Shown here in pieces: positions 1 through 64,000 of a stretch of DNA of 64,000 nucleotides. Made by a program: the position numbers and the translations under genes. The stretch's first letter is position 1, and each line of letters begins with the position of its first letter. The notes below the pieces were generated by a model. The model did not search any database. It had not been told where the DNA came from and worked only from the letters and a program-made list of their open reading frames with translations. This stretch comes from an uncultured Oscillospiraceae bacterium (GTDB lineage Bacteria > Bacillota > Clostridia > Acetivibrionales > DTU013): positions 75,900 to 139,899 of the forward strand of contig CAZBEQ010000002.1 in assembly GCA_964490975.1 (NCBI GenBank), read 5' to 3'.

Positions 1-20
1 TATTCTTTACATCAATTCTG

Positions 21-542
21 TTACCAACTGCCTGAGCCGGCCTTTCCCTTCCCCCTGGAAAAAATTATCAGCCCCCCCACCAGCATGACTAACGGTATAA
101 TGATTCCCAAATCAAAAATGCCAAGTATGAATTTGAAGAATATTACAATGAAGCAAGCTGCTGCGATACCGCCGATAATGCTGATCGCCGTCAGAAGTCC
201 TCTTGGTCTGCCAATGTGCATGTAAAGCTGGAATAGACCGATTGCTACACCAAGCAGATAAACCGGCCAGGTGACAGCTGCAAACCTCCAGTTTGTTGCT
301 ACCTCAAAGAAAAACAGCAGGCTGTAAGTGGTCAGGATACCTCCCGGCACAAGAAGACCAGGTGCTTTCAGAGAAATATAGTATGCGAGTTCAAACCCAG
401 CCCCCAGCAGGAATACTATTATTGGCCAGAAATCTCCCGCGTCAAGAGAGAACAAGGGCCTGTCAAAAAGAAAGCGGGCTGCCAGGAGCAATCCTGCTAC
501 AATTATAAGCAGTCCTCCGATAGATGAATTATTCCTTCTCAT
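21..542 (-). CDS. polytopic membrane protein, function unknown
   Basis: The 173-aa ORF is almost entirely hydrophobic helices with a basic N-terminus. GGAGG (551-555, minus sense) lies 8 nt upstream of the ATG. Confidence 0.6.
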   Translation of the reverse strand: MRRNNSSIGGLLIIVAGLLLAARFLFDRPLFSLDAGDFWPIIVFLLGAGFELAYYISLKAPGLLVPGGILTTYSLLFFFEVATNWRFAAVTWPVYLLGVAIGLFQLYMHIGRPRGLLTAISIIGGIAAACFIVIFFKFILGIFDLGIIIPLVMLVGGLIIFSRGKGKAGSGSW

Positions 543-652
543 ATAATTTACCTCCAGTATATTGGTTTTAATTTTCTAATAAATGATACTAAATGCTGGT
601 ATATATGTCTGATAATTTTTGAGAACAAAAAAATATCCTCAGAACACCCGTT

Positions 653-729
653 TTGTGGAAATGTCCCTGTGGATAATGTTGATAAGTCTGTGTATAACCC
701 TATTTATTTGGCTATTTTGGTGTGGATAA
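653..729. promoter_or_regulatory. cluster of five same-orientation DnaA-box-like 9-mers (TGTGGATAA = complement of TTATCCACA)
   Basis: Perfect boxes at 668-676 and 721-729. One-mismatch boxes at 677-685 (TGTTGATAA) and 689-697 (TGTGTATAA). A two-mismatch box at 654-662. Confidence 0.6.
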
Positions 730-748
730 CGCCGCTTTACACAAGATA

Positions 749-3325
749 CTATAGTATCTTGTAGACATTCTCCTGCGGTATGGGTTTTGAAAAGTAATAT
801 CCCTGTATCATATCACACTTGTGCTTTGCCAGGTATTCATACTGTTCCTTCTTTTCGACACCTTCAGCTACTACGCAAAGATTTCTTTTATGCCCTATAT
901 GTATTATGGATTCAATCATGCTATTATCATTGTCTGGTATATCATCAACGAAGCATTTGTCTATCTTAAGCGTATTGACCGGTAATTGCTTGAGGTAGCT
1001 CAGTGATGAGAAGCCTTTTCCAAAATCGTCTATTGAGAACCTGACTCCGATGCTCCTGAGTTCATGTAGCTTTTTCAGATTCAAATCAACAGTCTCGACT
1101 AGCTTGGACTCAGTTATTTCCAATTCGAGCAGAGACGGCTTAAGCTGAGTTTTTGCAAGGGTGTCCCCGACCATACTCACAAAATCGGTCTGCATTAGCT
1201 GTACTACCGATATATTTACAGATATACCAAACTCCTTATTTGTACGGTTGTTGAGATCTACAATAAATTCACAGGCCGTTTTCAGAGCCCACTTCCCTAT
1301 CTGTACTATCAGCCCCGTCTCCTCTGCAACACTGATAAATTTCAAAGGCTGAATAATGCCACGTTCGGGATGCGTCCATCTAAGAAGCGCCTCGAAGCTT
1401 ACGATATTCCCCGTAGCGAGATCGACCTGCGGCTGATAATATAAGATTAACTCATCGTTCTCTATTGCGCGCCTCAGACCATTCTCCATCTCGATCCTTT
1501 CGGTAAACTCGTCATTCATTTCCTGTCTGAACATGATATATGTATTCTTGCCCTCTTTTTTTGCCTGGTACATCGCAACATCAGAGCTTTTCATCATATC
1601 CTCGATAGAGTAAGCGTGATCAGGATAAATACATACTCCGCAGCTTGCTGATACATGAAAATGATTTCGCATTACATTGAACGGCTCTTCGAATACTTTC
1701 ATGGCATTTGCGACCTTAACATCCAATTCCTCGTGCGAGCAAATGCTCTTGATGAATACAACAAACTCATCACCCTCAAACCTTGCAACCATTTCGTTAT
1801 CGGTGAAGCTGTCCCTTAACCGCCGTCCTATTTCCACCAGCAGCATATCTCCCATGGAATGACTGAAAAAGTCATTGATGTATTTGAAGTTGTCCAGATC
1901 AAGGTACAGCAGCGCGCATTTATCAGACTCTTTGAATCCTGAAATCACTTTTTCGACCTCATTGAATAGTGCTGCTCTGTTTGGCAGAGCAGTCAGTTGA
2001 TCCTTATATGCCAACTGCCTGATCGTTTCCTCTGTAGTAGCCAGCTCGTCATAAACTATTGTAAGCTCTTCAAAACTGTCCTGAAGTATATTTTCCTGTA
2101 CAACTCTTTGTGTTATATCAACTCCAAGTATCTCAATGATACTATCCTTATCTTTATCCTCAACAGCGTTGCAGTAAATATGGATCGTCTTGCTGTCTCC
2201 CCGGCTGAGGGCAAGTTCAAAGCTTGCGTTGCTTTCATGGTTATGTACCTTTTCAATGGAATCGCTTAAAATCTCTTTATCCTGTTCTGATAACAAATCA
2301 AACAAATTCTGTATTTTGCCTGTCCCATATTTATCAAAATATAAAAGTAAATCCTCTGCATATCTGTTTGATGTCAAGATGGTCCCGTCCTTTTTTACAG
2401 ATAAAGCGATAAGGTTTGTGAAATCCGCTACCCTGTATGAATTGACCTGCTGTCTCAGTAAATCGAGCTCCAGTATTCTCGAGCGTGACATGATAAGCGC
2501 TATAATGACAGATGCAGCAATAATAAGTATAAAAAGTATAATAAAGGCGATATTCAGTTTGCTGAAAATTTCACTCTTAGGAGCTGTAACCGCAATTGAC
2601 CATTTGGTATTTTCAATAGGGCAAAAGCCCATATACCTTTTCTCGCCATTATAAACATATTCGCCTGTGCCGCTTTCGCCCGAAACCATTCTTTGTTCAA
2701 GTTCAGCCAGCTTGCCTAGTTCACGCAGCTTTACGGCACTCATAATGTCATTGCCTACGCTATATACAAGCTGTCTGTTCTCATGCGCTATAATGTTTCC
2801 TTCATTATTGATAATAAAGGTGTACCCGCCGTCGCTCAGCTTAATTTTATCAGTAATGGTGCTGATCTCATTAGCATCATAAGTTACGTAAAGAACTCCT
2901 GATACTTTTCCTCCATTATATAATGGAACAGCAAAAATAATTACCATCGATCCATCGACACGGCTTTTCAATGGATCCGAGACATTCGATTTCCCACTCA
3001 TGGCAATTTGGTAGTATTCCCTGTCCGCAATATTGATTCTGCACCCATCTGTAGATATGGCATTTCCTTCTGTATCGGCAATGTTCATTCTCCTGTACCT
3101 GTCAAGGTGCATCTGCTTACTGAGTTCATAAAGACGTTGTTCTATCGGAAGGCTTGTGTTACTGATAATACTGTTGGCAGCAATCGACTCGGTCTCAGAA
3201 AGGTGTCCATTCACATAAGCGCTGACAGTTGTTGCCCCTTGATTAGCAAACCTTATAAGTGAATTCTGCATATCAAATACCAGTATCCTGGTGACAACAT
3301 AATAAAGCAAAAGCCCTGTTATCAA
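749..3325 (-). CDS. membrane sensor with Cache-like periplasmic domain, PAS, degenerate GGDEF (EGDEF) and an EAL phosphodiesterase domain
   Basis: The translation shows RFEGDEF at the GGDEF position. It also has EAL (FEALLRW), DDFGKGFSS, EGVE and QGYYFSKP motifs and a TM helix before the PAS region. The ORF-track start is TTG; the frame stays open upstream to 3418 (see finding). Confidence 0.9.
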   Translation of the reverse strand: MITGLLLYYVVTRILVFDMQNSLIRFANQGATTVSAYVNGHLSETESIAANSIISNTSLPIEQRLYELSKQMHLDRYRRMNIADTEGNAISTDGCRINIADREYYQIAMSGKSNVSDPLKSRVDGSMVIIFAVPLYNGGKVSGVLYVTYDANEISTITDKIKLSDGGYTFIINNEGNIIAHENRQLVYSVGNDIMSAVKLRELGKLAELEQRMVSGESGTGEYVYNGEKRYMGFCPIENTKWSIAVTAPKSEIFSKLNIAFIILFILIIAASVIIALIMSRSRILELDLLRQQVNSYRVADFTNLIALSVKKDGTILTSNRYAEDLLLYFDKYGTGKIQNLFDLLSEQDKEILSDSIEKVHNHESNASFELALSRGDSKTIHIYCNAVEDKDKDSIIEILGVDITQRVVQENILQDSFEELTIVYDELATTEETIRQLAYKDQLTALPNRAALFNEVEKVISGFKESDKCALLYLDLDNFKYINDFFSHSMGDMLLVEIGRRLRDSFTDNEMVARFEGDEFVVFIKSICSHEELDVKVANAMKVFEEPFNVMRNHFHVSASCGVCIYPDHAYSIEDMMKSSDVAMYQAKKEGKNTYIMFRQEMNDEFTERIEMENGLRRAIENDELILYYQPQVDLATGNIVSFEALLRWTHPERGIIQPLKFISVAEETGLIVQIGKWALKTACEFIVDLNNRTNKEFGISVNISVVQLMQTDFVSMVGDTLAKTQLKPSLLELEITESKLVETVDLNLKKLHELRSIGVRFSIDDFGKGFSSLSYLKQLPVNTLKIDKCFVDDIPDNDNSMIESIIHIGHKRNLCVVAEGVEKKEQYEYLAKHKCDMIQGYYFSKPIPQENVYKIL

Positions 3326-3440
3326 AGCAACTGCTAAAATCTGGATCGTTTTATTAAATACAAAACTTCTTAACCGCGCTTTCAGAATACCACCCTCACA
3401 AAAAATCTTACAACAATATTATAGAATAATTATTGATTAA

Positions 3441-3502
3441 TGGAAATCTTAAAATAGAAGCAATTTGCTCTGATCCTTTATGGCTGAACAAATTGCTTCT
3501 AT
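3441..3502 (-). terminator. putative rho-independent terminator after the abrB-like gene
   Basis: Perfect 14-bp inverted repeat ATAGAAGCAATTTG (3454-3467 / 3489-3502) followed on the minus strand by TTTAAGATTT. The 21-nt loop is long. Confidence 0.4.
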
Positions 3503-3534
3503 CAAGAAAATAAGATGTTTGCCACGCAAGCCTC

Positions 3535-3774
3535 TCAGCCCTTGAGCTCCTTCATACAAGCAGAGCAAATGTTCTTGCCCTTATAGTTAATGACGTCCTT
3601 GGCATCACCACAGAATATGCATGCCGGTTCATATTTCTTTAAAATAATATTAGCTCCATCAATAAAAATCTCAAGTGCATCTTTCTCAGCAATGTCCAAA
3701 GTCCTTCTCAGCTCGATTGGTAACACAACTCTCCCCAATTCGTCAACTTTTCTTACTATACCGGTGGACTTCAT
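3535..3774 (-). CDS. AbrB/SpoVT-family transition-state regulator with C-terminal CxxC...CxxC tail
   Basis: MKSTGIVRKVDELGRVVLPIELRR is the classic AbrB N-terminal swapped-hairpin motif. The RBS GGGGGTGA lies just upstream of the second ATG (3774). Confidence 0.85.
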   Translation of the reverse strand: MKSTGIVRKVDELGRVVLPIELRRTLDIAEKDALEIFIDGANIILKKYEPACIFCGDAKDVINYKGKNICSACMKELKG

Positions 3775-3821
3775 AGCTTCACCCCCTTTCAAATTACATA
3801 TGTTGCTGCATTTGTTAGCAT

Positions 3822-4253
3822 CTATGTTTTAGATTCCAAATCGTTGAGCACCTTTCTTACGACCCCCGGCAAATCAGTGATCCTGTCTTTGGGAAGATAG
3901 TAATCACAGCCTTTCTCGAAGGCTTCCTCAAGTTCAGTCTGGCTCACGTCTTCAGAAACTATAACAAACGGTATCTTTCTGCTTATATTGTTTTTTATCT
4001 CAAGTGCCCCTAAAGCGCTAAATCCCGGCATAATATTATCACTAAGGATAATATCGCACATCTCTTCCTTTAGTACTTTTTGTAATGCCAGTCTGGATGA
4101 AACTATTCTGCTCTTAATGTTAAGTCCGCTTCTCTTCAGTATCCTCACAGCAAGATCCGCAAAAAATTGTGAATCTTCCACAACGATAACAGAAATCATA
4201 GCACTGTTGTCCATACTCATCCACCATTCTTGAATAAGCTCCTTAAAAAACAA
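3822..4253 (-). CDS. stand-alone response-regulator receiver (CheY-like) protein
   Basis: Receiver-domain landmarks are present: VIVVED, DIILSDNIMPG (phospho-Asp), FVIVSED, YLPKD. There is no output domain, and the exact start is uncertain. Confidence 0.8.
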   Translation of the reverse strand: MFFKELIQEWWMSMDNSAMISVIVVEDSQFFADLAVRILKRSGLNIKSRIVSSRLALQKVLKEEMCDIILSDNIMPGFSALGALEIKNNISRKIPFVIVSEDVSQTELEEAFEKGCDYYLPKDRITDLPGVVRKVLNDLESKT

Positions 4254-4349
4254 GGTACCATAAGTTTTGCTATAATCATGATACCTTGTAAAAATATATA
4301 ATTTAATGAATTATTTCTTGTAATTACCCTGAATTATGTCAGTTTTTAA

Positions 4350-5444
4350 CTAATCAGACGTAGTATTCCTATATTCACTCGGATTTATGCCCGTCAGCTT
4401 CTTAAACAACCTGCTGAAATACTCTGTATCCCGGTAGCCAAGCTGCAAGGCTATCTCATATGTCTTTAGCGTGCCTTGTGAAAGCAGCCGCGCAGCCCTG
4501 ACCATTTTTACCCTTGTTATATAATCTATCAAAAGCTCGCCTGTTCTTTGCCTGAATACCTCGCTTATATATTTGCGGTTCATATAAAGATACTGCGCTA
4601 TTCCCTCTATAGAAACTTCATTATCAACATTCTCAAGAACATATCGGGATATCCTGTGCTCCATCTGGCCTTCATTACCATATTCAAGCCTGCAGATATC
4701 TTCCGCAAGAGCTATGACAGCATTTCTGAAGCCTTCCAGTGCCGACTGTATTTCACCCATTCCTACAAAATCCAGCCCTTTATATTTATTACAGTCAATA
4801 AAGGCACACATCCATGGAAAATGCGCTTTTGATTGAGTAATCAGTTCAGCCATTGATTTTTTCAAAGCTGTCCCTATTTTTATGATGTCATCCCCGAAAA
4901 ATGCCGAGACAGAATCTATGAGTCTGTCCAAGGAAACCATTATATCCGGCTGTTTTTCTTTTACTTCATCAATTAAAAGCTCCAGTTCTGTCGATGGAAA
5001 TGTTTCACCAATTTTTCCCTCCAGCCTTTTCTCCAAACTTTTTACAAGCTCATTCTCCCTTTTTTTCTTAACCAGGAATTGCTCTACCCTATTTAGCATA
5101 TCATGTACTTTATCGTAATCGGGCGGTTTACCCAGATAGTCGAACGCTCCATGCAGGATTCCCTGCTTTGCATATGAAAAATCCTCATAATCGCTTAATA
5201 AAACGATGCATGGACAAAGCCCATTTTCTGCAGTTTCCTTCAGTAATTCTATCCCGTCGATTTTAGGCATTTTTATATCAGTTATAAGCAGATCGAAATC
5301 GCCTTGTCTTAGTATGTTCAGAGCTTCCTGACCATTTTGCGCTTCTGCTGCTATAGAAAAATTTGTCTCGCCATTCCACAGATTAAGCCTTTTGACCTGC
5401 CTACGGCTTATTTCCATATCATCTACAAGCAATACCCTAAACAA
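4350..5444 (-). CDS. response regulator with AraC-type HTH output (YesN-like)
   Basis: An N-terminal receiver (VLLVDD, DLLITDIKMPKIDG) is followed by a C-terminal AraC HTH (YRDTEYFSRLFKKLTGINPSEYR). No adjacent histidine kinase is present. Confidence 0.85.
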   Translation of the reverse strand: MFRVLLVDDMEISRRQVKRLNLWNGETNFSIAAEAQNGQEALNILRQGDFDLLITDIKMPKIDGIELLKETAENGLCPCIVLLSDYEDFSYAKQGILHGAFDYLGKPPDYDKVHDMLNRVEQFLVKKKRENELVKSLEKRLEGKIGETFPSTELELLIDEVKEKQPDIMVSLDRLIDSVSAFFGDDIIKIGTALKKSMAELITQSKAHFPWMCAFIDCNKYKGLDFVGMGEIQSALEGFRNAVIALAEDICRLEYGNEGQMEHRISRYVLENVDNEVSIEGIAQYLYMNRKYISEVFRQRTGELLIDYITRVKMVRAARLLSQGTLKTYEIALQLGYRDTEYFSRLFKKLTGINPSEYRNTTSD

Positions 5445-5605
5445 ACTTCCACCCCAATCACTTTGCCATTATTAGTAGCTTCACTAATATATTACCATAT
5501 TATATGACAGAATAACACAAATAACCGAAAAACCGTTTATTGATTGACATTCGAGATATTTGAGCATTTTGCAATTTTACGCATATTAATCCTTCAATTT
5601 TTTTC

Positions 5606-5635
5606 TTGACAAATCAGCATATATGAGATTATATT
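5606..5635 (+). promoter_or_regulatory. candidate sigma-A promoter for gdhA
   Basis: TTGACA (5606-5611), then an 18-nt spacer, then TATATT (5630-5635), about 200 nt upstream of the start codon. Confidence 0.4.
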
Positions 5636-5744
5636 ATTATGGTGTTAGCAGTTTTTACATATGTTCAAGGGTTTATTTCCAAACAGGGTTTTGGTAAAAA
5701 TGCATAATGGATTTTGAAGGAATATAGTCGCAAAAAATGCATAA

Positions 5745-7184
<1,440 letters not shown>

Positions 7185-7243
7185 GATATAATGACAATTA
7201 TCTGCAAGTAACCTTTGCAATAAGTAATTTGCAAGCTATTATG

Positions 7244-7273
7244 AAGCCCGGCCAGTTTTATCTGACCGGGCTT
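7244..7273. terminator. hairpin between convergent gdhA and aldo/keto reductase genes
   Basis: AAGCCCGGCCAG / CTGACCGGGCTT stem (one mismatch) followed by TTTTAT on the plus strand. Confidence 0.6.
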
Positions 7274-7361
7274 TTATAACGCATTCTGTTCTTCTCTGTC
7301 ATGCAAGTTTCAATGAGGCCGCTCACAAACTACGTATGCTGCTTCACTCGTTATAATAGCT

Positions 7362-8519
7362 TTACTTGTGAAATGTCTCACTGACTTTTAAAAGCCACTC
7401 GCTTATTGGTATTTTTTGAGGGCATTTTTCCTCACATGCCCTGCACTGTACACACTGTTCCGCATGGTTGGCAGCGTCGAAGAAATTGTTGTAAACCGTT
7501 GTTGCTCCGTCAATATCTTCGTGTATCACACTATCATTATAAATAGAAAAATTTCTAGGTATATCAACGTTATTCGGGCATGGCATGCAATAACGGCAGC
7601 CTGTGCACGGTATGGCAGCCCTCTGGTTGTACCTTTCTCGTACACGTTCTATTATGTCAAGGTCACCCTGACTAAATTTCCCGATCCCCGACCTGTCTGC
7701 TGATTCCAGGTTTTCTTTAACCTGCTGCATGGTACTCATACCGCTAAGCACAACTGAAACCTCAGGCTGGTCCCAAAGCCATTCAAAGCCCCAGCCCGCT
7801 GGTGATCTGCCTATTTCTGCTTCATCAAGTATCGCCCTGATATCCTTCGGCGGGTTAGCAAGCCTTCCCCCAAGCAAAGGCTCCATAATGACAACTCCCA
7901 GACCTTTTGAGGCAGCATATTTAAGACCCTTCACCCCTGCCTGGTTCTCAATATCCATATAGTTGTACTGTATCTGGCAGAAATCCCATTTGTCATAACC
8001 ATCTACTATTTCCCTGAATATATCTTCACTATCGTGGAAGGAAAATCCCAGATACTTGATTTTTCCGGCTTTTTTTGCTGCTTCCGCACGTTCGAGAACA
8101 TTGTATTTGAGAATTATATTCCTCCACGAATCCCTGTGCAGCGAATGCAGAAGATAGAAATCCAAATACCCGGTTTGCAGCTTGTCCAGCTGTTCATCCA
8201 GCAGTCTGTCGAAATCCTCGGGCTTCTTGATGTCCCATACAGGGGATTTTGTAGCCAGCATCGTTTTATCTCTATACCCATCCTTCAGTGCTTTTCCGAC
8301 AAGGATCTCGCTTTCGCCTCCATGATAGACGTATGCAGTATCAACATAGTTGACGCCGTTGTCTATAGCATGCCGGATCATTTTAATAGCTTCGTCTTCA
8401 TCAATATTTCTGTCGAGTCTGCCACCGGAACCCTTGATCTCCCTGGTCGGCAGCCTCATTGCCCCAAAGCCCATAGCCGATACCTTGACATCCAACTTTC
8501 CAAAGCTCCTGTACTGCAT
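7362..8519 (-). CDS. aldo/keto reductase with C-terminal 4Fe-4S ferredoxin-type domain
   Basis: AKR N-terminus (GFGAMRLP, DTAYVYHGGESE) plus two Cys clusters, CTGCRYCMPCP and CVQCRACEEKCP. Confidence 0.85.
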   Translation of the reverse strand: MQYRSFGKLDVKVSAMGFGAMRLPTREIKGSGGRLDRNIDEDEAIKMIRHAIDNGVNYVDTAYVYHGGESEILVGKALKDGYRDKTMLATKSPVWDIKKPEDFDRLLDEQLDKLQTGYLDFYLLHSLHRDSWRNIILKYNVLERAEAAKKAGKIKYLGFSFHDSEDIFREIVDGYDKWDFCQIQYNYMDIENQAGVKGLKYAASKGLGVVIMEPLLGGRLANPPKDIRAILDEAEIGRSPAGWGFEWLWDQPEVSVVLSGMSTMQQVKENLESADRSGIGKFSQGDLDIIERVRERYNQRAAIPCTGCRYCMPCPNNVDIPRNFSIYNDSVIHEDIDGATTVYNNFFDAANHAEQCVQCRACEEKCPQKIPISEWLLKVSETFHK

Positions 8520-8724
8520 ATATGCGCCCTCCTGTATCTCTAATTATTCGTCATTGGAAATGTACTTGTATATTAAAGTATTTTACTATTAGTAACGAGT
8601 ATAGCACAACCTTTTTTGTTCCATTTCTCCTAAGCTGCTATCTTAAAACACATTCAGGCAAACAAGCATAAACATGGGCCCCTGTTACCAGAGGTCCATG
8701 CCACAATCAATGCCCTGTTCCTTA

Positions 8725-9489
8725 TCACCTATCCATGCCTGTATAAACAAGAATAGCATCTCTCAGGAATTCTGCCGTACCTGGACACACACTGTCATAA
8801 TGCGCCTTGAATCTTTCATCATATACATACATCTGAGCAACACCGGCATGAGCTTCCTTTGTGTATGAATCCCAAAAGTAACACAGCCACCTTCTGTGCA
8901 GGTCTGCAGCCTTCTGTGCCAGCTCTCCGGCAGGATCACCAGTTTTGCATGCAGCATCCAATGTTTCCATCAGCTCTGCGCTCAGCTTCTCCGTTTGAGC
9001 ATACTGTTCCTCTGTCATACCCATGACCTTTCTGTTTGATTTATCGATCTGTTCGTCTCCATATTTCGCACGGATCTCTTCACCATAATTTTTTTCATTG
9101 TCCTCGATAAGTTTCTTTTTAAAACCTTCGAATTTTTCCTTATCAGCCATAATAACTCTCCCTTCATGTGACGCTATCGTCCTGTCAATATTTGCGATCA
9201 GCCTTTCAAGCTGCCTCTTCCTTGCCAGGAGCTTTCCCCGGTGCTCCTCAAGCGCCATTACGCTGTTGAATGACGGTGAAGACAGTATTTTTGCTATATC
9301 ATCAAGCCCCATGTCGAGTTCTCTGTAAAATAATATCAACTGCAACCTGTCGACTTCAGCCTTCCCATATATCCGGTATCCTGATGAATTGATCCTTGCC
9401 GGCTTGAGGATCCCGATCTCATCATAATACCTCAGCGTTCTGGTGCTTACGCCTGCCATTCTTCCAAGCTTTTGTACCGTATACTCCAT
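8725..9489 (-). CDS. MerR-family regulator with TipAS-like C-terminal domain
   Basis: YTVQKLGRMAGVSTRTLRYYDEIGIL is a MerR HTH. GGAGGGAG precedes the ATG at 9489. Confidence 0.85.
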   Translation of the reverse strand: MEYTVQKLGRMAGVSTRTLRYYDEIGILKPARINSSGYRIYGKAEVDRLQLILFYRELDMGLDDIAKILSSPSFNSVMALEEHRGKLLARKRQLERLIANIDRTIASHEGRVIMADKEKFEGFKKKLIEDNEKNYGEEIRAKYGDEQIDKSNRKVMGMTEEQYAQTEKLSAELMETLDAACKTGDPAGELAQKAADLHRRWLCYFWDSYTKEAHAGVAQMYVYDERFKAHYDSVCPGTAEFLRDAILVYTGMDR

Positions 9490-9510
9490 ATACTCCCTCC
9501 TGACAATAAC

Positions 9511-9541
9511 AGTGTATACCCTCACGTAACGTCAATGTCAA
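9511..9541 (-). promoter_or_regulatory. MerR-type promoter with 19-nt spacer
   Basis: On the minus strand: TTGACA (9536-9541), a 19-nt spacer containing ACGTTACGT, then TACACT (9511-9516). A 19-bp spacer is the MerR-family hallmark. Confidence 0.55.
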
Positions 9542-9905
9542 TAATAATTTTTTATGCTTTTATCTAGGCTGAAAGGCAAAATGCTACCTACCACCTACAG
9601 AGGCAGGGGAGATCCATCGTCTTTCATAATCCTTGCTACATTTTTCAACTTTTGGGGCATTATATTATTAGTAACTAATTAGAAATGGATTCTCATCTAC
9701 AATAATGTTCCAAAGTTCGGGATTATGTCACCAAGTTCAGGATTTTTTAATATGTACTGTGCCCAAAAATTGTATTTCTTAACACTTAACTTTGTAAGTG
9801 CATCGAACTTAGGCTTGCACACATCATTTACATCGCCATAATGTTTTTATGGTATAATATCAAATCATGAAATATTTCGCGTGCGCGCGGGTCAAAGGAT
9901 GAAAA

Positions 9906-10670
9906 ATGGAACATCTGCTGCCGACACTTGCTATCATATGCCCATTGATTTTTCTGGCTGGCTTCATCGATTCCATTGCAGGAGGCGGGGGCCTGATTTC
10001 CCTTCCGGCTTACCTGCTTACCGGTCTGCCTGCGCACCAGGCCCTTGCGACAAACAAATTCTCCTCTTCTTTTGGTACCCTGTTTGCGACCATACGGTTT
10101 ATCAAAGGCGGAAAGGTCCATATAAAATCTTCCTTGGCGGCAGTCGCGGGCGCCCTTCCCGGTTCCTTCCTTGGAGCCCGGCTCGCTTTATCACTTGATG
10201 AGAAATATCTGAAATACCTGCTGATAGCTGTTATTCCGGTCATTGCAGCGGTAATCCTGATTAAAAAGGATTTTGGCCTGCAAAACATTTCCGCTTATCT
10301 CACCAATAAAAAAATGTCGGCCATTTCTTTTCTTGCAGGCCTTTTAATTGGCACCTATGACGGCTTCTTCGGCCCCGGAACAGGAACCTTCCTGATACTT
10401 GTTATGACCGGTCTGATCGGCTTTGATCTGACAACCTCCTCAGGCAACGCAAAAGTAGTCAATCTGGCTTCTAATATCTCGGCGGTAACCGCCTTTATCA
10501 TCAGTGGCAAGGTTTTATACATAATTGGTATTCCTGCGGCATTTTTCGGAATACTCGGAGGCTGGATCGGCTCAGGCCTGGCAGTAAGAAAAGGAGCTAA
10601 GGCTATTAAGCCGGTTTTCATGCTTGTACTAGCCATTTTATTAATTAAAATAATTATTGATCTGTTCTAG
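9906..10670 (+). CDS. TauE/SafE (TSUP) family anion exporter-like membrane protein
   Basis: 254 aa with multiple TM helices and FIDSIAGGGGLISLPA / GTYDGFFGPGTG motifs. The RBS AAAGGA lies 6 nt upstream. Confidence 0.85.
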   Translation: MEHLLPTLAIICPLIFLAGFIDSIAGGGGLISLPAYLLTGLPAHQALATNKFSSSFGTLFATIRFIKGGKVHIKSSLAAVAGALPGSFLGARLALSLDEKYLKYLLIAVIPVIAAVILIKKDFGLQNISAYLTNKKMSAISFLAGLLIGTYDGFFGPGTGTFLILVMTGLIGFDLTTSSGNAKVVNLASNISAVTAFIISGKVLYIIGIPAAFFGILGGWIGSGLAVRKGAKAIKPVFMLVLAILLIKIIIDLF

Positions 10671-10737
10671 CGCCTGTATAATGTGACACAATCCCGCATC
10701 ACCCAATTATTTCCAATCCACCAACATGCTCTCATTC

Positions 10738-12186
10738 TCAGCAGGACACTTGTAAGTAAGTGCCCACCGATTGGAAGCTTCCCTTATCCTTGAGGTAACA
10801 GTCAAAGAACTCAAGTATGATCCTGTTCATCGTCTCGATAACCTCATAGCGGTCTGCTATCTGTTCGCCGCCATTTTTCTTCGTCGTACCATTAATCATA
10901 TTTACCAGGAAGGGCGAGAAAAGGGGCAGATCAGTCACACTCATATGGTTAGTGCCCGCAAAATAAACCTCAAATGCTTCCGGTGCATTCTCAAAGACTT
11001 GTTTCTCCGCAATAACAACATTTGAACCCGCTGTAGCAGCAATCGAATCTTTCATAGCCTCTTTCATTGCATCGGTGAAAATACCGAGGATCGGCAAGGG
11101 ATATACTTCAGTATTGGCAACGGGCATCCCATCTCTGAAGCTTGTATATTCACCAAGCAAACCGCCGTCAATATCAATAACCGCATCAACGTCGCTGCGA
11201 TCCCTGCCAAGCTGAGCGCTGGCCGCGCCTCCCAACGAGTGACCCATCAGTCCGATCCTGCCGGTATCGACCAGCCCGAATACCACCTCATTGCCCGCTT
11301 CTACGGAATTTCCAGATGTACCATCACTGCTGCCACTGGCTACTTCCATTACCGGCTCTGCTGTTTCAGGCCCTGCAGTCACTTTTTCAGTTTCTGCCGC
11401 CTTTTTCAGAATCGTATCTAAAACAAAGTTCAAATCATCTGTTCGAGTCTTCATCCACTTTTGCTCAAGCGCAAAGATCTCCTCTTCGCTATAAGCACCA
11501 TTATTTGCATCAACTACCTCCTGCATGACAGCACTGTCCACCAGCGTCATTTTACCATCGGTATCCCTTGTAAACATGGAATGATACGGATGACTTACAG
11601 AGCAGACGACATACCCGTTGCTGGCAAGATCATTGAAGGTCGAGGTGTTGCTTGCCATGATCCCGAATGCTCCATGAGAGAATACCACCAGCGGAAATTT
11701 TCCATTGACGTTTGCGGGGTACCAGAATTCTACTGTAACTTTCCTGTTCTCGCCGGTATTAACGAAGGTTTCCTTCCGGCTGTTGTCAGTAAAAGTGAAT
11801 ATAGCCGTCTTGACTTCCATTTCCCCTGTAACCGCAGGTAATCTGTACTGTGGAAAAACGAGAGCCGGAGTGACGGATAACAGTATTGCCAGCCACACTG
11901 CGACAGCCTTAAATACAGTAGAAACAACCCCAAACTTTTTCGTACCCTCTATTTTACGGAGTAATGAAACCGTACCGGCGAAAGCCATGATCAACAGAGC
12001 GATCGCAAGCATCACCCACCGAAAGCTCCAGATGATGACACCCACTGTGGTAAAAAGCACAAAGGCACCCAGCATACCAATCCGTACCCAGCTTCTGACC
12101 CTTTTCTGACGTGATTTTGTTGCAATACACCAACCAGCTAATACAATTTCAATAATTGCTACTATAACAAGAATAATCGTACCCAT
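10738..12186 (-). CDS. membrane-anchored alpha/beta hydrolase
   Basis: Four N-terminal TM helices are followed by the hydrolase fold with the GHSLGG nucleophile elbow. The RBS AAAGGAG is present. Confidence 0.8.
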   Translation of the reverse strand: MGTIILVIVAIIEIVLAGWCIATKSRQKRVRSWVRIGMLGAFVLFTTVGVIIWSFRWVMLAIALLIMAFAGTVSLLRKIEGTKKFGVVSTVFKAVAVWLAILLSVTPALVFPQYRLPAVTGEMEVKTAIFTFTDNSRKETFVNTGENRKVTVEFWYPANVNGKFPLVVFSHGAFGIMASNTSTFNDLASNGYVVCSVSHPYHSMFTRDTDGKMTLVDSAVMQEVVDANNGAYSEEEIFALEQKWMKTRTDDLNFVLDTILKKAAETEKVTAGPETAEPVMEVASGSSDGTSGNSVEAGNEVVFGLVDTGRIGLMGHSLGGAASAQLGRDRSDVDAVIDIDGGLLGEYTSFRDGMPVANTEVYPLPILGIFTDAMKEAMKDSIAATAGSNVVIAEKQVFENAPEAFEVYFAGTNHMSVTDLPLFSPFLVNMINGTTKKNGGEQIADRYEVIETMNRIILEFFDCYLKDKGSFQSVGTYLQVSC

Positions 12187-12332
12187 ACTGACTCTCCTTT
12201 ATTATCGTAATGTTAACCTTGCTTCCATGACAAATATAAAATGCAGCCGTCCGGTTGTATACGGCACAGGCTGTATCATGTCATTTGAACAGGGTAAGTT
12301 GTAAAAAAGGAGATGTAAGTTGTGCTATTTCT

Positions 12333-12788
12333 TTACTTCTCAGGTTCTTGCTCCGGGCTTGCATCTATTGCATTTATTGCCTTTAATCTTGCATTGATGC
12401 TGTCGGTGATTTTCCTGTCATCTATCCAGACCAGAAGGCGGACAAATGCATAAATCAAAGCGATCTGAACTGCCAGGACCGTTATGTTTACCCATCCGCT
12501 CACCCATCCGGCAACAGCAGCGAGCGTCAGGATCACCACTTCCAGTATAAGAAAGTGTAGTACGACCCTGAGCCTCATTTTCTTCTCTGATAACGCCTTG
12601 GGTGAATAAAGGATCAAACCCGGCAAATCTCCTGCGAGCGCGCAAATCATAAGAACATAAATATCCGTAACAGTAATCACTGAGTCTGGCGCAAAAAAGG
12701 TACGCAGCAGCGTCAAGCAGATCATGATAGCAGAAAATATAATTAAATAATCACGGACTAACTTCTTCAAAAGCTCCGTAGGTCTCAT
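12333..12788 (-). CDS. DUF3021-type membrane protein, partner of the LytTR regulator
   Basis: Small 4-TM protein immediately downstream of the LytTR gene. AGGAGGG abuts the first ATG (12794), so the second ATG (12788) is more likely. Confidence 0.7.
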   Translation of the reverse strand: MRPTELLKKLVRDYLIIFSAIMICLTLLRTFFAPDSVITVTDIYVLMICALAGDLPGLILYSPKALSEKKMRLRVVLHFLILEVVILTLAAVAGWVSGWVNITVLAVQIALIYAFVRLLVWIDDRKITDSINARLKAINAIDASPEQEPEK

Positions 12789-12799
12789 GCTCATCCCTC

Positions 12800-13237
12800 C
12801 TATAATCCCAGCATCTTCTTCAAAACCGGTACATACTGCCTTGAGACTGCAATACCCTCGCCATTATCCAGTCGGGCCTCAAATCTTCCACTGAAGGAAG
12901 GGCGGACAAAGGAAATTTTCGCTATGTTTATGATCACCGATTTGGATGCCCGGAAAAACTTCCTGCCTTCGCACATTTCTTCAAGTTCATAAAGCTTCTG
13001 CTTCGACTCGAAGACTTTATCCCTGCAGTAAATAAACACCTTGTTCTCGACCGCTTCAAAGTAATATACGTCCGAAACCCTGAGTCTATGGATATTGTCC
13101 TCTTCATAGCCAAGCAGAACGGTGCTGTCCTTTTTTAGTTTGCGCAGCAACTGAAGAATCTCATCATTCACTTCATGACAGCGGATAATGATTTCTTCCT
13201 CGTGTTCCCTGCTGATTTCTTCAATGGATACCTTCAT
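12800..13237 (-). CDS. LytTR-family DNA-binding protein
   Basis: 145 aa with a LytTR-like C-terminus (VYYFEAVENKVFIYC ... FFRASKSVIINI). Confidence 0.8.
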   Translation of the reverse strand: MKVSIEEISREHEEEIIIRCHEVNDEILQLLRKLKKDSTVLLGYEEDNIHRLRVSDVYYFEAVENKVFIYCRDKVFESKQKLYELEEMCEGRKFFRASKSVIINIAKISFVRPSFSGRFEARLDNGEGIAVSRQYVPVLKKMLGL

Positions 13238-13342
13238 ATTTTCACCTTTTGCACTTCTTTGATGGTAGATAAATTCCTAAGCCCCAACATTCTTTGAATA
13301 TATTCGATATAAATCGGCTGAATCCTTCCAATGCAAATCAAT

Positions 13343-13405
13343 AAATGGGCATGAAAAAAGGGCTCCAGGTATTCCTGAAACCCTTGGCGCGCCCAGCAGA
13401 GATCG
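13343..13405 (-). repeat. partial copy of the tRNA-Arg 3' end (21 nt) plus its terminator hairpin (direct repeat copy A)
   Basis: Matches 15823-15884 with one mismatch and one 1-nt indel. The last 21 nt (CGATCTCTGCTGGGCGCGCCA, minus sense) equal the T-loop-to-CCA end of the tRNA. Confidence 0.9.
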
Positions 13406-13446
13406 CCAATAAATCAAATTCTTCATTATTATTCCTAGCCTTACTC

Positions 13447-14847
13447 TCATTCCTCGACTGCCATGAAGCTTTCTTTTAACTTCATTGCATCAACAGGCTT
13501 GCCATATCTTCTCATTTTGGCAAATTCCAATATGATTAGAACTGAAGACAAAACCAAAACACCAATATCCGTAATTACCGGCGCGAGAAATACGCCGCGA
13601 ATACCTAAGCCACCGATGCCGGGAATAATAAGAATGAGGGGAATGAAGAAAATGATCTGTCGAAGCAGTGTCAGAATTGCTGCAATAAAGCCCTTCCCGA
13701 GGGACTGAAACAAGGTGATGGACAGAATCATAACCCCAAGCAGAATGTAGGTGGAAAAATACAGTCTGAGGCTCCCGACTCCAAGCTGGGCGATGCTGGC
13801 TTTCGTTATAAACGTGGAAAGCATGGTTTCCGGAAAGACCATCACCGGAATGTAGAACAACAGGGAGAAAACGGTGGTGCATAACAAAAATGTCCGTGTA
13901 ATATCTTTGACGCGGGAGTATTCTTTCGCCCCGTAGTTTGTACCGATAGCAGGCTGAAAGCCCTGACTGATGCCCCATAGCGGAATAAACGCAAAAGCCT
14001 GGATTCTGAGACACGCGCCTAAAATGATCTGCCATTCGTCTCCGCCGTAGTTTGCCGCGGTGTTATACATAATCGTTTGCTGAATAAGCTGCATCAGTTG
14101 CATCAGCATTGCCGAAACGCCCACCGAAAGAACATGCGGCATCAATGCCTTATCTAAGCAGATGCTATGTATCCGCACATTCTTGCTTTTCTTTATAAAA
14201 TACCAGATTGTGATAATAGCCTGAACAATTTGCGCAATTACTGTTGCATATGCCGCACCGGAAACGCTGTGTGTAAGGCTTATCAGGATAGGGTCAAGTA
14301 TAATGTTTAAAACCGCTCCTATACCCATGATCAGCATGGCACGTTTTAAAAGCCCTTCTCCCCTCATCACCATGTTAGCGGCCTGCGCGAAGTTGACGAA
14401 TATGGAACCCGCAAAAATAATGCGCAGATATACAACAGCATTCTCAAGTATTTCTCCCTGTGCGCCAGACATCTGCAGAATTTGACGGGTAAATACCATT
14501 CCAAGAACCGTAACAGCGGCAGACAGAAGAAATACGCTCATCATCAGATTGCCCATTATTCTATCGATTGTAGCCTGATCCTTTTTCCCGATTGCTATGG
14601 AAAGCACCGAAGCAGAGCCAACGCCAATCAGGGTGGCAATTGCGCTGTTAAACAGCGTGAAGGGGTATGACACCGTCACGGCTCCCATTGCGTGTGGTGA
14701 AATCATCTGCCCGACAAATACCGCATCCATGAAGTTATAAAGTCCGATTACGACCATACCGATAATGGCGGGCAGGCTGAGAGAAACCATCAGCTTGAAT
14801 GGTTTTTCCGACAACAGCTTTGTCCGCGTATCTACGACTTTTTCCAT
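13447..14847 (-). CDS. MATE-family efflux transporter
   Basis: 466 aa with 12 TM helices and a typical MATE N-terminus (KPFKLMVSLSLPAIIGMVV). GGAGG RBS. Confidence 0.9.
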   Translation of the reverse strand: MEKVVDTRTKLLSEKPFKLMVSLSLPAIIGMVVIGLYNFMDAVFVGQMISPHAMGAVTVSYPFTLFNSAIATLIGVGSASVLSIAIGKKDQATIDRIMGNLMMSVFLLSAAVTVLGMVFTRQILQMSGAQGEILENAVVYLRIIFAGSIFVNFAQAANMVMRGEGLLKRAMLIMGIGAVLNIILDPILISLTHSVSGAAYATVIAQIVQAIITIWYFIKKSKNVRIHSICLDKALMPHVLSVGVSAMLMQLMQLIQQTIMYNTAANYGGDEWQIILGACLRIQAFAFIPLWGISQGFQPAIGTNYGAKEYSRVKDITRTFLLCTTVFSLLFYIPVMVFPETMLSTFITKASIAQLGVGSLRLYFSTYILLGVMILSITLFQSLGKGFIAAILTLLRQIIFFIPLILIIPGIGGLGIRGVFLAPVITDIGVLVLSSVLIILEFAKMRRYGKPVDAMKLKESFMAVEE

Positions 14848-14930
14848 AATACAAAACCTCCAATATAATGTTAGAGTTATCTAACTGATCTCTAAATTTT
14901 AAGACGATTTGAAAATCGTCTTGTAGATTA

Positions 14931-15548
14931 TTAGGATAATAAAAAAATATCCCGCCAACCGCACTGAAAGAACCTTTTCAGTCGGCATATATAGCCCAAC
15001 GCAGCCTCTTTGCTCATGTCGTGAACAACTATTTCAAAAACGCCAGACCAATAAGAACTGCATAGTATGTGTAAAAGTTCCGGCGTAAGCCGTTTTGAAG
15101 CAATTGCGTCATTTCCCATCGTCTCGATATACTTTATGGTGCACTCTACATCTATCTCCACGACTTTATGGATAAAGTCCGAGAATACAGTGCCCTCCGC
15201 ATGACAGACAAGTAGCTTGAAAGCTGAAAAATCTTCATATATCATATTAACGAGAATACTATTCTTCTCTTCTGTATACTCCAGCATCTTCTCCCAGTCC
15301 ATCAGCGGCATTTTATCAAAAAGCTCGATTTCCTCATGAAATTTGCCTTCGAAGCTGTCAGCTGCAGATTTTACAATCGCATTAAACAGGCCCTCTTTAT
15401 CTCCAAATCTTGTATATATAGAGCTGGTACTGGTGTTTGCGTTTTCGGCAATAGCACGTAATGATGCGTCCTTATATCCTTTTTCCAAAAACTCATCCTT
15501 TGCGCAGTCCAGTAATCTGTCGGTAACACCCTCCATCTGCTTTGCCAT
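14931..15548 (-). CDS. TetR/AcrR-family transcriptional regulator
   Basis: N-terminal TetR HTH (GYKDASLRAIAENANTSTSSIYTRFGDKEGLF), located upstream of the MATE pump. Confidence 0.9.
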   Translation of the reverse strand: MAKQMEGVTDRLLDCAKDEFLEKGYKDASLRAIAENANTSTSSIYTRFGDKEGLFNAIVKSAADSFEGKFHEEIELFDKMPLMDWEKMLEYTEEKNSILVNMIYEDFSAFKLLVCHAEGTVFSDFIHKVVEIDVECTIKYIETMGNDAIASKRLTPELLHILCSSYWSGVFEIVVHDMSKEAALGYICRLKRFFQCGWRDIFLLS

Positions 15549-15570
15549 ATTTTCACCTCCTATCTCATTC

Positions 15571-15633
15571 TATATTTATAACGCCGTTTTATAACACTGT
15601 TATAAATATAGCACAAGCTTTTTACCTTGTCAA
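15571..15633 (-). promoter_or_regulatory. tetR promoter with overlapping palindromic operator candidate
   Basis: On the minus strand: TTGACA (15628-15633), 17 nt, TATATT (15605-15610). A perfect 12-bp inverted repeat TATATTTATAAC / GTTATAAATATA (15571-15582 / 15599-15610) is present, and TTATAAC occurs three times. Confidence 0.6.
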
Positions 15634-15822
15634 TAAGATTACGCTTATCAACTTGATGGACATCGCAAAGAATCAGGGTAAGTCCGTCGACAGAGGCGCG
15701 CTTTCGGAAAAGCTGGGGGTCAGAAGAATACCCGCCACGGTCATCATCAGAAGCTGCAAACAAGAGGAGCCAACTGCTAAAGTCGGTAATGCGGAAAAAC
15801 CAATAAGTACAGTTATAAGTAC

Positions 15823-15884
15823 AAATGGCATGAAAAAAGGGCTCCAGGTATTCCTGGAACCCTTGGCGCGCCCAGCAGAGATCG
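15823..15884 (-). repeat. direct repeat copy B (tRNA-Arg 3' end plus terminator)
   Basis: Pairs with 13343-13405. Contains the terminator hairpin GGGUUCCAGG/CCUGGAGCCC plus a U-run (minus sense). Confidence 0.9.
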
Positions 15885-15940
15885 AATCCACAACCTTCTG
15901 GTCCGTAGCCAGACGCTCTATCCAATTGAGCTATGGGCGC
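15864..15940 (-). tRNA. tRNA-Arg (anticodon ACG)
   Basis: A 77-nt cloverleaf folded by hand: acceptor GCGCCCA/TGGGCGC, D arm GCTC-AATTGGATA-GAGC, anticodon stem TCTGG/CCAGA with loop CTACGGA, T arm GTGGA-TTCGATC-TCTGC, and an encoded CCA. Confidence 0.95.
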
Positions 15941-16302
15941 ACATATTCGCACTACATCTTCAGTGCATATATATAATAATACTTTCCGGGTCAAAAATCA
16001 ACAGTATTTATGTGGTTTTATACGGTAATAGCATAAAGCGAAATAATTCCAAATAGTATTAGAGGCAAGACCTGGAAATCAACAGAGAAGTGCTGAAAAC
16101 AAAGCAACTTGCTAAAGTGTACCCTCAAGAATAGCGCAAAAAACTGAAGACTTATTACATTTTTGATAACCTATAGCAAAGCCTGAGTACCAACCAATAA
16201 AACAACTATCATGGCCAAAACTTCAAGTGTAGGGCACATTAGTTGCATGGTAAATTGTCATAAGGCTAAAAAAGCATTTCTTATGTACACTAATTACTAT
16301 AA

Positions 16303-16500
16303 AAGTGGACTATTCCTGAAATTTTGTCCAAGTGGTCGCCTGACATGAATCCACTTGTGTCCCTTGTCTCTTCTGCTATTGTGGCAGCAGTTGCCGGAGC
16401 TGACGATTGGGAATGTATCGAGAAATTCGTTATTGAGCGAATAGAGTTCCTCAAAAAGTGTGTTTCCTTTCCTTGCGAAACAACTTCTCACGACACATAA
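16303..16500 (+). pseudogene. ISAs1-family (H-repeat-associated) transposase N-terminal fragment
   Basis: The frame reads ...PDMNPLVSLVSSAIVAAVAGADDWECIEKFVIERIEFLKKCVSFPCETTSHDT*. This resembles the conserved DDE_Tnp_1-associated N-domain (GADDWxxIExF...SHDT). Only about 65 codons remain. Confidence 0.55.
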
Positions 16501-16718
16501 TCCCTACTTGCATGATTGCTGTAATGGCAATTTTTCAAAAAACCTGAAAAGGTTTTTGAATCAGGACTAATTTTCATGCGTACGCCGTATGTGGTTTTGT
16601 GAATTTTAAACAGCCCACAAATTTAACTTCTATAAGGGATTGAGTATGGTATAATAGGAGTTGTTACAAAGCCTGGTCCTACCCGGCCCTTTTATATAGA
16701 TTTGTGAGGTTATTACAT

Positions 16719-17699
16719 ATGGTTTTTGATACAAATATATCCATGCTATATTCAGATACATTAGTACCGGACATTTTTATTTCAGAATACCTGCCGTCGC
16801 TTGAAAGCGACTTTATCAAGGTATATATGTACTGCCTTTTTCTGAGCAAATACAGGAAAAACCCATCCACCGAGGATATGGCAAAGAAGCTGGAGCTTCA
16901 GCCCGTACGAGTAAAAGAAGCCCTGACCCGTCTCGAGGAGCTCGGACTGATCTCAAGGAGCGCCAATGAAAATACTATAAGCATCGTCGACCTCAAAGAG
17001 AAGGAAATAAGAAAAATCTATCGTGCCAAGACAACGTCCACACCCGAAGAGGCCGTACTCAGCAGCGAGCGCAGCAAGAAGCGCAGCCGCTTCATTTCAA
17101 GTATAAACAACGCTTTTTTCCAGGGCGTTATGTCGCCGTCATGGTACACAGACATAGACTCATGGTTTGATAAGTATCAGTTCGAAGAGGATGTAATGTA
17201 TGCACTTTTCAAGCACTGCTATGATTATAAGGGTCTGTCCCGGCAGTACATAGCAAAAGTGGCAGACAGCTGGCACAGCAAAAAGATCAGGAACAGCTTC
17301 GACCTGGATAAGTACTCCATGGAAGCGCAAAAAATCAAAGATATTAGAGGCATGATCATAAAGAAACTCCGAAAGCAAGGGCTGCTTACGGAATACGAAG
17401 AGGCCTATGTGGAGAAATGGGTATCAGAATACAGCTATGACTTCAGCATCATTGAGGAGGCTCTCAAGCGCACTACCTCCGCTGTTAATCCGAACTTTGA
17501 GTATATTAACAGGATACTTGCCAACTGGTACGAAAAGGGTTACAGGGCAAAGGATGAGATAATTGCAGCAGAGGGCGCAAAAAAGCCTTCCGAAACTGCT
17601 AAATCGAAAGCCAGAGAAAAGTCGATCCCACAGAAGGGGAATTTCGATCAGCGCAAATACGATGATGAGTATTTTGATAAGCTCTATAAAGATGTTTGA
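16719..17699 (+). CDS. DnaD-domain replication initiation / helicase-loading protein (B. subtilis DnaB/DnaD-like)
   Basis: Two DnaD-like repeats (YIAKVADSWHSKKIRN; YINRILANWYEKGYR). Sits directly upstream of dnaI. GTGAGG lies 9 nt before the ATG at 16719. Confidence 0.8.
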   Translation: MVFDTNISMLYSDTLVPDIFISEYLPSLESDFIKVYMYCLFLSKYRKNPSTEDMAKKLELQPVRVKEALTRLEELGLISRSANENTISIVDLKEKEIRKIYRAKTTSTPEEAVLSSERSKKRSRFISSINNAFFQGVMSPSWYTDIDSWFDKYQFEEDVMYALFKHCYDYKGLSRQYIAKVADSWHSKKIRNSFDLDKYSMEAQKIKDIRGMIIKKLRKQGLLTEYEEAYVEKWVSEYSYDFSIIEEALKRTTSAVNPNFEYINRILANWYEKGYRAKDEIIAAEGAKKPSETAKSKAREKSIPQKGNFDQRKYDDEYFDKLYKDV

Positions 17700-17749
17700 T
17701 ATGGGATCTTCAGCTGAAGCAAAATGGAAAACAGTAACTTACTGAAAGG

Positions 17750-18787
17750 ATGAAACCAAACGGCATGAGTCTCAATATACATCAAACCATAAAAAACGAA
17801 TATGACAAGAAGCGGAAAAAGGCTCAGGATGAGCTGGAAGAGAGAAAGTCCGGGCTTTATTACCACATTCCCCGCCTTGAGGAGATAGAAAACGAGATAC
17901 GCGCCGCAGGCTTAAAATACAATAAGGCTATACTTATGGGAAAAGTCTCTCCCGATGACGCAGCAGCGCAGCTCTCCGGCACGATCGAGCAGCTTAGGAA
18001 GGAGCGCAGCGAACTGCTCTGCTCCAACGGCTACAATGAAGATTATCTCAATCCGGTCTACGAATGCCAAAAGTGTTCTGACACAGGCATAATCGATTCA
18101 CCGGACGGAGAAGGCGGCACACTTTGTATATGCTACCGCCAGCTGCTCATAAACAATCTGTATGACCAGTCTAACATATGCATCGCAGGTAATGGCGGGC
18201 TTTCATGCTTCAATACAGATTTTTATCCGGATATCATTAATGAGGACAGGTATGGCCTCAAAAAGTCTCCTCGCCGGCAAATAAACGGGATACTTGAAAA
18301 CTGCCGTTATTTTGTAGATAACTTCGGCAATCCAGATGTAAAGAACCTTCTCTTTTGTGGGCCTACCGGAGTCGGCAAAACCTTTATGGCCGGCTGTCTG
18401 GCGATGGAGCTGATGAAATCCGGGCATACTGTTCTTTATCAGACAGCACCCGCACTGTTCAACACCATATATGAATACAGGTATAGTATAAATAGCAGCG
18501 AAGACTGCGACTCGACTGTATATAAAAGCATACTTGAAACCGAGCTTCTTATAATAGATGACCTTGGGACGGAGTCGCCGACTGCGATGCGTTATGCAGA
18601 ACTGCTTAACATAATTGATACCAGGATGGCAAATGATATAAAAAGGTCCTGTAAGACCATTATTGCAACAAACATAGACCTTAAAAAGCTGTTCGAGTAT
18701 TATGACGAAAGGATCGTGTCAAGAATAACGGGTGGTTTTGATATCTTCCGTTTTGCTGGCGACGATATACGCATGATGAAAGCATAA
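17750..18787 (+). CDS. dnaI: primosomal helicase loader DnaI (DnaC/IstB-like ATPase)
   Basis: N-terminal zinc-binding Cys (CQKCSDTG...CICY), Walker A GPTGVGKT, Walker B LLIIDDLG. The start could be 17750 or 17765. Confidence 0.85.
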   Translation: MKPNGMSLNIHQTIKNEYDKKRKKAQDELEERKSGLYYHIPRLEEIENEIRAAGLKYNKAILMGKVSPDDAAAQLSGTIEQLRKERSELLCSNGYNEDYLNPVYECQKCSDTGIIDSPDGEGGTLCICYRQLLINNLYDQSNICIAGNGGLSCFNTDFYPDIINEDRYGLKKSPRRQINGILENCRYFVDNFGNPDVKNLLFCGPTGVGKTFMAGCLAMELMKSGHTVLYQTAPALFNTIYEYRYSINSSEDCDSTVYKSILETELLIIDDLGTESPTAMRYAELLNIIDTRMANDIKRSCKTIIATNIDLKKLFEYYDERIVSRITGGFDIFRFAGDDIRMMKA

Positions 18788-18813
18788 CGGCCGTCATTTT
18801 CTTCATGGGCCAT

Positions 18814-19944
18814 TCATTTTCCGACAGCCGCGCCTATCATATACTTGAACATTTCAGTGATGCCATTGTCAATTTTAAGAAACCCGCATGTCTGTGAATA
18901 AAACCATAGACCGATCATCAGAAAACCGGGGATCAGCCATATTAGTCCCCTAACCCCATTTCCTGCATTAGCCCTTGAAATCCTTCCTGTTTTGACATCC
19001 AGGTCTTCCCCCATCGCCGGCACACCATTGGTCAGAGGCTTTAGCACAGATCGCGAAGGATTGAGTCTTATCAATAAGAATAGCAGCATGGCAAATACAA
19101 TCGCAAAAAAGAAAAATAAAAACCCATAGAAAAGTAGAACGATACGAAGCTGCTGAGGCGAAAATGTAGAAAAGATTTTAAAAATATCGCTTATACTGTT
19201 TCCAGACGGTTTGACCATATTTTCAGATTTTTGAATGACACCTAGCAGTTTATTTGAAATGTAGCCTACGATCACTGCTATCGCATTGTTTGTAAAATGA
19301 GCAAACATTCCGCAGTATAGTGAGTTAGTCCTGTATACGATAAACCCGATCAGAACCCCAAGCAAAAATGTGCCAAGGATCTTTTGAAAATCAAGATGGG
19401 TAAGGCTGAACAAAAAGGCCGCCATAAGTATAGCTCTAAACGGTCCGAAGGCTTCAACCCCCCTTTGCACTACACCTCTGAAAAGAAATTCCTCACAGAT
19501 CGCCGCACTTCCCGCGATAACGATAATGCTCAGCAGCAGCTCAAGCCCATTATTGCCAACGGGCACCGGTTCAACTATTACCTTTTCGAATATCTTATTG
19601 ACAATAAAAAGATTAAGCAAATTGAATACCGAAGCCAACGGTATTGCAAAGATAACTATCCAGAAAATCACAAAGTAATTCATAAATCTCGAATGGTTAA
19701 GCCTGAGTGTCTCCTTCAGTCTGAACCTTGATATTATGAGAAATAGTAAAGCCGGAAGTGATATCAATACGAACTCCGTGATGATAATGCCTGAATAGAA
19801 CTCTCTGGACTGTACTCTGTATCCAAATAAAACAAAAAGAGTAATTGTAATGGAGAACAGAACACAGACCGCCGTTATACCTAGCCTCTTTATACTGGTA
19901 CTATGCCCTTGTGCGCCGTTAACCTCATCTTTAAAGCAGTCCAC
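18814..19944 (-). CDS. CPBP-family (CAAX-like) intramembrane glutamic protease
   Basis: EEFLFRG, SLTHLDF and FAHFTNN motifs in a polytopic protein. GTG start with GGAGGTG 5 nt upstream. Confidence 0.85.
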   Translation of the reverse strand: MDCFKDEVNGAQGHSTSIKRLGITAVCVLFSITITLFVLFGYRVQSREFYSGIIITEFVLISLPALLFLIISRFRLKETLRLNHSRFMNYFVIFWIVIFAIPLASVFNLLNLFIVNKIFEKVIVEPVPVGNNGLELLLSIIVIAGSAAICEEFLFRGVVQRGVEAFGPFRAILMAAFLFSLTHLDFQKILGTFLLGVLIGFIVYRTNSLYCGMFAHFTNNAIAVIVGYISNKLLGVIQKSENMVKPSGNSISDIFKIFSTFSPQQLRIVLLFYGFLFFFFAIVFAMLLFLLIRLNPSRSVLKPLTNGVPAMGEDLDVKTGRISRANAGNGVRGLIWLIPGFLMIGLWFYSQTCGFLKIDNGITEMFKYMIGAAVGK

Positions 19945-20064
19945 ACCTGCACCTCCGAAAACTGGGGCTTCGCTTCAGGAATAAGCCAAGCCCCCTGCTG
20001 AATGATTTAACACTAATGATACCCTACTATTCCCGAAAATGCAATTATTTGCTTTTTTGACTAC

Positions 20065-21456
20065 TTACATGGTGAGCACTCCATTTGGCGTGTCAACTAT
20101 CATCAATATATCCTCTTCCTCTCCTGTGGCGGCATTTATATATACCAGAAAATCCTTATCATTGAGTTTTCCCTTAAACTCATAGCAAAACAGCTCTTTC
20201 TTGTATTCTGTTGGTATGAATACAAGACTGGAGCTTTTTACATTCATTTTACCATTGATCTTTTTTCTAGCCTCCTCTTCAGATATAGCGGGCTTTGGTA
20301 TATCACGTTCTGTGTGGTTGGATAGGTAGGTCTTTGCCTCAATACCGATTATCTCTCCTGTATCAAGGGCAACCTTAAGCTTTATCAGATCAGGGTACAT
20401 CGTTACCTCATCCTGTGTATATGCATAATTAATCGTAGCAATGTTCTCCTGCTTTGTATAATAAGTGTCCTTCATATTGTCATAGCCTTTTTCCTTAAGA
20501 AATTTCACGCCGGCAGCTTTAGCCTTATCCATATCAAGCTTTGCTTCTTTTACCGGCCTGTTGTTGAGCATCCATACGATATGGCCGCCCTTTTGTGTAA
20601 CACCGACGTTTACCACTTGATCCTTGGGCGCATTTTTAAGCTTAACCTGAAAACTATAGGTTTTTATCGGGCCATTATCACTCTTACCTGAGTCCTTCAC
20701 ATCCTCGACACGATCCTTCCCAAGAAAATCGCGCACCTTTTCTCTGGCCTTATCAACGCTCACATTGTCACCTGTAAGCCCGCGGGCTTCAGCAGTACTC
20801 ATATGGTCTGAAAACGGGCCGTCATAGATCAAAGTAGGATAATCCTTGAAGTTATCTCCTATAGTCTCAAACTTTTTCAACATTTCGCCGGGCTTGCTCT
20901 TGCTGAATAATTTCGTTCCTTTATTGGCAAGCTCCCCCCATCTCAATCTGCCTGCATTCAAATCATCCTGCAGATCCCCGAGTTTTTTATTTAATGAAGA
21001 GGAATACTTGTAAAGCTTTTCGACCATGCCATACTGCTCATCACTTAAAGCCTTTCCTTTTATGTTCTGGTTATCAAGTGTCAGGCTGAGGTCGCCAACC
21101 TGGCTGAGAAATTTTGATGTGCTTGCTAATACAGGTTGGGATACAGGTAGCTGTCCAAGGTTTGTCTGAGCAAGATCAGCCTGTTTCCATGCCTCCTGCA
21201 AAGTGATAGCCGTTCTGTCTGTAGTAGTACTGACCATGGATTTGGCCAGAAGCGTTTCCACATTGTTAACATATCCAACCATCTCGTAAAATGCTCTGTT
21301 GTACTGGTTATCAAGCTCCTGCCTTAGATTTGCCGCATGCTTGAACTGGTAAATGCCCCACAGGGCTATTGCACATATAACCGTTATAACTATGCTGTAC
21401 ATTCTTCTGTCAGATAGTCTTCTTTTAAAATCCAGAAGCTTATCGCGTATACCCAT
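20065..21456 (-). CDS. ypeB: germination protein YpeB
   Basis: N-terminal anchor, a long YpeB-type region and C-terminal PepSY-like repeats. Lies immediately downstream of the sleB-like gene. Confidence 0.85.
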   Translation of the reverse strand: MGIRDKLLDFKRRLSDRRMYSIVITVICAIALWGIYQFKHAANLRQELDNQYNRAFYEMVGYVNNVETLLAKSMVSTTTDRTAITLQEAWKQADLAQTNLGQLPVSQPVLASTSKFLSQVGDLSLTLDNQNIKGKALSDEQYGMVEKLYKYSSSLNKKLGDLQDDLNAGRLRWGELANKGTKLFSKSKPGEMLKKFETIGDNFKDYPTLIYDGPFSDHMSTAEARGLTGDNVSVDKAREKVRDFLGKDRVEDVKDSGKSDNGPIKTYSFQVKLKNAPKDQVVNVGVTQKGGHIVWMLNNRPVKEAKLDMDKAKAAGVKFLKEKGYDNMKDTYYTKQENIATINYAYTQDEVTMYPDLIKLKVALDTGEIIGIEAKTYLSNHTERDIPKPAISEEEARKKINGKMNVKSSSLVFIPTEYKKELFCYEFKGKLNDKDFLVYINAATGEEEDILMIVDTPNGVLTM

Positions 21457-21500
21457 TGCCTCTTACCTCCTTAAAATCCGCTCACCAGCCACAAGGCAGG

Positions 21501-21971
21501 TCATATCCCAAAATTATGTTTCCCTATTTTTGCTACGATTTTCCTGCTCCATATCCATGAGCTGGTTGCGGTAGCAGGGTTCCAGTAGTATATGCAGCCA
21601 TTGGTGGGATCCCAGCCGTTCAATGCGTCCTGCGCAGCCTTGACAACCGTAGACCCGGGATCGATCGGCACGCTTATCTGCCCGTCACTAACTGCCGTAA
21701 AGGCACCCGGCTGATAGATCACACCCGAAATTGTATTAGGGAAGTTAGGGTCCTTGACCCTGTTTAAGATTACTGCGCCAACCGCTACCTGGCCTTCATA
21801 AGGCTCACCCCTGGCCTCTCCGTTGATAGCTCTGGCCAGAAGCTGCACATCACTGATATTGCTGTTCTGTGCATATACAACATTTAAAATGCTTAAAGGA
21901 TCAGGTCCGGCAATCAAGAATATGCATATCAAAAAAAGCATAAAAATCAAGACAGCTTTCTTTAGCTTCAA
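21501..21971 (-). CDS. sleB: spore cortex-lytic enzyme SleB-type cell-wall hydrolase (catalytic domain only)
   Basis: Signal peptide plus the Hydrolase_2 motif block ARAINGEARGEPYEGQVAVGAVILNRV...YQPGAFTAV. Confidence 0.85.
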   Translation of the reverse strand: MKLKKAVLIFMLFLICIFLIAGPDPLSILNVVYAQNSNISDVQLLARAINGEARGEPYEGQVAVGAVILNRVKDPNFPNTISGVIYQPGAFTAVSDGQISVPIDPGSTVVKAAQDALNGWDPTNGCIYYWNPATATSSWIWSRKIVAKIGKHNFGI

Positions 21972-22124
21972 GGCTCACCCTCCTCAAACAACATATCCGG
22001 ACATTTACTATCCGATTCTAATTATTCTCTTCATAACCAAAAGAAATATTCCAGAGAAGAGGTTTCAGATGCGTTATAACTAAGGACAATTTTGCTAATA
22101 ATGAGTATTGGAGGTAGGCAGCAA

Positions 22125-23264
22125 ATGAAAATACTGTTTTTGACCGCATCCACCGGTGGTGGTCATGTCAAGGCTTCACAGGCTCTCATGGAGAATATGG
22201 AGCGCCGGATACCGGGATGCAGGACTACCCTGATCGATGCTTTGAAATACATAAATCCAGCAGTCGACAGGCTAATAACAGGAACATACCTGCAAACAAT
22301 AAAAAAAGCTCCCTACATATATGGCAGGCTGTATGATCTCTCTGAGAAAGATGAGAAATACACCGATTTTGTCAAGGTTTTCAACAGTATGCTTGCCCCA
22401 AGACTGTTGAAGGCTTTTGTGGAGGAAATGCCTGATGCCGTCGTCTGTACACATACAATACCTCTTCAGATGGTCTCTCAGCTTAAAAAAGCAGGTTGTG
22501 TCCAGATCCCCGTTATCGGCATAGTGACTGACTATGCCAATCATTTTTTTTATAAGCTGGAAGAAACTGACGCCTTTATTGTAGCGCACGAGTGTATAAA
22601 ATCAGATATGATAAGGATGGGCATTGCCAGAGACAAGATCCATGCCCTCGGGATCCCTGTATCAAGACGCTTTACTGAAAGCTGCGGGAGTAATCCAATA
22701 ATTGATAAAGGTCGGAAGGAAAAACCTGTGGTGCTGCTGATGGGTGGAAGTTTAGGGCTATGCAACATGAAGTATGTTTTTATGTCTCTGCTGAAGCTAT
22801 CAAAGGACATCAGGATAATTGCTGTCACCGGACATAACAGCAAGCTGAAATATGAGCTTGAGAAGCTATCGTCAACATCCTCAAAGCAGATAAAGGTACT
22901 GGGATATACAGATAATATAAGCGGCCTGATGGATACCGCAAGCGTAATCATAACAAAGCCTGGAGACATAACAGTAACTGAAGCTCTTGTAAAAAGGCTT
23001 CCCATACTCATAATAGATCCTATTCCCGGGCAGGAAGAAAGAAACGCAGAATTTCTCATTAATGCCGGCGCAGCGATACGCCTGCCGAATGATCGCTCTC
23101 TGCCAAGCGCTCTTGAAAAAGCACTGGATAGCCCATTTCTGCTGCAAAGGATGTCCGTGGAGGCAGAAAAGCTAGCTAAGCCCAATGCATGCGAAGACGC
23201 CACAAGGCTTGTAAGAGAGCTAGTTCTTGACGAATGCTCATATGCTTTACATGTTGGGGAGTAA
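22125..23264 (+). CDS. MGDG-synthase / UgtP-like diacylglycerol glycosyltransferase (GT28)
   Basis: MKILFLTASTGGGHVKA N-terminus and a C-terminal GT-B motif (KPGDITVTEAL...P.PGQEERNA). GGAGG lies upstream of the ATG at 22125. Confidence 0.85.
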   Translation: MKILFLTASTGGGHVKASQALMENMERRIPGCRTTLIDALKYINPAVDRLITGTYLQTIKKAPYIYGRLYDLSEKDEKYTDFVKVFNSMLAPRLLKAFVEEMPDAVVCTHTIPLQMVSQLKKAGCVQIPVIGIVTDYANHFFYKLEETDAFIVAHECIKSDMIRMGIARDKIHALGIPVSRRFTESCGSNPIIDKGRKEKPVVLLMGGSLGLCNMKYVFMSLLKLSKDIRIIAVTGHNSKLKYELEKLSSTSSKQIKVLGYTDNISGLMDTASVIITKPGDITVTEALVKRLPILIIDPIPGQEERNAEFLINAGAAIRLPNDRSLPSALEKALDSPFLLQRMSVEAEKLAKPNACEDATRLVRELVLDECSYALHVGE

Positions 23265-23283
23265 TATGGTTAGCTTGATCAGG

Positions 23284-24291
23284 CTAATTAAAAATTCTTC
23301 TGACAGCCACTGCGATCCCATCAGGATTTTCCCTGTTAATATCACCTATAGCAGCATAGCCGGTTTTCCGGCCTGCATAAATGAAACTGCCATCCCCGAT
23401 GTATATGCCGGAACATGTTATGCTATCCATATCATTTTCTCCGGTACCCGACATGAAAACAAGATCTCCTGCTTTGGCATCTTCAAGCTCGACCGCAGTT
23501 CCTGTGGACATTTGCCCTTCGACATTAACCGGAAGATTTATTCCGTTAATACGCGCACAAATATAAACAAGACTGGCAGAGTCAATACCCATCGAACTCA
23601 TACCATTGATCATAAAGCTTGTTCCCTTGAACCTGAGAGCTGTTGATGCAAAATCCTCAGCATTTGTAACCAGGATGACATCGCCCACCGGGATACGGAT
23701 AATACCGCTCCCTCCAAGCCATCCTGTTCTGTTGCCGGGTAGAAACACTTCATATGAATCCTCTATATTGTTAAAAGCAAAAAATTCGGTGCCCATTTGA
23801 GCATTGACCAACGTGATACCGCCGTCAGGTCCGGAATTAACAGTCTTTTCCCTGCTTGTGACAATGATCTTGTAGGTATAGACTCTACCCGTAAGGCTCG
23901 ATAGGTCATCACTGATATATCTCGATTTAATCCAACCCGTTATTCCGTTGACTGTTTTGACCTTCGCCCAACCGCCATCATTATTAAATACGCTGACAGG
24001 TTGGTTGCAAAGCACCTGGGAAATGCGTTCCGATTTTACATCCGGTTTATTAAAAATATCAGCAACATTTTCAGTCACAACAGCAGCTTTTTCATTCATT
24101 GGTATCCCGTAGATATACTCCACTTCCTGACCTGTACTGTCTCCCGAATCGCCGGCGTCACTGCTGACCGTTGCAGACACCTGTGTATCCTTACCCTCGC
24201 AGCCGCCAAGTAATGCTGCCAAAAGCAACACGCCTGCAATCATCAGACCTGTAAAAATTTTTTTACATTCACCCTTGTAAAGGCTCCTCAT
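23284..24291 (-). CDS. lipoprotein with SH3b-like and NlpC/P60-like domains, catalytic residues substituted
   Basis: Lipobox LLGGC. The NlpC/P60 block aligns by eye but reads GIDSAS (not DCSG), CSGIYIG (not HxGIYIG) and FIYA (not FIHA). Confidence 0.8.
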   Translation of the reverse strand: MRSLYKGECKKIFTGLMIAGVLLLAALLGGCEGKDTQVSATVSSDAGDSGDSTGQEVEYIYGIPMNEKAAVVTENVADIFNKPDVKSERISQVLCNQPVSVFNNDGGWAKVKTVNGITGWIKSRYISDDLSSLTGRVYTYKIIVTSREKTVNSGPDGGITLVNAQMGTEFFAFNNIEDSYEVFLPGNRTGWLGGSGIIRIPVGDVILVTNAEDFASTALRFKGTSFMINGMSSMGIDSASLVYICARINGINLPVNVEGQMSTGTAVELEDAKAGDLVFMSGTGENDMDSITCSGIYIGDGSFIYAGRKTGYAAIGDINRENPDGIAVAVRRIFN

Positions 24292-26311
24292 ACCCCAACT
24301 CCACCAAATTTATTCTGTTCCCGAATATATGGCCAGCCAGCTCTACCTCACGGCGTTTACATGTAAGAATGAATATCTGGCTGTCTCTGTACTCGTTATG
24401 TAGATATTCTAACGCAAGAGCGGTCCTGTTGTCATCAAGCTGTGAAAAAACTTCATCCATAATCAAAGGCAGGCGTTCTGAACCTGACGTCAATATATCT
24501 GTCATAGCAAGCCTCATAGCAAGGTACATCTGGTCCGCAGTACCACCGCTTAGCAAAAGCGCGTTTTTCACTTCTCCGAAACCTGGTACTGCAACCCTCA
24601 GGGACAGCTCCCCATCACCTCTCAGGTCTTCATACCTTTGTCCTGTAAGGCCCGCAACTATACTGCTCATTCTGTTGTTCAAACCAGGCGCAAAATCGTG
24701 TCTTATTTCCATGCTTGCTTCCGAAAGCACATCAAGAGCAAGCTTTATTGCATTTCCCTTGCTTCTAAGATACGCGATTTTCTCTTTTACCGCAACGGTT
24801 TCTTCTTCCACACGCGCAAGCTCATCGGAGTTTTCCCTCTCATCATCAGCCATGCCTTCAAAGTACTTTCCCCTCAGCGCTGTCTCGAGCAATTCTTTTT
24901 TAACGCTTTCGTTTACAGTCTTCAGCATTGCCTCAAGGCTGGCAATATCGGTATCATATATAAGTATATCCAGGTCCTCCCTGGCAAAGCTGTCCTCTCT
25001 GCCATATTCCATAGTCAACACTTCATCAAGTCCTTGCTGCAGTTGAGAGCTTAACTCCTCCAGCTCTGTTTGCACATCCCTTACCGCATTTCTGACATCT
25101 TCCATGTCATCGAGTCTGTTGCCATAAATCAAAGAAGCGCTGTTCAAAGTATTCCTTCTTATCATGGCAAGACCTTCGGACCCCTCCCTGGATATATCCC
25201 CATACGTTTGACAGGAAACTGTGCCCTTTAAGACTTTTTTCAGATTTACAGCTCCAACGATTAATGCCACAAGCATGATCAGCACATATAGATAAATCTG
25301 TGTGGGTAAGCTTTCCTGCCACTGGCCTGCGCCCTTATAAACCAGCAGTGCGCAAGAAATCAAGGCAGCGGCAGAAAGAATCAGCATAATGTAGTCGGCA
25401 GTTTTACCAGAACGGCCCGTATTTTTGGCAGCAGTGTCCTTGCGCTCCATGGTTTCTGCGATCCGCCTCTCTATATCCTCCAGCAATGCTGCCGTTTCCC
25501 TGAGATTAGCCTCCTTTTTTATACCTGCATCTATCTTCTTTCTCATCTCAATAAGCGCAGCTACTTTTGTCAGATATAATTCCTGCGCCTCCAGCGTGCC
25601 AAGGCGGCCCCTTACGTCAGCAAGCTCTTCCTTCCCGGCATACCTCTGCTTTTGTCTGGCGGACAACCTTGCATGCTCATCTTCGAGCTGCTTCAGCCTT
25701 GCTTCCAGCTTGTCCAGCGGCTGTGTCGTTGTCCTGCCAGTCCCGATCCGGTTTCTGAGCGCATTGGATAGAGCTGCCTCAGCTCTCTGGAAGGACATTC
25801 CCTCTACGCCGGTATCATTTGCATTGGAAAGCCTGGCTGCCAGTTCAGACGAATCGTTTGCGCTGATCCTGACATCCATCTGGCTAACAAAAGCAGTCCT
25901 TTTAAAGGTTGCTTCATCCATCCCCAGATGCTCATCCGCAAACAAGGGCTGCTTTTCTTTCCCAAGCCTGAATTCCCCGGAAATATCATGATAATTGCTA
26001 TCATACAAGCAAATTGAATTCTTGTTAAAATCCCGCTCAACTCGATACATGGAGCCATTATCAAGCGTATATGTGATTGAACCTCCGTATGGTAACCCAT
26101 CCCATGGCATGTACCTCTTCTGCGCAGGCGGAAGGCCGGATGCGGAATTACGTCCGCTCCTGATCCCGTAAAACATAGCTCTGATGAACCTCTGCAATGT
26201 CGATTTACCGGCTTCATTAGAACCAAATATAATGTTAAGACCGCTGTCTGGAGAGATCACCAGGTTTCTGATTTTTCCAAACCCCTTGATTTCGATCCTC
26301 TCTATACGCAT
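24269..26311 (-). CDS. SbcC/YhaN-like AAA ATPase with central TM segment and coiled coils
   Basis: Walker A GSNEAGKST at the N-terminus, a long coiled coil, two TM helices mid-protein, and a C-terminal signature/Walker B region (LLLSGGTADQ, PLIMDEVF). Confidence 0.8.
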   Translation of the reverse strand: MRIERIEIKGFGKIRNLVISPDSGLNIIFGSNEAGKSTLQRFIRAMFYGIRSGRNSASGLPPAQKRYMPWDGLPYGGSITYTLDNGSMYRVERDFNKNSICLYDSNYHDISGEFRLGKEKQPLFADEHLGMDEATFKRTAFVSQMDVRISANDSSELAARLSNANDTGVEGMSFQRAEAALSNALRNRIGTGRTTTQPLDKLEARLKQLEDEHARLSARQKQRYAGKEELADVRGRLGTLEAQELYLTKVAALIEMRKKIDAGIKKEANLRETAALLEDIERRIAETMERKDTAAKNTGRSGKTADYIMLILSAAALISCALLVYKGAGQWQESLPTQIYLYVLIMLVALIVGAVNLKKVLKGTVSCQTYGDISREGSEGLAMIRRNTLNSASLIYGNRLDDMEDVRNAVRDVQTELEELSSQLQQGLDEVLTMEYGREDSFAREDLDILIYDTDIASLEAMLKTVNESVKKELLETALRGKYFEGMADDERENSDELARVEEETVAVKEKIAYLRSKGNAIKLALDVLSEASMEIRHDFAPGLNNRMSSIVAGLTGQRYEDLRGDGELSLRVAVPGFGEVKNALLLSGGTADQMYLAMRLAMTDILTSGSERLPLIMDEVFSQLDDNRTALALEYLHNEYRDSQIFILTCKRREVELAGHIFGNRINLVELGYEEPLQG

Positions 26312-27411
26312 ACCTTACCCTCGTCAATTGCCTCCAGTCCATAATAAAGCGCCTGCATTAACAGCTTGGCATCTTCCTCATCAGCCTTTGCAGCCCTAGC
26401 AAGCATTTTTCTTGTAAACAGCCCCCTGAGTCCCTGCTCCTGTGAGATTTGCTTCAAATCATAATCAGGTACAGTATTATCTATAACCCTGATATAAAAT
26501 GCCTTTCCGGTTAACAGCTCTGCAACTGCTTCAACGTCCAGCCTGATATCGGACGGTACCCGGCCATTTAGAAATATCCTGAAAATATCCTCTCCGCTCC
26601 CTGTCTTATCCATTTCAGCGGCAGCACTGACCGCTGCCTGCTCATTATTGAGGCATCCGCTGACATCTGCAGCAAGATTGATGGCGCGCCTTGAGCAAAG
26701 CTTTATAAATTTAGTTTCTATAATAGCTTTATTACCAGACTTCTTTTCAATGACAGACAAGTATGCGCCATGCTCTCCCTCTTCATCAAAGCCAAGCGGT
26801 TCAGGACTGCCTGCATTATAAAAAATGCCGCCGGGACCTGCACCTAATATCCTGGAGTGGAAATGCCCCAGAGCGCAGTAATCGAAGCCCTGTCCCGCGA
26901 TCTCCCTGCCGGATATGGGGTTGAATGCGCCTGCGCTGAACGGCATGTCCAATGTCCCATGGTGCATCAGAATATTGATAAATGACGGATCTGTAACTCC
27001 GCAGGCTGAACCTCCATAGACTCTGGCGCCTGAAGAAGGGTGCTTATAAACATCATTGCTGCCAAGTATATGAACGTTTTTGGGCCACTCATGTTCACTG
27101 TAAAAAGAGCCAGGCATAAACGGATCATGATTCCCCGGTATGATCAGTACCGGTATGCCCTGTATTCTGCTAAATTGGTCGCATATATAGTGTACAGAGC
27201 TTTTTGCCGTATAACCATGTTCATACAGATCTCCGCAAACAAGCACAAGATCAGGATTCTTACTCAATGCCAGATCAATTATCCTTGACAGTGCACCCTT
27301 TAGATCCTGCCTCCTTTTAACAGGCTTTCCCTCCATATCCGAAAGCGTTGTGAAAGGAGCATCCAAATGAAGATCTCCGAACTGGAGCAGCTTGACCCTC
27401 ATCCCATCCAC
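26302..27411 (-). CDS. SbcD/YhaO-like metallophosphoesterase (DNA repair exonuclease)
   Basis: Calcineurin-like motifs GDLHLD, CGDLYE, GNHD and GHFH. Overlaps the downstream ATPase gene by 10 nt. Confidence 0.85.
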   Translation of the reverse strand: MDGMRVKLLQFGDLHLDAPFTTLSDMEGKPVKRRQDLKGALSRIIDLALSKNPDLVLVCGDLYEHGYTAKSSVHYICDQFSRIQGIPVLIIPGNHDPFMPGSFYSEHEWPKNVHILGSNDVYKHPSSGARVYGGSACGVTDPSFINILMHHGTLDMPFSAGAFNPISGREIAGQGFDYCALGHFHSRILGAGPGGIFYNAGSPEPLGFDEEGEHGAYLSVIEKKSGNKAIIETKFIKLCSRRAINLAADVSGCLNNEQAAVSAAAEMDKTGSGEDIFRIFLNGRVPSDIRLDVEAVAELLTGKAFYIRVIDNTVPDYDLKQISQEQGLRGLFTRKMLARAAKADEEDAKLLMQALYYGLEAIDEGKVCV

Positions 27412-27414
27412 CTC

Positions 27415-27792
27415 TCAAATATCGATCACTGCATATGCCACAGCATACATGCCGCAGTGCGAAAGACTTATGTCAATACTTTTTGCATTCATTTCATTGA
27501 AAATCTCAAGAGCTCGTTTAGTCAAGAACGCATGCGGTTTTCCACTGTTATCATTGCCGATCTCAATGTGCTTCCACTCGATACCCTCCGCCAGACCGGT
27601 TCCCAACGCCTTCAGCACTGCTTCCTTGGCTGCGAATCTGGCGGCATAGCTTTCATATTTAGCCTTATTCCTGCCTTCACAGTAGGCGATCTCATTGTCT
27701 GTAAAAACCCTTTCCTTGAAGCTGTCAAGCTCATCGAGCGACTTTTTGATCCTATCTATCTCGATTATATCCACACCACAATGCGTCGACAT
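27415..27792 (-). CDS. acpS: holo-[acyl-carrier-protein] synthase
   Basis: 125 aa with GVDIIEIDRI ... FAAKEAVLKALG ... SLSH, typical of AcpS. Confidence 0.92.
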   Translation of the reverse strand: MSTHCGVDIIEIDRIKKSLDELDSFKERVFTDNEIAYCEGRNKAKYESYAARFAAKEAVLKALGTGLAEGIEWKHIEIGNDNSGKPHAFLTKRALEIFNEMNAKSIDISLSHCGMYAVAYAVIDI

Positions 27793-27949
27793 TTACTATT
27801 CCCAGGCTCCTTTTCACATTCTTTCATTTTGACTATCGGAATTGCATAAGTGTTCCTTTAACACATTCCACCTTAAATGAAAAAGGGGGCGTGAAATCAG
27901 TTCTGATAATTTCCCGGCCCCTGTAATAATTTTAAATGGTTATGAGAGA

Positions 27950-28780
27950 CTACATCCTCAGTTTATTCCTGCGTCTGTCTTCAAGCACCGAGTCGAGCGC
28001 CTCCGCCTCATTGACTGCTGTTTCCAACTGCTCAAGCATTTCCTCGTTTTCGACACTGGACATGATCTGGTGCTTGAACATATTCACCGTGCTTTCCATA
28101 TAATCAAGCTTCGCGCTTATCCTCTCCAGATCCTTTTTCTCGTCCTTGAGCCTTCCTATCAGCTTTTCATCCATCTCGATTATCTTCCTGACATCCTCTG
28201 CCATACTGCTGTCCTTGGCAAAGCTCAGCTTCCTGCTGTTATTATTTATCCTGGCTGACACGGCGCCCACATCGACATTGCTAAGCTCACGGCTCCTGAT
28301 GCAGAAATTGTTCAGCAGCTTCAGATAGGCAGTTACAAGATTCAGCGTCTGCTCAACGATTTTTTCCTTGAGATAACTGTGTTCTCCTGTAGAATAGGAG
28401 GTGAAAATATCGTTCTTGTCCTCCATTACCTTTCTGAGCTTCTGCATATAAGTATTATTTGTATTCCTTCTGGCCTCAGAAGAAAGCCTGTTGGCAAGCC
28501 GGTTCAATTCCCTTATGTTCCTGAACTTCTCCTTCTGGTTGAACTCCGTATGGAACTTCTTGCTCAGAAGAGTCTGGACGACAAATATCATATAGACAGC
28601 AATGCTTCCTGTCAAAATAAACGATCCCGGCAGCGCGCCATTTATACCAAATAAACGGGGCAGTGCTGTAGGGTCGCTCCAAAGAGCCGCAAGGATCAAT
28701 GCCGCAGCCAATATCCCCAGGTTCTTTAACTTAAATAATGCGCTCAAAACTATTCTTGCTCTCATAAGGTCAACCACCAT
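27950..28780 (-). CDS. 2-TM membrane protein with long cytoplasmic coiled coil, encoded just after pspA
   Basis: Two N-terminal hydrophobic helices are followed by about 190 aa of charged heptad-like sequence. The gene starts 29 nt after the pspA stop. Confidence 0.65.
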   Translation of the reverse strand: MVVDLMRARIVLSALFKLKNLGILAAALILAALWSDPTALPRLFGINGALPGSFILTGSIAVYMIFVVQTLLSKKFHTEFNQKEKFRNIRELNRLANRLSSEARRNTNNTYMQKLRKVMEDKNDIFTSYSTGEHSYLKEKIVEQTLNLVTAYLKLLNNFCIRSRELSNVDVGAVSARINNNSRKLSFAKDSSMAEDVRKIIEMDEKLIGRLKDEKKDLERISAKLDYMESTVNMFKHQIMSSVENEEMLEQLETAVNEAEALDSVLEDRRRNKLRM

Positions 28781-28808
28781 TCCTGCATTTATACAAAAAC
28801 TATCACAA

Positions 28809-29537
28809 TTACTGTGAAACCTTGTTCTCAGTCTTTTCCTTCACTTCAAAACCCTGCTCGTTTCCGAGAAGTGCCTCAGCTCTAGCTCTGGCCCTGTCTC
28901 TTGCAGAGTTCATGTCAAGCCTCTTGAGCTTGAGATCCATATTTGTATCTCCAAGTGACTCCACTGCATTGGCGCGGGCAGTCTTTTTATTGACAAGCTC
29001 TCTTGCTCTGTCCATGCTTTCATTCACACTGCCGACAGTGTTGCTTCTGGAGGTATATTTTGCATTGACTGAATTGATATTCTCCCTGAGCTGCGCCATC
29101 TTAGCCTGCGATTTCAGCGTCTTGAGCTCATTGAGCTTGGCATTCATCTCAGACTCGAATATCTTGTAGTCCTCCCTGATCTTCGCCACTTCAGCCATTG
29201 CTGTATCATAAGTAGCCTTATGGGTATCATATGTAGCCTGATATTCTTCCTCCTGCATGAGCAGCTCTATCAAAAGCTCTCTGTCTCCCTGCTTCTGAGC
29301 AGATTCTGCCCTTGCCTTGACAGTTGCCAGATTCTTTTCAGCATTCCTCATTTCGATCTTGATCATTTCGGCATTGGTCTGTATCTCCAGAATCTGCTGC
29401 TCTGCTTCCTTTCTAGCCCTGTCTATCTGCATCTTGATATCCTCAAATAATAGTTCCGGATTACTCTCCTCCACGCCTCCAAGCAATGTACCGAAGAAAC
29501 CCCTTATCAAAGCGCCCAGTCTACTGAAAAAACCCAT
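28809..29537 (-). CDS. pspA: PspA/IM30 (Vipp1) family protein
   Basis: MGFFSRLGALIRGFF amphipathic N-helix followed by PspA-type coiled coils (NPELLFEDIKMQIDRARKEAEQQ...). GGGAGG lies 8 nt before the ATG at 29537. Confidence 0.88.
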   Translation of the reverse strand: MGFFSRLGALIRGFFGTLLGGVEESNPELLFEDIKMQIDRARKEAEQQILEIQTNAEMIKIEMRNAEKNLATVKARAESAQKQGDRELLIELLMQEEEYQATYDTHKATYDTAMAEVAKIREDYKIFESEMNAKLNELKTLKSQAKMAQLRENINSVNAKYTSRSNTVGSVNESMDRARELVNKKTARANAVESLGDTNMDLKLKRLDMNSARDRARARAEALLGNEQGFEVKEKTENKVSQ

Positions 29538-29693
29538 ATTTGCTGCCTCCCTGTTTATTTTATTGTTACGTAAGACCATTTTTGTATATATTAAATTTAT
29601 AATAAATAATGACCGATGTAAAGGACAAATGTATGGTGACACTCCTCCCTGCAGACGCTTTTCGGAATCGGCAGCCCTGGCGATTCAACATAA

Positions 29694-31331
29694 TCATCTT
29701 TCATCTGACATGTTTTTATTGTCCAGGAGTCCTTTGTACTTCTCCGGCAATAAATCCTTGTCGTCGCATTCATCAATAGCCAGCATCGTCATGAATTGTA
29801 CCTGCTGCGTACTTGGACGGCATCTTTTTATTGCCTCTGACATTATTTCCGCAGTAAGAGTATTCCCGTCCAGCTCATCCTCGTTTGCCAGTTCATAGGC
29901 CTTCCTGACAACTGTTTCTATCTCGGCGCCGGTATAGTTTTCCGTTTCTTGCGCAAATGGCATGAAGTCTTCTATGTTAGTGTCAAAGCCATATTTCTTT
30001 ACTATAATGCCGAAAATGTCCGCCCGCTCCTCAGCATCCGGCAGAAGTATAGGTATCTTCTTGTCGAACCTTCCCGCTCTTTTCAAAGCAGGATCTATAA
30101 GATCGGGCCTGTTAGTCGCAGCAATAAATATAACCTTTCCCCTATTATTTGTATTACCGGTGAACTGTAAAAATTCACTGAATATATTCCTGCTCACACC
30201 GCTGTCTCCGCTGTCTCCTCTACGGAAGGCCGTATCGATCTCATCTACGAAAACTATTACAGGATGCTGTGATTGTGCGCCAAGCAGGCACTTTTTGAAG
30301 TTCTTCTCGCTCTCGCCCACATACTGTCCAAGTATCCTTGACATATCGATCTTTACGCAGTTAAAGCCGCTTGCCTTTGCCAGCGCGTTGACCAGAAGTG
30401 TCTTGCCCGTACCGGAAGGCCCGCATAGCAATATTCCCATAGGGACCCTTCTGAGGTCACCCTTCATTATGGGTTTGACTATGTTTTTGAGAAGATAGTC
30501 CTTTGCCTTTTCCATTCCGCCTATGTTCTCAAAATCCAGCTCCGGATATATAAACTCCAGAACATCCCCATATTCCTTTTGGAGAACTGAGTGCTTCTTA
30601 TCTTTAATAAATTCGAAGCTGATAGGTATATCCTCCGCCTCGGATTTCAACTTGATATCCTTTATTGATTTCTTACTCAATCCAGAGGAAAGCTTTGAAA
30701 ACTCATCTGAAGTTATTTCAGTCTTAACTTCATTGTCCTTCAGAAGATATTCGATATAGTCCTTGCGCTGCTTCTCATCCGGCAGTCCGACAAATATCGG
30801 CTCGATCCTGTAGGATGATTTTAGCAGCTCACGGCTGACATCAGCCAGATTATCCGAAAGCATCGTGATACAGCTGCCAACAGAAGATATCTTTGCACTG
30901 ACTGACCATTCGCAGATCCATATCAAAGATATCCTTTCCTCAAGTGTCATACTGGCAATATCACCTGCAGGTATTATCTTTTCCACATGATCGATAAAGA
31001 GCATCATTTTTGTATTCTTCAATGCCTTATCGATATAAGGGAACAGCTTTGACGGCATCGCGTTCATCAAATTAGCTGCTTCATTGGAGGTTATTATGTT
31101 GAACTCCTTTTCCATTCCCGCATCAAAGAAAGTCAACCCTCTTGAAATGTCATAAAAGGCAACGATCCCAAAGCCCCTGGCTTTTATGAATTCCTCGTAG
31201 ATATACCTGTCCATGTATCTGTAATTATCCACCAGATCACGGACATTGAAATAAAACAGAAACTCATGGGAAATGCCTGACTTGTATTTACTTAAAAAGC
31301 TATCGTACCAAAATTCTCCGGATGACACCAT
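29694..31331 (-). CDS. classic-clade AAA+ ATPase with a degenerate N-terminal AAA-like half
   Basis: Walker A GPSGTGKT, Walker B VIVFVDEID, SRH ATNRPDLIDPALKRAGRFD. The N-terminal ~290 aa lack a P-loop. AGGAGGGA precedes the ATG at 31331. Confidence 0.85.
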   Translation of the reverse strand: MVSSGEFWYDSFLSKYKSGISHEFLFYFNVRDLVDNYRYMDRYIYEEFIKARGFGIVAFYDISRGLTFFDAGMEKEFNIITSNEAANLMNAMPSKLFPYIDKALKNTKMMLFIDHVEKIIPAGDIASMTLEERISLIWICEWSVSAKISSVGSCITMLSDNLADVSRELLKSSYRIEPIFVGLPDEKQRKDYIEYLLKDNEVKTEITSDEFSKLSSGLSKKSIKDIKLKSEAEDIPISFEFIKDKKHSVLQKEYGDVLEFIYPELDFENIGGMEKAKDYLLKNIVKPIMKGDLRRVPMGILLCGPSGTGKTLLVNALAKASGFNCVKIDMSRILGQYVGESEKNFKKCLLGAQSQHPVIVFVDEIDTAFRRGDSGDSGVSRNIFSEFLQFTGNTNNRGKVIFIAATNRPDLIDPALKRAGRFDKKIPILLPDAEERADIFGIIVKKYGFDTNIEDFMPFAQETENYTGAEIETVVRKAYELANEDELDGNTLTAEIMSEAIKRCRPSTQQVQFMTMLAIDECDDKDLLPEKYKGLLDNKNMSDER

Positions 31332-31501
31332 AATCCCTCCTGTATTGCACACTGCCTGTAAGCCTGCTGCTGTTATTCCCAAGCTTTAAAAAAGCAATGC
31401 AAACAATTATACGTTAAATACTTTTAAATGTTTTATCTATCAATAATTTTTTATTCACAAAATGTGAACAATACTGACATAATAATTTATTGGAGGATTT
31501 T

Positions 31502-31708
31502 ATGCAAGCAACCTTTACAGTACCCTCGGTCACCTGCAGTATATGCTCCGGCCGTATCAGGAACGAGCTGGGCGGCATGGAAGGAATCCAGGGTGTCGAT
31601 GTGGATCTGAAAATACAGTCTGTAAAAGTATCCTACGATCCTGAGCTTCGCAAACCCGGTGATATAAGTAAAAAAATTGCGGAGATGGGCTACGAAGTTA
31701 TACCGTAG
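31502..31708 (+). CDS. heavy-metal-associated (HMA) domain protein, CopZ-like
   Basis: 68 aa with a TCSIC metal-binding motif in a ferredoxin-like betaalphabetabetaalphabeta pattern. GGAGG lies 5 nt upstream. Confidence 0.75.
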   Translation: MQATFTVPSVTCSICSGRIRNELGGMEGIQGVDVDLKIQSVKVSYDPELRKPGDISKKIAEMGYEVIP

Positions 31709-31777
31709 AAGCTCTGGAAAGCCGGACTGGTCCACTCCTGCCCGCCCGGCTCCTTTCAGAGTACGCCCGTATAACTG

Positions 31778-32464
31778 TTATTCAAGGATTCGGCTCTTTC
31801 TTATAGATTTAATGATCGCTTCCTCCTGATTCTTTATATGGCTTTGAGCAAATTGCATTGCCGCACCTGAATCCCTTGTTATTATTGCATCATATATCTC
31901 GTTATGCTCCTTGATCAAATCCCTGGTGCTGCTGTAGTCCTTTATATATATGACCCTGAACCTCTGTATCTGTTCTCTTAGATTGTTGGATATCTGTATT
32001 AGCTTGTCGTTCCTTGACGAACGGTAAATTATATCGTGAAACTCTGCATCTTTCTTGATCGATCCCTGCAGATTTTCCTTCTCCACATAATTGACGAACT
32101 GGCTATGCACATGCTTCAGTTCCTTGATCTCATCATCACTGATACGTGATGCCGACAGCGATGATGCCAGCCCGTCCAGCGTAGCGCGCACCTCAAGCAC
32201 ATCCATAATGTCCTTTACCGATAGGTCGGCAATATGAGCTCCCTTCCTGGGCAGCATTTCTACAAGTCCTTCAAGCTCCAGCTTTCGTATAGCCTCACGC
32301 ACAGGTGTCCTGCTAACGCCCATTTTCTCCGCAAGCTGGACCTCCATTAGTCTTTCGCCCGGTTTAAGCTCACCAACTATGATCGCTTCTCTCAGTGTAT
32401 CAAATATTACATCCCTAAGCGGTTTATAATCATTCAAATTTACTTTTGTAAGCTTCCCTGCCAT
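31778..32464 (-). CDS. GntR-family (FadR/FCD subfamily) transcriptional regulator
   Basis: N-terminal winged HTH (GERLMEVQLAEKMGVSRTPVREAIRKLE) plus an FCD-like C-domain. Confidence 0.88.
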   Translation of the reverse strand: MAGKLTKVNLNDYKPLRDVIFDTLREAIIVGELKPGERLMEVQLAEKMGVSRTPVREAIRKLELEGLVEMLPRKGAHIADLSVKDIMDVLEVRATLDGLASSLSASRISDDEIKELKHVHSQFVNYVEKENLQGSIKKDAEFHDIIYRSSRNDKLIQISNNLREQIQRFRVIYIKDYSSTRDLIKEHNEIYDAIITRDSGAAMQFAQSHIKNQEEAIIKSIRKSRILE

Positions 32465-32510
32465 TTATTGCGCATCTCCTTTATAATGATCTATTTGTTT
32501 TATTTAAAGT

Positions 32511-33371
32511 TCATATCGTTCTTGTAATAATACACCGCCAGTCGCTGTGGAAGGATAAGGTGTCATGTGCTGCCTGAGCTGCGGCTGTGTCCATGAAAAG
32601 TCCAAAAACAGTCGGGCCGCTCCCACTCATCATACTGCCTGCAGCACCTGACTGCGCCATGCACTTCTTCGCCTGTCCAACCACTTCGTGCCTGCCTATC
32701 GTCACAAGCTCCAGCACATTTTTCATATTACCTGCAACAGCCCTAATATCCCTGCGTTGCAGTGCATCTATCAACAAATCTGTATCAGGTCTGTCCTCAT
32801 CTTTGATATCCGATAAACTCAGGTTTTTGAAGACCCACGGAGTCGATACTCCTATGTTGGGTTTTATTAGTACAGTATCAACGCCAGTGAAAGCAGGCAG
32901 GTCTGTCAGGATCTCACCGATCCCCTCCGCCAGCCTTGTCCCTCCTTCGATACAGTAAGGTACATCCGCCCCAATCTGTTTTCCAAGCTTCCTCAGTTCA
33001 TCATTTCCAAGTCCCAGTTCAAACATTTCATTCATGCCCCTGAGTATAGCGGCAGCGTCCGCGCTTCCTCCGGCAAGGCCGGCAGCAACCGGTATGCGCT
33101 TGATTATGCTGATATGCAGACCATTCTTTATCCCAAAGGTACGCTTCATCAGCTCCGCCGCTTTCCAGGCTGTATTGCTGCGATCCTCCGGTACCCATTT
33201 GCTGTCGCATTCAATACTTATATCATCTCCGGATGATCCAAGACACACGGTATCATGGAGCTCCAAAGTCTGCATCAGCATTTTCAGTTCGTGATAGCCA
33301 TCTTCTCTTTTCCGTAGTACATCCAATGAAATATTAATTTTTGCATAGGCTGGTATTTCCAGGTAATCCAT
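32511..33371 (-). CDS. ispE: 4-diphosphocytidyl-2-C-methyl-D-erythritol kinase
   Basis: PAYAKINISLDV start and a GHMP kinase motif PVAAGLAGGSADAAA. GAGG lies 8 nt before the ATG at 33371. Confidence 0.92.
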   Translation of the reverse strand: MDYLEIPAYAKINISLDVLRKREDGYHELKMLMQTLELHDTVCLGSSGDDISIECDSKWVPEDRSNTAWKAAELMKRTFGIKNGLHISIIKRIPVAAGLAGGSADAAAILRGMNEMFELGLGNDELRKLGKQIGADVPYCIEGGTRLAEGIGEILTDLPAFTGVDTVLIKPNIGVSTPWVFKNLSLSDIKDEDRPDTDLLIDALQRRDIRAVAGNMKNVLELVTIGRHEVVGQAKKCMAQSGAAGSMMSGSGPTVFGLFMDTAAAQAAHDTLSFHSDWRCIITRTI

Positions 33372-33505
33372 TGCTAGCCTCAACCTGTGATAAATTTAAG
33401 TATATTATATACAAAGAACATTGCATTTACAATAAAAAGTGCCTAAAATCATATATTTTCAGGCACTCAAAGAGTTAATATTATTTAAATTAAATACAGA
33501 AAATA

Positions 33506-35071
33506 TTACATTTTTTTCATTATGATTATCTGGCTCCCGGGCACAGGATCTTCATTCTCATCAATACCATTGCTCCTGATGAGCTCGCTGACCGTCGTAT
33601 AATATCTCTTTGCTATCTTCCAGAGGTTATCACCCGGCTGTGTAAAGTAAATCGTTACACTCGGCTGGCTGGCCATCCTTTCGTCATCAGAGGGCTGTTC
33701 AGCTGCTTTTATAATTACCGGCACACTGACCTGCTTGCCGACTCTCGTCTTCACGCCGACAAGCAGCCGTACCTCGATATCTCTTGAATTGAGTATACTG
33801 TAGCTGTAATGGTCAATATCCATTTCGACATCAAGAGACATTCCCTCCCTGACGCCTTTCACCTCTATTACCTGGCTGAACGGGATCTCACGTTCAATAC
33901 AGTAAACCGGTTTTTCCTCGTTGGCTGCAAGGTAGAGCACATTACATACCGCAACACCTTCAACAGCTATACGGTCATCGAATATTTCACTGGAGGAAAG
34001 TGAAAGTCTGCCAATAATGTTAAACAACTCCGATATATCCGGGGCGCCCTCATCCATCTCAATGTTTTCCTTGAGTGTCAGCTGGCTTAGATTCTCTGTT
34101 ACAAGCTCTTCAAGCATCAGCTGATCCTTCTCGAAACTCACTCTGGAGCCGGGATTATATGCATCATCAACAATTTCTATTTCCTTCCTGCCACAGCTCT
34201 GTGCGTAGATGCTAAGCTCTGCTTCACATTTGAGCTTTCTGAGTTCGCCGTCGCCATCCTCATCCGCTTCAAAGTTCATTTCTCCCAAGGCAATATCAAC
34301 ATCGCAGGAGCAATCGTCATTTGCACCGGGCATATTGATCATCTGGGCAAATGGTATCTCATGTTCCATAAACTGAATACTCCGACTTTCATCATCGCCG
34401 ATATAAAGCGTGGAAACATTCAACTCGCCCTTGACGATTATCTTATCATCGCCTGCCTTAAATTCCTTGCCGGCAATTTTTACATCATTCCTTAGTATTT
34501 CCAGAATAGCCGGCTTTCCGGCAGGTATATCGGCGATCTCTTTGACATCGCATTCTGCCTTGCTGTTGCCAATATATGAATTAATATTTATAGTGTTTCT
34601 AAGTATCTGTATTCCTTCTGATCCTTCAAAGTCTTTTGTAATATACTGTTCAAGCTGTTCAGAAACTCTCGCGGACAGACTGACAATGGCTTTTACATTA
34701 ACCTTTCTGCTGTTTAGTATCTCGTATTCCATGTGTTCAATATCACACTTTACCCTGCATTGCATACCCTGCCTGGTATCTGGTATATCCATCCCATATT
34801 GGAATCCTGTAGTGGTTTTTATGCTTTTCACAGGTTGATCGGGATCATCCGAAACATACAGGATCTTGTATCTGACCATACCGTTGATCAGTACCTTTCC
34901 TGCCGCAGTATCGGCACCGCTTATCCAGGCATCTCCATCGAGCAGCAATATGCGCGCAATGTCCGGCTTTATATCCGGTACTATGATATCATTTTCAACT
35001 ATAGTCTGCGTAGAATCCTCACCTATAGGTCGATTAAGCCTTACGGCCTCTTTTAACAATTCCAGAGACAT
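33506..35071 (-). CDS. DUF3794/SPOCS repeat protein with C-terminal LysM domain (sporulation-associated type)
   Basis: Repeated beta-rich modules and a terminal LysM (YFTQPGDNLWKIAKRYYTTVSELIRSNG). GGAGGA precedes the ATG at 35071. Confidence 0.75.
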   Translation of the reverse strand: MSLELLKEAVRLNRPIGEDSTQTIVENDIIVPDIKPDIARILLLDGDAWISGADTAAGKVLINGMVRYKILYVSDDPDQPVKSIKTTTGFQYGMDIPDTRQGMQCRVKCDIEHMEYEILNSRKVNVKAIVSLSARVSEQLEQYITKDFEGSEGIQILRNTININSYIGNSKAECDVKEIADIPAGKPAILEILRNDVKIAGKEFKAGDDKIIVKGELNVSTLYIGDDESRSIQFMEHEIPFAQMINMPGANDDCSCDVDIALGEMNFEADEDGDGELRKLKCEAELSIYAQSCGRKEIEIVDDAYNPGSRVSFEKDQLMLEELVTENLSQLTLKENIEMDEGAPDISELFNIIGRLSLSSSEIFDDRIAVEGVAVCNVLYLAANEEKPVYCIEREIPFSQVIEVKGVREGMSLDVEMDIDHYSYSILNSRDIEVRLLVGVKTRVGKQVSVPVIIKAAEQPSDDERMASQPSVTIYFTQPGDNLWKIAKRYYTTVSELIRSNGIDENEDPVPGSQIIIMKKM

Positions 35072-35187
35072 TTGAAATCCTCCCCCCGCATAACAGCATG
35101 CATATATCCTCTCTAAATGTATATTGACAAGACCTATCAAATATTACTGAAAAAATGTGATAAGCAATTGCATTCCGGCACCTGATA

Positions 35188-35222
35188 AGCGAAAACGGCC
35201 CGATCTCATGATCGGGCCGTTT
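35188..35222 (-). terminator. rho-independent terminator of veg
   Basis: Perfect 13-bp stem AAACGGCCCGATC/GATCGGGCCGTTT with a 4-nt loop, followed on the minus strand by TTTTCGCTT. Confidence 0.8.
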
Positions 35223-35255
35223 AAAGGCTATTATGATTTTTTCTCTATCACCATG

Positions 35256-35522
35256 TCAACTGACCAGTATACGTTTATCATCCTTGCAAATAACCAGTTC
35301 CACTGCCTTTGTAAGTACATCCGTATAGCTGTAGGAAACTCTCCTTGTTGTCTCATATTCATTCTCAAACTTGATGATGAAGATGCTGGGATATGAGTTC
35401 TCGATTACTCCTTCTTTAATAAAAGCCTTCTTTCTGCCTTTATTAGCTTTAAGTTGAACTTTTTCGCCAATGCAGGTCTCAATGTTCTTCTTTATTTGAA
35501 ACAGGTCACTCTTTTCAGCCAT
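35256..35522 (-). CDS. veg: Veg protein
   Basis: The 88-aa sequence aligns by eye with B. subtilis Veg (KANKGRKK...YPSIFIIKF...RVSYSYTDVLTKAVEL). Confidence 0.9.
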   Translation of the reverse strand: MAEKSDLFQIKKNIETCIGEKVQLKANKGRKKAFIKEGVIENSYPSIFIIKFENEYETTRRVSYSYTDVLTKAVELVICKDDKRILVS

Positions 35523-35648
35523 TGAATCACCTCATCTTCTGTTTTAAATATTATATCACAAAACACATAGCTTGTCAAAAAAAATTAAATATTATAACAA
35601 GGGAAATTTAATTGTGTCAAGTGTTTTTTTTAAAAAGCTCAAAACCAC

Positions 35649-36548
35649 TTAATGGTAGGGTTCGTTCGGGTAACCTACACGGTACTTTCCCCTAGTTTGA
35701 ACTCCACCGATACCAGTCTTCCCAGTTATAGTATTTTCTATTACATCCTCTGCATCCAAAATTTTTTCAATGCTTGTAAACGCCACTTTCTGGCACACTC
35801 TTACCGGGTCAAGGGCATGTATCAGGTCTCTGAAGGGAGCGCTCGCATAATTGGCGCCTGCATTGATTATTTCCTTGTAAAGCGACTGGCAGGCGCCAGC
35901 AAAAATAACAAGTCCGTCCATATCACTGTTGAACCTTCTGGCTTCCCTTACAGCCTCAATAAAATATCTGGATGTCCTATATGATGCAAGGTTTGTGTAA
36001 CTATCCTGCCCCTTTATAAAGCCATCATGACCGGTGAGCACCAATATATCCGGCCGGTGTTGCGCCAACAGCTCCCCCACCTTCCTCGGCTGGTCTTTTT
36101 CCGGTACATATTCTCCGATAACCTCGATACCCAGTTTTTTATATTCTTCAATACAATTCTCAAGATAATCCTTATCTCCATCCAAGTGGAGTACCTTACC
36201 CGGTCTCTTTATCTTTTCCGTTTCATCATTTGAAGTATCTCTATAAAGTGTTTTTTTTCTGTAGCCCCTGTATTGGGGTAGCGAATAATTGGCATACCTC
36301 GCCGCAAGTCTCTGGTCACCAAAGCATTCCTCAGCCTTTCTGAAACATTTCTCCCTGTATTCTCTCACCCTGTTCTCAGGCTGCAGTTCCAGGTCGGACT
36401 CAGGTGCATCAGCCTCTATCCTGTAGCTGATGCCTTTGAGAGTGATGATTCTTTCACTGCCGGCTTGCGTAATATTGACTATCTTAAAAAAAACATCATA
36501 TCCGTAGGACTTTCTGGCAACGATATCGCCAACTTTTAGATCGCTCAT
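35649..36548 (-). CDS. yabG: sporulation-specific protease YabG
   Basis: MSDLKVGDIVARKSYGYDVFFKI N-terminus and the conserved C-terminal block (LVLTGHDG...FAGACQS). Confidence 0.88.
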   Translation of the reverse strand: MSDLKVGDIVARKSYGYDVFFKIVNITQAGSERIITLKGISYRIEADAPESDLELQPENRVREYREKCFRKAEECFGDQRLAARYANYSLPQYRGYRKKTLYRDTSNDETEKIKRPGKVLHLDGDKDYLENCIEEYKKLGIEVIGEYVPEKDQPRKVGELLAQHRPDILVLTGHDGFIKGQDSYTNLASYRTSRYFIEAVREARRFNSDMDGLVIFAGACQSLYKEIINAGANYASAPFRDLIHALDPVRVCQKVAFTSIEKILDAEDVIENTITGKTGIGGVQTRGKYRVGYPNEPYH

Positions 36549-36664
36549 CTAATCACCACCTATGCTGTTTTCTTTTATCGCAACTGCAAAAATACATACA
36601 GCTCCTGCTTCATAATATGCAGACAAATGTATTTATGTTAAAGTGATACCAGCGGCATTTTCTA

Positions 36665-36693
36665 TTGTCTAACCACAATCGGGAAGGTATAAT
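36665..36693 (+). promoter_or_regulatory. candidate sigma-A promoter for fhs
   Basis: TTGTCT (36665-36670), a 17-nt spacer, then TATAAT (36688-36693). Confidence 0.5.
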
Positions 36694-36734
36694 AGTTATT
36701 GCTACAGATCTCTACAGGAAAGGTTGATCAAATA

Positions 36735-38405
36735 ATGCTGACCGATATCGAAATAGCACAGCAGTGTACAATGAAACCGATCACAGAAATTGCAGCAGGA
36801 TTAGGCATCAGTGCTGAAGAACTTGAATTATACGGGAAATATAAGGCAAAGCTGTCCCCTGAGCTCTGGGAAAGAGTAAAGGACAGAAAGGATGGCAAGC
36901 TCATTCTGGTTACTGCTATAAACCCAACTCCCGCAGGCGAAGGGAAAACTACCACTACCGTCGGACTTGGACAAGCTATGTCAGCTATCGGCAAGAAAGC
37001 GATAATCGCCCTCAGAGAGCCGTCTCTGGGACCTGTAATGGGTATTAAGGGAGGCGCTGCAGGCGGCGGCTATTCACAGGTCGTGCCCATGGAAGATATC
37101 AACCTCCACTTCACCGGTGATATGCATGCAATTACTGCCGCCAACAACCTTCTGTCGGCGGCAATAGACAATCACATACAGCAGGGCAATGAGCTCGGTA
37201 TAGACCCCAGGCAGATAGCCTGGAAGAGAGCTATGGATATGAATGACAGGGCTTTGAGAAGCATCGTGATAGGCCTTGGAGGAAAGGCTAACGGCACTCC
37301 GAGAGAGGATGGCTTCGTTATAACCGTGGCATCAGAGGTAATGGCCATACTTTGTCTTGCAAGCGATGTCACAGATCTAAAGCAAAGACTTGGAAGAGTA
37401 ATCATAGGCTACAACTATTCCGGGGCGCCGGTGACAGCATCACAGCTCAAAGTTGAGGGTGCAATGACACTTCTTCTGAAGGATGCAATAAAGCCTAATC
37501 TCGTACAGACACTTGAAAATACTCCTGCATTGATGCACGGAGGCCCATTTGCCAACATAGCCCATGGCTGCAACAGCGTCAATGCCACAAAGCTGGCTTT
37601 GAAGCTTGCAGACTATGTCATTACGGAAGCCGGCTTCGGAGCTGATCTGGGCGCTGAAAAATTCTTTGATATAAAATGCAGATATGCGGGCTTCAAGCCT
37701 GACGCAGTTGTCCTCGTAGCTACTATCAGGGCGCTTAAGTATAATGGTGGCGTAAAGAAGGAGAACCTGAAGCAGGAGGATCTGAACGCCTTGAAGCTTG
37801 GCTTTTCTAATCTCGAAAAGCATATTGAGAATCTCGGCAAATTTGGAGTGCCGGTAATTGTAGCTATAAACCACTTTGATACCGATACAGAGGCTGAAGT
37901 GGAGTTTGTTAGAAATAAGTGTAGCAGCAGCAATACCAACGTAGCATTTTCTCAGGTTTTTGCAAAGGGAAGCGAAGGCGGAAGGGAGCTGGCAGAAAAG
38001 CTGGTAGGCCTGATAGGCGGCACCCCTTCACAATTCAAACTATTATATGATGCCAAAGCGCCTGTAAAACAGAAAATCGAGAAGATCGTAAAAGATATAT
38101 ACGGAGCAAAGGGAGTTGTATATTCACCTTCTGCAGACAAGATGATAAAAAAGCTTGAGGATATGAGTCTGGACGGATTGCCGATCTGCATGGCTAAAAC
38201 CCAGTATTCTCTTTCTGATAATCCAAATCTGCTTGGCAGGCCCGAAAACTTCGAGATAAATGTCAGGGAGATAAAGGTTTCGGCCGGCGCCGGCTTTATT
38301 GTAGCTATGACCGGTGAGATCATGACCATGCCGGGACTGCCCAAGGTACCGTCTGCGGAAAAAATAGATATTGATGAAAAAGGAATTATTACCGGATTGT
38401 TCTGA
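36735..38405 (+). CDS. fhs: formate--tetrahydrofolate ligase
   Basis: [10 protein letters not shown] start, P-loop [11 protein letters not shown], and a family-typical sequence throughout. Confidence 0.95.
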
Positions 38406-38414
38406 TAATGTGGG

Positions 38415-38440
38415 GGCGGTAGGGTAATTTCCCTACCGCC
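38415..38440. terminator. hairpin between convergent fhs and cotS-like genes
   Basis: Perfect 10-bp stem GGCGGTAGGG/CCCTACCGCC with a 6-nt loop. The flanks are not strongly T-rich. Confidence 0.5.
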
Positions 38441-38446
38441 TCATGT

Positions 38447-39436
38447 TTAAAGGTATGTCCTGCAATAGACTTTAATAAATGCCTCAAAAGGCCCTATCTC
38501 ATCTATTACCTCCTGGAGTCTTGTGACATAGCTATTTTCAGACCAACTTCGCCTGCTGTTGTAGTATCGGTTTACTACCCGCCAGAATTTCTGTGGAAAT
38601 TGAAGTATTATTTTCATTACCTCCAGTTCTTCTCTGCTCAAAGGTGCTACACCGCTGTATGAATCAATCATAATACCGGTTTTCGTAATATCCCACTCAC
38701 ACTTGCGCATTTTTCGCCTTATTAGATTTGCCACATCATACACTCTAAGTTCATAACAGCAGTAATCAAAATTAATGACTGTCACCTGTCCATCGTCAAG
38801 AACAATATTGTGATGGGTATAATCATGATGGCAGAAGGATTTTTCTTCTGCCGCTCTTGCTGCCAGTTCACTATAGCAAGACGCTGCAAGCTCGACTGCT
38901 GATGTTTCTCCGATACCGATAAAATGGTCAGCATACTGCAAAAAAAGTTGGTCAAATCTTCCATTGCCTTTTTTGGCCTGCTTCCTCATCTTTTTAATAT
39001 CCTCAAGGCGCTTTGTAAAGTATCCTGGAAGCTTACCCAGTTCATTTTGTACCTTGCAGCCTTCGGGAGCGGTATAGCCGATAGAAGCCTTATGAATCCC
39101 GGCCAGCGCTGCTGCCGCCTTTCCCAGATCTAAATCACTGTCAAAATTGCTCTCACGGCCTTCTGCAAAATCAGTCAGAGCATAGAGACTGTTATTAAAA
39201 TAAAAACAGGGCTCAAACGAGAAAGTAATCAGATACCGATCGACATTAGGAAACCCGTTCGCAACCAGGTGCTCTTTTGCTCCGTGCACAAATTTAAGCC
39301 TTTCAGGAGAAAAAGGTATTCTTCTGATCACCTTGCGTCCTTTGGAGGTCACTATAACGGACGTATCCTTATAAGCAATCACATTGCCGACGATCAGTCC
39401 ATAGTTATTCTCTATTTCTCTTTCTATTCCTTGCAT
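38447..39436 (-). CDS. cotS: CotS-family spore coat protein (kinase-like fold)
   Basis: Kinase-like motifs FCHHDYTHHNIVL and VINFDYCCYELRVYD. GGGGGA lies 6 nt before the ATG at 39436. Confidence 0.8.
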   Translation of the reverse strand: MQGIEREIENNYGLIVGNVIAYKDTSVIVTSKGRKVIRRIPFSPERLKFVHGAKEHLVANGFPNVDRYLITFSFEPCFYFNNSLYALTDFAEGRESNFDSDLDLGKAAAALAGIHKASIGYTAPEGCKVQNELGKLPGYFTKRLEDIKKMRKQAKKGNGRFDQLFLQYADHFIGIGETSAVELAASCYSELAARAAEEKSFCHHDYTHHNIVLDDGQVTVINFDYCCYELRVYDVANLIRRKMRKCEWDITKTGIMIDSYSGVAPLSREELEVMKIILQFPQKFWRVVNRYYNSRRSWSENSYVTRLQEVIDEIGPFEAFIKVYCRTYL

Positions 39437-39533
39437 AGCATATCCCCCGCTCACATCAGGTATAAGAGCGATAACTCTGTACAGTTGCGAAACAATTAAT
39501 TATATGCCCCCAGGAGACTTTCTAGAAGAAACG

Positions 39534-39576
39534 CCAAAACAAAACCGGCGGATGACCAGTTATGATCATCCGCCGG
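39534..39576 (-). terminator. rho-independent terminator of nifJ
   Basis: 11-bp stem CCGGCGGATGA/TCATCCGCCGG (39545-39576) followed on the minus strand by TTTTGTTTTGG. Confidence 0.8.
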
Positions 39577-39607
39577 AAAATATTACAGCTAATAATTATT
39601 TTAGGGT

Positions 39608-43186
<3,579 letters not shown>

Positions 43187-43264
43187 TTATACATAATAGA
43201 TATTCTATAAAAAATACAGTTTAAGATAACCAGGGGGGTTTATCAATACTACTTTCAAGTTAAA

Positions 43265-43281
43265 TTGTATACTGTATACAA
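43265..43281. promoter_or_regulatory. perfect palindrome TTGTATAC-T-GTATACAA upstream of nifJ (operator candidate)
   Basis: An 8-1-8 palindrome about 135 nt upstream of the nifJ start. The outer TTGT...ACAA resembles Rex-type half-sites. Confidence 0.35.
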
Positions 43282-43544
43282 TATAACTCATAGACCTGAT
43301 ATTATTTTAACATTGTTATCTCATTTTGTGAAGTATTTCATTATATAACAGCATAAAATTAAAGGTAAATTGATAGAGTCATTGAAACCTTATAGCGAAT
43401 CATTAATTTTTAATTGCGTCAATTGGCCAAAATTTTAAGTAAAGGCCATTTTATTCATGATATTAGTGATATTTCTCCATGAAAATATTCATAATAAAGG
43501 GCATTTAATAATTATGTTTACCCTGACAGCCTTATAGTGGCCTC

Positions 43545-43900
43545 TACTCAAAATTCTGGCCATAAATCTAAGGTTGCCCTGGTACTTGTTCTAATGTTAG
43601 AAATCCAGATAACACCCCGAGATATATAACCGGAGTCCAGATGAAGATATGGGAATGACTGAATAGAACATTCATGGACTGCAAGTGCTACAGATAAGAC
43701 CAAACCACAATGCTCGAATGAGGCGTCAGGAACCACAGCCGGCAGTATGGATGCTGCCGGCACTGCGTCCAGAGCTATGGACAGCGAGTGGCCTACACCC
43801 TCATTGGAGCAAGTGTTTTGCTCCTGAACTGTTCACGAAGCAGTCCGAAGGATACTCGGCCATCCTTGTCTCCAGAGATTTTCTCATGTCTTGTTTATGT
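43545..43900. ncRNA. unclassified GC-rich region with nested helices, a candidate structured RNA
   Basis: 38/60 G+C in 43721-43780 versus 16/60 in 43381-43440. Six non-crossing helices were found by hand (see finding). Only short unconvincing ORFs occur on either strand. Confidence 0.45.
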
Positions 43901-43912
43901 TAATGAATTTAA

Positions 43913-44203
43913 CTAAGCAATTCTGAATAGCAGCTTGATAATAACAAGGAGCAGAAAACCTGGTATGCCCAGTGTCCCGACAATAAATGCTGTATATATG
44001 TTTAATGCCATATGAAAACCAATAAAGCCTCCTACCCAGTTAACAAGCAGTATGGCTACCGCCCCGAGCAATGAATTGAGCACAAGCTTCAGAACAACCT
44101 TGAGCGGAGCAAGGAGCAGCCTGCCAAAGATAATAAGCAATACTATACCTACCGCATAAGCCAGAACTACTCCTAAATCTACAGCCATAGCATCACACCA
44201 CAT
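43913..44203 (-). CDS. bofA: pro-sigma-K processing inhibitor BofA
   Basis: Small 3-TM protein with the BofA-typical LLAPLKVVLKLVLNSLLGAVAILLVNWVG block. The start codon is uncertain (44203 or 44188). Confidence 0.85.
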   Translation of the reverse strand: MWCDAMAVDLGVVLAYAVGIVLLIIFGRLLLAPLKVVLKLVLNSLLGAVAILLVNWVGGFIGFHMALNIYTAFIVGTLGIPGFLLLVIIKLLFRIA

Positions 44204-44315
44204 CAGGCAGATCCGTAAACCATAATGCCCTTACCTTTAAGCATTTCAACGAGACGATATCATACTCCGCTCGTTCTATTTATACTTACGCTGTATGATA
44301 AATATGACATCATTT

Positions 44316-44621
44316 TCAAAGGTTCTGCGTAAGACCTCTTTCTTTAACAAGCTTTAAAAAGTAAGTATATCTTGATTCACAGGCCTTGAGCCTATAGATA
44401 TGATAGTCCAGGAGCAGGTCATCATCAGCGTAATTAAAATCGATACCGGCTTCCACCCACTCGTCCTTTGCTGCAAGAGCCGCCTCGATTATCTGCTGCT
44501 CTTCAGCTGTAAGTCTGTTATGTGGCTTTGCCCTGGCAATAAAAGAACTTCTTGCTTTTTTCTTTGCACTGGAGTTTATATTTGCAGGTTCATATTTCAG
44601 TTCAGTATCCATAGTTTGCAC
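44316..44621 (-). CDS. YaaL-like protein (DUF2508)
   Basis: 101 aa with a WVEAGIDFNYADDDLLLDYHIYRLKACESRY pattern, and yaaL-bofA synteny as in Bacillus. Confidence 0.7.
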   Translation of the reverse strand: MQTMDTELKYEPANINSSAKKKARSSFIARAKPHNRLTAEEQQIIEAALAAKDEWVEAGIDFNYADDDLLLDYHIYRLKACESRYTYFLKLVKERGLTQNL

Positions 44622-44865
44622 CCTCTTACAGTATATTCCTTTTATACTATAATTATAGGCACAAATGCTTGCTTCTAATACTTCGGTTCAAATAAAATTT
44701 TCGAATAGGCGATAATTTGCTTTGCAAATTACTCTAAGCAGACATTTTTTTACTTGAGCAGTTTCAACAAAAGCTGCTCGACCATACATCCGAGGCTGGT
44801 CGCAAACTTTGTTTGCTGTTGACTGCATGACTATACATCCGAGGCTGGGGACATCTGCCGCTTCG

Positions 44866-45456
44866 TTATATCCGCCCATTCTTCAAATATCTATGAACTG
44901 CGCCGGAGGTTATGTTTCTGAATTTTCCCCAATCCTGCCATTTTCCCTTGATAGAGTTCAGTGCATTTACGGTATTTTCAAGACCTCCCAGGTCAACCTC
45001 ATTAATGCCGCTGATTTCATCATCGCTTGCGTCCTCTAAAAGCCTTCCACCGATTTCATCAAGTATGAAAATATAAGAATAAAACATTACAAATTCATCA
45101 TTGCACTCAAACCTTATCCGCAATACACCTGCAAAGGATCTTATTTTCACCACCAGACCAAGCTCTTCCGCCACTTCTCTGAATACTGCATCGAGTATAT
45201 CTTCATCATGGCCGATACCGCCTGTCGGTATCCTGTAAATGTTTTCGGGGTAATCACTGCACGTAATTGTTATGATCTTACCGTCTGGCCTGATAACGCA
45301 AAAAACAACCTCTCCCCTTCTGTCTCTCTGCACCACGTTTCTGATCTTATTAAAGTAGCCTGGGGATGCATACCGCACTGTCAGATCCTTAATAACCCTG
45401 TCAGCGCCAAGGTTTTTGCATATATTATTAAACTCTGCCTCATTAAATACATTCAT
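44866..45456 (-). CDS. NUDIX hydrolase
   Basis: Nudix box GGIGHDEDILDAVFREVAEELGL. GAAAGGA lies 9 nt before the ATG at 45456; the longer 45510 start lacks an RBS. Confidence 0.75.
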   Translation of the reverse strand: MNVFNEAEFNNICKNLGADRVIKDLTVRYASPGYFNKIRNVVQRDRRGEVVFCVIRPDGKIITITCSDYPENIYRIPTGGIGHDEDILDAVFREVAEELGLVVKIRSFAGVLRIRFECNDEFVMFYSYIFILDEIGGRLLEDASDDEISGINEVDLGGLENTVNALNSIKGKWQDWGKFRNITSGAVHRYLKNGRI

Positions 45457-45691
45457 AGGATCTGATCCTTTCAAGTAGTTGAAAAACGCAGTACAAGTAT
45501 CTCTCTTCATTAATATTAATACATTTCAGACTCTATTTCTACTATTGTATTGAGAATTAGAAATGAAGTAATTAAAATTTAATATTATTTCTAGTTTTTA
45601 TATTGTCTTTTAAGAGAACAATTGCGATAATAATACAGTCTATATGCTGTATAGACGTAAGTAAAATTAATTGATACCGGGGTGTAATTCA

Positions 45692-47551
45692 ATGGAGCCT
45701 GAGGTACAGCCAAGTCTTCCTAAACGCAGTAAAAAAAATGTAATAATTATTGTATTGCTTGCATTCATTACTACAATGCTATTATCAGCCTCAGTTCTGT
45801 CCTATTTTGTGCTGCAAAGCACCGGCACCTACAAGGGCGTCCATATAGGCAAGCTTGATGTTTCAGGTATGGGCAGACAAGACATGCTTCAATATCTGGA
45901 GTCGCAATATACCGCCCCTTCAGCGCAACTTAAAATCACTCTTAAAACCCCTTCGACCGAACTACAGGCAACCTATCCGGAGCTGGGAGTGGATTATGAT
46001 ATCGAAGCCGCCGCTGAAGCTGCGTATTCGGTCGGACGTACAGGCAATGTTTTCATGAGGCTATATGATATTTTGCGAGCAGGCATCAGCGGCACTGAGA
46101 TCAATATGCCACAGATATGCGAGGATGGCAAAGTTGATAATTTTGTAAATGAATTCTGTACAAAGGCCTTCAAAGAGGTCAAGGAGGGTGCTCTCCTAAT
46201 TACTGATGAACGCGTTATGATCAGATCCGGCAAGCATGGAGAAAGTGTTGATAAGAAAGCTGTCAGAGCACTGGTGACAGATATGATAACAAGCAACAAG
46301 GCCGGGGTGATAGAGCCTGAAGTTATTATGACATACCCGGCAGTCTTCGACACAGATGATATATACGCCCAGCTGATCTGTGAGCCGGTGGATGCTTCTT
46401 TTGCGATAGAGAACGGATCTGTGAAGGTTGTGCCTCACATGACCGGCAAAAGAATAGAAAAAAGTGAGCTTGAGGATATAATAGAAGAACTGAACAAAAC
46501 AGAAGATACCGGCAGACAACTACCGGTAATATTGACAAATCCGGAGATCACAACCGAAATTGCTACATCGATGCTATTCAGAGACGAACTCGCTAATGTC
46601 AGTACAAAATACAAAACGACTACTCAGAATGAGAAAAACAGAGAGCACAATATAGGTCTGGCCGTAAGTAAATTTAACGGTACCATACTTCTTCCGGGAG
46701 AAGAGTTTTCATTTAACAAGATAGTCGGTTCGCGTAATGAAACAACCGGCTACAAGGAAGCCCATGTATATATCAACGGCAGAGTCGAGGATGGCATCGG
46801 TGGCGGCATCTGTCAGTCAGTAAGCACACTTTACACTGCGGTTCTTAAGGCTGATCTGAATGTAACGGAAAGAAAGAGCCATTCCTTTATAGTCACATAT
46901 GTACCCTTGGGCCAGGATGCCACAGCATACTACGGCGGTACAGATTTCCGTTTTGTCAACTCTACGCAGTGGCCAATGAAGATAGAAGCATGGCTTTTTA
47001 AAAACAGAGTTCATGTTGTATTCAAAGGCACTAATACAACTCCTGATAAAAAAGTCTTTATCAGCAGCAAGGTGATGAGCCAGACTCCGCACGAAACTAA
47101 GTATGTAGATGATCCTACGCTGCCTGTCGGAACTACAAAGAAAGAGCAATACGGTACAGACGGCTTTATAGTAGATACGTATAAAACAATAAAGTCAGGC
47201 AATGTAGTTGTTTCACAGACAAAACTCCATACCAGCCGTTATAAACCCTGTACAGAAGAAATCCATGTTGGGATACTTAAGCCTGATGGCACGACTACAC
47301 CGGGACTTGCGGAAGAAATGAGAAAGAAAAATACCCCGGCTGTTCCCGGGACACCTAAAACACAAGAAAAACCGACAACGCCCGCAGCACCGGTTACCCC
47401 GGCTGTTCCAGGTGATGCTGAGGCACAGCCTCAGCCAACCATACCGTCAACACCTGAGGGTGAAGAAACGCCGGAAACACCAGTAGTACCGGAAACACCT
47501 GAAACACCGGTTACACCTCCAGGCGCAGATTCACCCCCTACAGCACAATGA
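45692..47551 (+). CDS. VanW-family protein with G5 domain and Pro/Thr-rich C-tail
   Basis: N-terminal TM helix, VanW core (GGGICQSVSTLY...FRFVN), G5-like segment (YVDDPTLPVGTTKKEQYGTDGF) and a PTPxxP tail. Confidence 0.85.
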   Translation: MEPEVQPSLPKRSKKNVIIIVLLAFITTMLLSASVLSYFVLQSTGTYKGVHIGKLDVSGMGRQDMLQYLESQYTAPSAQLKITLKTPSTELQATYPELGVDYDIEAAAEAAYSVGRTGNVFMRLYDILRAGISGTEINMPQICEDGKVDNFVNEFCTKAFKEVKEGALLITDERVMIRSGKHGESVDKKAVRALVTDMITSNKAGVIEPEVIMTYPAVFDTDDIYAQLICEPVDASFAIENGSVKVVPHMTGKRIEKSELEDIIEELNKTEDTGRQLPVILTNPEITTEIATSMLFRDELANVSTKYKTTTQNEKNREHNIGLAVSKFNGTILLPGEEFSFNKIVGSRNETTGYKEAHVYINGRVEDGIGGGICQSVSTLYTAVLKADLNVTERKSHSFIVTYVPLGQDATAYYGGTDFRFVNSTQWPMKIEAWLFKNRVHVVFKGTNTTPDKKVFISSKVMSQTPHETKYVDDPTLPVGTTKKEQYGTDGFIVDTYKTIKSGNVVVSQTKLHTSRYKPCTEEIHVGILKPDGTTTPGLAEEMRKKNTPAVPGTPKTQEKPTTPAAPVTPAVPGDAEAQPQPTIPSTPEGEETPETPVVPETPETPVTPPGADSPPTAQ

Positions 47552-47581
47552 ATGAAAACAAAGTTTGTCGAATATTGCTTT

Positions 47582-47617
47582 GGACATATGAAATCATCAT
47601 ATGTCCTTTAATTTTTT
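47582..47617 (+). terminator. rho-independent terminator of the vanW-family gene
   Basis: Perfect 10-bp stem GGACATATGA/TCATATGTCC with a 5-nt loop, followed by TTTAATTTTTT. Confidence 0.8.
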
Positions 47618-47696
47618 ACATTGTAATTTCCTGCTCATACTATAAAATAGATTCTGCAAAGTGTCTATTTTACTAGTGTCAGGTGGTGTCACGCAT

Positions 47697-47890
47697 ATGA
47701 GTAGGTTCATTCTATCAGCTTTTGGAGATGAAATTTCTCCAAATCTAAATACCCAGATGGATGTGTTGGAGCAAAACGGCATAAGGTACATCGAGATGCG
47801 TGGAGTCAATGGTAGAAATATCATACAAGGTAGATATACCCTTTGATGAAGATCTATATTATAAAAAACTGATGGAAAAGGTAAAATCAT
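47697..47890 (+). pseudogene. remnant of a sugar-phosphate isomerase/epimerase (TIM-barrel) gene with a large internal deletion
   Basis: MSRFILSAFGDEISPNLNTQMDVLEQNGIRYIEMRGVNGRNI is a typical N-terminus for this family. The frame stops at 47846. A shifted frame reads IPFDEDLYYKKLMEKVKS* and ends at 47890, at the terminator. Confidence 0.55.
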
Positions 47891-47962
47891 AGGGGACGGG
47901 GGTTTTTGATTATCAATTAGCAATTCAATTGATAATCAAAAACCCCCGTCCCCTATGATTTT
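47883..47962. terminator. 80-bp perfect hairpin (36-bp arms, 8-nt loop) between convergent genes
   Basis: Arms 47883-47918 and 47927-47962 are exact reverse complements (AAAATCATAGGGGACGGGGGTTTTTGATTATCAATT). The hairpin overlaps the stop codons of both flanking reading frames. Confidence 0.7.
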
Positions 47963-48608
47963 AATATACATCTACATTTCTGGCACCGCTGTTTCTTAAT
48001 ATTGCAGTTATTCGGTCTACTTTATCATCATCAGTCTTCATGCTGAACAAAACCTTTCCCTGCTTTATTCCGCTTTCATAGCGCTTGCTTTCCTTTTCGG
48101 GAATACCCAGATCTATAAGTCCTCCGACTATACCTCCGGTCACGGCTCCGGATAACAGACCGGTTATAGGTCCAGCGGCAGCAATGATCCCCAGGCCCGG
48201 TATAACCATGCTGCCTGCACCTATAAGCAAGCCTGCTATGCCACCCAATAGGCCTCCCGATATGACACCGTCAGAAATATTGTCATTTACCCCTGTACGT
48301 CTGCTCATATCAGCATTTGAATCTGAATTAGTGACTATGGAGGCATTCGGCCCTGTCCGTACACCGGTTACATTTCCCCCTACCCTGTCTCCCATTACTG
48401 CCGTTGCATTGTTGACGTCATCATCATCATATCTGCCTCCATACCCTACGCTACCTTTTGATGAGCCTGCATCGTAAGGATCACCGGTTTCTCCTTTTTT
48501 AGCGACGATCGATATATCGCTTGTGCGCAAGCCCTGGTCCTTGATCTGGCGAGCCGCAACCTCGGCGTGGTCCTGTGTATCAAAAAGTCCTACTACTGTT
48601 TTTGACAT
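47961..48608 (-). CDS. stress-protein-like protein (YflT/GSP17M-like N-domain plus Gly-zipper membrane segment)
   Basis: MSKTVVGLFDTQDHAEVAARQIKDQG N-domain and a GGLLGGIAGLLIGAG...GGIVGGLIDLG glycine-zipper region. Confidence 0.7.
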   Translation of the reverse strand: MSKTVVGLFDTQDHAEVAARQIKDQGLRTSDISIVAKKGETGDPYDAGSSKGSVGYGGRYDDDDVNNATAVMGDRVGGNVTGVRTGPNASIVTNSDSNADMSRRTGVNDNISDGVISGGLLGGIAGLLIGAGSMVIPGLGIIAAAGPITGLLSGAVTGGIVGGLIDLGIPEKESKRYESGIKQGKVLFSMKTDDDKVDRITAILRNSGARNVDVY

Positions 48609-48654
48609 TTTTCATCCTCCTTTTTCTCTTGAATTAATAAAAGCATCATAGTTA

Positions 48655-48695
48655 GCATAACTATTTTGAATTGTTATTATTCAAAATAGTTATGC
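48655..48695. promoter_or_regulatory. 17-bp perfect inverted repeat in a divergent intergenic region (operator candidate)
   Basis: GCATAACTATTTTGAAT (48655-48671), 7 nt, ATTCAAAATAGTTATGC (48679-48695). Confidence 0.4.
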
Positions 48696-48811
48696 AGATT
48701 AAACAAAGCCAACATAAACTTTATATACCTGAATAATTATTTTTATAGTATAATGATTTGAAAAAGAAATAATCCGAATGATAATTATCCGTCGGAGCCC
48801 AGGAGAAAAAA

Positions 48812-49303
48812 ATGCAATCCAAGGGAAGCGTTTTAATATTTTTAGTTATATTGGCATTTCCTATTATCGCGATTTCTACAAACCATGATTTATTTTTTGG
48901 TATAATGGCAGTAATAGTAGCTATCATTTCATTAATGAACATCCATAGAATTATAAAAAAGAGTAGTTTTAATGAGCAGGAAATAGACGAAAAGCTGGAA
49001 GAAGAGCTAGAAGAGCTGGCAGATATAGATATCAAGAAAATAGGTAACGGGCTCAGTGTCGTCTATAATCTCATTTCAATACTCTTTTTACTTTATTGCT
49101 CATTCTTTCTGGAGACTATCCTGCTCAAAAGTATTGCATCATTTGCTATATTGCTGCAGATATACTTTATAATAGAGAAAACTAAGAAAAACAGCGGTGT
49201 TTTTGACAAGAACAGACTGAAACCGCAAGTACTGCTGTCTAACATTTCAAACATCACTGTTATTCTGCTTGTATTGTTCAACAAAATTTCTGTAATGAGC
49301 TGA
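48812..49303 (+). CDS. small membrane protein, function unknown
   Basis: 163 aa with 4 hydrophobic helices and an acidic linker (EQEIDEKLEEELEELADID). AGGAGA lies upstream of the ATG. Confidence 0.6.
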   Translation: MQSKGSVLIFLVILAFPIIAISTNHDLFFGIMAVIVAIISLMNIHRIIKKSSFNEQEIDEKLEEELEELADIDIKKIGNGLSVVYNLISILFLLYCSFFLETILLKSIASFAILLQIYFIIEKTKKNSGVFDKNRLKPQVLLSNISNITVILLVLFNKISVMS

Positions 49304-49306
49304 GAA

Positions 49307-49354
49307 AAGGGACTGCCCTTAATCAGATTTTTACTGATTCCAAGGCCGTCCCTT
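49307..49354 (-). terminator. two-tier hairpin, likely terminator of the 49516-51111 gene
   Basis: AAGGGAC/GTCCCTT outer stem and AATCAG/CTGATT inner stem, followed on the minus strand by TTTTCTCA. Confidence 0.5.
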
Positions 49355-49515
49355 AATTCAAAACTGTCTAGCTAAATGTTATGTCCAATGGGTAACTTCT
49401 CTATCGATAGTAAGTTTTACTATCATTTTTTACGGGTCATTTCTTTTCATACATATTCAATATAATTTGTGTGATTTCGCTTGTATAATATGCATTATTC
49501 TGTTTGTTTCTGTTC

Positions 49516-51111
49516 TTACTGATTTTCAATAACCCCTTTTGCATAATAATCCGCCAGACTAAATGACTGCCACCCAGTTTTCTCCATCAATCTATTTTTT
49601 CTATACTTCAGTATCTGCTTCGCTCTTGAGGCAACCTCCGGGTTCTTGTCAGCTGTGAGCTCTTGTAGTTCTTTCGTTACAGAGTTCGAAGAGTTTTTGA
49701 TGTAATCCATATCGATTATACCGGTCTGGTGGTATCGTTCAATGTTCTTTCGCACTATCATCACATCTATATTTATGAAATTTATTGCGGTAAAGGCAAT
49801 CACCGCAGCGGCTATATATGGCTTGAGCAAGGGAAGCCTGTCATACCATACCCTTGCCATTGTAATAACAAATAGAACCAGCAGGAAGACCATAAATGCC
49901 TTAGTCATGATGCGAAGGAAGGTAAAGCCGTATGCATCTTCATATAGCGACATCCTGAAATAAGCCGAGCACAGCATGACAAAGGTGCAGCAGATCATTA
50001 AGGTATTGAGGAGCCTAAATATCATATCAACGCCGCCACTTCCCTTTTTCGTGTATGTAAGTGTCAGCGCAAGCAATCCAACATTCAGCAATGACACCAA
50101 TATAAGCTCAAAAAATCCGCTCCTTGCATATTCGGAATACGTAAATCCATCCGGCAGGCCAGCTCCGCCAAACAGGTAAGTAAACTGTATGATTACAAAA
50201 AAGACATAAAGGATATCGACTGCCGATGTGACAGTTATTAATATAACCGGATCCCATCGTTTTTTCTCATCAGATGTTTTTATACTAACCAATCCTGTTT
50301 TAGTTTCAATGAATCTGTCCCCGTGTCTCAGGCTCCATAAGTAGCTGAAGGAAATAAAGAATATGAATATCGCTATTATTGACTTTGATACAAAATCTTC
50401 GATGCTAAGACTGTCAAAAAAGTTGGGAATCTTTTCGACAATTTTCCCAAATACCATGTCGGCAGAGGATAGCAGCAATAGAAGTGTCAGCAAAAGCGGC
50501 AACGATATCAATAGTCCGAGAAGTACTCTTGATCCGACTGACTTTTTACCACTTCCACCAGTCCTGCTGTGGACTATTGATGACAATATGGCAAATGGCT
50601 TTGGTATATGCATCAAACACCTGGCAAACGCACCGATAAGCAAGTCCATCAGTATTCCGGGGCTGGACCACTTGTAACTGTTAACTCCGGTCACCAGTAT
50701 CGTCTGCAGCAGTATAAGCCAAGGTAGCGCAAGAATGTTGAGCACCATCAGTATTTCATTTCCAAAAAGAACGAATGTAAGCGAAAGCAGCAAAACCGGA
50801 AGACATAGAAACCATCCGAACCTGGCCTCTTTTTTGAGCACAGGCCGCGTATATGCAAACAACAGCGCATAAAAGGTTATGATAAACAGTGGTACTGAAA
50901 TACCCGGATACTTGTCATAGAAAAGCCAGACGAATATAATGCCAATCAGAAGCGCTCCTGCAAGCAGAAGTTTGTCCGATGCACTGTACACTAATGGTAC
51001 CGGGGCTGTTGTTTTCTGAAATGACCTGTATTGCAACCCTGAGGATTGGATATTAGGCTGCTCGTTATTTATTGGCTCGTTATTTATTGCTTCCTTATTT
51101 TCTTCGCTCAT
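49516..51111 (-). CDS. large polytopic membrane protein (DUF4153/DUF4173-like)
   Basis: About 12 TM helices. GGAGG lies 8 nt before the ATG at 51111 (MSEENKE...). Located downstream of the small HTH gene. Confidence 0.7.
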   Translation of the reverse strand: MSEENKEAINNEPINNEQPNIQSSGLQYRSFQKTTAPVPLVYSASDKLLLAGALLIGIIFVWLFYDKYPGISVPLFIITFYALLFAYTRPVLKKEARFGWFLCLPVLLLSLTFVLFGNEILMVLNILALPWLILLQTILVTGVNSYKWSSPGILMDLLIGAFARCLMHIPKPFAILSSIVHSRTGGSGKKSVGSRVLLGLLISLPLLLTLLLLLSSADMVFGKIVEKIPNFFDSLSIEDFVSKSIIAIFIFFISFSYLWSLRHGDRFIETKTGLVSIKTSDEKKRWDPVILITVTSAVDILYVFFVIIQFTYLFGGAGLPDGFTYSEYARSGFFELILVSLLNVGLLALTLTYTKKGSGGVDMIFRLLNTLMICCTFVMLCSAYFRMSLYEDAYGFTFLRIMTKAFMVFLLVLFVITMARVWYDRLPLLKPYIAAAVIAFTAINFINIDVMIVRKNIERYHQTGIIDMDYIKNSSNSVTKELQELTADKNPEVASRAKQILKYRKNRLMEKTGWQSFSLADYYAKGVIENQ

Positions 51112-51145
51112 TTTATGACCTCCATGCTCAACAAATTGATATTTG

Positions 51146-51358
51146 TTATTCTTCATCCGGCGAGTGCTCAAGTATATCTCCCGGCTGGCATTCCAATGCC
51201 TTACAAAGTGCTTCAAGTGTCGAGAACCTTATAGCTCTGGCTTTATTATTCTTTAATATGGACAGATTGGCCAATGTTATATCCACTTTTGACGCCAGCT
51301 CCGTTAAGCCGACTTTTCGTCTGGCCATCATCACATCCAGGTTAATTCTGATACTCAT
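51146..51358 (-). CDS. XRE-family HTH regulator (YozG-like)
   Basis: 70 aa: NLDVMMARRKVGLTELASKVDITLANLSILKNNKARAIRFSTLEALCKALECQPGDIL. Confidence 0.85.
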   Translation of the reverse strand: MSIRINLDVMMARRKVGLTELASKVDITLANLSILKNNKARAIRFSTLEALCKALECQPGDILEHSPDEE

Positions 51359-51433
51359 ACATCCTCCTGCATCGCATGCTGTGCTGGGTATATGCTGTTA
51401 CCCTTCGGCATAGATCAATATGCCTTATTGAGC

Positions 51434-51895
51434 CTATATAGTCAAGTCATTCTCTTGCTTCACAATGACCGCCTGCCTGAATACCTCAGACAGTATCAGA
51501 AGCATGAACCCTCCGATCACAAATACCATAAGAAGAATTACAGTCAAAAATGAGTTGAATAAAAAAATCTTTACTATATAAGCTGCTGCAATAATAAAAC
51601 AGCATATGGAAATCCTCCTGAAGCTTTTTACATTGTCCATCCTGAATGGGTCCATTCGATTAAGTGTTGTAAAAATTTTTCTAAGCTCATTGACTATCAC
51701 TGCCGCCAGTATTCCAGTCACATACAGAAATGGAAGCAAAAAAGCATACAATTCACTCGTATTGCCTCTCAACAGGCTCATATACCATTTGAGCAAAAAC
51801 GGCAGTCCCAGTATGATAAGGATTCCCCCAATGAGTATGAGTTCGATTAAATGCTGCACAATACCCGACAGTCCACTTTTATCCAATATTTTCAT
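51434..51895 (-). CDS. DUF2975-type membrane protein
   Basis: 153-aa 4-TM protein directly upstream of the YozG-like HTH gene, a commonly seen pairing. Confidence 0.65.
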   Translation of the reverse strand: MKILDKSGLSGIVQHLIELILIGGILIILGLPFLLKWYMSLLRGNTSELYAFLLPFLYVTGILAAVIVNELRKIFTTLNRMDPFRMDNVKSFRRISICCFIIAAAYIVKIFLFNSFLTVILLMVFVIGGFMLLILSEVFRQAVIVKQENDLTI

Positions 51896-52102
51896 AACAA
51901 AATACCACCCTCATTTTTCTAAAGATAGTATATAACACAATTTATTTATTATCAATATAAATTTATTGTTATTCGATAATATTGGCCATCGAGACATCCT
52001 TCAAATCTTCCTTGAGTAACATATTTTTTGTTACAAATTAAACTTTGCGGGAAAATATATTCTGTTAGTATTTGAGACATAGATAGAAAGGATGATATAT
52101 TT

Positions 52103-52615
52103 ATGCTTCACAAAACAATTGCCACTTTACTGAATGAACAGATCAATAAAGAGCTTTTTTCCGCATACCTGTATTTGGATATAGCAAATTATTATGCAGA
52201 CAAGAATCTGGACGGATATGAAAACTGGTTCTATATTCAAACGCAGGAAGAACGGGACCATGCTATGCTAATGCGCCAGTATCTGTTAAATAACGGTGAA
52301 TTTATACAGCTCACTGAGGTAGCAGCACCAGGCATGAGCTATACTGATTTTAGAGAACCCCTGGTAAAGTCTTTTGAGCATGAGCAGTTTGTAACAGCCT
52401 CAATAAACAATATATATGCAGAGGCCATCAGGGTCAATGATTTCCGCACAGTCCAGTTCCTCGACTGGTTCGTCAAAGAACAGGGCGAAGAAGAAAAGAA
52501 TGCTGATGATAATATTAAAAAATTTGATCTGTTTGCAAAAGATCCCAAGGGATTATATATGTTGAACAGTGAAATGAAAGCACGTGTATATGCACCGCCC
52601 TCGCTGGTTTTATAA
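52103..52615 (+). CDS. non-heme ferritin
   Basis: LNEQINKELFSAYLYLDIA ... QEERDHA ferroxidase-centre pattern. The RBS AAAGGATGA is present. Confidence 0.9.
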   Translation: MLHKTIATLLNEQINKELFSAYLYLDIANYYADKNLDGYENWFYIQTQEERDHAMLMRQYLLNNGEFIQLTEVAAPGMSYTDFREPLVKSFEHEQFVTASINNIYAEAIRVNDFRTVQFLDWFVKEQGEEEKNADDNIKKFDLFAKDPKGLYMLNSEMKARVYAPPSLVL

Positions 52616-52710
52616 TAGAGCTACGAGGTGCCATACCTCATTGATACTCAAAATTTCAGCTCGCGAGGTGCCTGTCAACACATAGAGATGTTTAATTCAA
52701 GTATAAAAAG

Positions 52711-52749
52711 GGACTGTCTCAAAGTGAACGTTGAGGCAGTCCTTTTTTT
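52711..52749 (+). terminator. rho-independent terminator downstream of ferritin
   Basis: 12-bp stem GGACTGTCTCAA/TTGAGGCAGTCC (one G-U pair) followed by TTTTTTT. Confidence 0.8.
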
Positions 52750-53170
52750 GCTCCAAAAACACAAAAGCCCGATCACAACATCATATCCCGACTCTTTCTC
52801 ATCCAGCGCACGTCTGACAGATGTTGAGTAAAATATCAAGTAATGAGTGGATCTAACTCGGTGAAGTAGTCTTTTAGCATTGATTACTTAACATAATTAA
52901 GGTTTATACTGTATTATTGAATCAAATATCAATGAACGTAGATATCTCGCCACACATTACTGGATTTTTTACTCACCCAATTGATTTCAAGACAACCCCT
53001 TTTTGTACAGACTTTCCGAAAGTCAATTATTTCTCATCCAGCGCACCGTAAATTGTCTCTTCATTTAGATATAGTAACAATATATGTTTATGTTGAACGT
53101 TCATTTTATGTAACCTACTGTAATCATTATACATATAGTGTATTAAATACTTTTTTGAGTGAGGTTATAT

Positions 53171-53821
53171 ATGTTATATTTACAGAATATTAATCAAAAC
53201 TGGTATAGTATGCAAAGAGAAGCAACATCATATTTACGAGTGTTTCATGCCTCTCCCGATGCTCCGCCTGTTGATGTTTATGCAAATGGCACTAAATTAG
53301 CAACCAATATTTCCTACGGTGGGTTTACCGAGTATATGCCTGTACCTGCCGGGAGATATAATGTAAGGGTTTTTCCTGTCGGACAGACATTGAACCCTGT
53401 GATAAATACCGATGTTGATATTGCTCCCGGTACCATTATAACCGTAGCTGCAGTCGGTAGGCTTGCTGATATTGAGTTACTTCCAGTTCATGATCCTGTA
53501 ATTCTCATACCACCAGGAATGGCTAACTTAAGATTTGGGCATTTATCTCCTAATGCACCGGCAGTAGACATAGTTTTACCTGATGGAACAAAACTTTTTA
53601 CCAACGTAGGATACAAACAAGTAACAAATTATGTCCCGGCTTATCCAGGCACATATAGCATATTTGTAAGGCCTGCCGGGACAGGTCAGAATGTGCTTTA
53701 TGTACCAAATATCAATTTGAGCGGGGACAGATTTTATACCATTTATGCAATAGGACTGGTGGGTGAAACACCTCCTTTACAGGTAGTTATCCCCCTTGAT
53801 GGCAATAGCTATATTAGATGA
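53171..53821 (+). CDS. DUF4397-domain protein
   Basis: Two repeats of the xHxSPxAPxVDV pattern ([16 protein letters not shown]; [17 protein letters not shown]). GTGAGG lies 7 nt before the ATG at 53171. Confidence 0.75.
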
Positions 53822-53862
53822 GGTATAGTAACCGATTTTTATTGCAGGAGGCGTTATATCAT

Positions 53863-54533
53863 ATGCAACCAATAATGATATCCTCCGGGCAGCATCAATT
53901 GCCCCCATTACCATATCCATATAATGCATTGGAACCTGTAATCAGCGAAAGAACATTAAAAATCCATCATGACAGGCACCATAAAGCTTATGTCGACGGT
54001 TTGAACAGGGCGGAAATAAATTTGTCAAATGCTCGCAAGAGAAATGATTATGAATATATAAAGTACTGGGAAATGAACTTGCATTTAATGGCTCCGGTCA
54101 TATTTTGCACAGTATATATTGGACGACTATGGCTCCCATGGGTTATGGAGGCCAACCTGGCCCATATACCATGCATCATATAAATAATTATTTTGGTAGT
54201 TTTAATGCGTTTATTGATCAGTTTACCAAAGCTACCGAAAAGGTTGAAGCCTCTGGTTGGGGAATCCTGATATGGCAGCCTGCCTGGGGTCATGTGGAGA
54301 TTTTGCAGGCAGAAAAACATCAGAATCTGACACAATGGAGTGGAATTCCCATTCTTGTTTGTGATGTATGGGAACATGCATATTATTTGGATTACCAGAA
54401 TGAACGCAGACAATATATTGATTCCTGGTGGAGTCTAGTCAACTGGTATGAGGTTGAAAGAAGACTTCTTCTGGCAATGATAGGTCAGCTACCACTCATG
54501 CTGGTGAACAACTATCAGCCCTATAAGTCATAG
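53863..54533 (+). pseudogene. sodA: Fe/Mn superoxide dismutase interrupted by a 1-nt frameshift
   Basis: Frame 1 encodes [13 protein letters not shown]...KIHHDRHH...YIKYWE. Frame 0 continues from 54069 with [17 protein letters not shown]...DVWEHAYYLDYQN. The switch is at GGGAAA (54068-54073). Confidence 0.85.
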
Positions 54534-54858
54534 TACATCTTCTTAACATAAAACATAGGTGATCATCATGCAGTTATATGATATCTCCGCTCTGATCTGT
54601 TACATAGACGATTTCTCAGAAGTAAAGTCAAACTATTTCGATATAATTGAGACAGAGTTATAGTATCGAAGCATGATCGTCACTGCAGAAGATGCTCTGT
54701 ATGACTCAAAATTTCTTGTATAGATGCCGAAAAGTCAACAAATTACGTGCTAATAATAGTAAAATATGTAATATTATGATATAATATAGTCATGGTTAAG
54801 AATATGTGAGGTACAAGCTAAAAATGACTTTCTTAATAAACATTCTAATCTTGCAGAA

Positions 54859-55272
54859 TTGAGTGATGAACAGCTTAGGAATGCGTTTGAAATCATTTCC
54901 CCGAAAAGTGACTGGGATCGTTTTTTTAAAGAAAAAATTTACGATATTGATGTAAAAGCTTTACTTAATAATATTCGCTTAAGTCGAAACAATATTGCAC
55001 ATTGCAAGTTTTTCTATAAGAACGATTATCAAGCATGTGCCAAATCAATATCAAAACTTAAAAAGGCTATTAATAAAGCAATTACTTTGACTGAGGAAAA
55101 AGATTTCACACAGAAAAATATGGAAAGGCTTAAAAGTGCTATTTCAGGACTTTCTATCGTGGCTACCCAATTTCAGAAAACCATTTCCGAAATAGTCGAA
55201 CCAATGGCTCAGACAATGGCTGAATGGCAAAAATATATTCTATTCCACTACAAAACTTGGTGCAAAGTATAA
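54859..55272 (+). CDS. HEPN-domain (Swt1-like, RxxxxH) protein, probably 5'-truncated
   Basis: RNNIAH motif at 54985-55002. The frame is open from 54790 with no ATG/GTG before the TTG at 54859, and there is no convincing RBS. Confidence 0.5.
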   Translation: MSDEQLRNAFEIISPKSDWDRFFKEKIYDIDVKALLNNIRLSRNNIAHCKFFYKNDYQACAKSISKLKKAINKAITLTEEKDFTQKNMERLKSAISGLSIVATQFQKTISEIVEPMAQTMAEWQKYILFHYKTWCKV

Positions 55273-55444
55273 ATTTGTCAGCGGCAATGTCTCAATTGAG
55301 TGCTAGTTTATATCAGAATACGAAACATTTCTTAAATGGTGCCACCAAAGATATTTCTCCAGATGAAAATCCTAATTGTGGTCCAAATAAAGAAATAAAT
55401 GATTGACTCAAAATTTCCCCAGTTTTTAATTAAAAGGGGCAATT

Positions 55445-56190
55445 ATAATATTCCCGGCTCCAAGCGCGCAAGCTGCTTGGCCGGTCAGAGATATGGAATC
55501 TTATAAAGCCTCCAGCCCGAACCGTAATGGCCCATGAAATGGCCGGTTACTGGTTCGACAGAGTGGAAGGAACCAAGGGCGTGGAACGCGGCATGAATCA
55601 AGTTAGTCACGATCATGCCAGCCATCAGATGCCGAGCATGCCCCACAAGTTTTTACGGGATGATTTTCAATAAACGGCCGCAGGGGATGAATTTCAATAC
55701 TTACAGGTACTTCCGATTCGCTCATTTGCCTCTACTCGCGCAGGGGGGACCAGCCCGGCAGGCAGCATCACCCGGCTTGCCTGGATGCTGGCCTGGATGG
55801 GCGGTTCCTACGCCTGCTGCTACAGCGGCGGCTACCCACAGGAGCACGGAGGCTCGCTGCTATCGAATGCAGCGGGGGATTTTTAAGGGAGGGAGGTGAA
55901 AAGGTTTTTTGTTTTTATTCTTACGGGACGTTTTTCAATAGAGGGTTACTGGAATGGACGAATTTCTATACTACAAAGCAGCTTCCGGCTCGCTCACTTG
56001 CCACTACCAGCGCAGGGAAACCAGCCCGGCAAGCAGCATCCAAACAATTTTGAAAGGATGCATTCCGGGATGGAGGTCCCTGCGCCTGCCCGCTCCAGAG
56101 GCGCTCGCCGGAGCATCACGTGCCGGGTCAGGATCATGGGTGGCACGGATGCGACGGGCACTACGGGGGAAGGCAGGGGGGAAATAAAAT
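55445..56190. repeat. GC-rich block of three diverged tandem units (about 260-270 bp period), no convincing CDS
   Basis: 43/60 G+C in 55741-55800 versus 17/60 in 56191-56250. Shared anchors: TTACGGGA at 55653 and 55921; CTTCCG..TCGCTCA.TTGCC at 55710 and 55982; ACCAGCCCGGCA.GCAGCATC at 55749 and 56020; GTCA.GATCATG at 55606 and 56127. Confidence 0.75.
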
Positions 56191-56315
56191 AGCGTTTAGA
56201 ATTATTACTCCAGTCCCATACTTCTATATAATATTAATGCTTAGATTCTACTACATCAGAAATCAGAGGGGTTAGAGTATTCGACTTTTTACATTACTTA
56301 TGCTTATTCCATAAA

Positions 56316-56819
56316 TTAACTCTTAAAATATTTCTCTATTCTTTTCAAATGAAAGATACCTATTGAAATTCCAATTCCGATTACGGATAAGTAAAAAATA
56401 GATAGCCACGGAACAGTATCATGTATAGAAATGTAAGACCCAGGATAGGTCCAACTTTCTAAAAATCTCCATCTTCCATTATGATCATAATAGAGATGTA
56501 AAAACTGAATACTAATAGGCGGTAATGTAAGTAATAAAAGTTTAATCACTGTTAATAACTTCCCCAGGTAGCTTAAATTAGGGGTACCACTTTTAGGAAA
56601 TAAATCTGGTATTAGAATTGTTGACAATATTAGTGAAGAAACGCCAAACTCAACAACAGGAAGACTAGGTTTAAAACCTGTTGTTAGTTTAATATCTATT
56701 TGCGTAATAAACTCATATAGATTACTTTCAACCAATATATGATACTCTATTATAATAAAGTAATATATTGATATCTTTAAAAAGAATCTTATTATTCTAA
56801 ATATTATCTCTTTTCTCAT
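56316..56819 (-). CDS. 4-TM membrane protein, candidate immunity protein for the orphan Rhs toxin
   Basis: The 167-aa hydrophobic ORF starts 26 nt after the orphan toxin stop. Very AT-rich, like the rest of the rhs locus. Confidence 0.6.
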   Translation of the reverse strand: MRKEIIFRIIRFFLKISIYYFIIIEYHILVESNLYEFITQIDIKLTTGFKPSLPVVEFGVSSLILSTILIPDLFPKSGTPNLSYLGKLLTVIKLLLLTLPPISIQFLHLYYDHNGRWRFLESWTYPGSYISIHDTVPWLSIFYLSVIGIGISIGIFHLKRIEKYFKS

Positions 56820-56845
56820 AAAACTCCTTACACAATAATATTTTT

Positions 56846-57634
56846 TCAGTTCTGTTGTTGTGTTAAATCATTATCAATAAGGTAGTAATAATAACGAATA
56901 TCATAATTGTTGTAGTCAGTATCAACTAAATTATAGAAACTATAGCCACCTGAAATTGAGAAGTTTTGTGATGAAGAGAACATGATACCAGACCCTAATA
57001 CATCCTCCCAACCGCTTACTTCCAAGCCAACAAAATTGTAATTCACATTTCCTCCAATAAAATCTCTTTCATATTTTTCAGGTCTATCAGTATTTACAAC
57101 TATACCTAATGGTACGTAAGCAAAACCTACATCCAATTTACCTTTTTTAGGTAAGGTAAAGCTAATTCCATTATGATTATAAATTGCATTCCATCCTTGT
57201 CCCAGATTATGAAGACGAGTGTAACCACTTGTATATGTAAAGACGCCTTTAGTATAAGAAACACTAAAGTCGTTATACACTGATACTTTGTCTAAAGCTC
57301 TTTTCGCCACTTTCCCTTTTAAATATGCGGTATCATTTTTCTCCATATATTCTCTGATATATTTATTACTTCCAGTAATTTGATACCCCCCAGGTATTTG
57401 GTCAACATATCCATTGAAAAAGCTAGGGAAACCTCCTGAAGTTTTATTAGCTTCTTTAGTTTCAGATTTAGTAGTTTGCTTTAATATCAATCTTTGAATA
57501 AACACATCAACTGGTGAATTTCCGCTATCATCAATGAGAGCTATAGGATTATTATAACAATAGGTATAAAGGTTAAGAGATAACGGGTCGTTTTCTTTTC
57601 CTGAATAAGAGTCTTCTGTTATAAACCTACCCAT
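56846..57634 (-). CDS. orphan Rhs C-terminal tip plus toxin domain (5'-truncated rhs cassette)
   Basis: GRFITEDSYSGKENDPLSLNLYTYCYNNPIALIDDSG matches the end of the Rhs core. Homology continues upstream (FDKETGTYYLRARYYDPK) to about 57702, where an in-frame TGA ends it. Confidence 0.75.
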   Translation of the reverse strand: MGRFITEDSYSGKENDPLSLNLYTYCYNNPIALIDDSGNSPVDVFIQRLILKQTTKSETKEANKTSGGFPSFFNGYVDQIPGGYQITGSNKYIREYMEKNDTAYLKGKVAKRALDKVSVYNDFSVSYTKGVFTYTSGYTRLHNLGQGWNAIYNHNGISFTLPKKGKLDVGFAYVPLGIVVNTDRPEKYERDFIGGNVNYNFVGLEVSGWEDVLGSGIMFSSSQNFSISGGYSFYNLVDTDYNNYDIRYYYYLIDNDLTQQQN

Positions 57635-57777
57635 CTTCGGATCATAGTACCGTGCCCGCAGATAATATGTCCCGGTTTCCTTATCAAAGTCCCTAATTCA
57701 ATAGCTGCAGAAATATTTTTTGAGGTACCACATTAAGCAGTACCTCTTTATCAAGGTTCATTTCCATATTAAGTATA

Positions 57778-58071
57778 TCATTCCTGCTGCTGATTTGGAA
57801 TATCTGGAATTCTGTATTCCTCCCCGGTCTTTATCATCCTGTAGATGATGTTCACAAGCCTTCGCATTACGCACTTAATGGCCTGTTTCTTTGTCTTGCC
57901 TTCGGAGATTTTCTTCTGATAGTACTCCGCAAAGATGGGATTGACCGGGTCGCCCCTCGTACCGTGGTCGTTACACTGTGACACAGCCAGAAAGAATAGT
58001 ATCTGGTTCAGGTTCCTGTCTCCGCGCCGGTTGCTGAAATTGTGATTCCTCGCCCTCTTATCCCTGCCCAT
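57778..58071 (-). mobile_element. IS110-family transposase C-terminal fragment
   Basis: ...YYQKKISEGKTKKQAIKCVMRRLVNIIYRMIKTGEEY matches the conserved IS110/IS902 C-terminus. Only about 97 codons are present and no N-terminal DEDD domain. Confidence 0.7.
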
Positions 58072-58163
58072 TCATCTTTATTAAAGACACTCATTATTTA
58101 CCTTCCTCTTTTGAAGCAAAGCCCTGATAGAGTGTCATGCTCCATCAAGGCTAATTACATCAA

Positions 58164-58538
58164 CTACTCACCAAATATCCGCTTGTTGTTCTCTTTGATT
58201 TCCTCAATCATCTTGTCCATGGCTTTAACTTCAATTGCACCATTCCTTTTACCAGCTAAGAAGTACAGTTTAAGCCAATAGCCGTCATCTTCCAGATACG
58301 ATTCAACCACTTTCCTAATGTTATCCTCAGTCAAGCTCCTAACAATGATATCCGGTGGCGATGCTGGAATATAATCCAAGCCTTCTTTATCCATATACCA
58401 ATAGTAGTTCTTTGGCGTTGTCACAACAAAGGTGTAAGTCATTCCGTCATCAGCCTCGATAAACACATCTATGTTCCCATTATAAGCGTCCACAATTTCG
58501 GATAAAGGAGTAGGGTACTTTACGTTTTTAATATTCAT
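58164..58538 (-). CDS. small cytoplasmic protein, immunity-type (second gene after the rhs toxin)
   Basis: 124-aa acidic ORF in the position typical of polymorphic-toxin immunity genes. Family not recognised. Confidence 0.55.
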   Translation of the reverse strand: MNIKNVKYPTPLSEIVDAYNGNIDVFIEADDGMTYTFVVTTPKNYYWYMDKEGLDYIPASPPDIIVRSLTEDNIRKVVESYLEDDGYWLKLYFLAGKRNGAIEVKAMDKMIEEIKENNKRIFGE

Positions 58539-58576
58539 ATACGAACCTCTTAATATCGTTCAGGAGTTGTATTCTA

Positions 58577-58957
58577 TTACCTCCCTATAGCTTTGCTTAC
58601 TTCATTCAAGCATTCAATGCTTTGAGTTCCCAGATATTCTCGAGCTCGGTTTATTATAGCCTTCTCATCCCCAAGCCCCTCCAATACTGTCGTAGTAAGT
58701 ATTTGCTTTACATATAAGTCATCACAAGTAGCCATTCTTTCGTAAAAATCGAATATGTGCTTGATAGTGGAAGTTTCCTTGTTAGTCCTTAGCAGTTGGA
58801 TGACATACGGATTTAAAACGTCGCCAAAGACAATGTGTGGTAACACTTCATCCCACCACCCCAATTCTTCCTTGAACATCGGTAAAACTTCTGGAATAGC
58901 TTCAAGCATCTTATCTACAATGTTTTCTTTACTTAAGTTCTCCATTAAAACTTTCAC
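58577..58957 (-). CDS. candidate cognate immunity protein of the Rhs C-terminal toxin
   Basis: The 126-aa helical ORF starts 2 nt after the rhs stop codon, suggesting tight coupling. Confidence 0.6.
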   Translation of the reverse strand: MKVLMENLSKENIVDKMLEAIPEVLPMFKEELGWWDEVLPHIVFGDVLNPYVIQLLRTNKETSTIKHIFDFYERMATCDDLYVKQILTTTVLEGLGDEKAIINRAREYLGTQSIECLNEVSKAIGR

Positions 58958-58959
58958 CT

Positions 58960-61900
58960 CTACTTTCCGTTCAGCGCATTTGTCAAGTCCTGTAGCAATT
59001 TTTGAGCAGTCTTTAGGTCATTCGCATTAAGATTTTGCTTGTTTATAATGTTTTGCAAGTTTGCGATACGTTCGAGTGCCTTAGGTATATGGCTAGTCAT
59101 GCCTGTGGGTACTCCATTCACTAATTCATTTCTTACAAAATCTGCGGTACCACCATCTCCAATAGTTCCTCCTGGTCTATATAGCTGATCTATACAATTC
59201 CATAGCTTTTGGTTAGTTACAGAGTTTAACAGTTTATCTCTTACAGTTTGCCCCTTTCCAAAAAGATTCTTGAGTTTATCCCAACCAGTTGTTATACCTG
59301 CACCTATAGCACTTATTGCACTTGCACCAAGTCGTTCCGCTACTAAGACAGACCCAGATACCACCGCTACATCTTCACAGAACAGTATAGTCTGTTCTCT
59401 CTTGTAAGCAGCCTGTTGTGATGTCAAATACGAGTAGAGCCCCTGCACCTCTGCTACAGAACCACCGCCAGGACCATTAAATAGATTGCTCGCGTTGACT
59501 ACATCATTGAAATTATACCATCCATCGATATACTCAAATGAGTCTCTAATTTTATCCCTTAAGCCGACTCCTAAAGCTGCAATTTCGGTTCTTCTCGATG
59601 CACTAGCCGTTGCATACTCTTGTTTCAAGCTTATCAACTGGGATAAGTATATCTCAGCTTCATGCCCAGATGGGTCAAACATATTAACGGGATTGTTCAG
59701 GCAGTAGGTGTAGAGGTTTAATGACAATGGGTCACTATCTGAACCCCATACACTATCCTCAGAAATAAACCGTCCTATTTCCGAATCATAATACCTTGCA
59801 CGTAGATAATAGTTCCCGGTTTCAGAATCAAAGTACTCTCCACAGTATCTGGACACGTTTGTATCGTTCGGGTCAATATTACTCTCGCTTCCAAATGCGT
59901 CATACTCATATGACTTTACTGTATTTCCTGCTGTATCTGTCAATTGTACTACATCACCGTGGCCGTTGTACGCATACCATTTCTTGGTGCCTCCAGCCGG
60001 AGTTTCGGCGCAAATAAGGTTTATCCCGCGAATATACTTACTCGTTATATTACCAGCACCATTCAGTTCTATCGATATCTGGTCACCATCCCATACATGC
60101 TTCGTTAATACTCCATTAACACTCTTTGCAGCTCGTAAACCATTCGCATTATATGTGTATTCTGCAACTGTATTATCTGATGTTGTCTTTATAAGCTGAT
60201 TAAGTCCATTATACTCCATCAGACTAACACTGTCATCCGCTAACCCGGCAACAGATATACTGACAGCTTCCTGCTCCCCATTGTCAGGGACGAAAACCTC
60301 AGTACCCTTGTATATCTGGTTACCATTATTATCATAGCTATAGCTTGTTACCTCTGTGATATCAGCAGCTTCTTTTGTTTCTGCCAGAAGCCTGCTATTT
60401 AAGTCATAGACATAACTTGTGGTATATGGATTTATTCCCGTTGCTATTAACGTTTTCCTGTTATTATAGTCGTCATAGATATACCCAATTGCAGACGTCA
60501 CAGTTCCAATAGATGAATTGCTTTCACTTGTCAGTCTTGACAAACCATCATATGAATAGGTAGTCGCTTTGCCGCTTGTAGAATCAGACTTTCTTGACTG
60601 ATTACCGTCCAGATAATACTCATATGAATAATGTGAAATCTGGCTGCCCGCCCCATTTGTGTTAGATAAATCAACTAGTTTATTTGCCAAATTGTATACA
60701 TAGGCTGTATCGTTGCCATTTGAGTATTTCAACGATTTTCTGTTGCCATTTTCATCATATGTATAGATTGCAACAAGCTGATCGTTTTCGAATACCTGGT
60801 ACAGTCTGTTCATATTGTCATAGGTATAGGAAGTGCTTAACTTGACCACTCCACCAAGTGTCAGCGTATAGGTTTTTCTGTTATCGGCAGCATCATACGC
60901 ATACTCCTTGACAATATTACCGTCGGTCTCCTTCATCAACCTGTCAAGGCTGTCATATTCATAAGTAATGTTGTCAGATAATGTCACCTTATCGTTGAAG
61001 CCATATTCATATGTATGGGATGTGTTGCCTTTCCCGTCCGGTGTTACAACGCTTGTTGATTTCAGCCTGCTCAAATAATCATATATGTTGGTAGTAATAT
61101 TACCATTGCGGTCGGTTTTACTTGTCATGTTACCATTTGCATCATACCCATATGATTCAGACATGCCCATTGGATCTGTCATCTTAAGCAGTCTTCCCTG
61201 ATGGTCGTATTCATATTTCGTGGTTGAGTATGAATGATCCGATCCATCAACTATTTTATCAAGCCCATTTATTTTAAGAGGGCTGCTTAAGCCGGTATAT
61301 TGCCTTAGCTTATTCCCTGCTGCATCATAATAGTATTGAGTATAATTAGCTTTATTTGCAGTTTCGAACTTTAATACCTTTGTTAGTAGATTCCTGGTAT
61401 TATACTCATAATCCTGACGACTATATGCCATAGTTTGTCCAGGCTTGTTCGAACTTGTTTTAGAAATGATTACATTACCGTTTCTATCATAATAGTTTTT
61501 CTTTATCGTGTTATAAATAGTGTTGTTAATTTTAGCAAAGGGTATATTCTCCTCAATAGTTCTGCCCAGCTTATCATATTTATAAGTTGTTGAGTATTTA
61601 GGGGTTGCTAGATTTCCCTTAAAGTCAGTTACTGCTTTTATTTTGCCGAGCGCATCGTATTCAGTCAAAGTATAATTACCCTCTATGTTAAATGTTTTCA
61701 CAGGTCGCCCAGCAAAATCATATTCATATTTTGCGGTCCAGGGATTAGTCCATCCCTCCTGGTATGCGCGAGCCGATTTTTCTTCAGTTTTGTTTCCGAT
61801 ATAGTCATATTTATATGTATCCGCATATTCTATGCCATTATATATACGACCCGTTTTTACTACTTCTCCATGCTTATTCGTATATACATTGGTTGTCATA

Positions 61901-64000
61901 CTTTTCCATGGATAATATGTAGTAACTGTTTTTTCAGCTTTCTGATATTTCTCTCCGGTCGCAGGATCTACATATGCGTCATCATAAGTATATACTTCAT
62001 TATATATCTCCGAATTGCCCTTATCCCTTATCGTCTTTCTCTTAATCCTGCCGTCCCCGATATACTCATATTCTATCTTTCTGCTATCCTCACTTGAATT
62101 ATGATTATTTTCCTCACAGATTCTCATGTTTCTATCATATTTGTATTGATTCAAGTATTCACCGGTGGTCACATCCTGTTCGAACAATAGGTTACCCAGC
62201 CTATCATAACCGTACTTTAATTGTTTACCTAATTCATTGGTTACCAAGGTATAGTTCTCTGTAGAATTAGTAACATATTGCATTGTCTTATAGGTCGTAT
62301 CCGAGTAAGTTTCGCGTGTCACTCGACCAAGCTTGTCATATTGATAGGAAGTAGTGTTCCCCTGTCCATCCTGTTTCTCCTTAACATTGCCAAACCAATC
62401 GTATATGTATCTTTCATCAACAGTACCAGGATTGTTACCCGCAATAGCAGCAACTGAAAGGTTATCTGCATCCAGTACCCCCTCAACATACTTTCGAGTC
62501 AGATATAGTCCATTAAACTTACCATTTCTTGATACTACATTATCATCATAGCAATATTTTATATCATTATAATCAGTCCAATTATCCAAATAGTTTTTTT
62601 CTTCGATAACATTTCCGTAGACATCATATAAGAATTGCGTTTGCTTTTTTAATACCCCGTTTTCAAACACTTTTGCATACTCAATACTTTTACCGTCTGA
62701 TGTCGGCAAATACTGTTCTCTAATTGTATTACCGGCATCTCTCTTATATGTTTTGCTTATAAGATAATGGTATGTTGGATGGTATTGATATGTGGTTTTG
62801 TATTCAATGTTTGTTTTATCGCCCGCAGCTTTACTGCTCCAATATTCCAAAAGATCACGGTATATGTCATAGGTAAAATTCTGAATACTTTCTACATATT
62901 GACCTGTTGTTTTATTATATGTTCTATAAGTAGTCTTCGCTAGTTGTCTATTACTATCATACTCATTAATAGTTTCATTTTTATAGTCAGGTCCGATTGC
63001 TACACTATTTGTAAGTAAGCAATTGTCATCAAAAATAAGTCGGTCAGTATTTTCAGTCCCATCAGCATTGAATGTCATAACATCCGTTGTAGTACCGTAA
63101 GGCTCGGAATATGGCCACCCGTCATACTCAGCAGAATCATTTCTATTATATAGATACACCTTTGAAATTGATGTGGTATTATTATAATCAACGCTGTTGA
63201 ACATTTTATAGAATTGCATTGATCCATCTTCACCGAGGTTTTTTGTATATATGTAATTTATAAAAACGGAATAACCGCCTGATGGATAATTTATTTTACG
63301 AAGACATGCAAAGAAATTATCAACACCATTGCCATCTCCTAGTACAGAATTCACCTCTTTAACATCAGCATCAGCTTTACATAAGTTAAAGTGGTACAGA
63401 TAGGATGTAACACGGTTTTCAACATCCGTAACTGAAGACAAATAATATTCAGAGTCCAGAATGTAGTTTTGAAATTCACTCGAAGCTTGACTTCTAATCA
63501 ATGCTTTTTGGTACAAAATACTTTTAGTCTGCCCATCTCCATATACAGAAACAGTCAAAGTATTATTTGTATCATTATAGTTAAAATATATGTCTCTACC
63601 TACACTGTCTATTATATGACTAATATAATAAAAACTTTCATCTCCAAGCTCTCTAGTCGAGTACTGAAAGGTTATGTGATTATCATAACGATCTCCAATA
63701 CCAATTAAATAACCATAATAGTTAAAAAAATACTTTCTCCCATCCTTCTCCTCAAGTGCCCACACTGAGTCTGCCACCATATTATTCGACTGGCCATTAT
63801 TAAATGTCCCAAGAACACCATTCGGTGCATAATCGTACTTTAATCTGTACTCCTGTAAGTTTTCATCTTTTAAATAGAAACAATTACTATATACATCGAA
63901 ATTACCTTCCGGCATTATAAATATGACACCTTTTGAGCCAATATGAAGTTCTCTTGGCCAGCCACTTCTTACAACCAGGTGCGGCAGATCAAGAGCCCAT
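58960..64000 (-). CDS. Rhs/YD-repeat polymorphic toxin (N-terminus lies beyond the window)
   Basis: Dozens of YD repeats (YxYDxxGNxxxxxD), the core end ...YYLRARYYDSEIGRFISEDS...NLYTYCLNNPVNMFDPSGHE, then a 232-aa C-terminal domain. The frame remains open to position 64000. Confidence 0.92.
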   Translation of the reverse strand, partial: WALDLPHLVVRSGWPRELHIGSKGVIFIMPEGNFDVYSNCFYLKDENLQEYRLKYDYAPNGVLGTFNNGQSNNMVADSVWALEEKDGRKYFFNYYGYLIGIGDRYDNHITFQYSTRELGDESFYYISHIIDSVGRDIYFNYNDTNNTLTVSVYGDGQTKSILYQKALIRSQASSEFQNYILDSEYYLSSVTDVENRVTSYLYHFNLCKADADVKEVNSVLGDGNGVDNFFACLRKINYPSGGYSVFINYIYTKNLGEDGSMQFYKMFNSVDYNNTTSISKVYLYNRNDSAEYDGWPYSEPYGTTTDVMTFNADGTENTDRLIFDDNCLLTNSVAIGPDYKNETINEYDSNRQLAKTTYRTYNKTTGQYVESIQNFTYDIYRDLLEYWSSKAAGDKTNIEYKTTYQYHPTYHYLISKTYKRDAGNTIREQYLPTSDGKSIEYAKVFENGVLKKQTQFLYDVYGNVIEEKNYLDNWTDYNDIKYCYDDNVVSRNGKFNGLYLTRKYVEGVLDADNLSVAAIAGNNPGTVDERYIYDWFGNVKEKQDGQGNTTSYQYDKLGRVTRETYSDTTYKTMQYVTNSTENYTLVTNELGKQLKYGYDRLGNLLFEQDVTTGEYLNQYKYDRNMRICEENNHNSSEDSRKIEYEYIGDGRIKRKTIRDKGNSEIYNEVYTYDDAYVDPATGEKYQKAEKTVTTYYPWKSMTTNVYTNKHGEVVKTGRIYNGIEYADTYKYDYIGNKTEEKSARAYQEGWTNPWTAKYEYDFAGRPVKTFNIEGNYTLTEYDALGKIKAVTDFKGNLATPKYSTTYKYDKLGRTIEENIPFAKINNTIYNTIKKNYYDRNGNVIISKTSSNKPGQTMAYSRQDYEYNTRNLLTKVLKFETANKANYTQYYYDAAGNKLRQYTGLSSPLKINGLDKIVDGSDHSYSTTKYEYDHQGRLLKMTDPMGMSESYGYDANGNMTSKTDRNGNITTNIYDYLSRLKSTSVVTPDGKGNTSHTYEYGFNDKVTLSDNITYEYDSLDRLMKETDGNIVKEYAYDAADNRKTYTLTLGGVVKLSTSYTYDNMNRLYQVFENDQLVAIYTYDENGNRKSLKYSNGNDTAYVYNLANKLVDLSNTNGAGSQISHYSYEYYLDGNQSRKSDSTSGKATTYSYDGLSRLTSESNSSIGTVTSAIGYIYDDYNNRKTLIATGINPYTTSYVYDLNSRLLAETKEAADITEVTSYSYDNNGNQIYKGTEVFVPDNGEQEAVSISVAGLADDSVSLMEYNGLNQLIKTTSDNTVAEYTYNANGLRAAKSVNGVLTKHVWDGDQISIELNGAGNITSKYIRGINLICAETPAGGTKKWYAYNGHGDVVQLTDTAGNTVKSYEYDAFGSESNIDPNDTNVSRYCGEYFDSETGNYYLRARYYDSEIGRFISEDSVWGSDSDPLSLNLYTYCLNNPVNMFDPSGHEAEIYLSQLISLKQEYATASASRRTEIAALGVGLRDKIRDSFEYIDGWYNFNDVVNASNLFNGPGGGSVAEVQGLYSYLTSQQAAYKREQTILFCEDVAVVSGSVLVAERLGASAISAIGAGITTGWDKLKNLFGKGQTVRDKLLNSVTNQKLWNCIDQLYRPGGTIGDGGTADFVRNELVNGVPTGMTSHIPKALERIANLQNIINKQNLNANDLKTAQKLLQDLTNALNGK

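Follow-up and report, generated by a model that had tools for sequence, protein, structure and literature searches.

A Cdc48-like tandem AAA ATPase linked to PspA and a two-helix membrane protein in Acetivibrionales, a candidate module for remodelling an ESCRT-III homologue

PspA is a protein of the ESCRT-III superfamily that polymerises on stressed membranes by means of its N-terminal amphipathic helix. The locus described here shares with the classical Psp systems (E. coli PspF-ABC, B. subtilis LiaIH and Mycobacterium ClgR-PspA-PspM-PspN) the PspA effector and its pairing with a small integral membrane partner (PspB/C, LiaI and PspM there, a protein that we call TMcc here). Reviews from 2023–2025 describe bacteria as having no Vps4-like partner for PspA/Vipp1 (PMC7615534, PMC7619361, PMC10936438), and PspA rods themselves bind and hydrolyse ATP (PMC11746142), so that an external motor would not be strictly needed. 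The closest precedent is the work of Ravi, Anantharaman, Aravind, Gennaro et al. (mSystems 2024; bioRxiv 2020), who described PspA together with a pair of inactive and active AAA domains and proposed an ESCRT-III/Vps4-like remodelling (PMC11237479). Their example, Clostridium sp. BNL1100 (AEY64320.1/AEY64321.1), has the context GntR, inactive-AAA+AAA and PspA, with a GNAT gene ("ACET") after PspA. The central idea of the present analysis is already published as a genomic prediction, which Ravi et al. (2024) reached independently.

We have analyzed a stretch of 64,000 nucleotides (the window) from an uncultured member of the Acetivibrionales. The genes for an AAA+ ATPase (545 aa, 29694..31331), PspA (242 aa, 28809..29537) and TMcc (276 aa, 27950..28780) are all on its minus strand, with pspA 156 nt downstream of the ATPase gene; the open reading frames confirmed the three co-directional neighbours that a previous sequence-only reading had described. 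The locus has in common with the dyad of Ravi et al. the ATPase architecture, the adjacency to PspA, the upstream GntR and the functional hypothesis. The 2-TM helical protein, however, is absent from their table for this clade, whereas here TMcc is a constant third member. Their GNAT gene corresponds to the one inserted before TMcc in Ruminiclostridium hungatei (L069), where the order is GntR, AAA, PspA and GNAT and the ATPase is 74% identical to that of the window. No PspB, PspC or PspF genes were found adjacent to the trio.

The order and strand of AAA, PspA and TMcc were kept in 74/74 genome loci, representing about 80 Acetivibrionales species, and the metagenome loci of the clade likewise all had an unbroken trio (40/40), counting in both cases the loci that carried enough DNA. 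This linkage goes far beyond chance and recurs in rearranged form in distant lineages. Around the trio the flanks vary, with GntR, AcpS and SbcCD coming and going, and a GNAT gene can sit between pspA and TMcc. That the genes lack any functional link and are neighbours through synteny near ispE and sporulation genes is a disfavoured and very improbable explanation. It would fit the origin of all 80 genome loci from one order, as well as the SipL-IspE-GntR upstream block, which is also widely conserved in the genome loci, but both flanks are repeatedly broken and the trio never is, and unrelated, GC-rich lineages link genes of the three families in another order. We conclude that the trio is a real functional module. 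GntR is an unlikely member of it, as it travels with SipL-IspE and lies up to 5 kb from the ATPase in some loci; in the window, GntR and the ATPase are separated by a divergent HMA gene.

The ATPase starts at an ATG (31331) preceded by the ribosome-binding site GGAGGG and ends in NMSDER. Its motor cassette (aa 296-510, 29802..30446, minus strand) matched Pfam AAA at aa 300-428 (E 1e-38) and AAA_lid_3, and contains the Walker A GPSGTGKT at aa 304 (30399-30422), the pore loop QYVG at aa 336 (30315-30326), the Walker B IVFVDE at aa 359 (30240-30257) and, at aa 405, the second region of homology with the arginine fingers, ATNRPDLIDPALKRAGR (30069-30119), all on the minus strand. Judging from these motifs the elements required for threading are all intact, and the Walker A, Walker B and second region of homology reported earlier are indeed present. 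The best PDB sequence matches were the D2 domains of VAT/Cdc48. A motif scan of the 545 aa found a single P-loop and no GAFTGA, and in the profile search Sigma54_activat, the HTH families (HTH_8 included), MIT, Vps4_C, CDC48_N and CDC48_2 were all unmatched. Lacking GAFTGA, Sigma54_activat and HTH_8, the protein is not a PspF, in agreement with the sequence-only reading and in contrast to the classical Psp systems.

The N-terminal half (about aa 1-255, 30567..31331, minus strand) has no Walker A, and FIDHVE occupies the place of Walker B. Neither this half nor the first 290 aa matched Pfam, MIT included. However, the AlphaFold model of the ATPase matched the D1-D2 of p97/Cdc48 over 490-560 of 545 columns (Foldseek, E ~1e-23), with the N-terminal half aligned to D1. 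A second P-loop was present in 0/106 family members examined. Both results bear out the view that the N-terminal 290 aa or so are AAA-like without a P-loop, and rule out the MIT-like or otherwise novel recognition fold that had also been sought there, since what Foldseek shows is a degenerate D1. The model indicates that the ATPase is a tandem AAA protein with a predicted dead D1 and no MIT domain, i.e., its motor is of the classic clade and its N-terminal AAA half is inactive, unlike PspF. The family defined by the N-terminal half comprises 687 clusters. A neighbour-joining tree of the 106 members was star-like and too poorly resolved to tell if the PspA-linked ones are one clade, and a word-indexed search for homologues of the N-terminal half gave fragments only.

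Cdc48/p97/VAT are the best matches in both sequence and fold, and their D1-D2 layout aligns over nearly the whole ATPase. It differs from them in having no N-terminal double-psi barrel and beta-clam domain, so that it starts at the D1-like half, and in having lost the Walker A of D1; against TIGR01243 (Cdc48) it scored 168.6 bits, far below the cut-off of 802.65. With ESCRT-III/Vps4 (CdvB/CdvC) the locus has in common an ESCRT-III-superfamily gene adjoining that of a classic-clade motor whose pore loop is aromatic, and TMcc would be a membrane-associated recruiting protein encoded alongside, with a role comparable to that of CdvA. Unlike Vps4/CdvC, however, the ATPase has neither MIT nor the Vps4 beta-domain/C-terminal helix, and is a tandem D1-D2 protein rather than a single cassette. 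Its sequence is nearer Cdc48/VAT and PAN than CdvC (NF041006, 130.6 bits, cut-off 650). Of the "ESCRT-III/Vps4-like gene trio" initially suggested, what stands is a classic-clade motor beside an ESCRT-III-superfamily gene; a Vps4 orthologue is rejected, because MIT and Vps4_C are absent and the best matches are VAT/Cdc48 D2. On these profile comparisons the likeness is one of analogy, not orthology. A proteasomal or FtsH-like housekeeping identity, the other assignment that had been considered, is contradicted by the lack of the defining features of both. The window protein has no hydrophobic segment and no Peptidase_M41, unlike FtsH, and in contrast to PAN/Mpa/ARC its N-terminal half is D1-like and its C-terminus is not HbYX (PAN models, 148-154 bits, cut-off 500). 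An identity as IetA of the Iet anti-phage system, a single cassette of ~370 aa that is paired with the IetS protease, is rejected too: the generic AAA cassette (aa 296-508) was the sole match, and PspA and TMcc were unmatched by PADLOC.

The neighbouring PspA scored 44.2 bits against Pfam PspA_IM30 (PF04012; gathering score 33.9), in a match that is near full length (residues 3-222 to profile positions 2-216 of 220). Its N-terminus is MGFFSRLGALIRGFF, and the ribosome-binding site GGGAGG precedes the ATG. The helix alpha0, MGFFSRLGALIRGFFG (29472-29537, minus strand), whose amphipathicity we read from the sequence, was conserved in 22/22 aligned orthologues, which upholds the previous identification of pspA with an amphipathic N-helix. 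Across the orthologue alignment (A3) the mean column identity was 83%. The C-terminal tail, KLKRLDMNSARDRARARAEA..GFEVKEK (28812-28931, minus strand), was strongly conserved, with GFEV invariant. Such extreme conservation of both termini within the clade fits partner-binding surfaces; between distant lineages the conservation of the tail is lost, and no MIM could be recognised in PspA.

Between the pspA stop and TMcc there is a gap of 28 nt. Most homologues use the second Met (28765, 271 aa), which is probably the real start. Hydropathy indicates a 2-TM hairpin (28565-28729, minus strand), with hydrophobic segments at about aa 18-35 and 52-72 whose K/R-rich flanks imply an N-in, C-in topology. 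The conserved helical domain (27953-28564, minus strand) is predicted from the hydropathy and charge distribution to be cytoplasmic, alongside PspA and the ATPase. The AlphaFold model is all helical (pLDDT 78) and its soluble part is a six-helix bundle, in place of the long coiled coil previously proposed; the two TM helices hold. None of the 301 homologues has a Pfam family, and TMcc itself showed no Pfam similarity, PspB, PspC and LiaI-LiaF-TM included. On the other hand, hhalign matched TMcc to the TMcc-like proteins of distant trios with 94.7% probability (E 6e-8), and a word-indexed search with the TMcc-like profile found 19 proteins. As far as profile similarity can tell, TMcc is a real conserved family, one and the same across lineages. 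Snf7 was unmatched at E ≤ 1 in four distant TMcc-like proteins, and absent among 46 aligned TMcc members, both in the table of the first member (E ≤ 10) and among the 25 most-matched of 100 families. The hhalign probabilities of TMcc against PspA (0.1-3.6%) and Snf7/Shrub (0.4-5.5%) come from a powerless comparison, as the positive control PspA-Snf7 also failed (0.3%). An ESCRT-III fold was not found for TMcc.

Upstream of pspA there is a sigma-70-type promoter match, TTTACA-N17-TAAATT (29594..29622, minus strand), seen in the scan and in a 22-locus alignment, that overlaps the palindrome ATTTAT-T-ATAAAT. Of the 74 loci, 63 have the promoter-like site and 50 have the palindrome, and they are near-absent elsewhere in 1.8 Mb. 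The palindrome is presumably unlike a GntR/FadR-type operator. These data indicate that pspA-TMcc has its own, separate and conserved predicted promoter, and co-transcription with the ATPase would not be required. Downstream, a terminator-like hairpin followed by a U-run (27884..27922, minus strand; -15.4 kcal/mol, z -1.96), which a simple scan missed because its stem is interrupted, is probably the end of the pspA-TMcc transcript. No Rfam match was found in the intergenic regions.

Evidence for similar associations was found in distant lineages. In one of them (L081) an AAA protein with 31% identity in the N-terminal half is followed by PspA and then by a 2-TM helical protein. Two others (L141 and L137) have the rearranged order PspA, TMcc-like and AAA, with the TMcc-like gene directly abutting the ATPase in the first and one small ORF between them in the second, where moreover a Peptidase_M41 domain, that is, an FtsH-type protease, is fused to the C-terminal end of the ATPase (P0187). 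In L082 a TMcc-like gene is immediately upstream of the ATPase and PspA is not nearby; a 59% identical ATPase (L132) is followed by a chemoreceptor-like gene, not by PspA. For the N-terminal half we examined the contexts of 12 distant relatives; two were on contigs that were too short, and the 10 usable ones comprised one with PspA, one with only the TMcc-like protein, four mobile-element or conjugative, two phage-like and two with other partners. Many other relatives of this half are encoded in mobile elements, next to DUF3150 but not PspA, which argues that the ATPase scaffold is not PspA-specific. The AAA + DUF3150 pairs share the inactive-D1 and active-D2 family (25-40% identity), but lie amid SSB, RadC and T4SS genes without PspA or TMcc, and some members have inteins.

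Some of these arrangements could also be read in another way, namely that the ATPase extracts membrane proteins for quality control, as FtsH, Msp1 or Cdc48 do, with TMcc as membrane receptor or primary substrate. PspA polymers would then not be the substrate, and PspA would be deployed alongside only as a seal for the membrane during the removal of damaged proteins. The L082 neighbourhood, the position of the TMcc-like gene between PspA and the ATPase in the two rearranged trios and the relative fused to M41 speak for this reading. We nevertheless regard it as unlikely, given that in the clade of the window it is PspA and not TMcc that adjoins the ATPase, that PspA shows the highest conservation in the trio (64-95% identity, against 37-92% for TMcc) and that PspA was seen in 4/5 linked lineages. 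An FtsH-type engine is known to work solely by threading its substrates, and the M41 fusion speaks for an unfoldase activity of the family towards the partners linked to it. The fusion and the intact state of the pore loop, the Walker B glutamate and the arginine fingers favour processive threading over passive binding. They make it quite improbable that the ATPase acts as a holdase or as a chaperone of assembly, which would hold PspA in solution or deliver it to TMcc and so govern assembly instead of disassembly. Such a chaperone would resemble the PspF-PspA or Hsp70-Vipp1 relationships without a role in transcription; the linkage data would fit it equally, as would the lack of a DNA-binding domain in the ATPase and the view in the literature that chaperones or PspF may cycle PspA (PMC11746142).

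We favour, with a probability of roughly 0.55, that the trio is one membrane-maintenance module in which the ATPase extracts PspA, and possibly TMcc, so as to disassemble, recycle or reshape the assembly. PspA would polymerise on the stressed membrane through its amphipathic helix, at a site that TMcc probably anchors, nucleates or marks. The ATPase would probably form a hexamer in which the dead D1 ring is a scaffold and docking surface, while the active Cdc48-D2-like ring would thread the polypeptide via the QYVG pore loops and pull subunits out of the assembly. This would be a functional parallel to Vps4 acting on ESCRT-III, with an ATPase that may have arisen independently from a Cdc48-like tandem AAA. 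Disassembly of PspA polymers by the ATPase is plausible on the grounds of gene linkage and analogy, from which we infer the physical interactions, the identity of the substrate and the direction (disassembly versus assembly). We found no interaction, localisation or activity data and no experimental test of the module in the literature, nor relevant expression or phenotype data in that on C. thermocellum.

The details added here to the published prediction are the constant partner TMcc, the pspA-TMcc promoter, the protease-fused variant and the mobile-element paralogues of the ATPase, and the contribution is one of detail and testability, not of discovery. The module addresses the question of how bacterial ESCRT-III polymers come apart, and provides a compact three-gene test system in cellulolytic clostridia (Acetivibrio, Ruminiclostridium, Pseudobacteroides) that can be cultivated and are in part amenable to genetics. 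At slightly less than even odds, we suggest that some bacteria have a dedicated ATP-driven remodeller of an ESCRT-III homologue, consisting of a Cdc48-derived tandem AAA unfoldase, recruited independently of Vps4, and of TMcc receptors; the same tentative estimate covers TMcc as a previously unnamed 2-TM receptor family and the fusion to an FtsH-type protease in some lineages. If this is true, PspA and/or TMcc assemblies would be actively extracted, and even degraded in the protease-fused lineages, and this would overturn the statement of the reviews that no Vps4 equivalent takes part in the work of bacterial ESCRT-III. If PspA is indeed remodelled by the ATPase, ESCRT-III dynamics driven by a motor would have had at least two separate origins from Cdc48-like ancestors.

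The three co-directional genes described by the sequence-only reading are present on the minus strand of the window, and its observation of the trio is confirmed with minor corrections. They code for an AAA+ ATPase (29694-31331, 545 aa, with GGAGGG ahead of its ATG start), a PspA protein (28809-29537, 242 aa, with a GGGAGG ribosome-binding site upstream) and a two-TM, all-helical membrane protein that we call TMcc (27950-28780; the Met at 28765 is the start in most homologues). The PspA identity holds, as the product passes the Pfam threshold for PF04012 (44.2 against 33.9 bits); its N-terminus is MGFFSRLGALIRGFFG. Also found in this part of the window were a 72-aa HMA/CopZ-type metal-binding protein (31490-31708, plus strand; CxxC motif TCSIC, Pfam HMA 7e-13) and, upstream, a sporulation-flavoured block (33506-36548, minus strand) with SipL (SPOCS domains and LysM, 2e-58), Veg (8e-30) and the YabG peptidase (3e-110), after which come ispE and a GntR/FCD regulator. 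At 24269-27411 (minus strand) the gene of an SbcD-like phosphoesterase overlaps by 10 nt that of an SbcC/SMC-like ATPase of 680 aa, which apparently has two hydrophobic helices mid-protein (about aa 305-355); the pair may resemble YhaO/YhaN of B. subtilis.

The trio ATPase matched Pfam AAA (aa 300-428, E 1e-38) and AAA_lid_3. The catalytic motifs recognized before were all located, i.e., Walker A (GPSGTGKT, aa 304, the only P-loop), Walker B (IVFVDE, aa 359) and the SRH (ATNRPDLIDPALKRAGR, aa 405), together with a pore loop 1 (QYVG, aa 336). No GAFTGA was found in the sequence, and family searches gave no matches to sigma-54-activator, HTH, MIT, Vps4_C or CDC48_N families, so that the exclusion of a PspF-type activator stands; the C-terminus, ending in ...NMSDER, lacks the HbYX motif. 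The nearest proteins by sequence were VAT/Cdc48 (1.9e-80, two matched stretches, the top-scoring one at the D2 region, i.e., the second AAA cassette, of the target), and the scores were far under all the NCBIfam equivalog cut-offs (CDC48 168.6 against 802.65, PAN 153.7 against 500, FtsH 131.6 against 600, CdvC 130.6 against 650). No Pfam family matched the N-terminal 290 aa. However, these had been proposed to be an AAA-like half devoid of a P-loop, and the full-length AlphaFold model (pLDDT 70) agrees, since it aligns, over 490-560 of 545 columns (E about 1e-23), with both AAA cassettes (D1-D2) of p97, Cdc48 and NVL. From this alignment, the ATPase is predicted to be a type-II tandem AAA protein. 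It differs from Cdc48 in having lost Walker A from D1, the first cassette, where FIDHVE replaces Walker B, and in being devoid of the Cdc48 N-domain. The MIT-like fold considered for the N-terminal half was not seen, a D1-like AAA being found instead. The ATPase was therefore rejected as a Vps4 orthologue, this half being a dead AAA ring.

TMcc had been described as two TM helices plus a coiled coil. The two hydrophobic segments were recovered, but in the AlphaFold prediction (pLDDT 78, pTM 0.65) the protein is a bundle of helices throughout, and not one continuous coiled coil. K/R-rich stretches before the first segment and after the second place the conserved C-terminal roughly 200 residues, by prediction, in the cytoplasm. 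All 301 homologues are unnamed, and no Pfam, NCBIfam or PADLOC family matched. Comparison by hhalign gave 0.1-3.6% with PspA and 0.4-5.5% with Snf7/Shrub, a test without power given that the PspA-versus-Snf7 control failed too, and Foldseek against the PDB returned weak, generic helical-bundle and BAR-domain matches only; thus, neither confirmed a divergent-Snf7 relationship.

We have scanned genomes with the N-terminal half of the ATPase, one genome per species, finding it in 122 species and keeping 80 loci. The named ones belong to Acetivibrionales genera (Acetivibrio, Ruminiclostridium, Pseudobacteroides, Anaerobacterium, Herbivorax, Hungateiclostridiaceae) and many are unclassified MAGs. 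In a tblastn survey, order (AAA, PspA, TMcc) and strand were identical in 74 of the 74 loci with enough DNA, and the trio appeared in 40/40 further clade loci from metagenomes, so the linkage is kept in related genomes. By the same survey, GntR was adjacent, up to 5 kb off or missing, and AcpS adjacent, displaced by 1.8 kb or missing. In the Ruminiclostridium branch a GNAT acetyltransferase gene lies between pspA and TMcc (8504-9007 of L069, the Ruminiclostridium hungatei locus; similar gaps of ~570 bp at about 15 loci), thereby explaining the 'ACET' neighbour that Ravi et al. (see below) list after PspA. Among the trio, PspA shows the highest conservation (identity of 64-95%; ATPase 73-94%, TMcc 37-92%), and within the clade its N-terminal helix and its C-terminal tail, which ends in GFEVKEK, are near-invariant; the tail is different in distant lineages. 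Outside the clade, the GC-rich locus L081 has AAA (N-terminal half 31% identical), followed by PspA (1e-47 against the clade HMM) and by a helical protein with two TM segments. In L141 and L137 the order is PspA (Pfam E-values 1e-28 and 7e-21), TMcc-like, AAA, and L082 has TMcc-like then AAA without PspA. By profile comparison (hhalign 94.7%, E 6e-8, 162 columns), TMcc and the TMcc-like proteins are homologous. The conserved order across the clade and the linkage of the same three families outside it indicate that these genes form a module, beyond mere syntenic neighbours.

A separate promoter was detected upstream of pspA (29594-29622, minus strand; TTTACA-N17-TAAATT), overlapped at its -10 region by a near-perfect palindrome, ATTTAT-T-ATAAAT. 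The promoter is kept across the order, unlike the surrounding intergenic sequence. The palindrome, found upstream of pspA in L001-L080 (50 of 74 loci) with hardly any other occurrence in 1.8 Mb, may be an operator. With this promoter, and a hairpin followed by a U-run 3' of TMcc, it is predicted that PspA and TMcc can be expressed separately from the ATPase, and probably in excess of it.

The family defined by the N-terminal half is much wider: it comprises 687 clusters (50% identity), with lengths of mostly 560-620 aa, and none of 106 members examined had a second P-loop. Long members carry inteins with LAGLIDADG domains. We looked up the contexts of 12 relatives: one had the trio, one TMcc-like alone, two other neighbours, two phage-like surroundings (L091, L094; holin, bAvd) and four clear mobile or conjugative ones (integrase, IS605, SSB, RadC, T4SS coupling protein, DUF3150, DUF1257/DUF2997), the contigs being too short in two. 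DUF3150 was paired with the ATPase in two further metagenome loci. In all, mobile-element or DUF3150 contexts are clear for L084, L085, L088, L089, L138 and L146. In several of the paralogues in conjugative, prophage-like or phage-like regions a DUF3150 protein (420-480 aa) comes next, and DUF1257/DUF2997 precede some. The nearest ATPase outside the clade (L132, 3-1862, 59% identical) is lengthened at its N-terminus by a long poly-Q/poly-P stretch. The gene after it codes for a chemoreceptor-like protein with MCP-signal and zinc-binding CZB domains, not for PspA; the upstream side of L132 ends at the contig edge. These varied contexts indicate that the ATPase scaffold is re-used with different partners, the PspA/TMcc association being one branch of the family.

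This system has been described before. For Clostridium sp. BNL1100, which belongs to a related genus, Ravi et al. (mSystems 2024, preprint 2020; PMC11237479) listed the context GntR, inactive-AAA+AAA, PspA. They described two AAA+ domains in the ATPase, the N-terminal one inactive, proposed ATP-dependent remodelling comparable to Snf7/VPS4, and noted a 'membrane-anchored divergent Snf7' beside such an ATPase in another phylum. According to the Makarova 2024 survey and to reviews on ESCRT, bacteria have no Vps4-like partner (PMC7615534, PMC7619361, PMC10936438), and no experimental study of the module was found in the literature. The central idea had thus been published before, as a prediction from genomes; the present analysis adds a third partner that is constant and homologous across lineages, a conserved promoter for pspA, the mobile-element paralogues and a variant fused to M41. 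The latter (P0187 of L137, 721 aa, 2008-4173), whose gene follows those of PspA and a TMcc-like protein, combines an inactive D1, an FtsH-like AAA cassette and Peptidase_M41 without TM helices, and would be an FtsH-like soluble protease tied to PspA. The elements for polypeptide threading are intact in the window's ATPase, and the M41 fusion argues for threading of linked partners by this family. The ATPase could instead be a quality-control extractor with TMcc as its receptor or substrate, the main rival, which we consider rather unlikely. The sequence-only reading proposed remodelling of PspA polymers with the third protein as membrane adaptor; the likeliest function of the trio, with a probability of about 0.55, would be to remodel or extract, by means of the ATPase motor, assemblies of PspA and/or TMcc at the membrane.

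Follow-up and report, generated by a model that had tools for sequence, protein, structure and literature searches.

The element described here lies in a spacer of the 64,000-nucleotide stretch of DNA that was analyzed (the window, to which all coordinates refer unless another locus is named). The sequence-only reading that preceded this work placed it between bofA and nifJ, both on the minus strand, and this was correct; the minus-strand neighbors comprise a NUDIX gene, a DUF2508/yaaL-like gene, bofA and a nifJ/PFOR-type ORF. The yaaL(DUF2508)-bofA pair (44316-45510, minus strand) has the NUDIX hydrolase gene ahead of it, an order that is kept in the close relatives L001 and L041, and we take the yaaL-bofA arrangement to be the same as that of Bacillus subtilis. 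The main features of the locus are these:

43913-44203, minus strand: the bofA gene (PF07441, E 3e-20)
39608-43132, minus strand: the nifJ/PFOR-type ORF, 1174 aa, identified by the sequence-only reading and from its own sequence, not through a family library
43225-43244 and 43264-43282: a hairpin, GATAACCAGGGGGGTTTATC, and a perfect palindrome, ATTGTATACTGTATACAAT, upstream of nifJ
43424-43448 / 43538-43562: a 25-nt hairpin motif, TGGCCA.AATTTT.AGTA.AGGCCA, in two inverted copies within the AT-rich spacer adjoining the element
43585-43889, no strand assigned: an inserted segment of 305 nt, absent from the L041 spacer (nhmmer and pairwise alignment)
43591-43636, plus strand: a 5' extension within the inserted segment, with no clear counterpart in other copies
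43637-43895, plus strand: the full element, rod and apical domain (second-iteration nhmmer profile, E 1.8e-69)
43675-43847, plus strand: the conserved core, helices P2-P6 and two apical hairpins (covariance model R1)

The element lies 23 nt past the bofA stop codon, and the nifJ start codon (43132) is about 500 nt from its other end (43637) and about 450 nt from the start of the inserted segment (43585). The hairpin and palindrome upstream of nifJ are conserved in L018 and L042/L043 and are probably a 5' UTR structure and the operator for a regulator. The two copies of the 25-nt motif are identical at 22/25 positions as reverse complements, and one of them is present also in L041.

G+C reaches 0.60 at 43700-43799 vs. 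0.22-0.30 in the flanking spacer, and the counts given earlier (38/60 at 43721-43780 and 16/60 at 43381-43440) were exact. With RNAfold, 43545-43900 yields -126.4 kcal/mol on the minus strand (z -4.72) and -123.9 kcal/mol on the plus strand (z -6.04), in both cases better than 100/100 dinucleotide shuffles. The eight helices that had been folded by hand (a, b, c, d, e with its two extensions, and f) are all fully complementary, and the general idea of a structured, non-coding, RNA-like element was borne out, both by folds that beat the shuffles and by covariation among the homologues described below. Two overlapping ORFs of 71-72 aa are indeed present over the element, as had been observed (at about 71 aa); neither has a Pfam match, and a six-frame query (every stop-free stretch, concatenated) found no homologue among 5.8 billion proteins, so the decayed protein gene that had been raised as a counter-possibility did not emerge. 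Short repeats about 300 nt apart gave rise to the idea of a degenerate tandem copy of bofA, which was dropped on a local alignment score no better than that of shuffles.

The Rfam comparison that had been proposed gave a divided result, since the window copy matched no family whereas its relatives reached one at sub-threshold scores; the description “unclassified” is thus only half right, as the homologues connect the element to RF01731 (TwoAYGGAY) at those sub-threshold scores. For the window copy, no credible match was obtained at the gathering cutoff or in three scans at E<=10, and the resemblance to RNase P that had been suggested was not upheld by any RNase P match at that permissive level. 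Matches to MIR812 and to snoRNAs in this region are chance ones, the former due to the pair of 25-nt hairpin motifs. The sole Rfam match of the whole window at curated thresholds is a tRNA (15867-15940, minus strand, 59.6 bits), and the covariance model found no second copy of the element in the 64-kb window.

Comparison with related genomes indicates how the element came to be where it is. In the closest relative, L041 (BofA 89% identical), the bofA stop codon is followed by the homologue of 43890-43912 and then directly by the homologue of 43584-43515, so that 43585-43889 is an indel; the segment is bounded by CTTGTT direct repeats (43585-43590 and 43890-43895). This 6-bp repeat, which may be a target-site duplication, is seen at the window insertion only, in the comparison with L041, no other site having a close enough empty counterpart. 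Synteny of bofA and nifJ is widespread, with a spacer of about 200-330 nt in most relatives vs. 780 nt in the window, and in relatives with 79% BofA identity bofA leads almost straight into the conserved nifJ promoter region. No homologue of the element was present at any of 39 BofA loci from GTDB genomes (0/39), nor in three metagenome contigs; the element of the L001 contig matches that of the window with the same nhmmer score, 329.9 bits. The alignment of relatives' spacers suggested earlier as a check thus finds no conservation within the bofA-nifJ spacer itself, the region being an insertion. To judge from these alignments, the ancestral spacer did not contain the element, which is of a dispersed kind and entered here as a lineage-specific insertion. 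The 5' extension (43591-43636) held no convincing promoter.

Homologous copies were found in seven other assemblies, at four unrelated intergenic loci. Exact-seed and back-translated scans of viral contigs gave nothing (six scans, five with core motifs and one with a back-translated frame, no true match), and neither did a first metagenome scan with the minus-frame translation as probe; a metagenome scan with the plus-frame translation as a degenerate probe led to L057, where a copy has a truncated murA fragment on one side and an ECF sigma gene on the other. The FtsW protein of L057 was then used to fetch the same locus from relatives. In addition, the plus-frame translation, compared with 1.8 billion representative proteins, hit spurious ORFs called over further copies, and the contigs of these ORFs gave four more loci. 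The copies are distributed as follows:

L060, L061, L064, L065: a single copy at the ftsW-murA'-sigma locus
L062: two copies at the ftsW-murA'-sigma locus
L059: three copies, the middle one partial, at the ftsW-murA'-sigma locus
L058: four copies at the ftsW-murA'-sigma locus
L068: two tandem copies, period 289
L069: a copy between rpsB and trpF
L070: one full copy and one degenerate inverted copy
L071/72: a copy adjoining gpmI

The array in L058 consists of 223 nt x 4.0 copies, 100% identical, the array copy numbers coming mostly from short-read assemblies, in which repeats may be collapsed or expanded. At the ftsW-murA'-sigma locus the core points one way in L057 and L064 and the opposite way in L058-L062; a flip between inverted arms was considered as the cause and set aside, as the flanks between the core and the fixed sequence fail to align. 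The element is absent from this locus in the more distant L073 and L074; L073 comes from the same MAG as L007, which is itself without the element at bofA-nifJ, and L074 and L001 come from the same sequencing run. No neighbor gene is shared consistently across the copies, and no transposase gene adjoins any of them; blastn found no match among the plasmids of PLSDB or the phages of INPHARED. By sequence comparison, then, a dispersed element recurs at unrelated intergenic loci of related Clostridia, in both orientations at one of them and, in some assemblies, in tandem arrays.

Several features of these other loci are recorded here for their own sake. At the ftsW locus, ftsW is followed by a conserved ORF of 119-158 aa that corresponds to the N-terminal part of murA (L057 2472-2945, and also L058-L067, L073 and L074); it covers positions 2-115 of the 417 of PF00275, the rest of the gene is missing downstream, and the truncated form persists in relatives whose FtsW is 81-100% identical. 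The murA'-sigma spacers that are free of the element carry another inverted repeat, GGTGACACTCCTC...GAGGAGTGTCAC (L073 about 5525-5605, L074 about 5530-5625), the right-hand arm of which, GAGGAATGTCACGCAA, is present twice in L074. In L070 the element copy is closely followed by a T-box leader (3496-3743, 116.8 bits, above cutoff), which in turn precedes genes for an AsnC-type regulator and an aminotransferase. Among the predicted proteins, P0189 (1094 aa) is made up of 14 identical 78-aa repeats, a 234-nt tandem array translated as though it were a gene, and shows weak similarity to the element's 3' half; P0195, a repeat ORF of the same sort, shares the motif corresponding to CCCUCAUUGGAGC, and P0192 is another repeat ORF, in which no common motif was seen. 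All three may be more distant tandem-array relatives.

The copies share a fold. From an alignment of 14 sequences (about nine of them independent), RNAalifold predicts a long rod whose 5' and 3' ends pair to close it and which bears two hairpins at its tip. With the second hairpin revised as explained below, the fold maps to the window as follows (hairpin f is listed as well):

43644-43655 / 43881-43892, plus strand: P1 of the window copy, 12 bp, two of them G-U in the plus sense, the counterpart of a far longer P1 in other copies (minimum-energy folds)
43676-43682 / 43840-43846, plus strand: P2, helix e of the sequence-only reading (column-to-coordinate mapping)
43685-43687 / 43834-43836, plus strand: P3 (column-to-coordinate mapping)
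43690-43708 / 43813-43832, plus strand: P4-P5 (column-to-coordinate mapping)
43712-43723 / 43799-43810, plus strand: P6, helix c extended, near-invariant, GCUCGAAUGAGG / CCUCAUUGGAGC
43738-43761, plus strand: apical hairpin 1 (formerly a), stem GCCGGCAG(U) / (G)CUGCCGGC
43747-43752, plus strand: loop of hairpin 1, AUGGAU, the first AYGGAY
43761-43797, plus strand: apical hairpin 2
43761-43767 / 43792-43797, plus strand: outer stem of hairpin 2, degenerate in the window copy (three mismatches)
43772-43773 / 43786-43787, plus strand: tandem G-A pairs of hairpin 2, GA facing GA, invariant in all copies
43774-43776 / 43783-43785, plus strand: inner stem of hairpin 2, GCU / AGC
43777-43782, plus strand: loop of hairpin 2, AUGGAC, the second AYGGAY
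43848-43867, plus strand: hairpin f, AAGGAU-ACUCGGCC-AUCCUU, in the window copy only (alignment)

In this alignment 94.7% of cells are paired vs. 31-47% when the partners are slid by one to three columns, and 36/70 pairs show double changes; 0/500 shuffles reached the observed measures. Covariation is strong in the rod, with double changes in 15/19 pairs of the P3-P5 run and in 14/17 pairs of P1, the sequence of which differs almost completely between copies and still pairs. P1 is also variable in length (12 bp in the window, 17-20 bp or more in relatives, with arms of up to about 68 bp in L064), and the ends are the most variable part of the element, while the apical 100 nt or so are near-invariant. 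Hairpin 1 is 100% paired in all copies, with two double changes, and the inner stem of hairpin 2 appears as GCC/GGC, GCU/AGC or GAC/GUC in different copies. RNAalifold had placed a hairpin P9 and a 2-bp P7 in the latter position; these have no compensatory changes and are broken in L071, and the TwoAYGGAY-type hairpin 2 is preferred because it alone covaries. The structure revised in this way has double changes in 25/57 pairs. On the window core, the covariance model R1 scores 173.6 bits (E 9e-42) on the plus strand vs. 34.1 bits on the minus strand; the homologous copies (L057, L058-L067, L068, L069, L070 and L071/72) score 142-198 bits. Positions 43637-43895, in the plus sense, are thus a copy of a conserved structured element with a rod (P1-P6) and a near-invariant apical domain.

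The hand-drawn helices fared unequally in this comparison. Conservation, with covariation in the homologues, was seen for a, for c and for e together with both of its extensions (P2-P4). Hairpin b does not covary and competes with the conserved hairpin that carries the AUGGAC loop, hairpin d gives way in the family to the long-range pairing of P4-P5, and hairpin f is peculiar to the window copy, other copies having the 3' arm of P1 in the same region. As a whole, the earlier observation is confirmed and its interpretation is partly supported.

The two AYGGAY loops connect the element to a known motif. TwoAYGGAY was described from Clostridia, gamma-proteobacteria and gut metagenomes as a structure with two terminal loops bearing AYGGAY and a P1 that is “often very large,” and its discoverers scored it as a probable RNA without a cis-regulatory role (Weinberg et al., 2010; PMC2864571). 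Tandem G-A pairs have since been noted in one of its stems, and sequestration of CsrA has been proposed for it without a test (PMC4333381). In an E-value Rfam scan, every copy in six relatives matched RF01731 on the same strand (27.1-38.5 bits vs. a cutoff of 43), and L057, scanned by itself, gave E 6.7e-5 and placed both hairpins on model positions 49-108. No relative reached the gathering cutoff (43 bits), and the window copy was unmatched even at E<=10, probably on account of the mismatches and the competing helix in its hairpin 2.

The likeness extends over most of the known architecture: two adjacent terminal hairpins with AYGGAY loops (both present in the window copy and covarying across copies), a second stem that contains tandem G-A pairs, a P1 that closes the structure from its 5' and 3' ends and can be very long, and occurrence in Clostridia with no conserved gene neighbor. 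The copies of the present lineage differ in falling below the curated cutoff, in having, below the hairpins, a 15-17-nt linker and one more helix that is near-invariant (P6), and in their multi-helix rod (P1-P5). Taken together, the matches and the shared architecture indicate that the element is related to the TwoAYGGAY RNA motif, RF01731, as a divergent form. Tandem arrays, presence/absence polymorphism and orientation flips were not found described for TwoAYGGAY in those parts of the literature that were available to us.

The strand on which the element functions is most likely the plus strand, antisense to bofA and nifJ, because four lines of comparison agree. The plus sense has a consensus energy of -102.3 kcal/mol vs. 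-88.2 for the minus sense, and 8/9 single copies are more stable in the plus sense; the whole rod has 39-45 G-U pairs vs. 15 A-C mismatches (in the core alone the asymmetry is modest, 16 vs. 6); and both the covariance model and the RF01731 matches are in the plus sense. The weak preference for a minus-strand transcript expressed earlier is therefore reversed. No consistent sigma-70-like promoter or intrinsic terminator was found beside the copies on either strand, and we infer from the asymmetry of the fold that the element would be transcribed from the plus strand.

The window copy itself may be weakened. In its hairpin 2, the competing GUCCA/UGGAC helix (hairpin b) is favored by about 6.6 kcal/mol and buries the second GGA, which is thus predicted to be sequestered. 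When hairpin 2 is folded alone, the second GGA is exposed in 8/8 other copies, and in folds of the whole apical domain 4/8 of these (L060, L058c, L068a and L069) adopt the competing fold. These energy models suggest that the window copy may be drifting.

Taken as a whole, the observations are best explained by a trans-acting, protein-binding small RNA that is kin to TwoAYGGAY, read from the plus strand and inserted here as a dispersed element, a reading to which we give a probability of roughly 0.6. The same distribution could have come about if the element were a non-autonomous mobile DNA (MITE-like, or a single-stranded-DNA hairpin) the fold of which serves a transposase or recombinase acting in trans, any RNA being incidental. 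Presence/absence polymorphism with a 6-bp direct repeat, copies spread over five unrelated loci of different organisms, relatives that have empty sites at both the bofA-nifJ and the murA'-sigma loci, opposite orientations at one locus and tandem amplification are all as expected of such an element, and single-stranded DNA tolerates G-T wobble just as RNA tolerates G-U. The pattern of conservation, however, is the reverse of that of terminal repeats recognized by a transposase, since the ends are the most variable and covarying part while the center is near-invariant, and the P1 arms lack the sequence-conserved terminal inverted repeats by which MITEs are recognized; no transposase gene lies beside any copy, the core was not found in the plasmid, phage or viral collections, and the direct repeat is seen at one site only, where a microhomology-mediated deletion in the relative would fit equally well. 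Structured interspersed repeats of bacteria, such as Correia elements, ERIC and the bcr1-type repeats of Bacillus cereus, resemble the present element in being small, ORF-less, hairpin-forming and intergenic, present or absent between close relatives and sometimes transcribed. They differ from it in that their terminal inverted repeats are conserved and their target duplications defined, whereas here the ends vary and the center is conserved. We consider a mobile DNA of this kind unlikely. Less probable again, in our estimate, is a quasi-palindromic DNA repeat spread by recombination, with arms kept matched by templated mutation or gene conversion and without any RNA or protein-binding function: much of the element is a long imperfect inverted repeat (with the arms of about 68 bp in L064 as the extreme), and its copy number and orientation are unstable, but it is the non-palindromic apical domain that is most conserved, across organisms of differing G+C, and neither two hairpins with a conserved loop motif and compensatory changes nor the strand asymmetry in energy and wobble pairs would be expected of such a repeat.

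A role in cis, whether for bofA (as its 3' UTR, terminator structure or antisense regulator) or for nifJ (as a distant leader), is suggested by the position of the element 23 nt after one gene and some 450-500 nt upstream of the start codon of the other, and Rfam does file RF01731 under “Cis-reg.” We nevertheless hold it to be very improbable, as the spacer is without the element in 40/40 relatives though the bofA-nifJ synteny and the nifJ promoter region are kept, the neighbors differ from locus to locus and the orientation relative to them varies, and the discoverers of TwoAYGGAY scored the motif as not cis-regulatory (PMC2864571). Least credible of all, with next to no chance of being right, is a decayed or very small protein-coding gene; two overlapping ORFs exist in the window, and gene callers annotated ORFs over other copies (P0190-P0194), but the absence of any Pfam match or six-frame homologue, the varying frame and extent of the called ORFs and a 1-nt indel that shifts the frame within the conserved core between copies all argue against it.

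Under the reading that we prefer, the trans-acting small RNA of TwoAYGGAY kin, the RNA would act by binding a protein: the rod would provide stability or a processing stalk, and the two GGA-containing loops would form a bipartite site for a dimeric RNA-binding protein, with tandem arrays multiplying such sites (each unit has two GGA loop motifs, the four-unit L058 array as many as eight). Just one candidate has been put forward, a CsrA-type regulator, and as a published hypothesis only; by term counts, a preprint that treats TwoAYGGAY at length does not mention CsrA (bioRxiv 10.64898/2026.09.22.753630). The likeness to CsrB, CsrC and RsmX/Y/Z lies in GGA motifs displayed by hairpin loops, with surroundings like those of the CsrA SELEX consensus (the hypothesis put forward for TwoAYGGAY in PMC4333381), and in the multiplication of sites by unit repetition. 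The element differs from these RNAs in having just two sites per unit and no sequence homology to them, and no csrA linkage or promoter was found; CsrA binding is hypothetical. A tblastn search with an approximate B. subtilis CsrA as query found no csrA match in the window or at 74 loci, a result that says little. Going further, the element might be a self-amplifying, horizontally mobile RNA module. In Clostridia its arrays would then soak up a global regulator that binds GGA, be it CsrA or some other dimeric protein, each array being a tunable sponge with several sites. We regard this extension as improbable.

For annotation, the consequence is that the region is neither a regulatory region of bofA or nifJ nor a pseudogene. 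TwoAYGGAY, described in 2010, is still an orphan among RNA classes, and this locus adds to it a divergent lineage that the Rfam model misses, together with a strongly covarying alignment and a refined architecture of rod, invariant helix with linker, and two GGA hairpins. Insertion or absence between close relatives, varied loci, both orientations and identical arrays of one to four units should constrain ideas about its function. If the sponge reading is true, the copy number and orientation at a locus would set the free concentration of the regulator. The known CsrA antagonist in Bacillota is a protein, FliW, and not an sRNA, and to our knowledge there is no known RNA antagonist of CsrA in Clostridia or Gram-positive anaerobes; if CsrA is indeed what is bound, these organisms would gain one, acting through multiplied sites.

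Follow-up and report, generated by a model that had tools for sequence, protein, structure and literature searches.

Lying between the remnant of a HEPN gene and an Rhs toxin locus, a block of some 750 nt stands out from the rest of the window (the whole 64-kb stretch of clostridial DNA analysed here) by its high G+C content and internal repeats, and the question is whether it is an array of structured RNAs, decayed coding DNA or an element of another kind. Our analysis shows that it is one copy of a previously undescribed dispersed family of large, GC-rich, non-coding modular repeats; a search of the literature found no description of such an element. As to its nature, we give about even credence to a mosaic intergenic repeat of the BIME, NIME or BOX kind, for which we infer a function as boundary and as homology for recombination.

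Layout of the block

A preliminary description, made from the letters of the sequence, had proposed three diverged head-to-tail units. Its coordinates and composition are borne out, but its count of three units is not. The reported jump in G+C (43 of 60 nt against 17 of 60 nt) gave the same figures on recount, and G+C is 0.50-0.63 inside the block, compared with 0.27-0.37 in the flanks and about 0.4 in the genome. All of the anchor sequences lie where they had been placed, and two long anchors are unique to the block within the 64-kb window (chance expectation 0). The actual layout, read on the plus strand, is a head module (55432-55650) followed by two tandem units, U1 (55650-55917) and U2 (55918-56190), which were delimited by self-comparison and by alignment with each other. 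The head corresponds to the segment previously counted as a third unit, U0, which aligned with U1 and U2 no better than shuffled sequences did (scores of 16 vs 16.8 and 19 vs 17.4); the motif GTCA.GATCATG, taken to link it to the unit tails, is indeed shared, but as a 12-mer only. Alignments show that the head is conserved in all homologous copies and has no homology to the units.

The homology of U1 and U2, in contrast with that of U0, is clear from a local alignment score of 110 against 18.8 +/- 2.5 for dinucleotide shuffles, with a period of about 271 nt. Their identity is 76% over the first ~120 nt, within the 75-80% first estimated, and the reported weakening further on is also seen (73% over ~185 nt, then 53%). 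The 64-kb window contains four copies of a 16-nt direct repeat, GGGAYGWWTTTCAATA, two per unit, where 0.36 would be expected. The U1 pair, GGGATGATTTTCAATA and GGGATGAATTTCAATA, lies 27 nt apart at 55657-55699 (plus strand), the U2 pair occupies 55925-55940 and 55955-55970 (plus strand), and these repeats are close to invariant across 20 units. Each unit also has a 76-nt imperfect palindrome at its core, at 55738-55813 in U1 and 56010-56085 in U2; that of U1, to which no strand is assigned, reads GCGCAGG..ACC..GCCC..AGGC..GCATC, a loop, then GATGC..GCCT..GGGC.GGTT.CCTACGC, and 89% of cells are paired in the 20 units. Inside the palindromes lie the two GCATC/GATGC hairpins with 14-nt loops (55763-55790 and 56036-56061), which, like the two TTGCC/GGCA(A/G)G helices, are present where they had been described. 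Folding places a plus-strand, terminator-like hairpin (55853-55876) with a T run at the end of U1 (55853-55885 in all), and the same site carries such a hairpin in the homologous loci L010 and L103. The Shine-Dalgarno-like run reported between the units, AAGGGAGGGAGGTG, is present; the SD-like purine run at the U1/U2 junction (55885-55899, plus strand) reads AAGGGAGGGAGGTGA, and a G-rich run occurs at this junction in all two-unit copies.

The head contains two plus-strand hairpins. Hairpin 1 (55454-55484), read from the sequence as CCGGCT-CC-AAGCG / TGCTT-GGCCGG, is kept in 13 of 14 copies, with alternation of G-U, G-C and A-U pairs and one covarying pair (six A-U and six G-C). Hairpin 2 (55519-55557), GAACCGTAA...TTACTGGTTC, was found by alignment of the copies and exists in two sequence types, GTAAC/GTTAC and GTAAAC/GTTTAC; matched single-base insertions in both arms, as read from the alignment, maintain its pairing.

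Copies of the family and their neighbours

We found the family, complete or fragmentary, about 20 times, on 12 non-redundant contigs of related uncultured Clostridia. A genome scan with blastn found true homologues in a single Bacillota MAG only, on four contigs and with 81-83% identity over 630-670 nt; one metagenome contig contributed another complete copy together with a fragment of the head, and searching with the spurious ORFs of the block recovered nine more contigs. Most of the 72 genome matches to a 21-mer are chance matches in GC-rich genomes. A metagenome scan with the pattern GGATGGGCGGTTCCTNCGCCTG found nothing, no phage or plasmid in the collections searched matched the block by blastn, and pattern scans of viral contigs gave nothing or chance matches only. 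The formate-THF ligase of the host has Pseudobacteroides cellulosolvens as its nearest cultured relative (79%).

Copies measure about 0.4-1.2 kb and consist of a head, an optional long hairpin of ~150 nt (INS) and one or two units of ~270 nt, each with two 16-nt direct repeats and an imperfect palindrome of ~76 nt. INS is present or absent between copies. A single unit is found in L010b, L106a/b and L112, other copies having two, and the unit of L010b is a chimera with the start of U1 and the end of U2. Truncated copies, joined to unrelated DNA, also occur: in L094 a head fragment begins inside an IS110 gene, where the IS110 homology stops, 261 nt into that gene, while L100 retains only the last ~55 nt of the element. 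Copies within one MAG have heads that are 56-82% identical, and the persistence in old copies of long invariant stretches such as GGATGGGCGGTTCCTGCGCCTGCC speaks more for a sequence-specific function, such as protein binding or a functional RNA, than for mere homology.

On the head side of the block in the window is the C-terminal fragment of a Swt1-like HEPN protein (54859-55272, plus strand; Pfam PF18731, E = 3e-6, profile positions 51-115 of 115). The tail-side neighbour is a convergent gene for a 167-aa hydrophobic protein with no Pfam match (56316-56819, minus strand), and beyond it is an orphan Rhs C-terminal toxin module (56846-57634, minus strand), identified by DNA similarity to the orphan of L094 and by the core-end motif DPLSLNLYTYC, which is also found in the 1651-aa Rhs protein at 58960-63915. 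Directly downstream of an orphan Rhs tip is the position of an immunity gene, and we infer from this position only that the 167-aa protein may have an immunity role. In seven homologues that were checked, the tail adjoins the intrinsic terminator of the convergent operon, a canonical hairpin with a U run on the convergent strand; the block in the window has none, and comparison of its tail with those homologues, together with folds, identifies a degenerate remnant of this terminator module that has lost its 5' arm (56186-56225, minus strand). At L105 a group II intron lies exactly between the terminator region and the tail.

This arrangement follows a rule. Of the 14 copies whose tail-side neighbour is known, 13 have a convergent gene there, with its 3' end towards the tail, and the probability of at least 13 of 14 is about 0.001 if orientation is random and the copies are independent. 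In many cases these genes encode polymorphic toxins or immunity proteins (RHS, PT-TG, Imm26, DUF4259, SUKH-3, Imm8, and Imm3 with Toxin-deaminase). Head-side neighbours include the candidate defence genes HEC-01A/B (E = 3e-129 and 5e-64), PDC-S06 (E = 5e-298), ATPase-Toprim, a NucC-like nuclease and PDC-M63A. Inverted pairs of blocks, heads inward, bracket cassettes in L010, L105 and L106, with identities of 82% for the L010 pair, 80-86% for L106 and 54-80% for other pairs. The earlier interpretation is therefore upheld in so far as it saw a non-coding element in a conflict neighbourhood: a dispersed modular repeat recurs beside toxin/immunity arrays and defence cassettes. Its suggestion of decayed coding DNA fails, and an RNA array is not established.

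Coding DNA, structured RNA or mobile DNA

Most indels among the ~15 copies are 1-2 nt long, only 8-30% being multiples of three, and a Pfam search of the block found no match, in agreement with the view that its ORFs lack a recognisable domain; for these reasons we reject an origin as decayed high-GC protein-coding DNA from another organism, to which we assign almost no probability. The plus frames do have fewer stops than the minus frames (3-6 vs 8-13 per frame), but they are not truly open as had been supposed. Gene callers mark 'hypothetical proteins' across the copies and the substitutions in U1 show a mild codon-phase bias, two further points in its favour. However, the only relatives of the block ORFs in protein databases are ORFs over other copies, with no annotated homologue; substitutions at second codon positions of the putative frame coincide, when read from the alignment, with hairpin arms; and the same architecture recurs about 20 times. 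A leader peptide was also considered and rejected, as the conservation of the mini-ORF (M)ILRDVFQ-stop, which lies over the first direct repeat, reflects only that of the DNA.

It is also possible, though we think it rather unlikely, that the block is a novel structured non-coding RNA gene or a tandem pair of such genes, transcribed from the plus strand and ending at the U1 hairpin or at the tail. Such an RNA might act on the neighbouring conflict systems; as an antisense RNA or insulator, for instance, it could counter read-through coming from the convergent toxin operon, or its many GGAUG motifs could make it a protein sponge. Several features favour it: a G+C content above that of the genome combined with a minimum free energy z of -3.3, hairpins conserved across 14-20 homologous segments, the terminator-like hairpin that copies keep on the plus strand where U1 ends, and the long stretches that are invariant despite the age of the copies. 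Loss of the stems in homologues had been named as evidence against an RNA, and what we find is retention, with 93% of cells paired in 20 units and 89-95% for the helices overall. INS has a consensus fold that is a long hairpin of -56 kcal/mol with three covarying pairs.

Covariation elsewhere does not follow. Only hairpin 1 of the head and the three INS pairs covary; 0-1 pairs are changed on both sides and shuffles do equally well, in a test whose power is limited because the copies are 54-86% identical. The stems named in the preliminary description have no pair with both sides changed, again with shuffled controls doing as well, and the U1/U2 core palindrome shows no covariation above shuffles in 20 units. 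Since the conserved stems covary no more than shuffles, a structured-RNA role is unproven. RNAalifold consensus structures are weak (-1.7 kcal/mol for the units and -6.6 kcal/mol for the head, with a covariation term of about 0), and the two strands fold equally well (z of -3.3 for plus and -3.5 for minus). One unit helix that had been described, helix A, crosses the unit palindrome, and neither covaries; a nested fold containing both was accordingly discarded, and the two would form a pseudoknot or be alternatives.

The argument that differences between the helices become G-U pairs only in a plus-sense transcript does not hold in general. G-U exceeds A-C in the helices of the head (45:5) and of INS (41:14), a bias that is partly built in because the structures were predicted on the plus strand, and the unit-core palindrome shows the reverse (5 G-U vs 24 A-C). 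We did not retain strand assignment by these counts, as the modules disagree. The plus strand has an excess of the motifs GGA (26 vs 10) and GGAYG (9 vs 1, with 2.3 expected), which would suit a transcript; a CsrA-type sponge is speculation only, several of the plus-strand GGA motifs being in stems and not in loops.

The Rfam search proposed in the preliminary description was run, and the block matches no family. Rfam 15 detected only a tRNA (15867-15940) in the whole 64-kb window and gave sub-threshold chance matches only for the block at E <= 10; there was no match to the homologous copies in 10 loci, where a group II intron and an FMN riboswitch were detected elsewhere, or to the L102 copy at E <= 1. 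We found no conserved sigma-70-like promoter in the block or its homologues. The gain and loss of modules between copies would also be unusual for a single folded RNA. Type III toxin-antitoxin repeats, a retron RNA and a riboswitch were rejected, there being no properly placed partner gene and no Rfam match. An ORF-less group II intron or other ribozyme was set aside as no block gives an Rfam signal, while the real intron beside L105 was detected; a diversity-generating template/variable repeat pair was set aside as the U1/U2 differences are not adenine-specific.

The dispersal of the copies suggests a further alternative, a non-autonomous mobile element, MITE-like or REP/BIME-like, with nested palindromes that is moved in trans and inserts in fixed orientation past terminators. 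We consider this unlikely. Its attraction is that the element is multi-copy and often at contig ends, that its orientation and position beside terminators are strict, that units and INS are long imperfect palindromes, and that INS comes and goes between copies; terminator-adjacent repeat families such as SPRITE do exist (PMC3184786). However, there is no terminal inverted repeat spanning the block and no target-site duplication at the aligned ends, no empty site was found, and no recent burst has occurred, because copies in one genome are only 56-86% identical. No transposase, recombinase or RAYT is consistently near the copies: those transposases that are nearby vary (IS110, IS66, a group II intron), and intact IS110 elements that are 91% and 88% identical to the local remnants (L100, L101) lack a flanking block. 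The last observation also led us to reject the non-coding end of IS110, with its bridge or seek RNA, as the source of the block.

A site-specific recombination site that captures or inverts cassettes, as integron attC or plasmid pdif sites do, with a recombinase binding the repeats and palindromes, appears improbable. Integron attC sites are imperfect palindromes in fixed orientation at the 3' end of cassette genes, and cassettes of chromosomal integrons include defence and toxin-antitoxin functions. The blocks are likewise palindromic and fixed in orientation at the 3' end of abutting conflict-function cassettes; moreover, inverted pairs bracket defence cassettes and the paired 16-nt direct repeats are almost invariant. 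On the other hand, none of the copies has an integrase or recombinase gene beside it, there are no R/L boxes, and at 750 nt, against 60-140 nt for attC, the block is 5-10 times longer than known sites. The blocks form inverted pairs and not a co-oriented array, and the cassette arrays are not uniformly oriented. The break points of truncated copies within the element differ from copy to copy, a pattern to be expected of homologous or illegitimate recombination and not of site-specific exchange. A tRNA- or tmRNA-like integration target was rejected separately, ARAGORN having found no such fold in 55000-56600. Comparison of strains for cassette replacement caught no breakpoint inside a block, the duplicate contigs all being identical.

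A proposed mosaic intergenic repeat and what it may do

The reading that we prefer, a mosaic intergenic repeat, would have the element work mainly at the DNA level, as BIME, NIME and BOX repeats do. Rich in hairpins, it would mark the boundary between transcription units that converge or adjoin and, at the same time, provide portable homology: recombination between copies, within or between genomes, could swap, invert or delete toxin-immunity and defence cassettes. Selection for stable hairpins, or GC-biased conversion between the copies, might then explain the high G+C content. Several points count against this reading. The terminator-like hairpin at the end of U1 would be easier to account for with transcription of the plus strand, and the stretches kept invariant in old copies speak for more than mere homology. 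Neither a breakpoint inside a block nor a consistently neighbouring transposase, recombinase or RAYT was found, and the element has several times the size of known BIME, BOX or NIME units.

NIMEs consist of RS units of 50-150 bp flanked by 20-bp dRS3 repeats. Like them, the blocks are mosaic intergenic repeat arrays beside families of variable or silent gene cassettes; the block has no RS/dRS3 architecture and belongs to a different phylum, and recombination is a proposed role for both. A review gives the proposal that cassettes recombine through homology supplied by NIMEs (PMC3184786, citing Parkhill et al. 2000). The same review describes G+C-rich stem-loop repeats that form mosaic clusters, favour the gaps between convergent genes and are linked to recombination and mRNA stability; BIMEs, which are clusters of REP or palindromic units in Enterobacteria and Pseudomonas, are tied to recombination, termination and mRNA stability (PMC3184786). 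The family resembles BIMEs in being extragenic and multi-copy, with G+C-rich imperfect palindromes in mosaics of variable unit number, which is what a generic definition of REP/BIME elements describes, and in its bias to convergent-gene gaps or operon 3' ends (PMC3184786). It departs from a narrow definition in that its palindromes are 76-105 nt and not ~20-40 nt, and in that no Y1/RAYT gene is found in ~130 kb of flanking DNA. The units are ~270 nt and the element 0.4-1.2 kb, whereas REPs are 35-40 nt and BIMEs a few hundred bp at most; the hosts are Clostridia, there is no sequence similarity, copies number tens and not hundreds per genome as far as visible, and the association with toxin-immunity and defence genes is a feature of this family and not of BIMEs. 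BOX elements share a modular A-Bn-C make-up with variable unit number, and are transcribed; BOX and SPRITE elements differ in being 100-300 bp, in having no tie to toxin or defence cassettes and in showing no sequence similarity to the block.

A stronger proposal, which we regard as doubtful, is that clostridial 'conflict islands' are organised by the blocks as their junction elements. Each block would then be a dedicated device specific in sequence, be it a platform for a bound protein or a terminator-anchored convergent RNA, that marks the distal end of toxin arrays, brackets defence cassettes and mediates or regulates their exchange, inversion or silencing. If true, this would add a cassette system of the integron-attC or NIME kind that lacks a known recombinase. 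The turnover of polymorphic-toxin arrays and defence islands is fast, and cassette exchange in Gram-positive anaerobes is poorly understood. Because the block recurs at the terminator-proximal end of toxin arrays and on both sides of defence cassettes, it offers a concrete candidate for the homology or boundary that would allow such exchange, and it may be a new RNA or protein-binding element of these islands. There is also a practical consequence. Several copies lie at contig ends and 15 spurious 'hypothetical protein' calls over copies are already in public protein collections; as the element breaks assemblies and attracts spurious protein calls, recognising the family would improve annotation.

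Composition and tandem units of the block

G+C content is 0.50-0.63 over 55400-56200, against 0.27-0.37 in both flanks and about 0.42 in the whole window. The abrupt jump first described from the sequence alone was therefore real, with both 60-nt G+C counts exact, and the anchors, hairpin arms, loop lengths and helices listed in that preliminary description were all found in place. The two long anchors are unique within the window, where none would be expected by chance. The proposed array of three units was reduced to two. U1 (55650-55917) and U2 (55918-56190) are true tandem homologues, with a local alignment score of 110 (dinucleotide shuffles, 18.8 +/- 2.5) and an identity of 76% in the first ~120 nt, falling to 53% in the last third, whereas the supposed third unit, U0, scored no higher against U1 and U2 than shuffles and is treated here as a head module (55432-55650).

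Several further elements had gone unreported. A 16-nt direct repeat, GGGAYGWWTTTCAATA, occurs four times in the block, twice per unit with a spacing of 27-30 nt. The GCATC hairpin of each unit lies within an imperfect palindrome of ~76 nt (55738-55813 and 56010-56085), and U1 ends in a terminator-like hairpin with a T run on the plus strand (55853-55885), which is conserved in homologues. U1 also contains a 12-nt tandem duplication, GCTTGCCTGGAT / GCTGGCCTGGAT, at 55775-55799 (TRF score 43); one of these two repeats is missing from L102_1, a U1-type copy on another contig.

Coding and RNA potential

Decayed high-GC coding DNA had been offered as one origin of the block. As anticipated, its 94- and 98-aa ORFs match no Pfam domain, nor does a minus-strand ORF. 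Indels among ~15 homologous copies are overwhelmingly of 1-2 nt, with multiples of three accounting for only 8-30% of runs; a conserved reading frame is excluded on this basis, and decayed coding DNA effectively so. At the U1/U2 junction (55884-55911 and homologues) stands GGAGGTGA, which is perfectly complementary to the 3' end of 16S rRNA, and a TTG 9-12 nt further on opens a conserved mini-ORF of 8-10 codons, (M)ILRDVFQ-stop, over the first 16-nt direct repeat (the stop codon is TAG, not TAA, in U2 of the window). The conservation of this mini-ORF probably just mirrors that of the DNA.

That the block encodes a structured RNA seems unlikely to us. Rfam 15 gave no family in the block at gathering thresholds and none at E <= 10, and ARAGORN found no tRNA or tmRNA there. 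The positive control for the Rfam scan of homologous contigs was an FMN riboswitch upstream of an ECF riboflavin transporter gene (L112, 5350-5477, plus strand), itself an ordinary feature. The stems on which the RNA proposal was founded are retained, with 93% of cells paired in 20 units, but they show no covariation beyond shuffles: no pair is altered in both of its partners, and the observed values are matched by those of shuffled controls. The same is true of the unit palindrome. The RNAalifold consensus is weak (units, -1.7 kcal/mol; head, -6.6 kcal/mol), and folding of the block beats shuffles by ~3.4 sd on either strand, as would be expected of DNA-level inverted repeats. Inference of the transcribed strand from wobble pairs disagrees between modules, and no conserved sigma-70-like promoter was seen in the block or its homologues. 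There are hints of single-strand constraint, namely a single pair that covaries in head hairpin 1, three such pairs in an optional insert and, in head hairpin 2, single-base insertions that match between the two arms. An RNA role is thus possible but unproven.

A family of old, modular copies

The 21-mer ACCAGCCCGGCANGCAGCATC, sought in a single genome of each species, gave 72 loci, most of them chance matches in GC-rich genomes. Matches to the whole block, 81-83% identical over 630-670 nt, were present on four contigs of a single MAG ('Bacillota bacterium OH_SBrB_125'). Scanning metagenomes for the paired direct repeats added the contig L094, which has a full copy across its ends and a head fragment. 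Gene finders often call 'hypothetical proteins' over the element, and for this reason a protein-database search with aligned spurious ORFs returned 15 entries, whose contigs gave many more copies. These entries from the NCBI, ENA and JGI collections (P0121-P0135; 74-259 aa) represent translated repeat copies and are likely to be spurious gene calls. In total, 12 non-redundant contigs carry ~20 members of the family, counting fragments. Several copies lie at contig ends, as is typical of assembly-breaking repeats. The two ends of L094 (12.9 kb) share an identical 29-nt stretch that lies inside the block (1-29 = 12908-12936), more likely because the assembly closed on itself through the repeat than because the molecule is circular. 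Phage, plasmid and viral collections yielded no copy, and there is no second copy in the window, which is chromosomal (pyruvate:ferredoxin oxidoreductase and formate-THF ligase genes). The host belongs to an uncultured Clostridia lineage; its formate-THF ligase shares 88% identity with the enzyme of a 'Clostridiaceae' MAG and 79% with that of Pseudobacteroides cellulosolvens.

Aligned copies consist of a short, AT-rich lead-in, the common head module, an insert of ~150 nt in about half of the copies (absent from the window) and one or two units. The insert folds as a long hairpin (consensus energy, -56 kcal/mol). Head identity within one MAG is only 56-82%, indicating that the copies are old; despite this age, stretches such as GGATGGGCGGTTCCTGCGCCTGCC, and likewise the 16-nt repeats, hardly vary. 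One copy, L010b, has a chimeric unit, U1-type at its start and U2-type at its end, the expected outcome of unequal crossing-over between units, and other copies have a single unit only. Shortened copies are joined to unrelated DNA at differing internal points: the L094 head ends where the interior of an IS110 gene starts, and L100 retains only the final ~55 nt of the block. These chimeric and shortened copies are an indirect sign of recombination within the block. That the block is a site-specific recombination site we consider very improbable.

Genomic context and possible role

The gene on the tail side converges on the tail in 13 of the 14 copies with a known neighbour there, including the window. 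Seven homologues have a canonical GC hairpin and, after it, a U run on the convergent strand, ending right at the tail boundary; the window's terminator module (56186-56225) is degenerate. A genuine group II intron (10260-12192, minus strand) sits in L105, exactly between the terminator region and the tail. It is complete, matching both D1-D4-4 and domain V/VI in Rfam, its RVT_1 + GIIM protein is split over two ORFs, and its position is consistent with terminator-targeted insertion. The block itself could be a trans-mobilised element that targets terminators, although we think this unlikely.

The genes that converge on the tail frequently encode polymorphic toxins or immunity proteins: RHS (window, L070 and L102), PT-TG (L103), Imm26 + DUF4259 (L070), SUKH-3 (L111), Imm8 (L100) and Imm3 with Toxin-deaminase (L117). 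In the window, the C-terminal 97 aa of an IS110-family transposase persist as a remnant (57778-58071, minus strand) between the main Rhs immunity genes and the orphan Rhs tip. The order IS110, orphan toxin, immunity gene, block recurs in L094 (3065-4123), L100 (3235-4476) and L111 (5500-6729), with a SymE-like ORF upstream in the last two; the pattern suggests that orphan toxin modules have, at their start, a conserved target site of this IS110 lineage.

Candidate defence systems are found beside the head: HEC-01A/B, PDC-S06, ATPase-Toprim, a NucC-like nuclease, a large helicase, PDC-M63A and, in the window, a HEPN_Swt1 fragment. Also in the window, an Fe/Mn superoxide dismutase gene occupies two overlapping plus-strand ORFs at 53818-54533 (Sod_Fe_N, 53818-54183; Sod_Fe_C, 54105-54533), an apparent frameshift reflecting either a pseudogene or a sequencing error. 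Three contigs have candidate defence cassettes bracketed by two inverted blocks, heads inward: HEC-01A/B in L010 (1587-3424), a NucC-like PD-DExK nuclease with a 520-aa partner in L106 (4453-7233) and an AriA/GajA-like ATPase with DUF1848 and DUF4238 genes in L105 (2340-9165). In two of the three pairs the members are mutual closest relatives (82%; 80-86% identity).

The block thus belongs to a new family of extragenic repeats that are large, GC-rich and modular and that lie strictly beside convergent terminators, where toxin-immunity arrays meet defence cassettes. We infer, with roughly even confidence, that it acts as a boundary and as portable homology for the exchange and inversion of cassettes. 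Among known kinds of element, the nearest are the mosaic extragenic repeats (BIME, NIME, BOX and SPRITE), which are variable mosaics of G+C-rich stem-loops, biased to convergent gene ends and tied to recombination, termination and mRNA stability (PMC3184786). Compared with these, the block is unusual in its size and in its striking, reproducible genomic context. It is real and not ordinary, and is best classed as a mosaic intergenic repeat rather than as a three-unit RNA array. Its interest would be high if a role at these junctions, or a functional RNA, were demonstrated.
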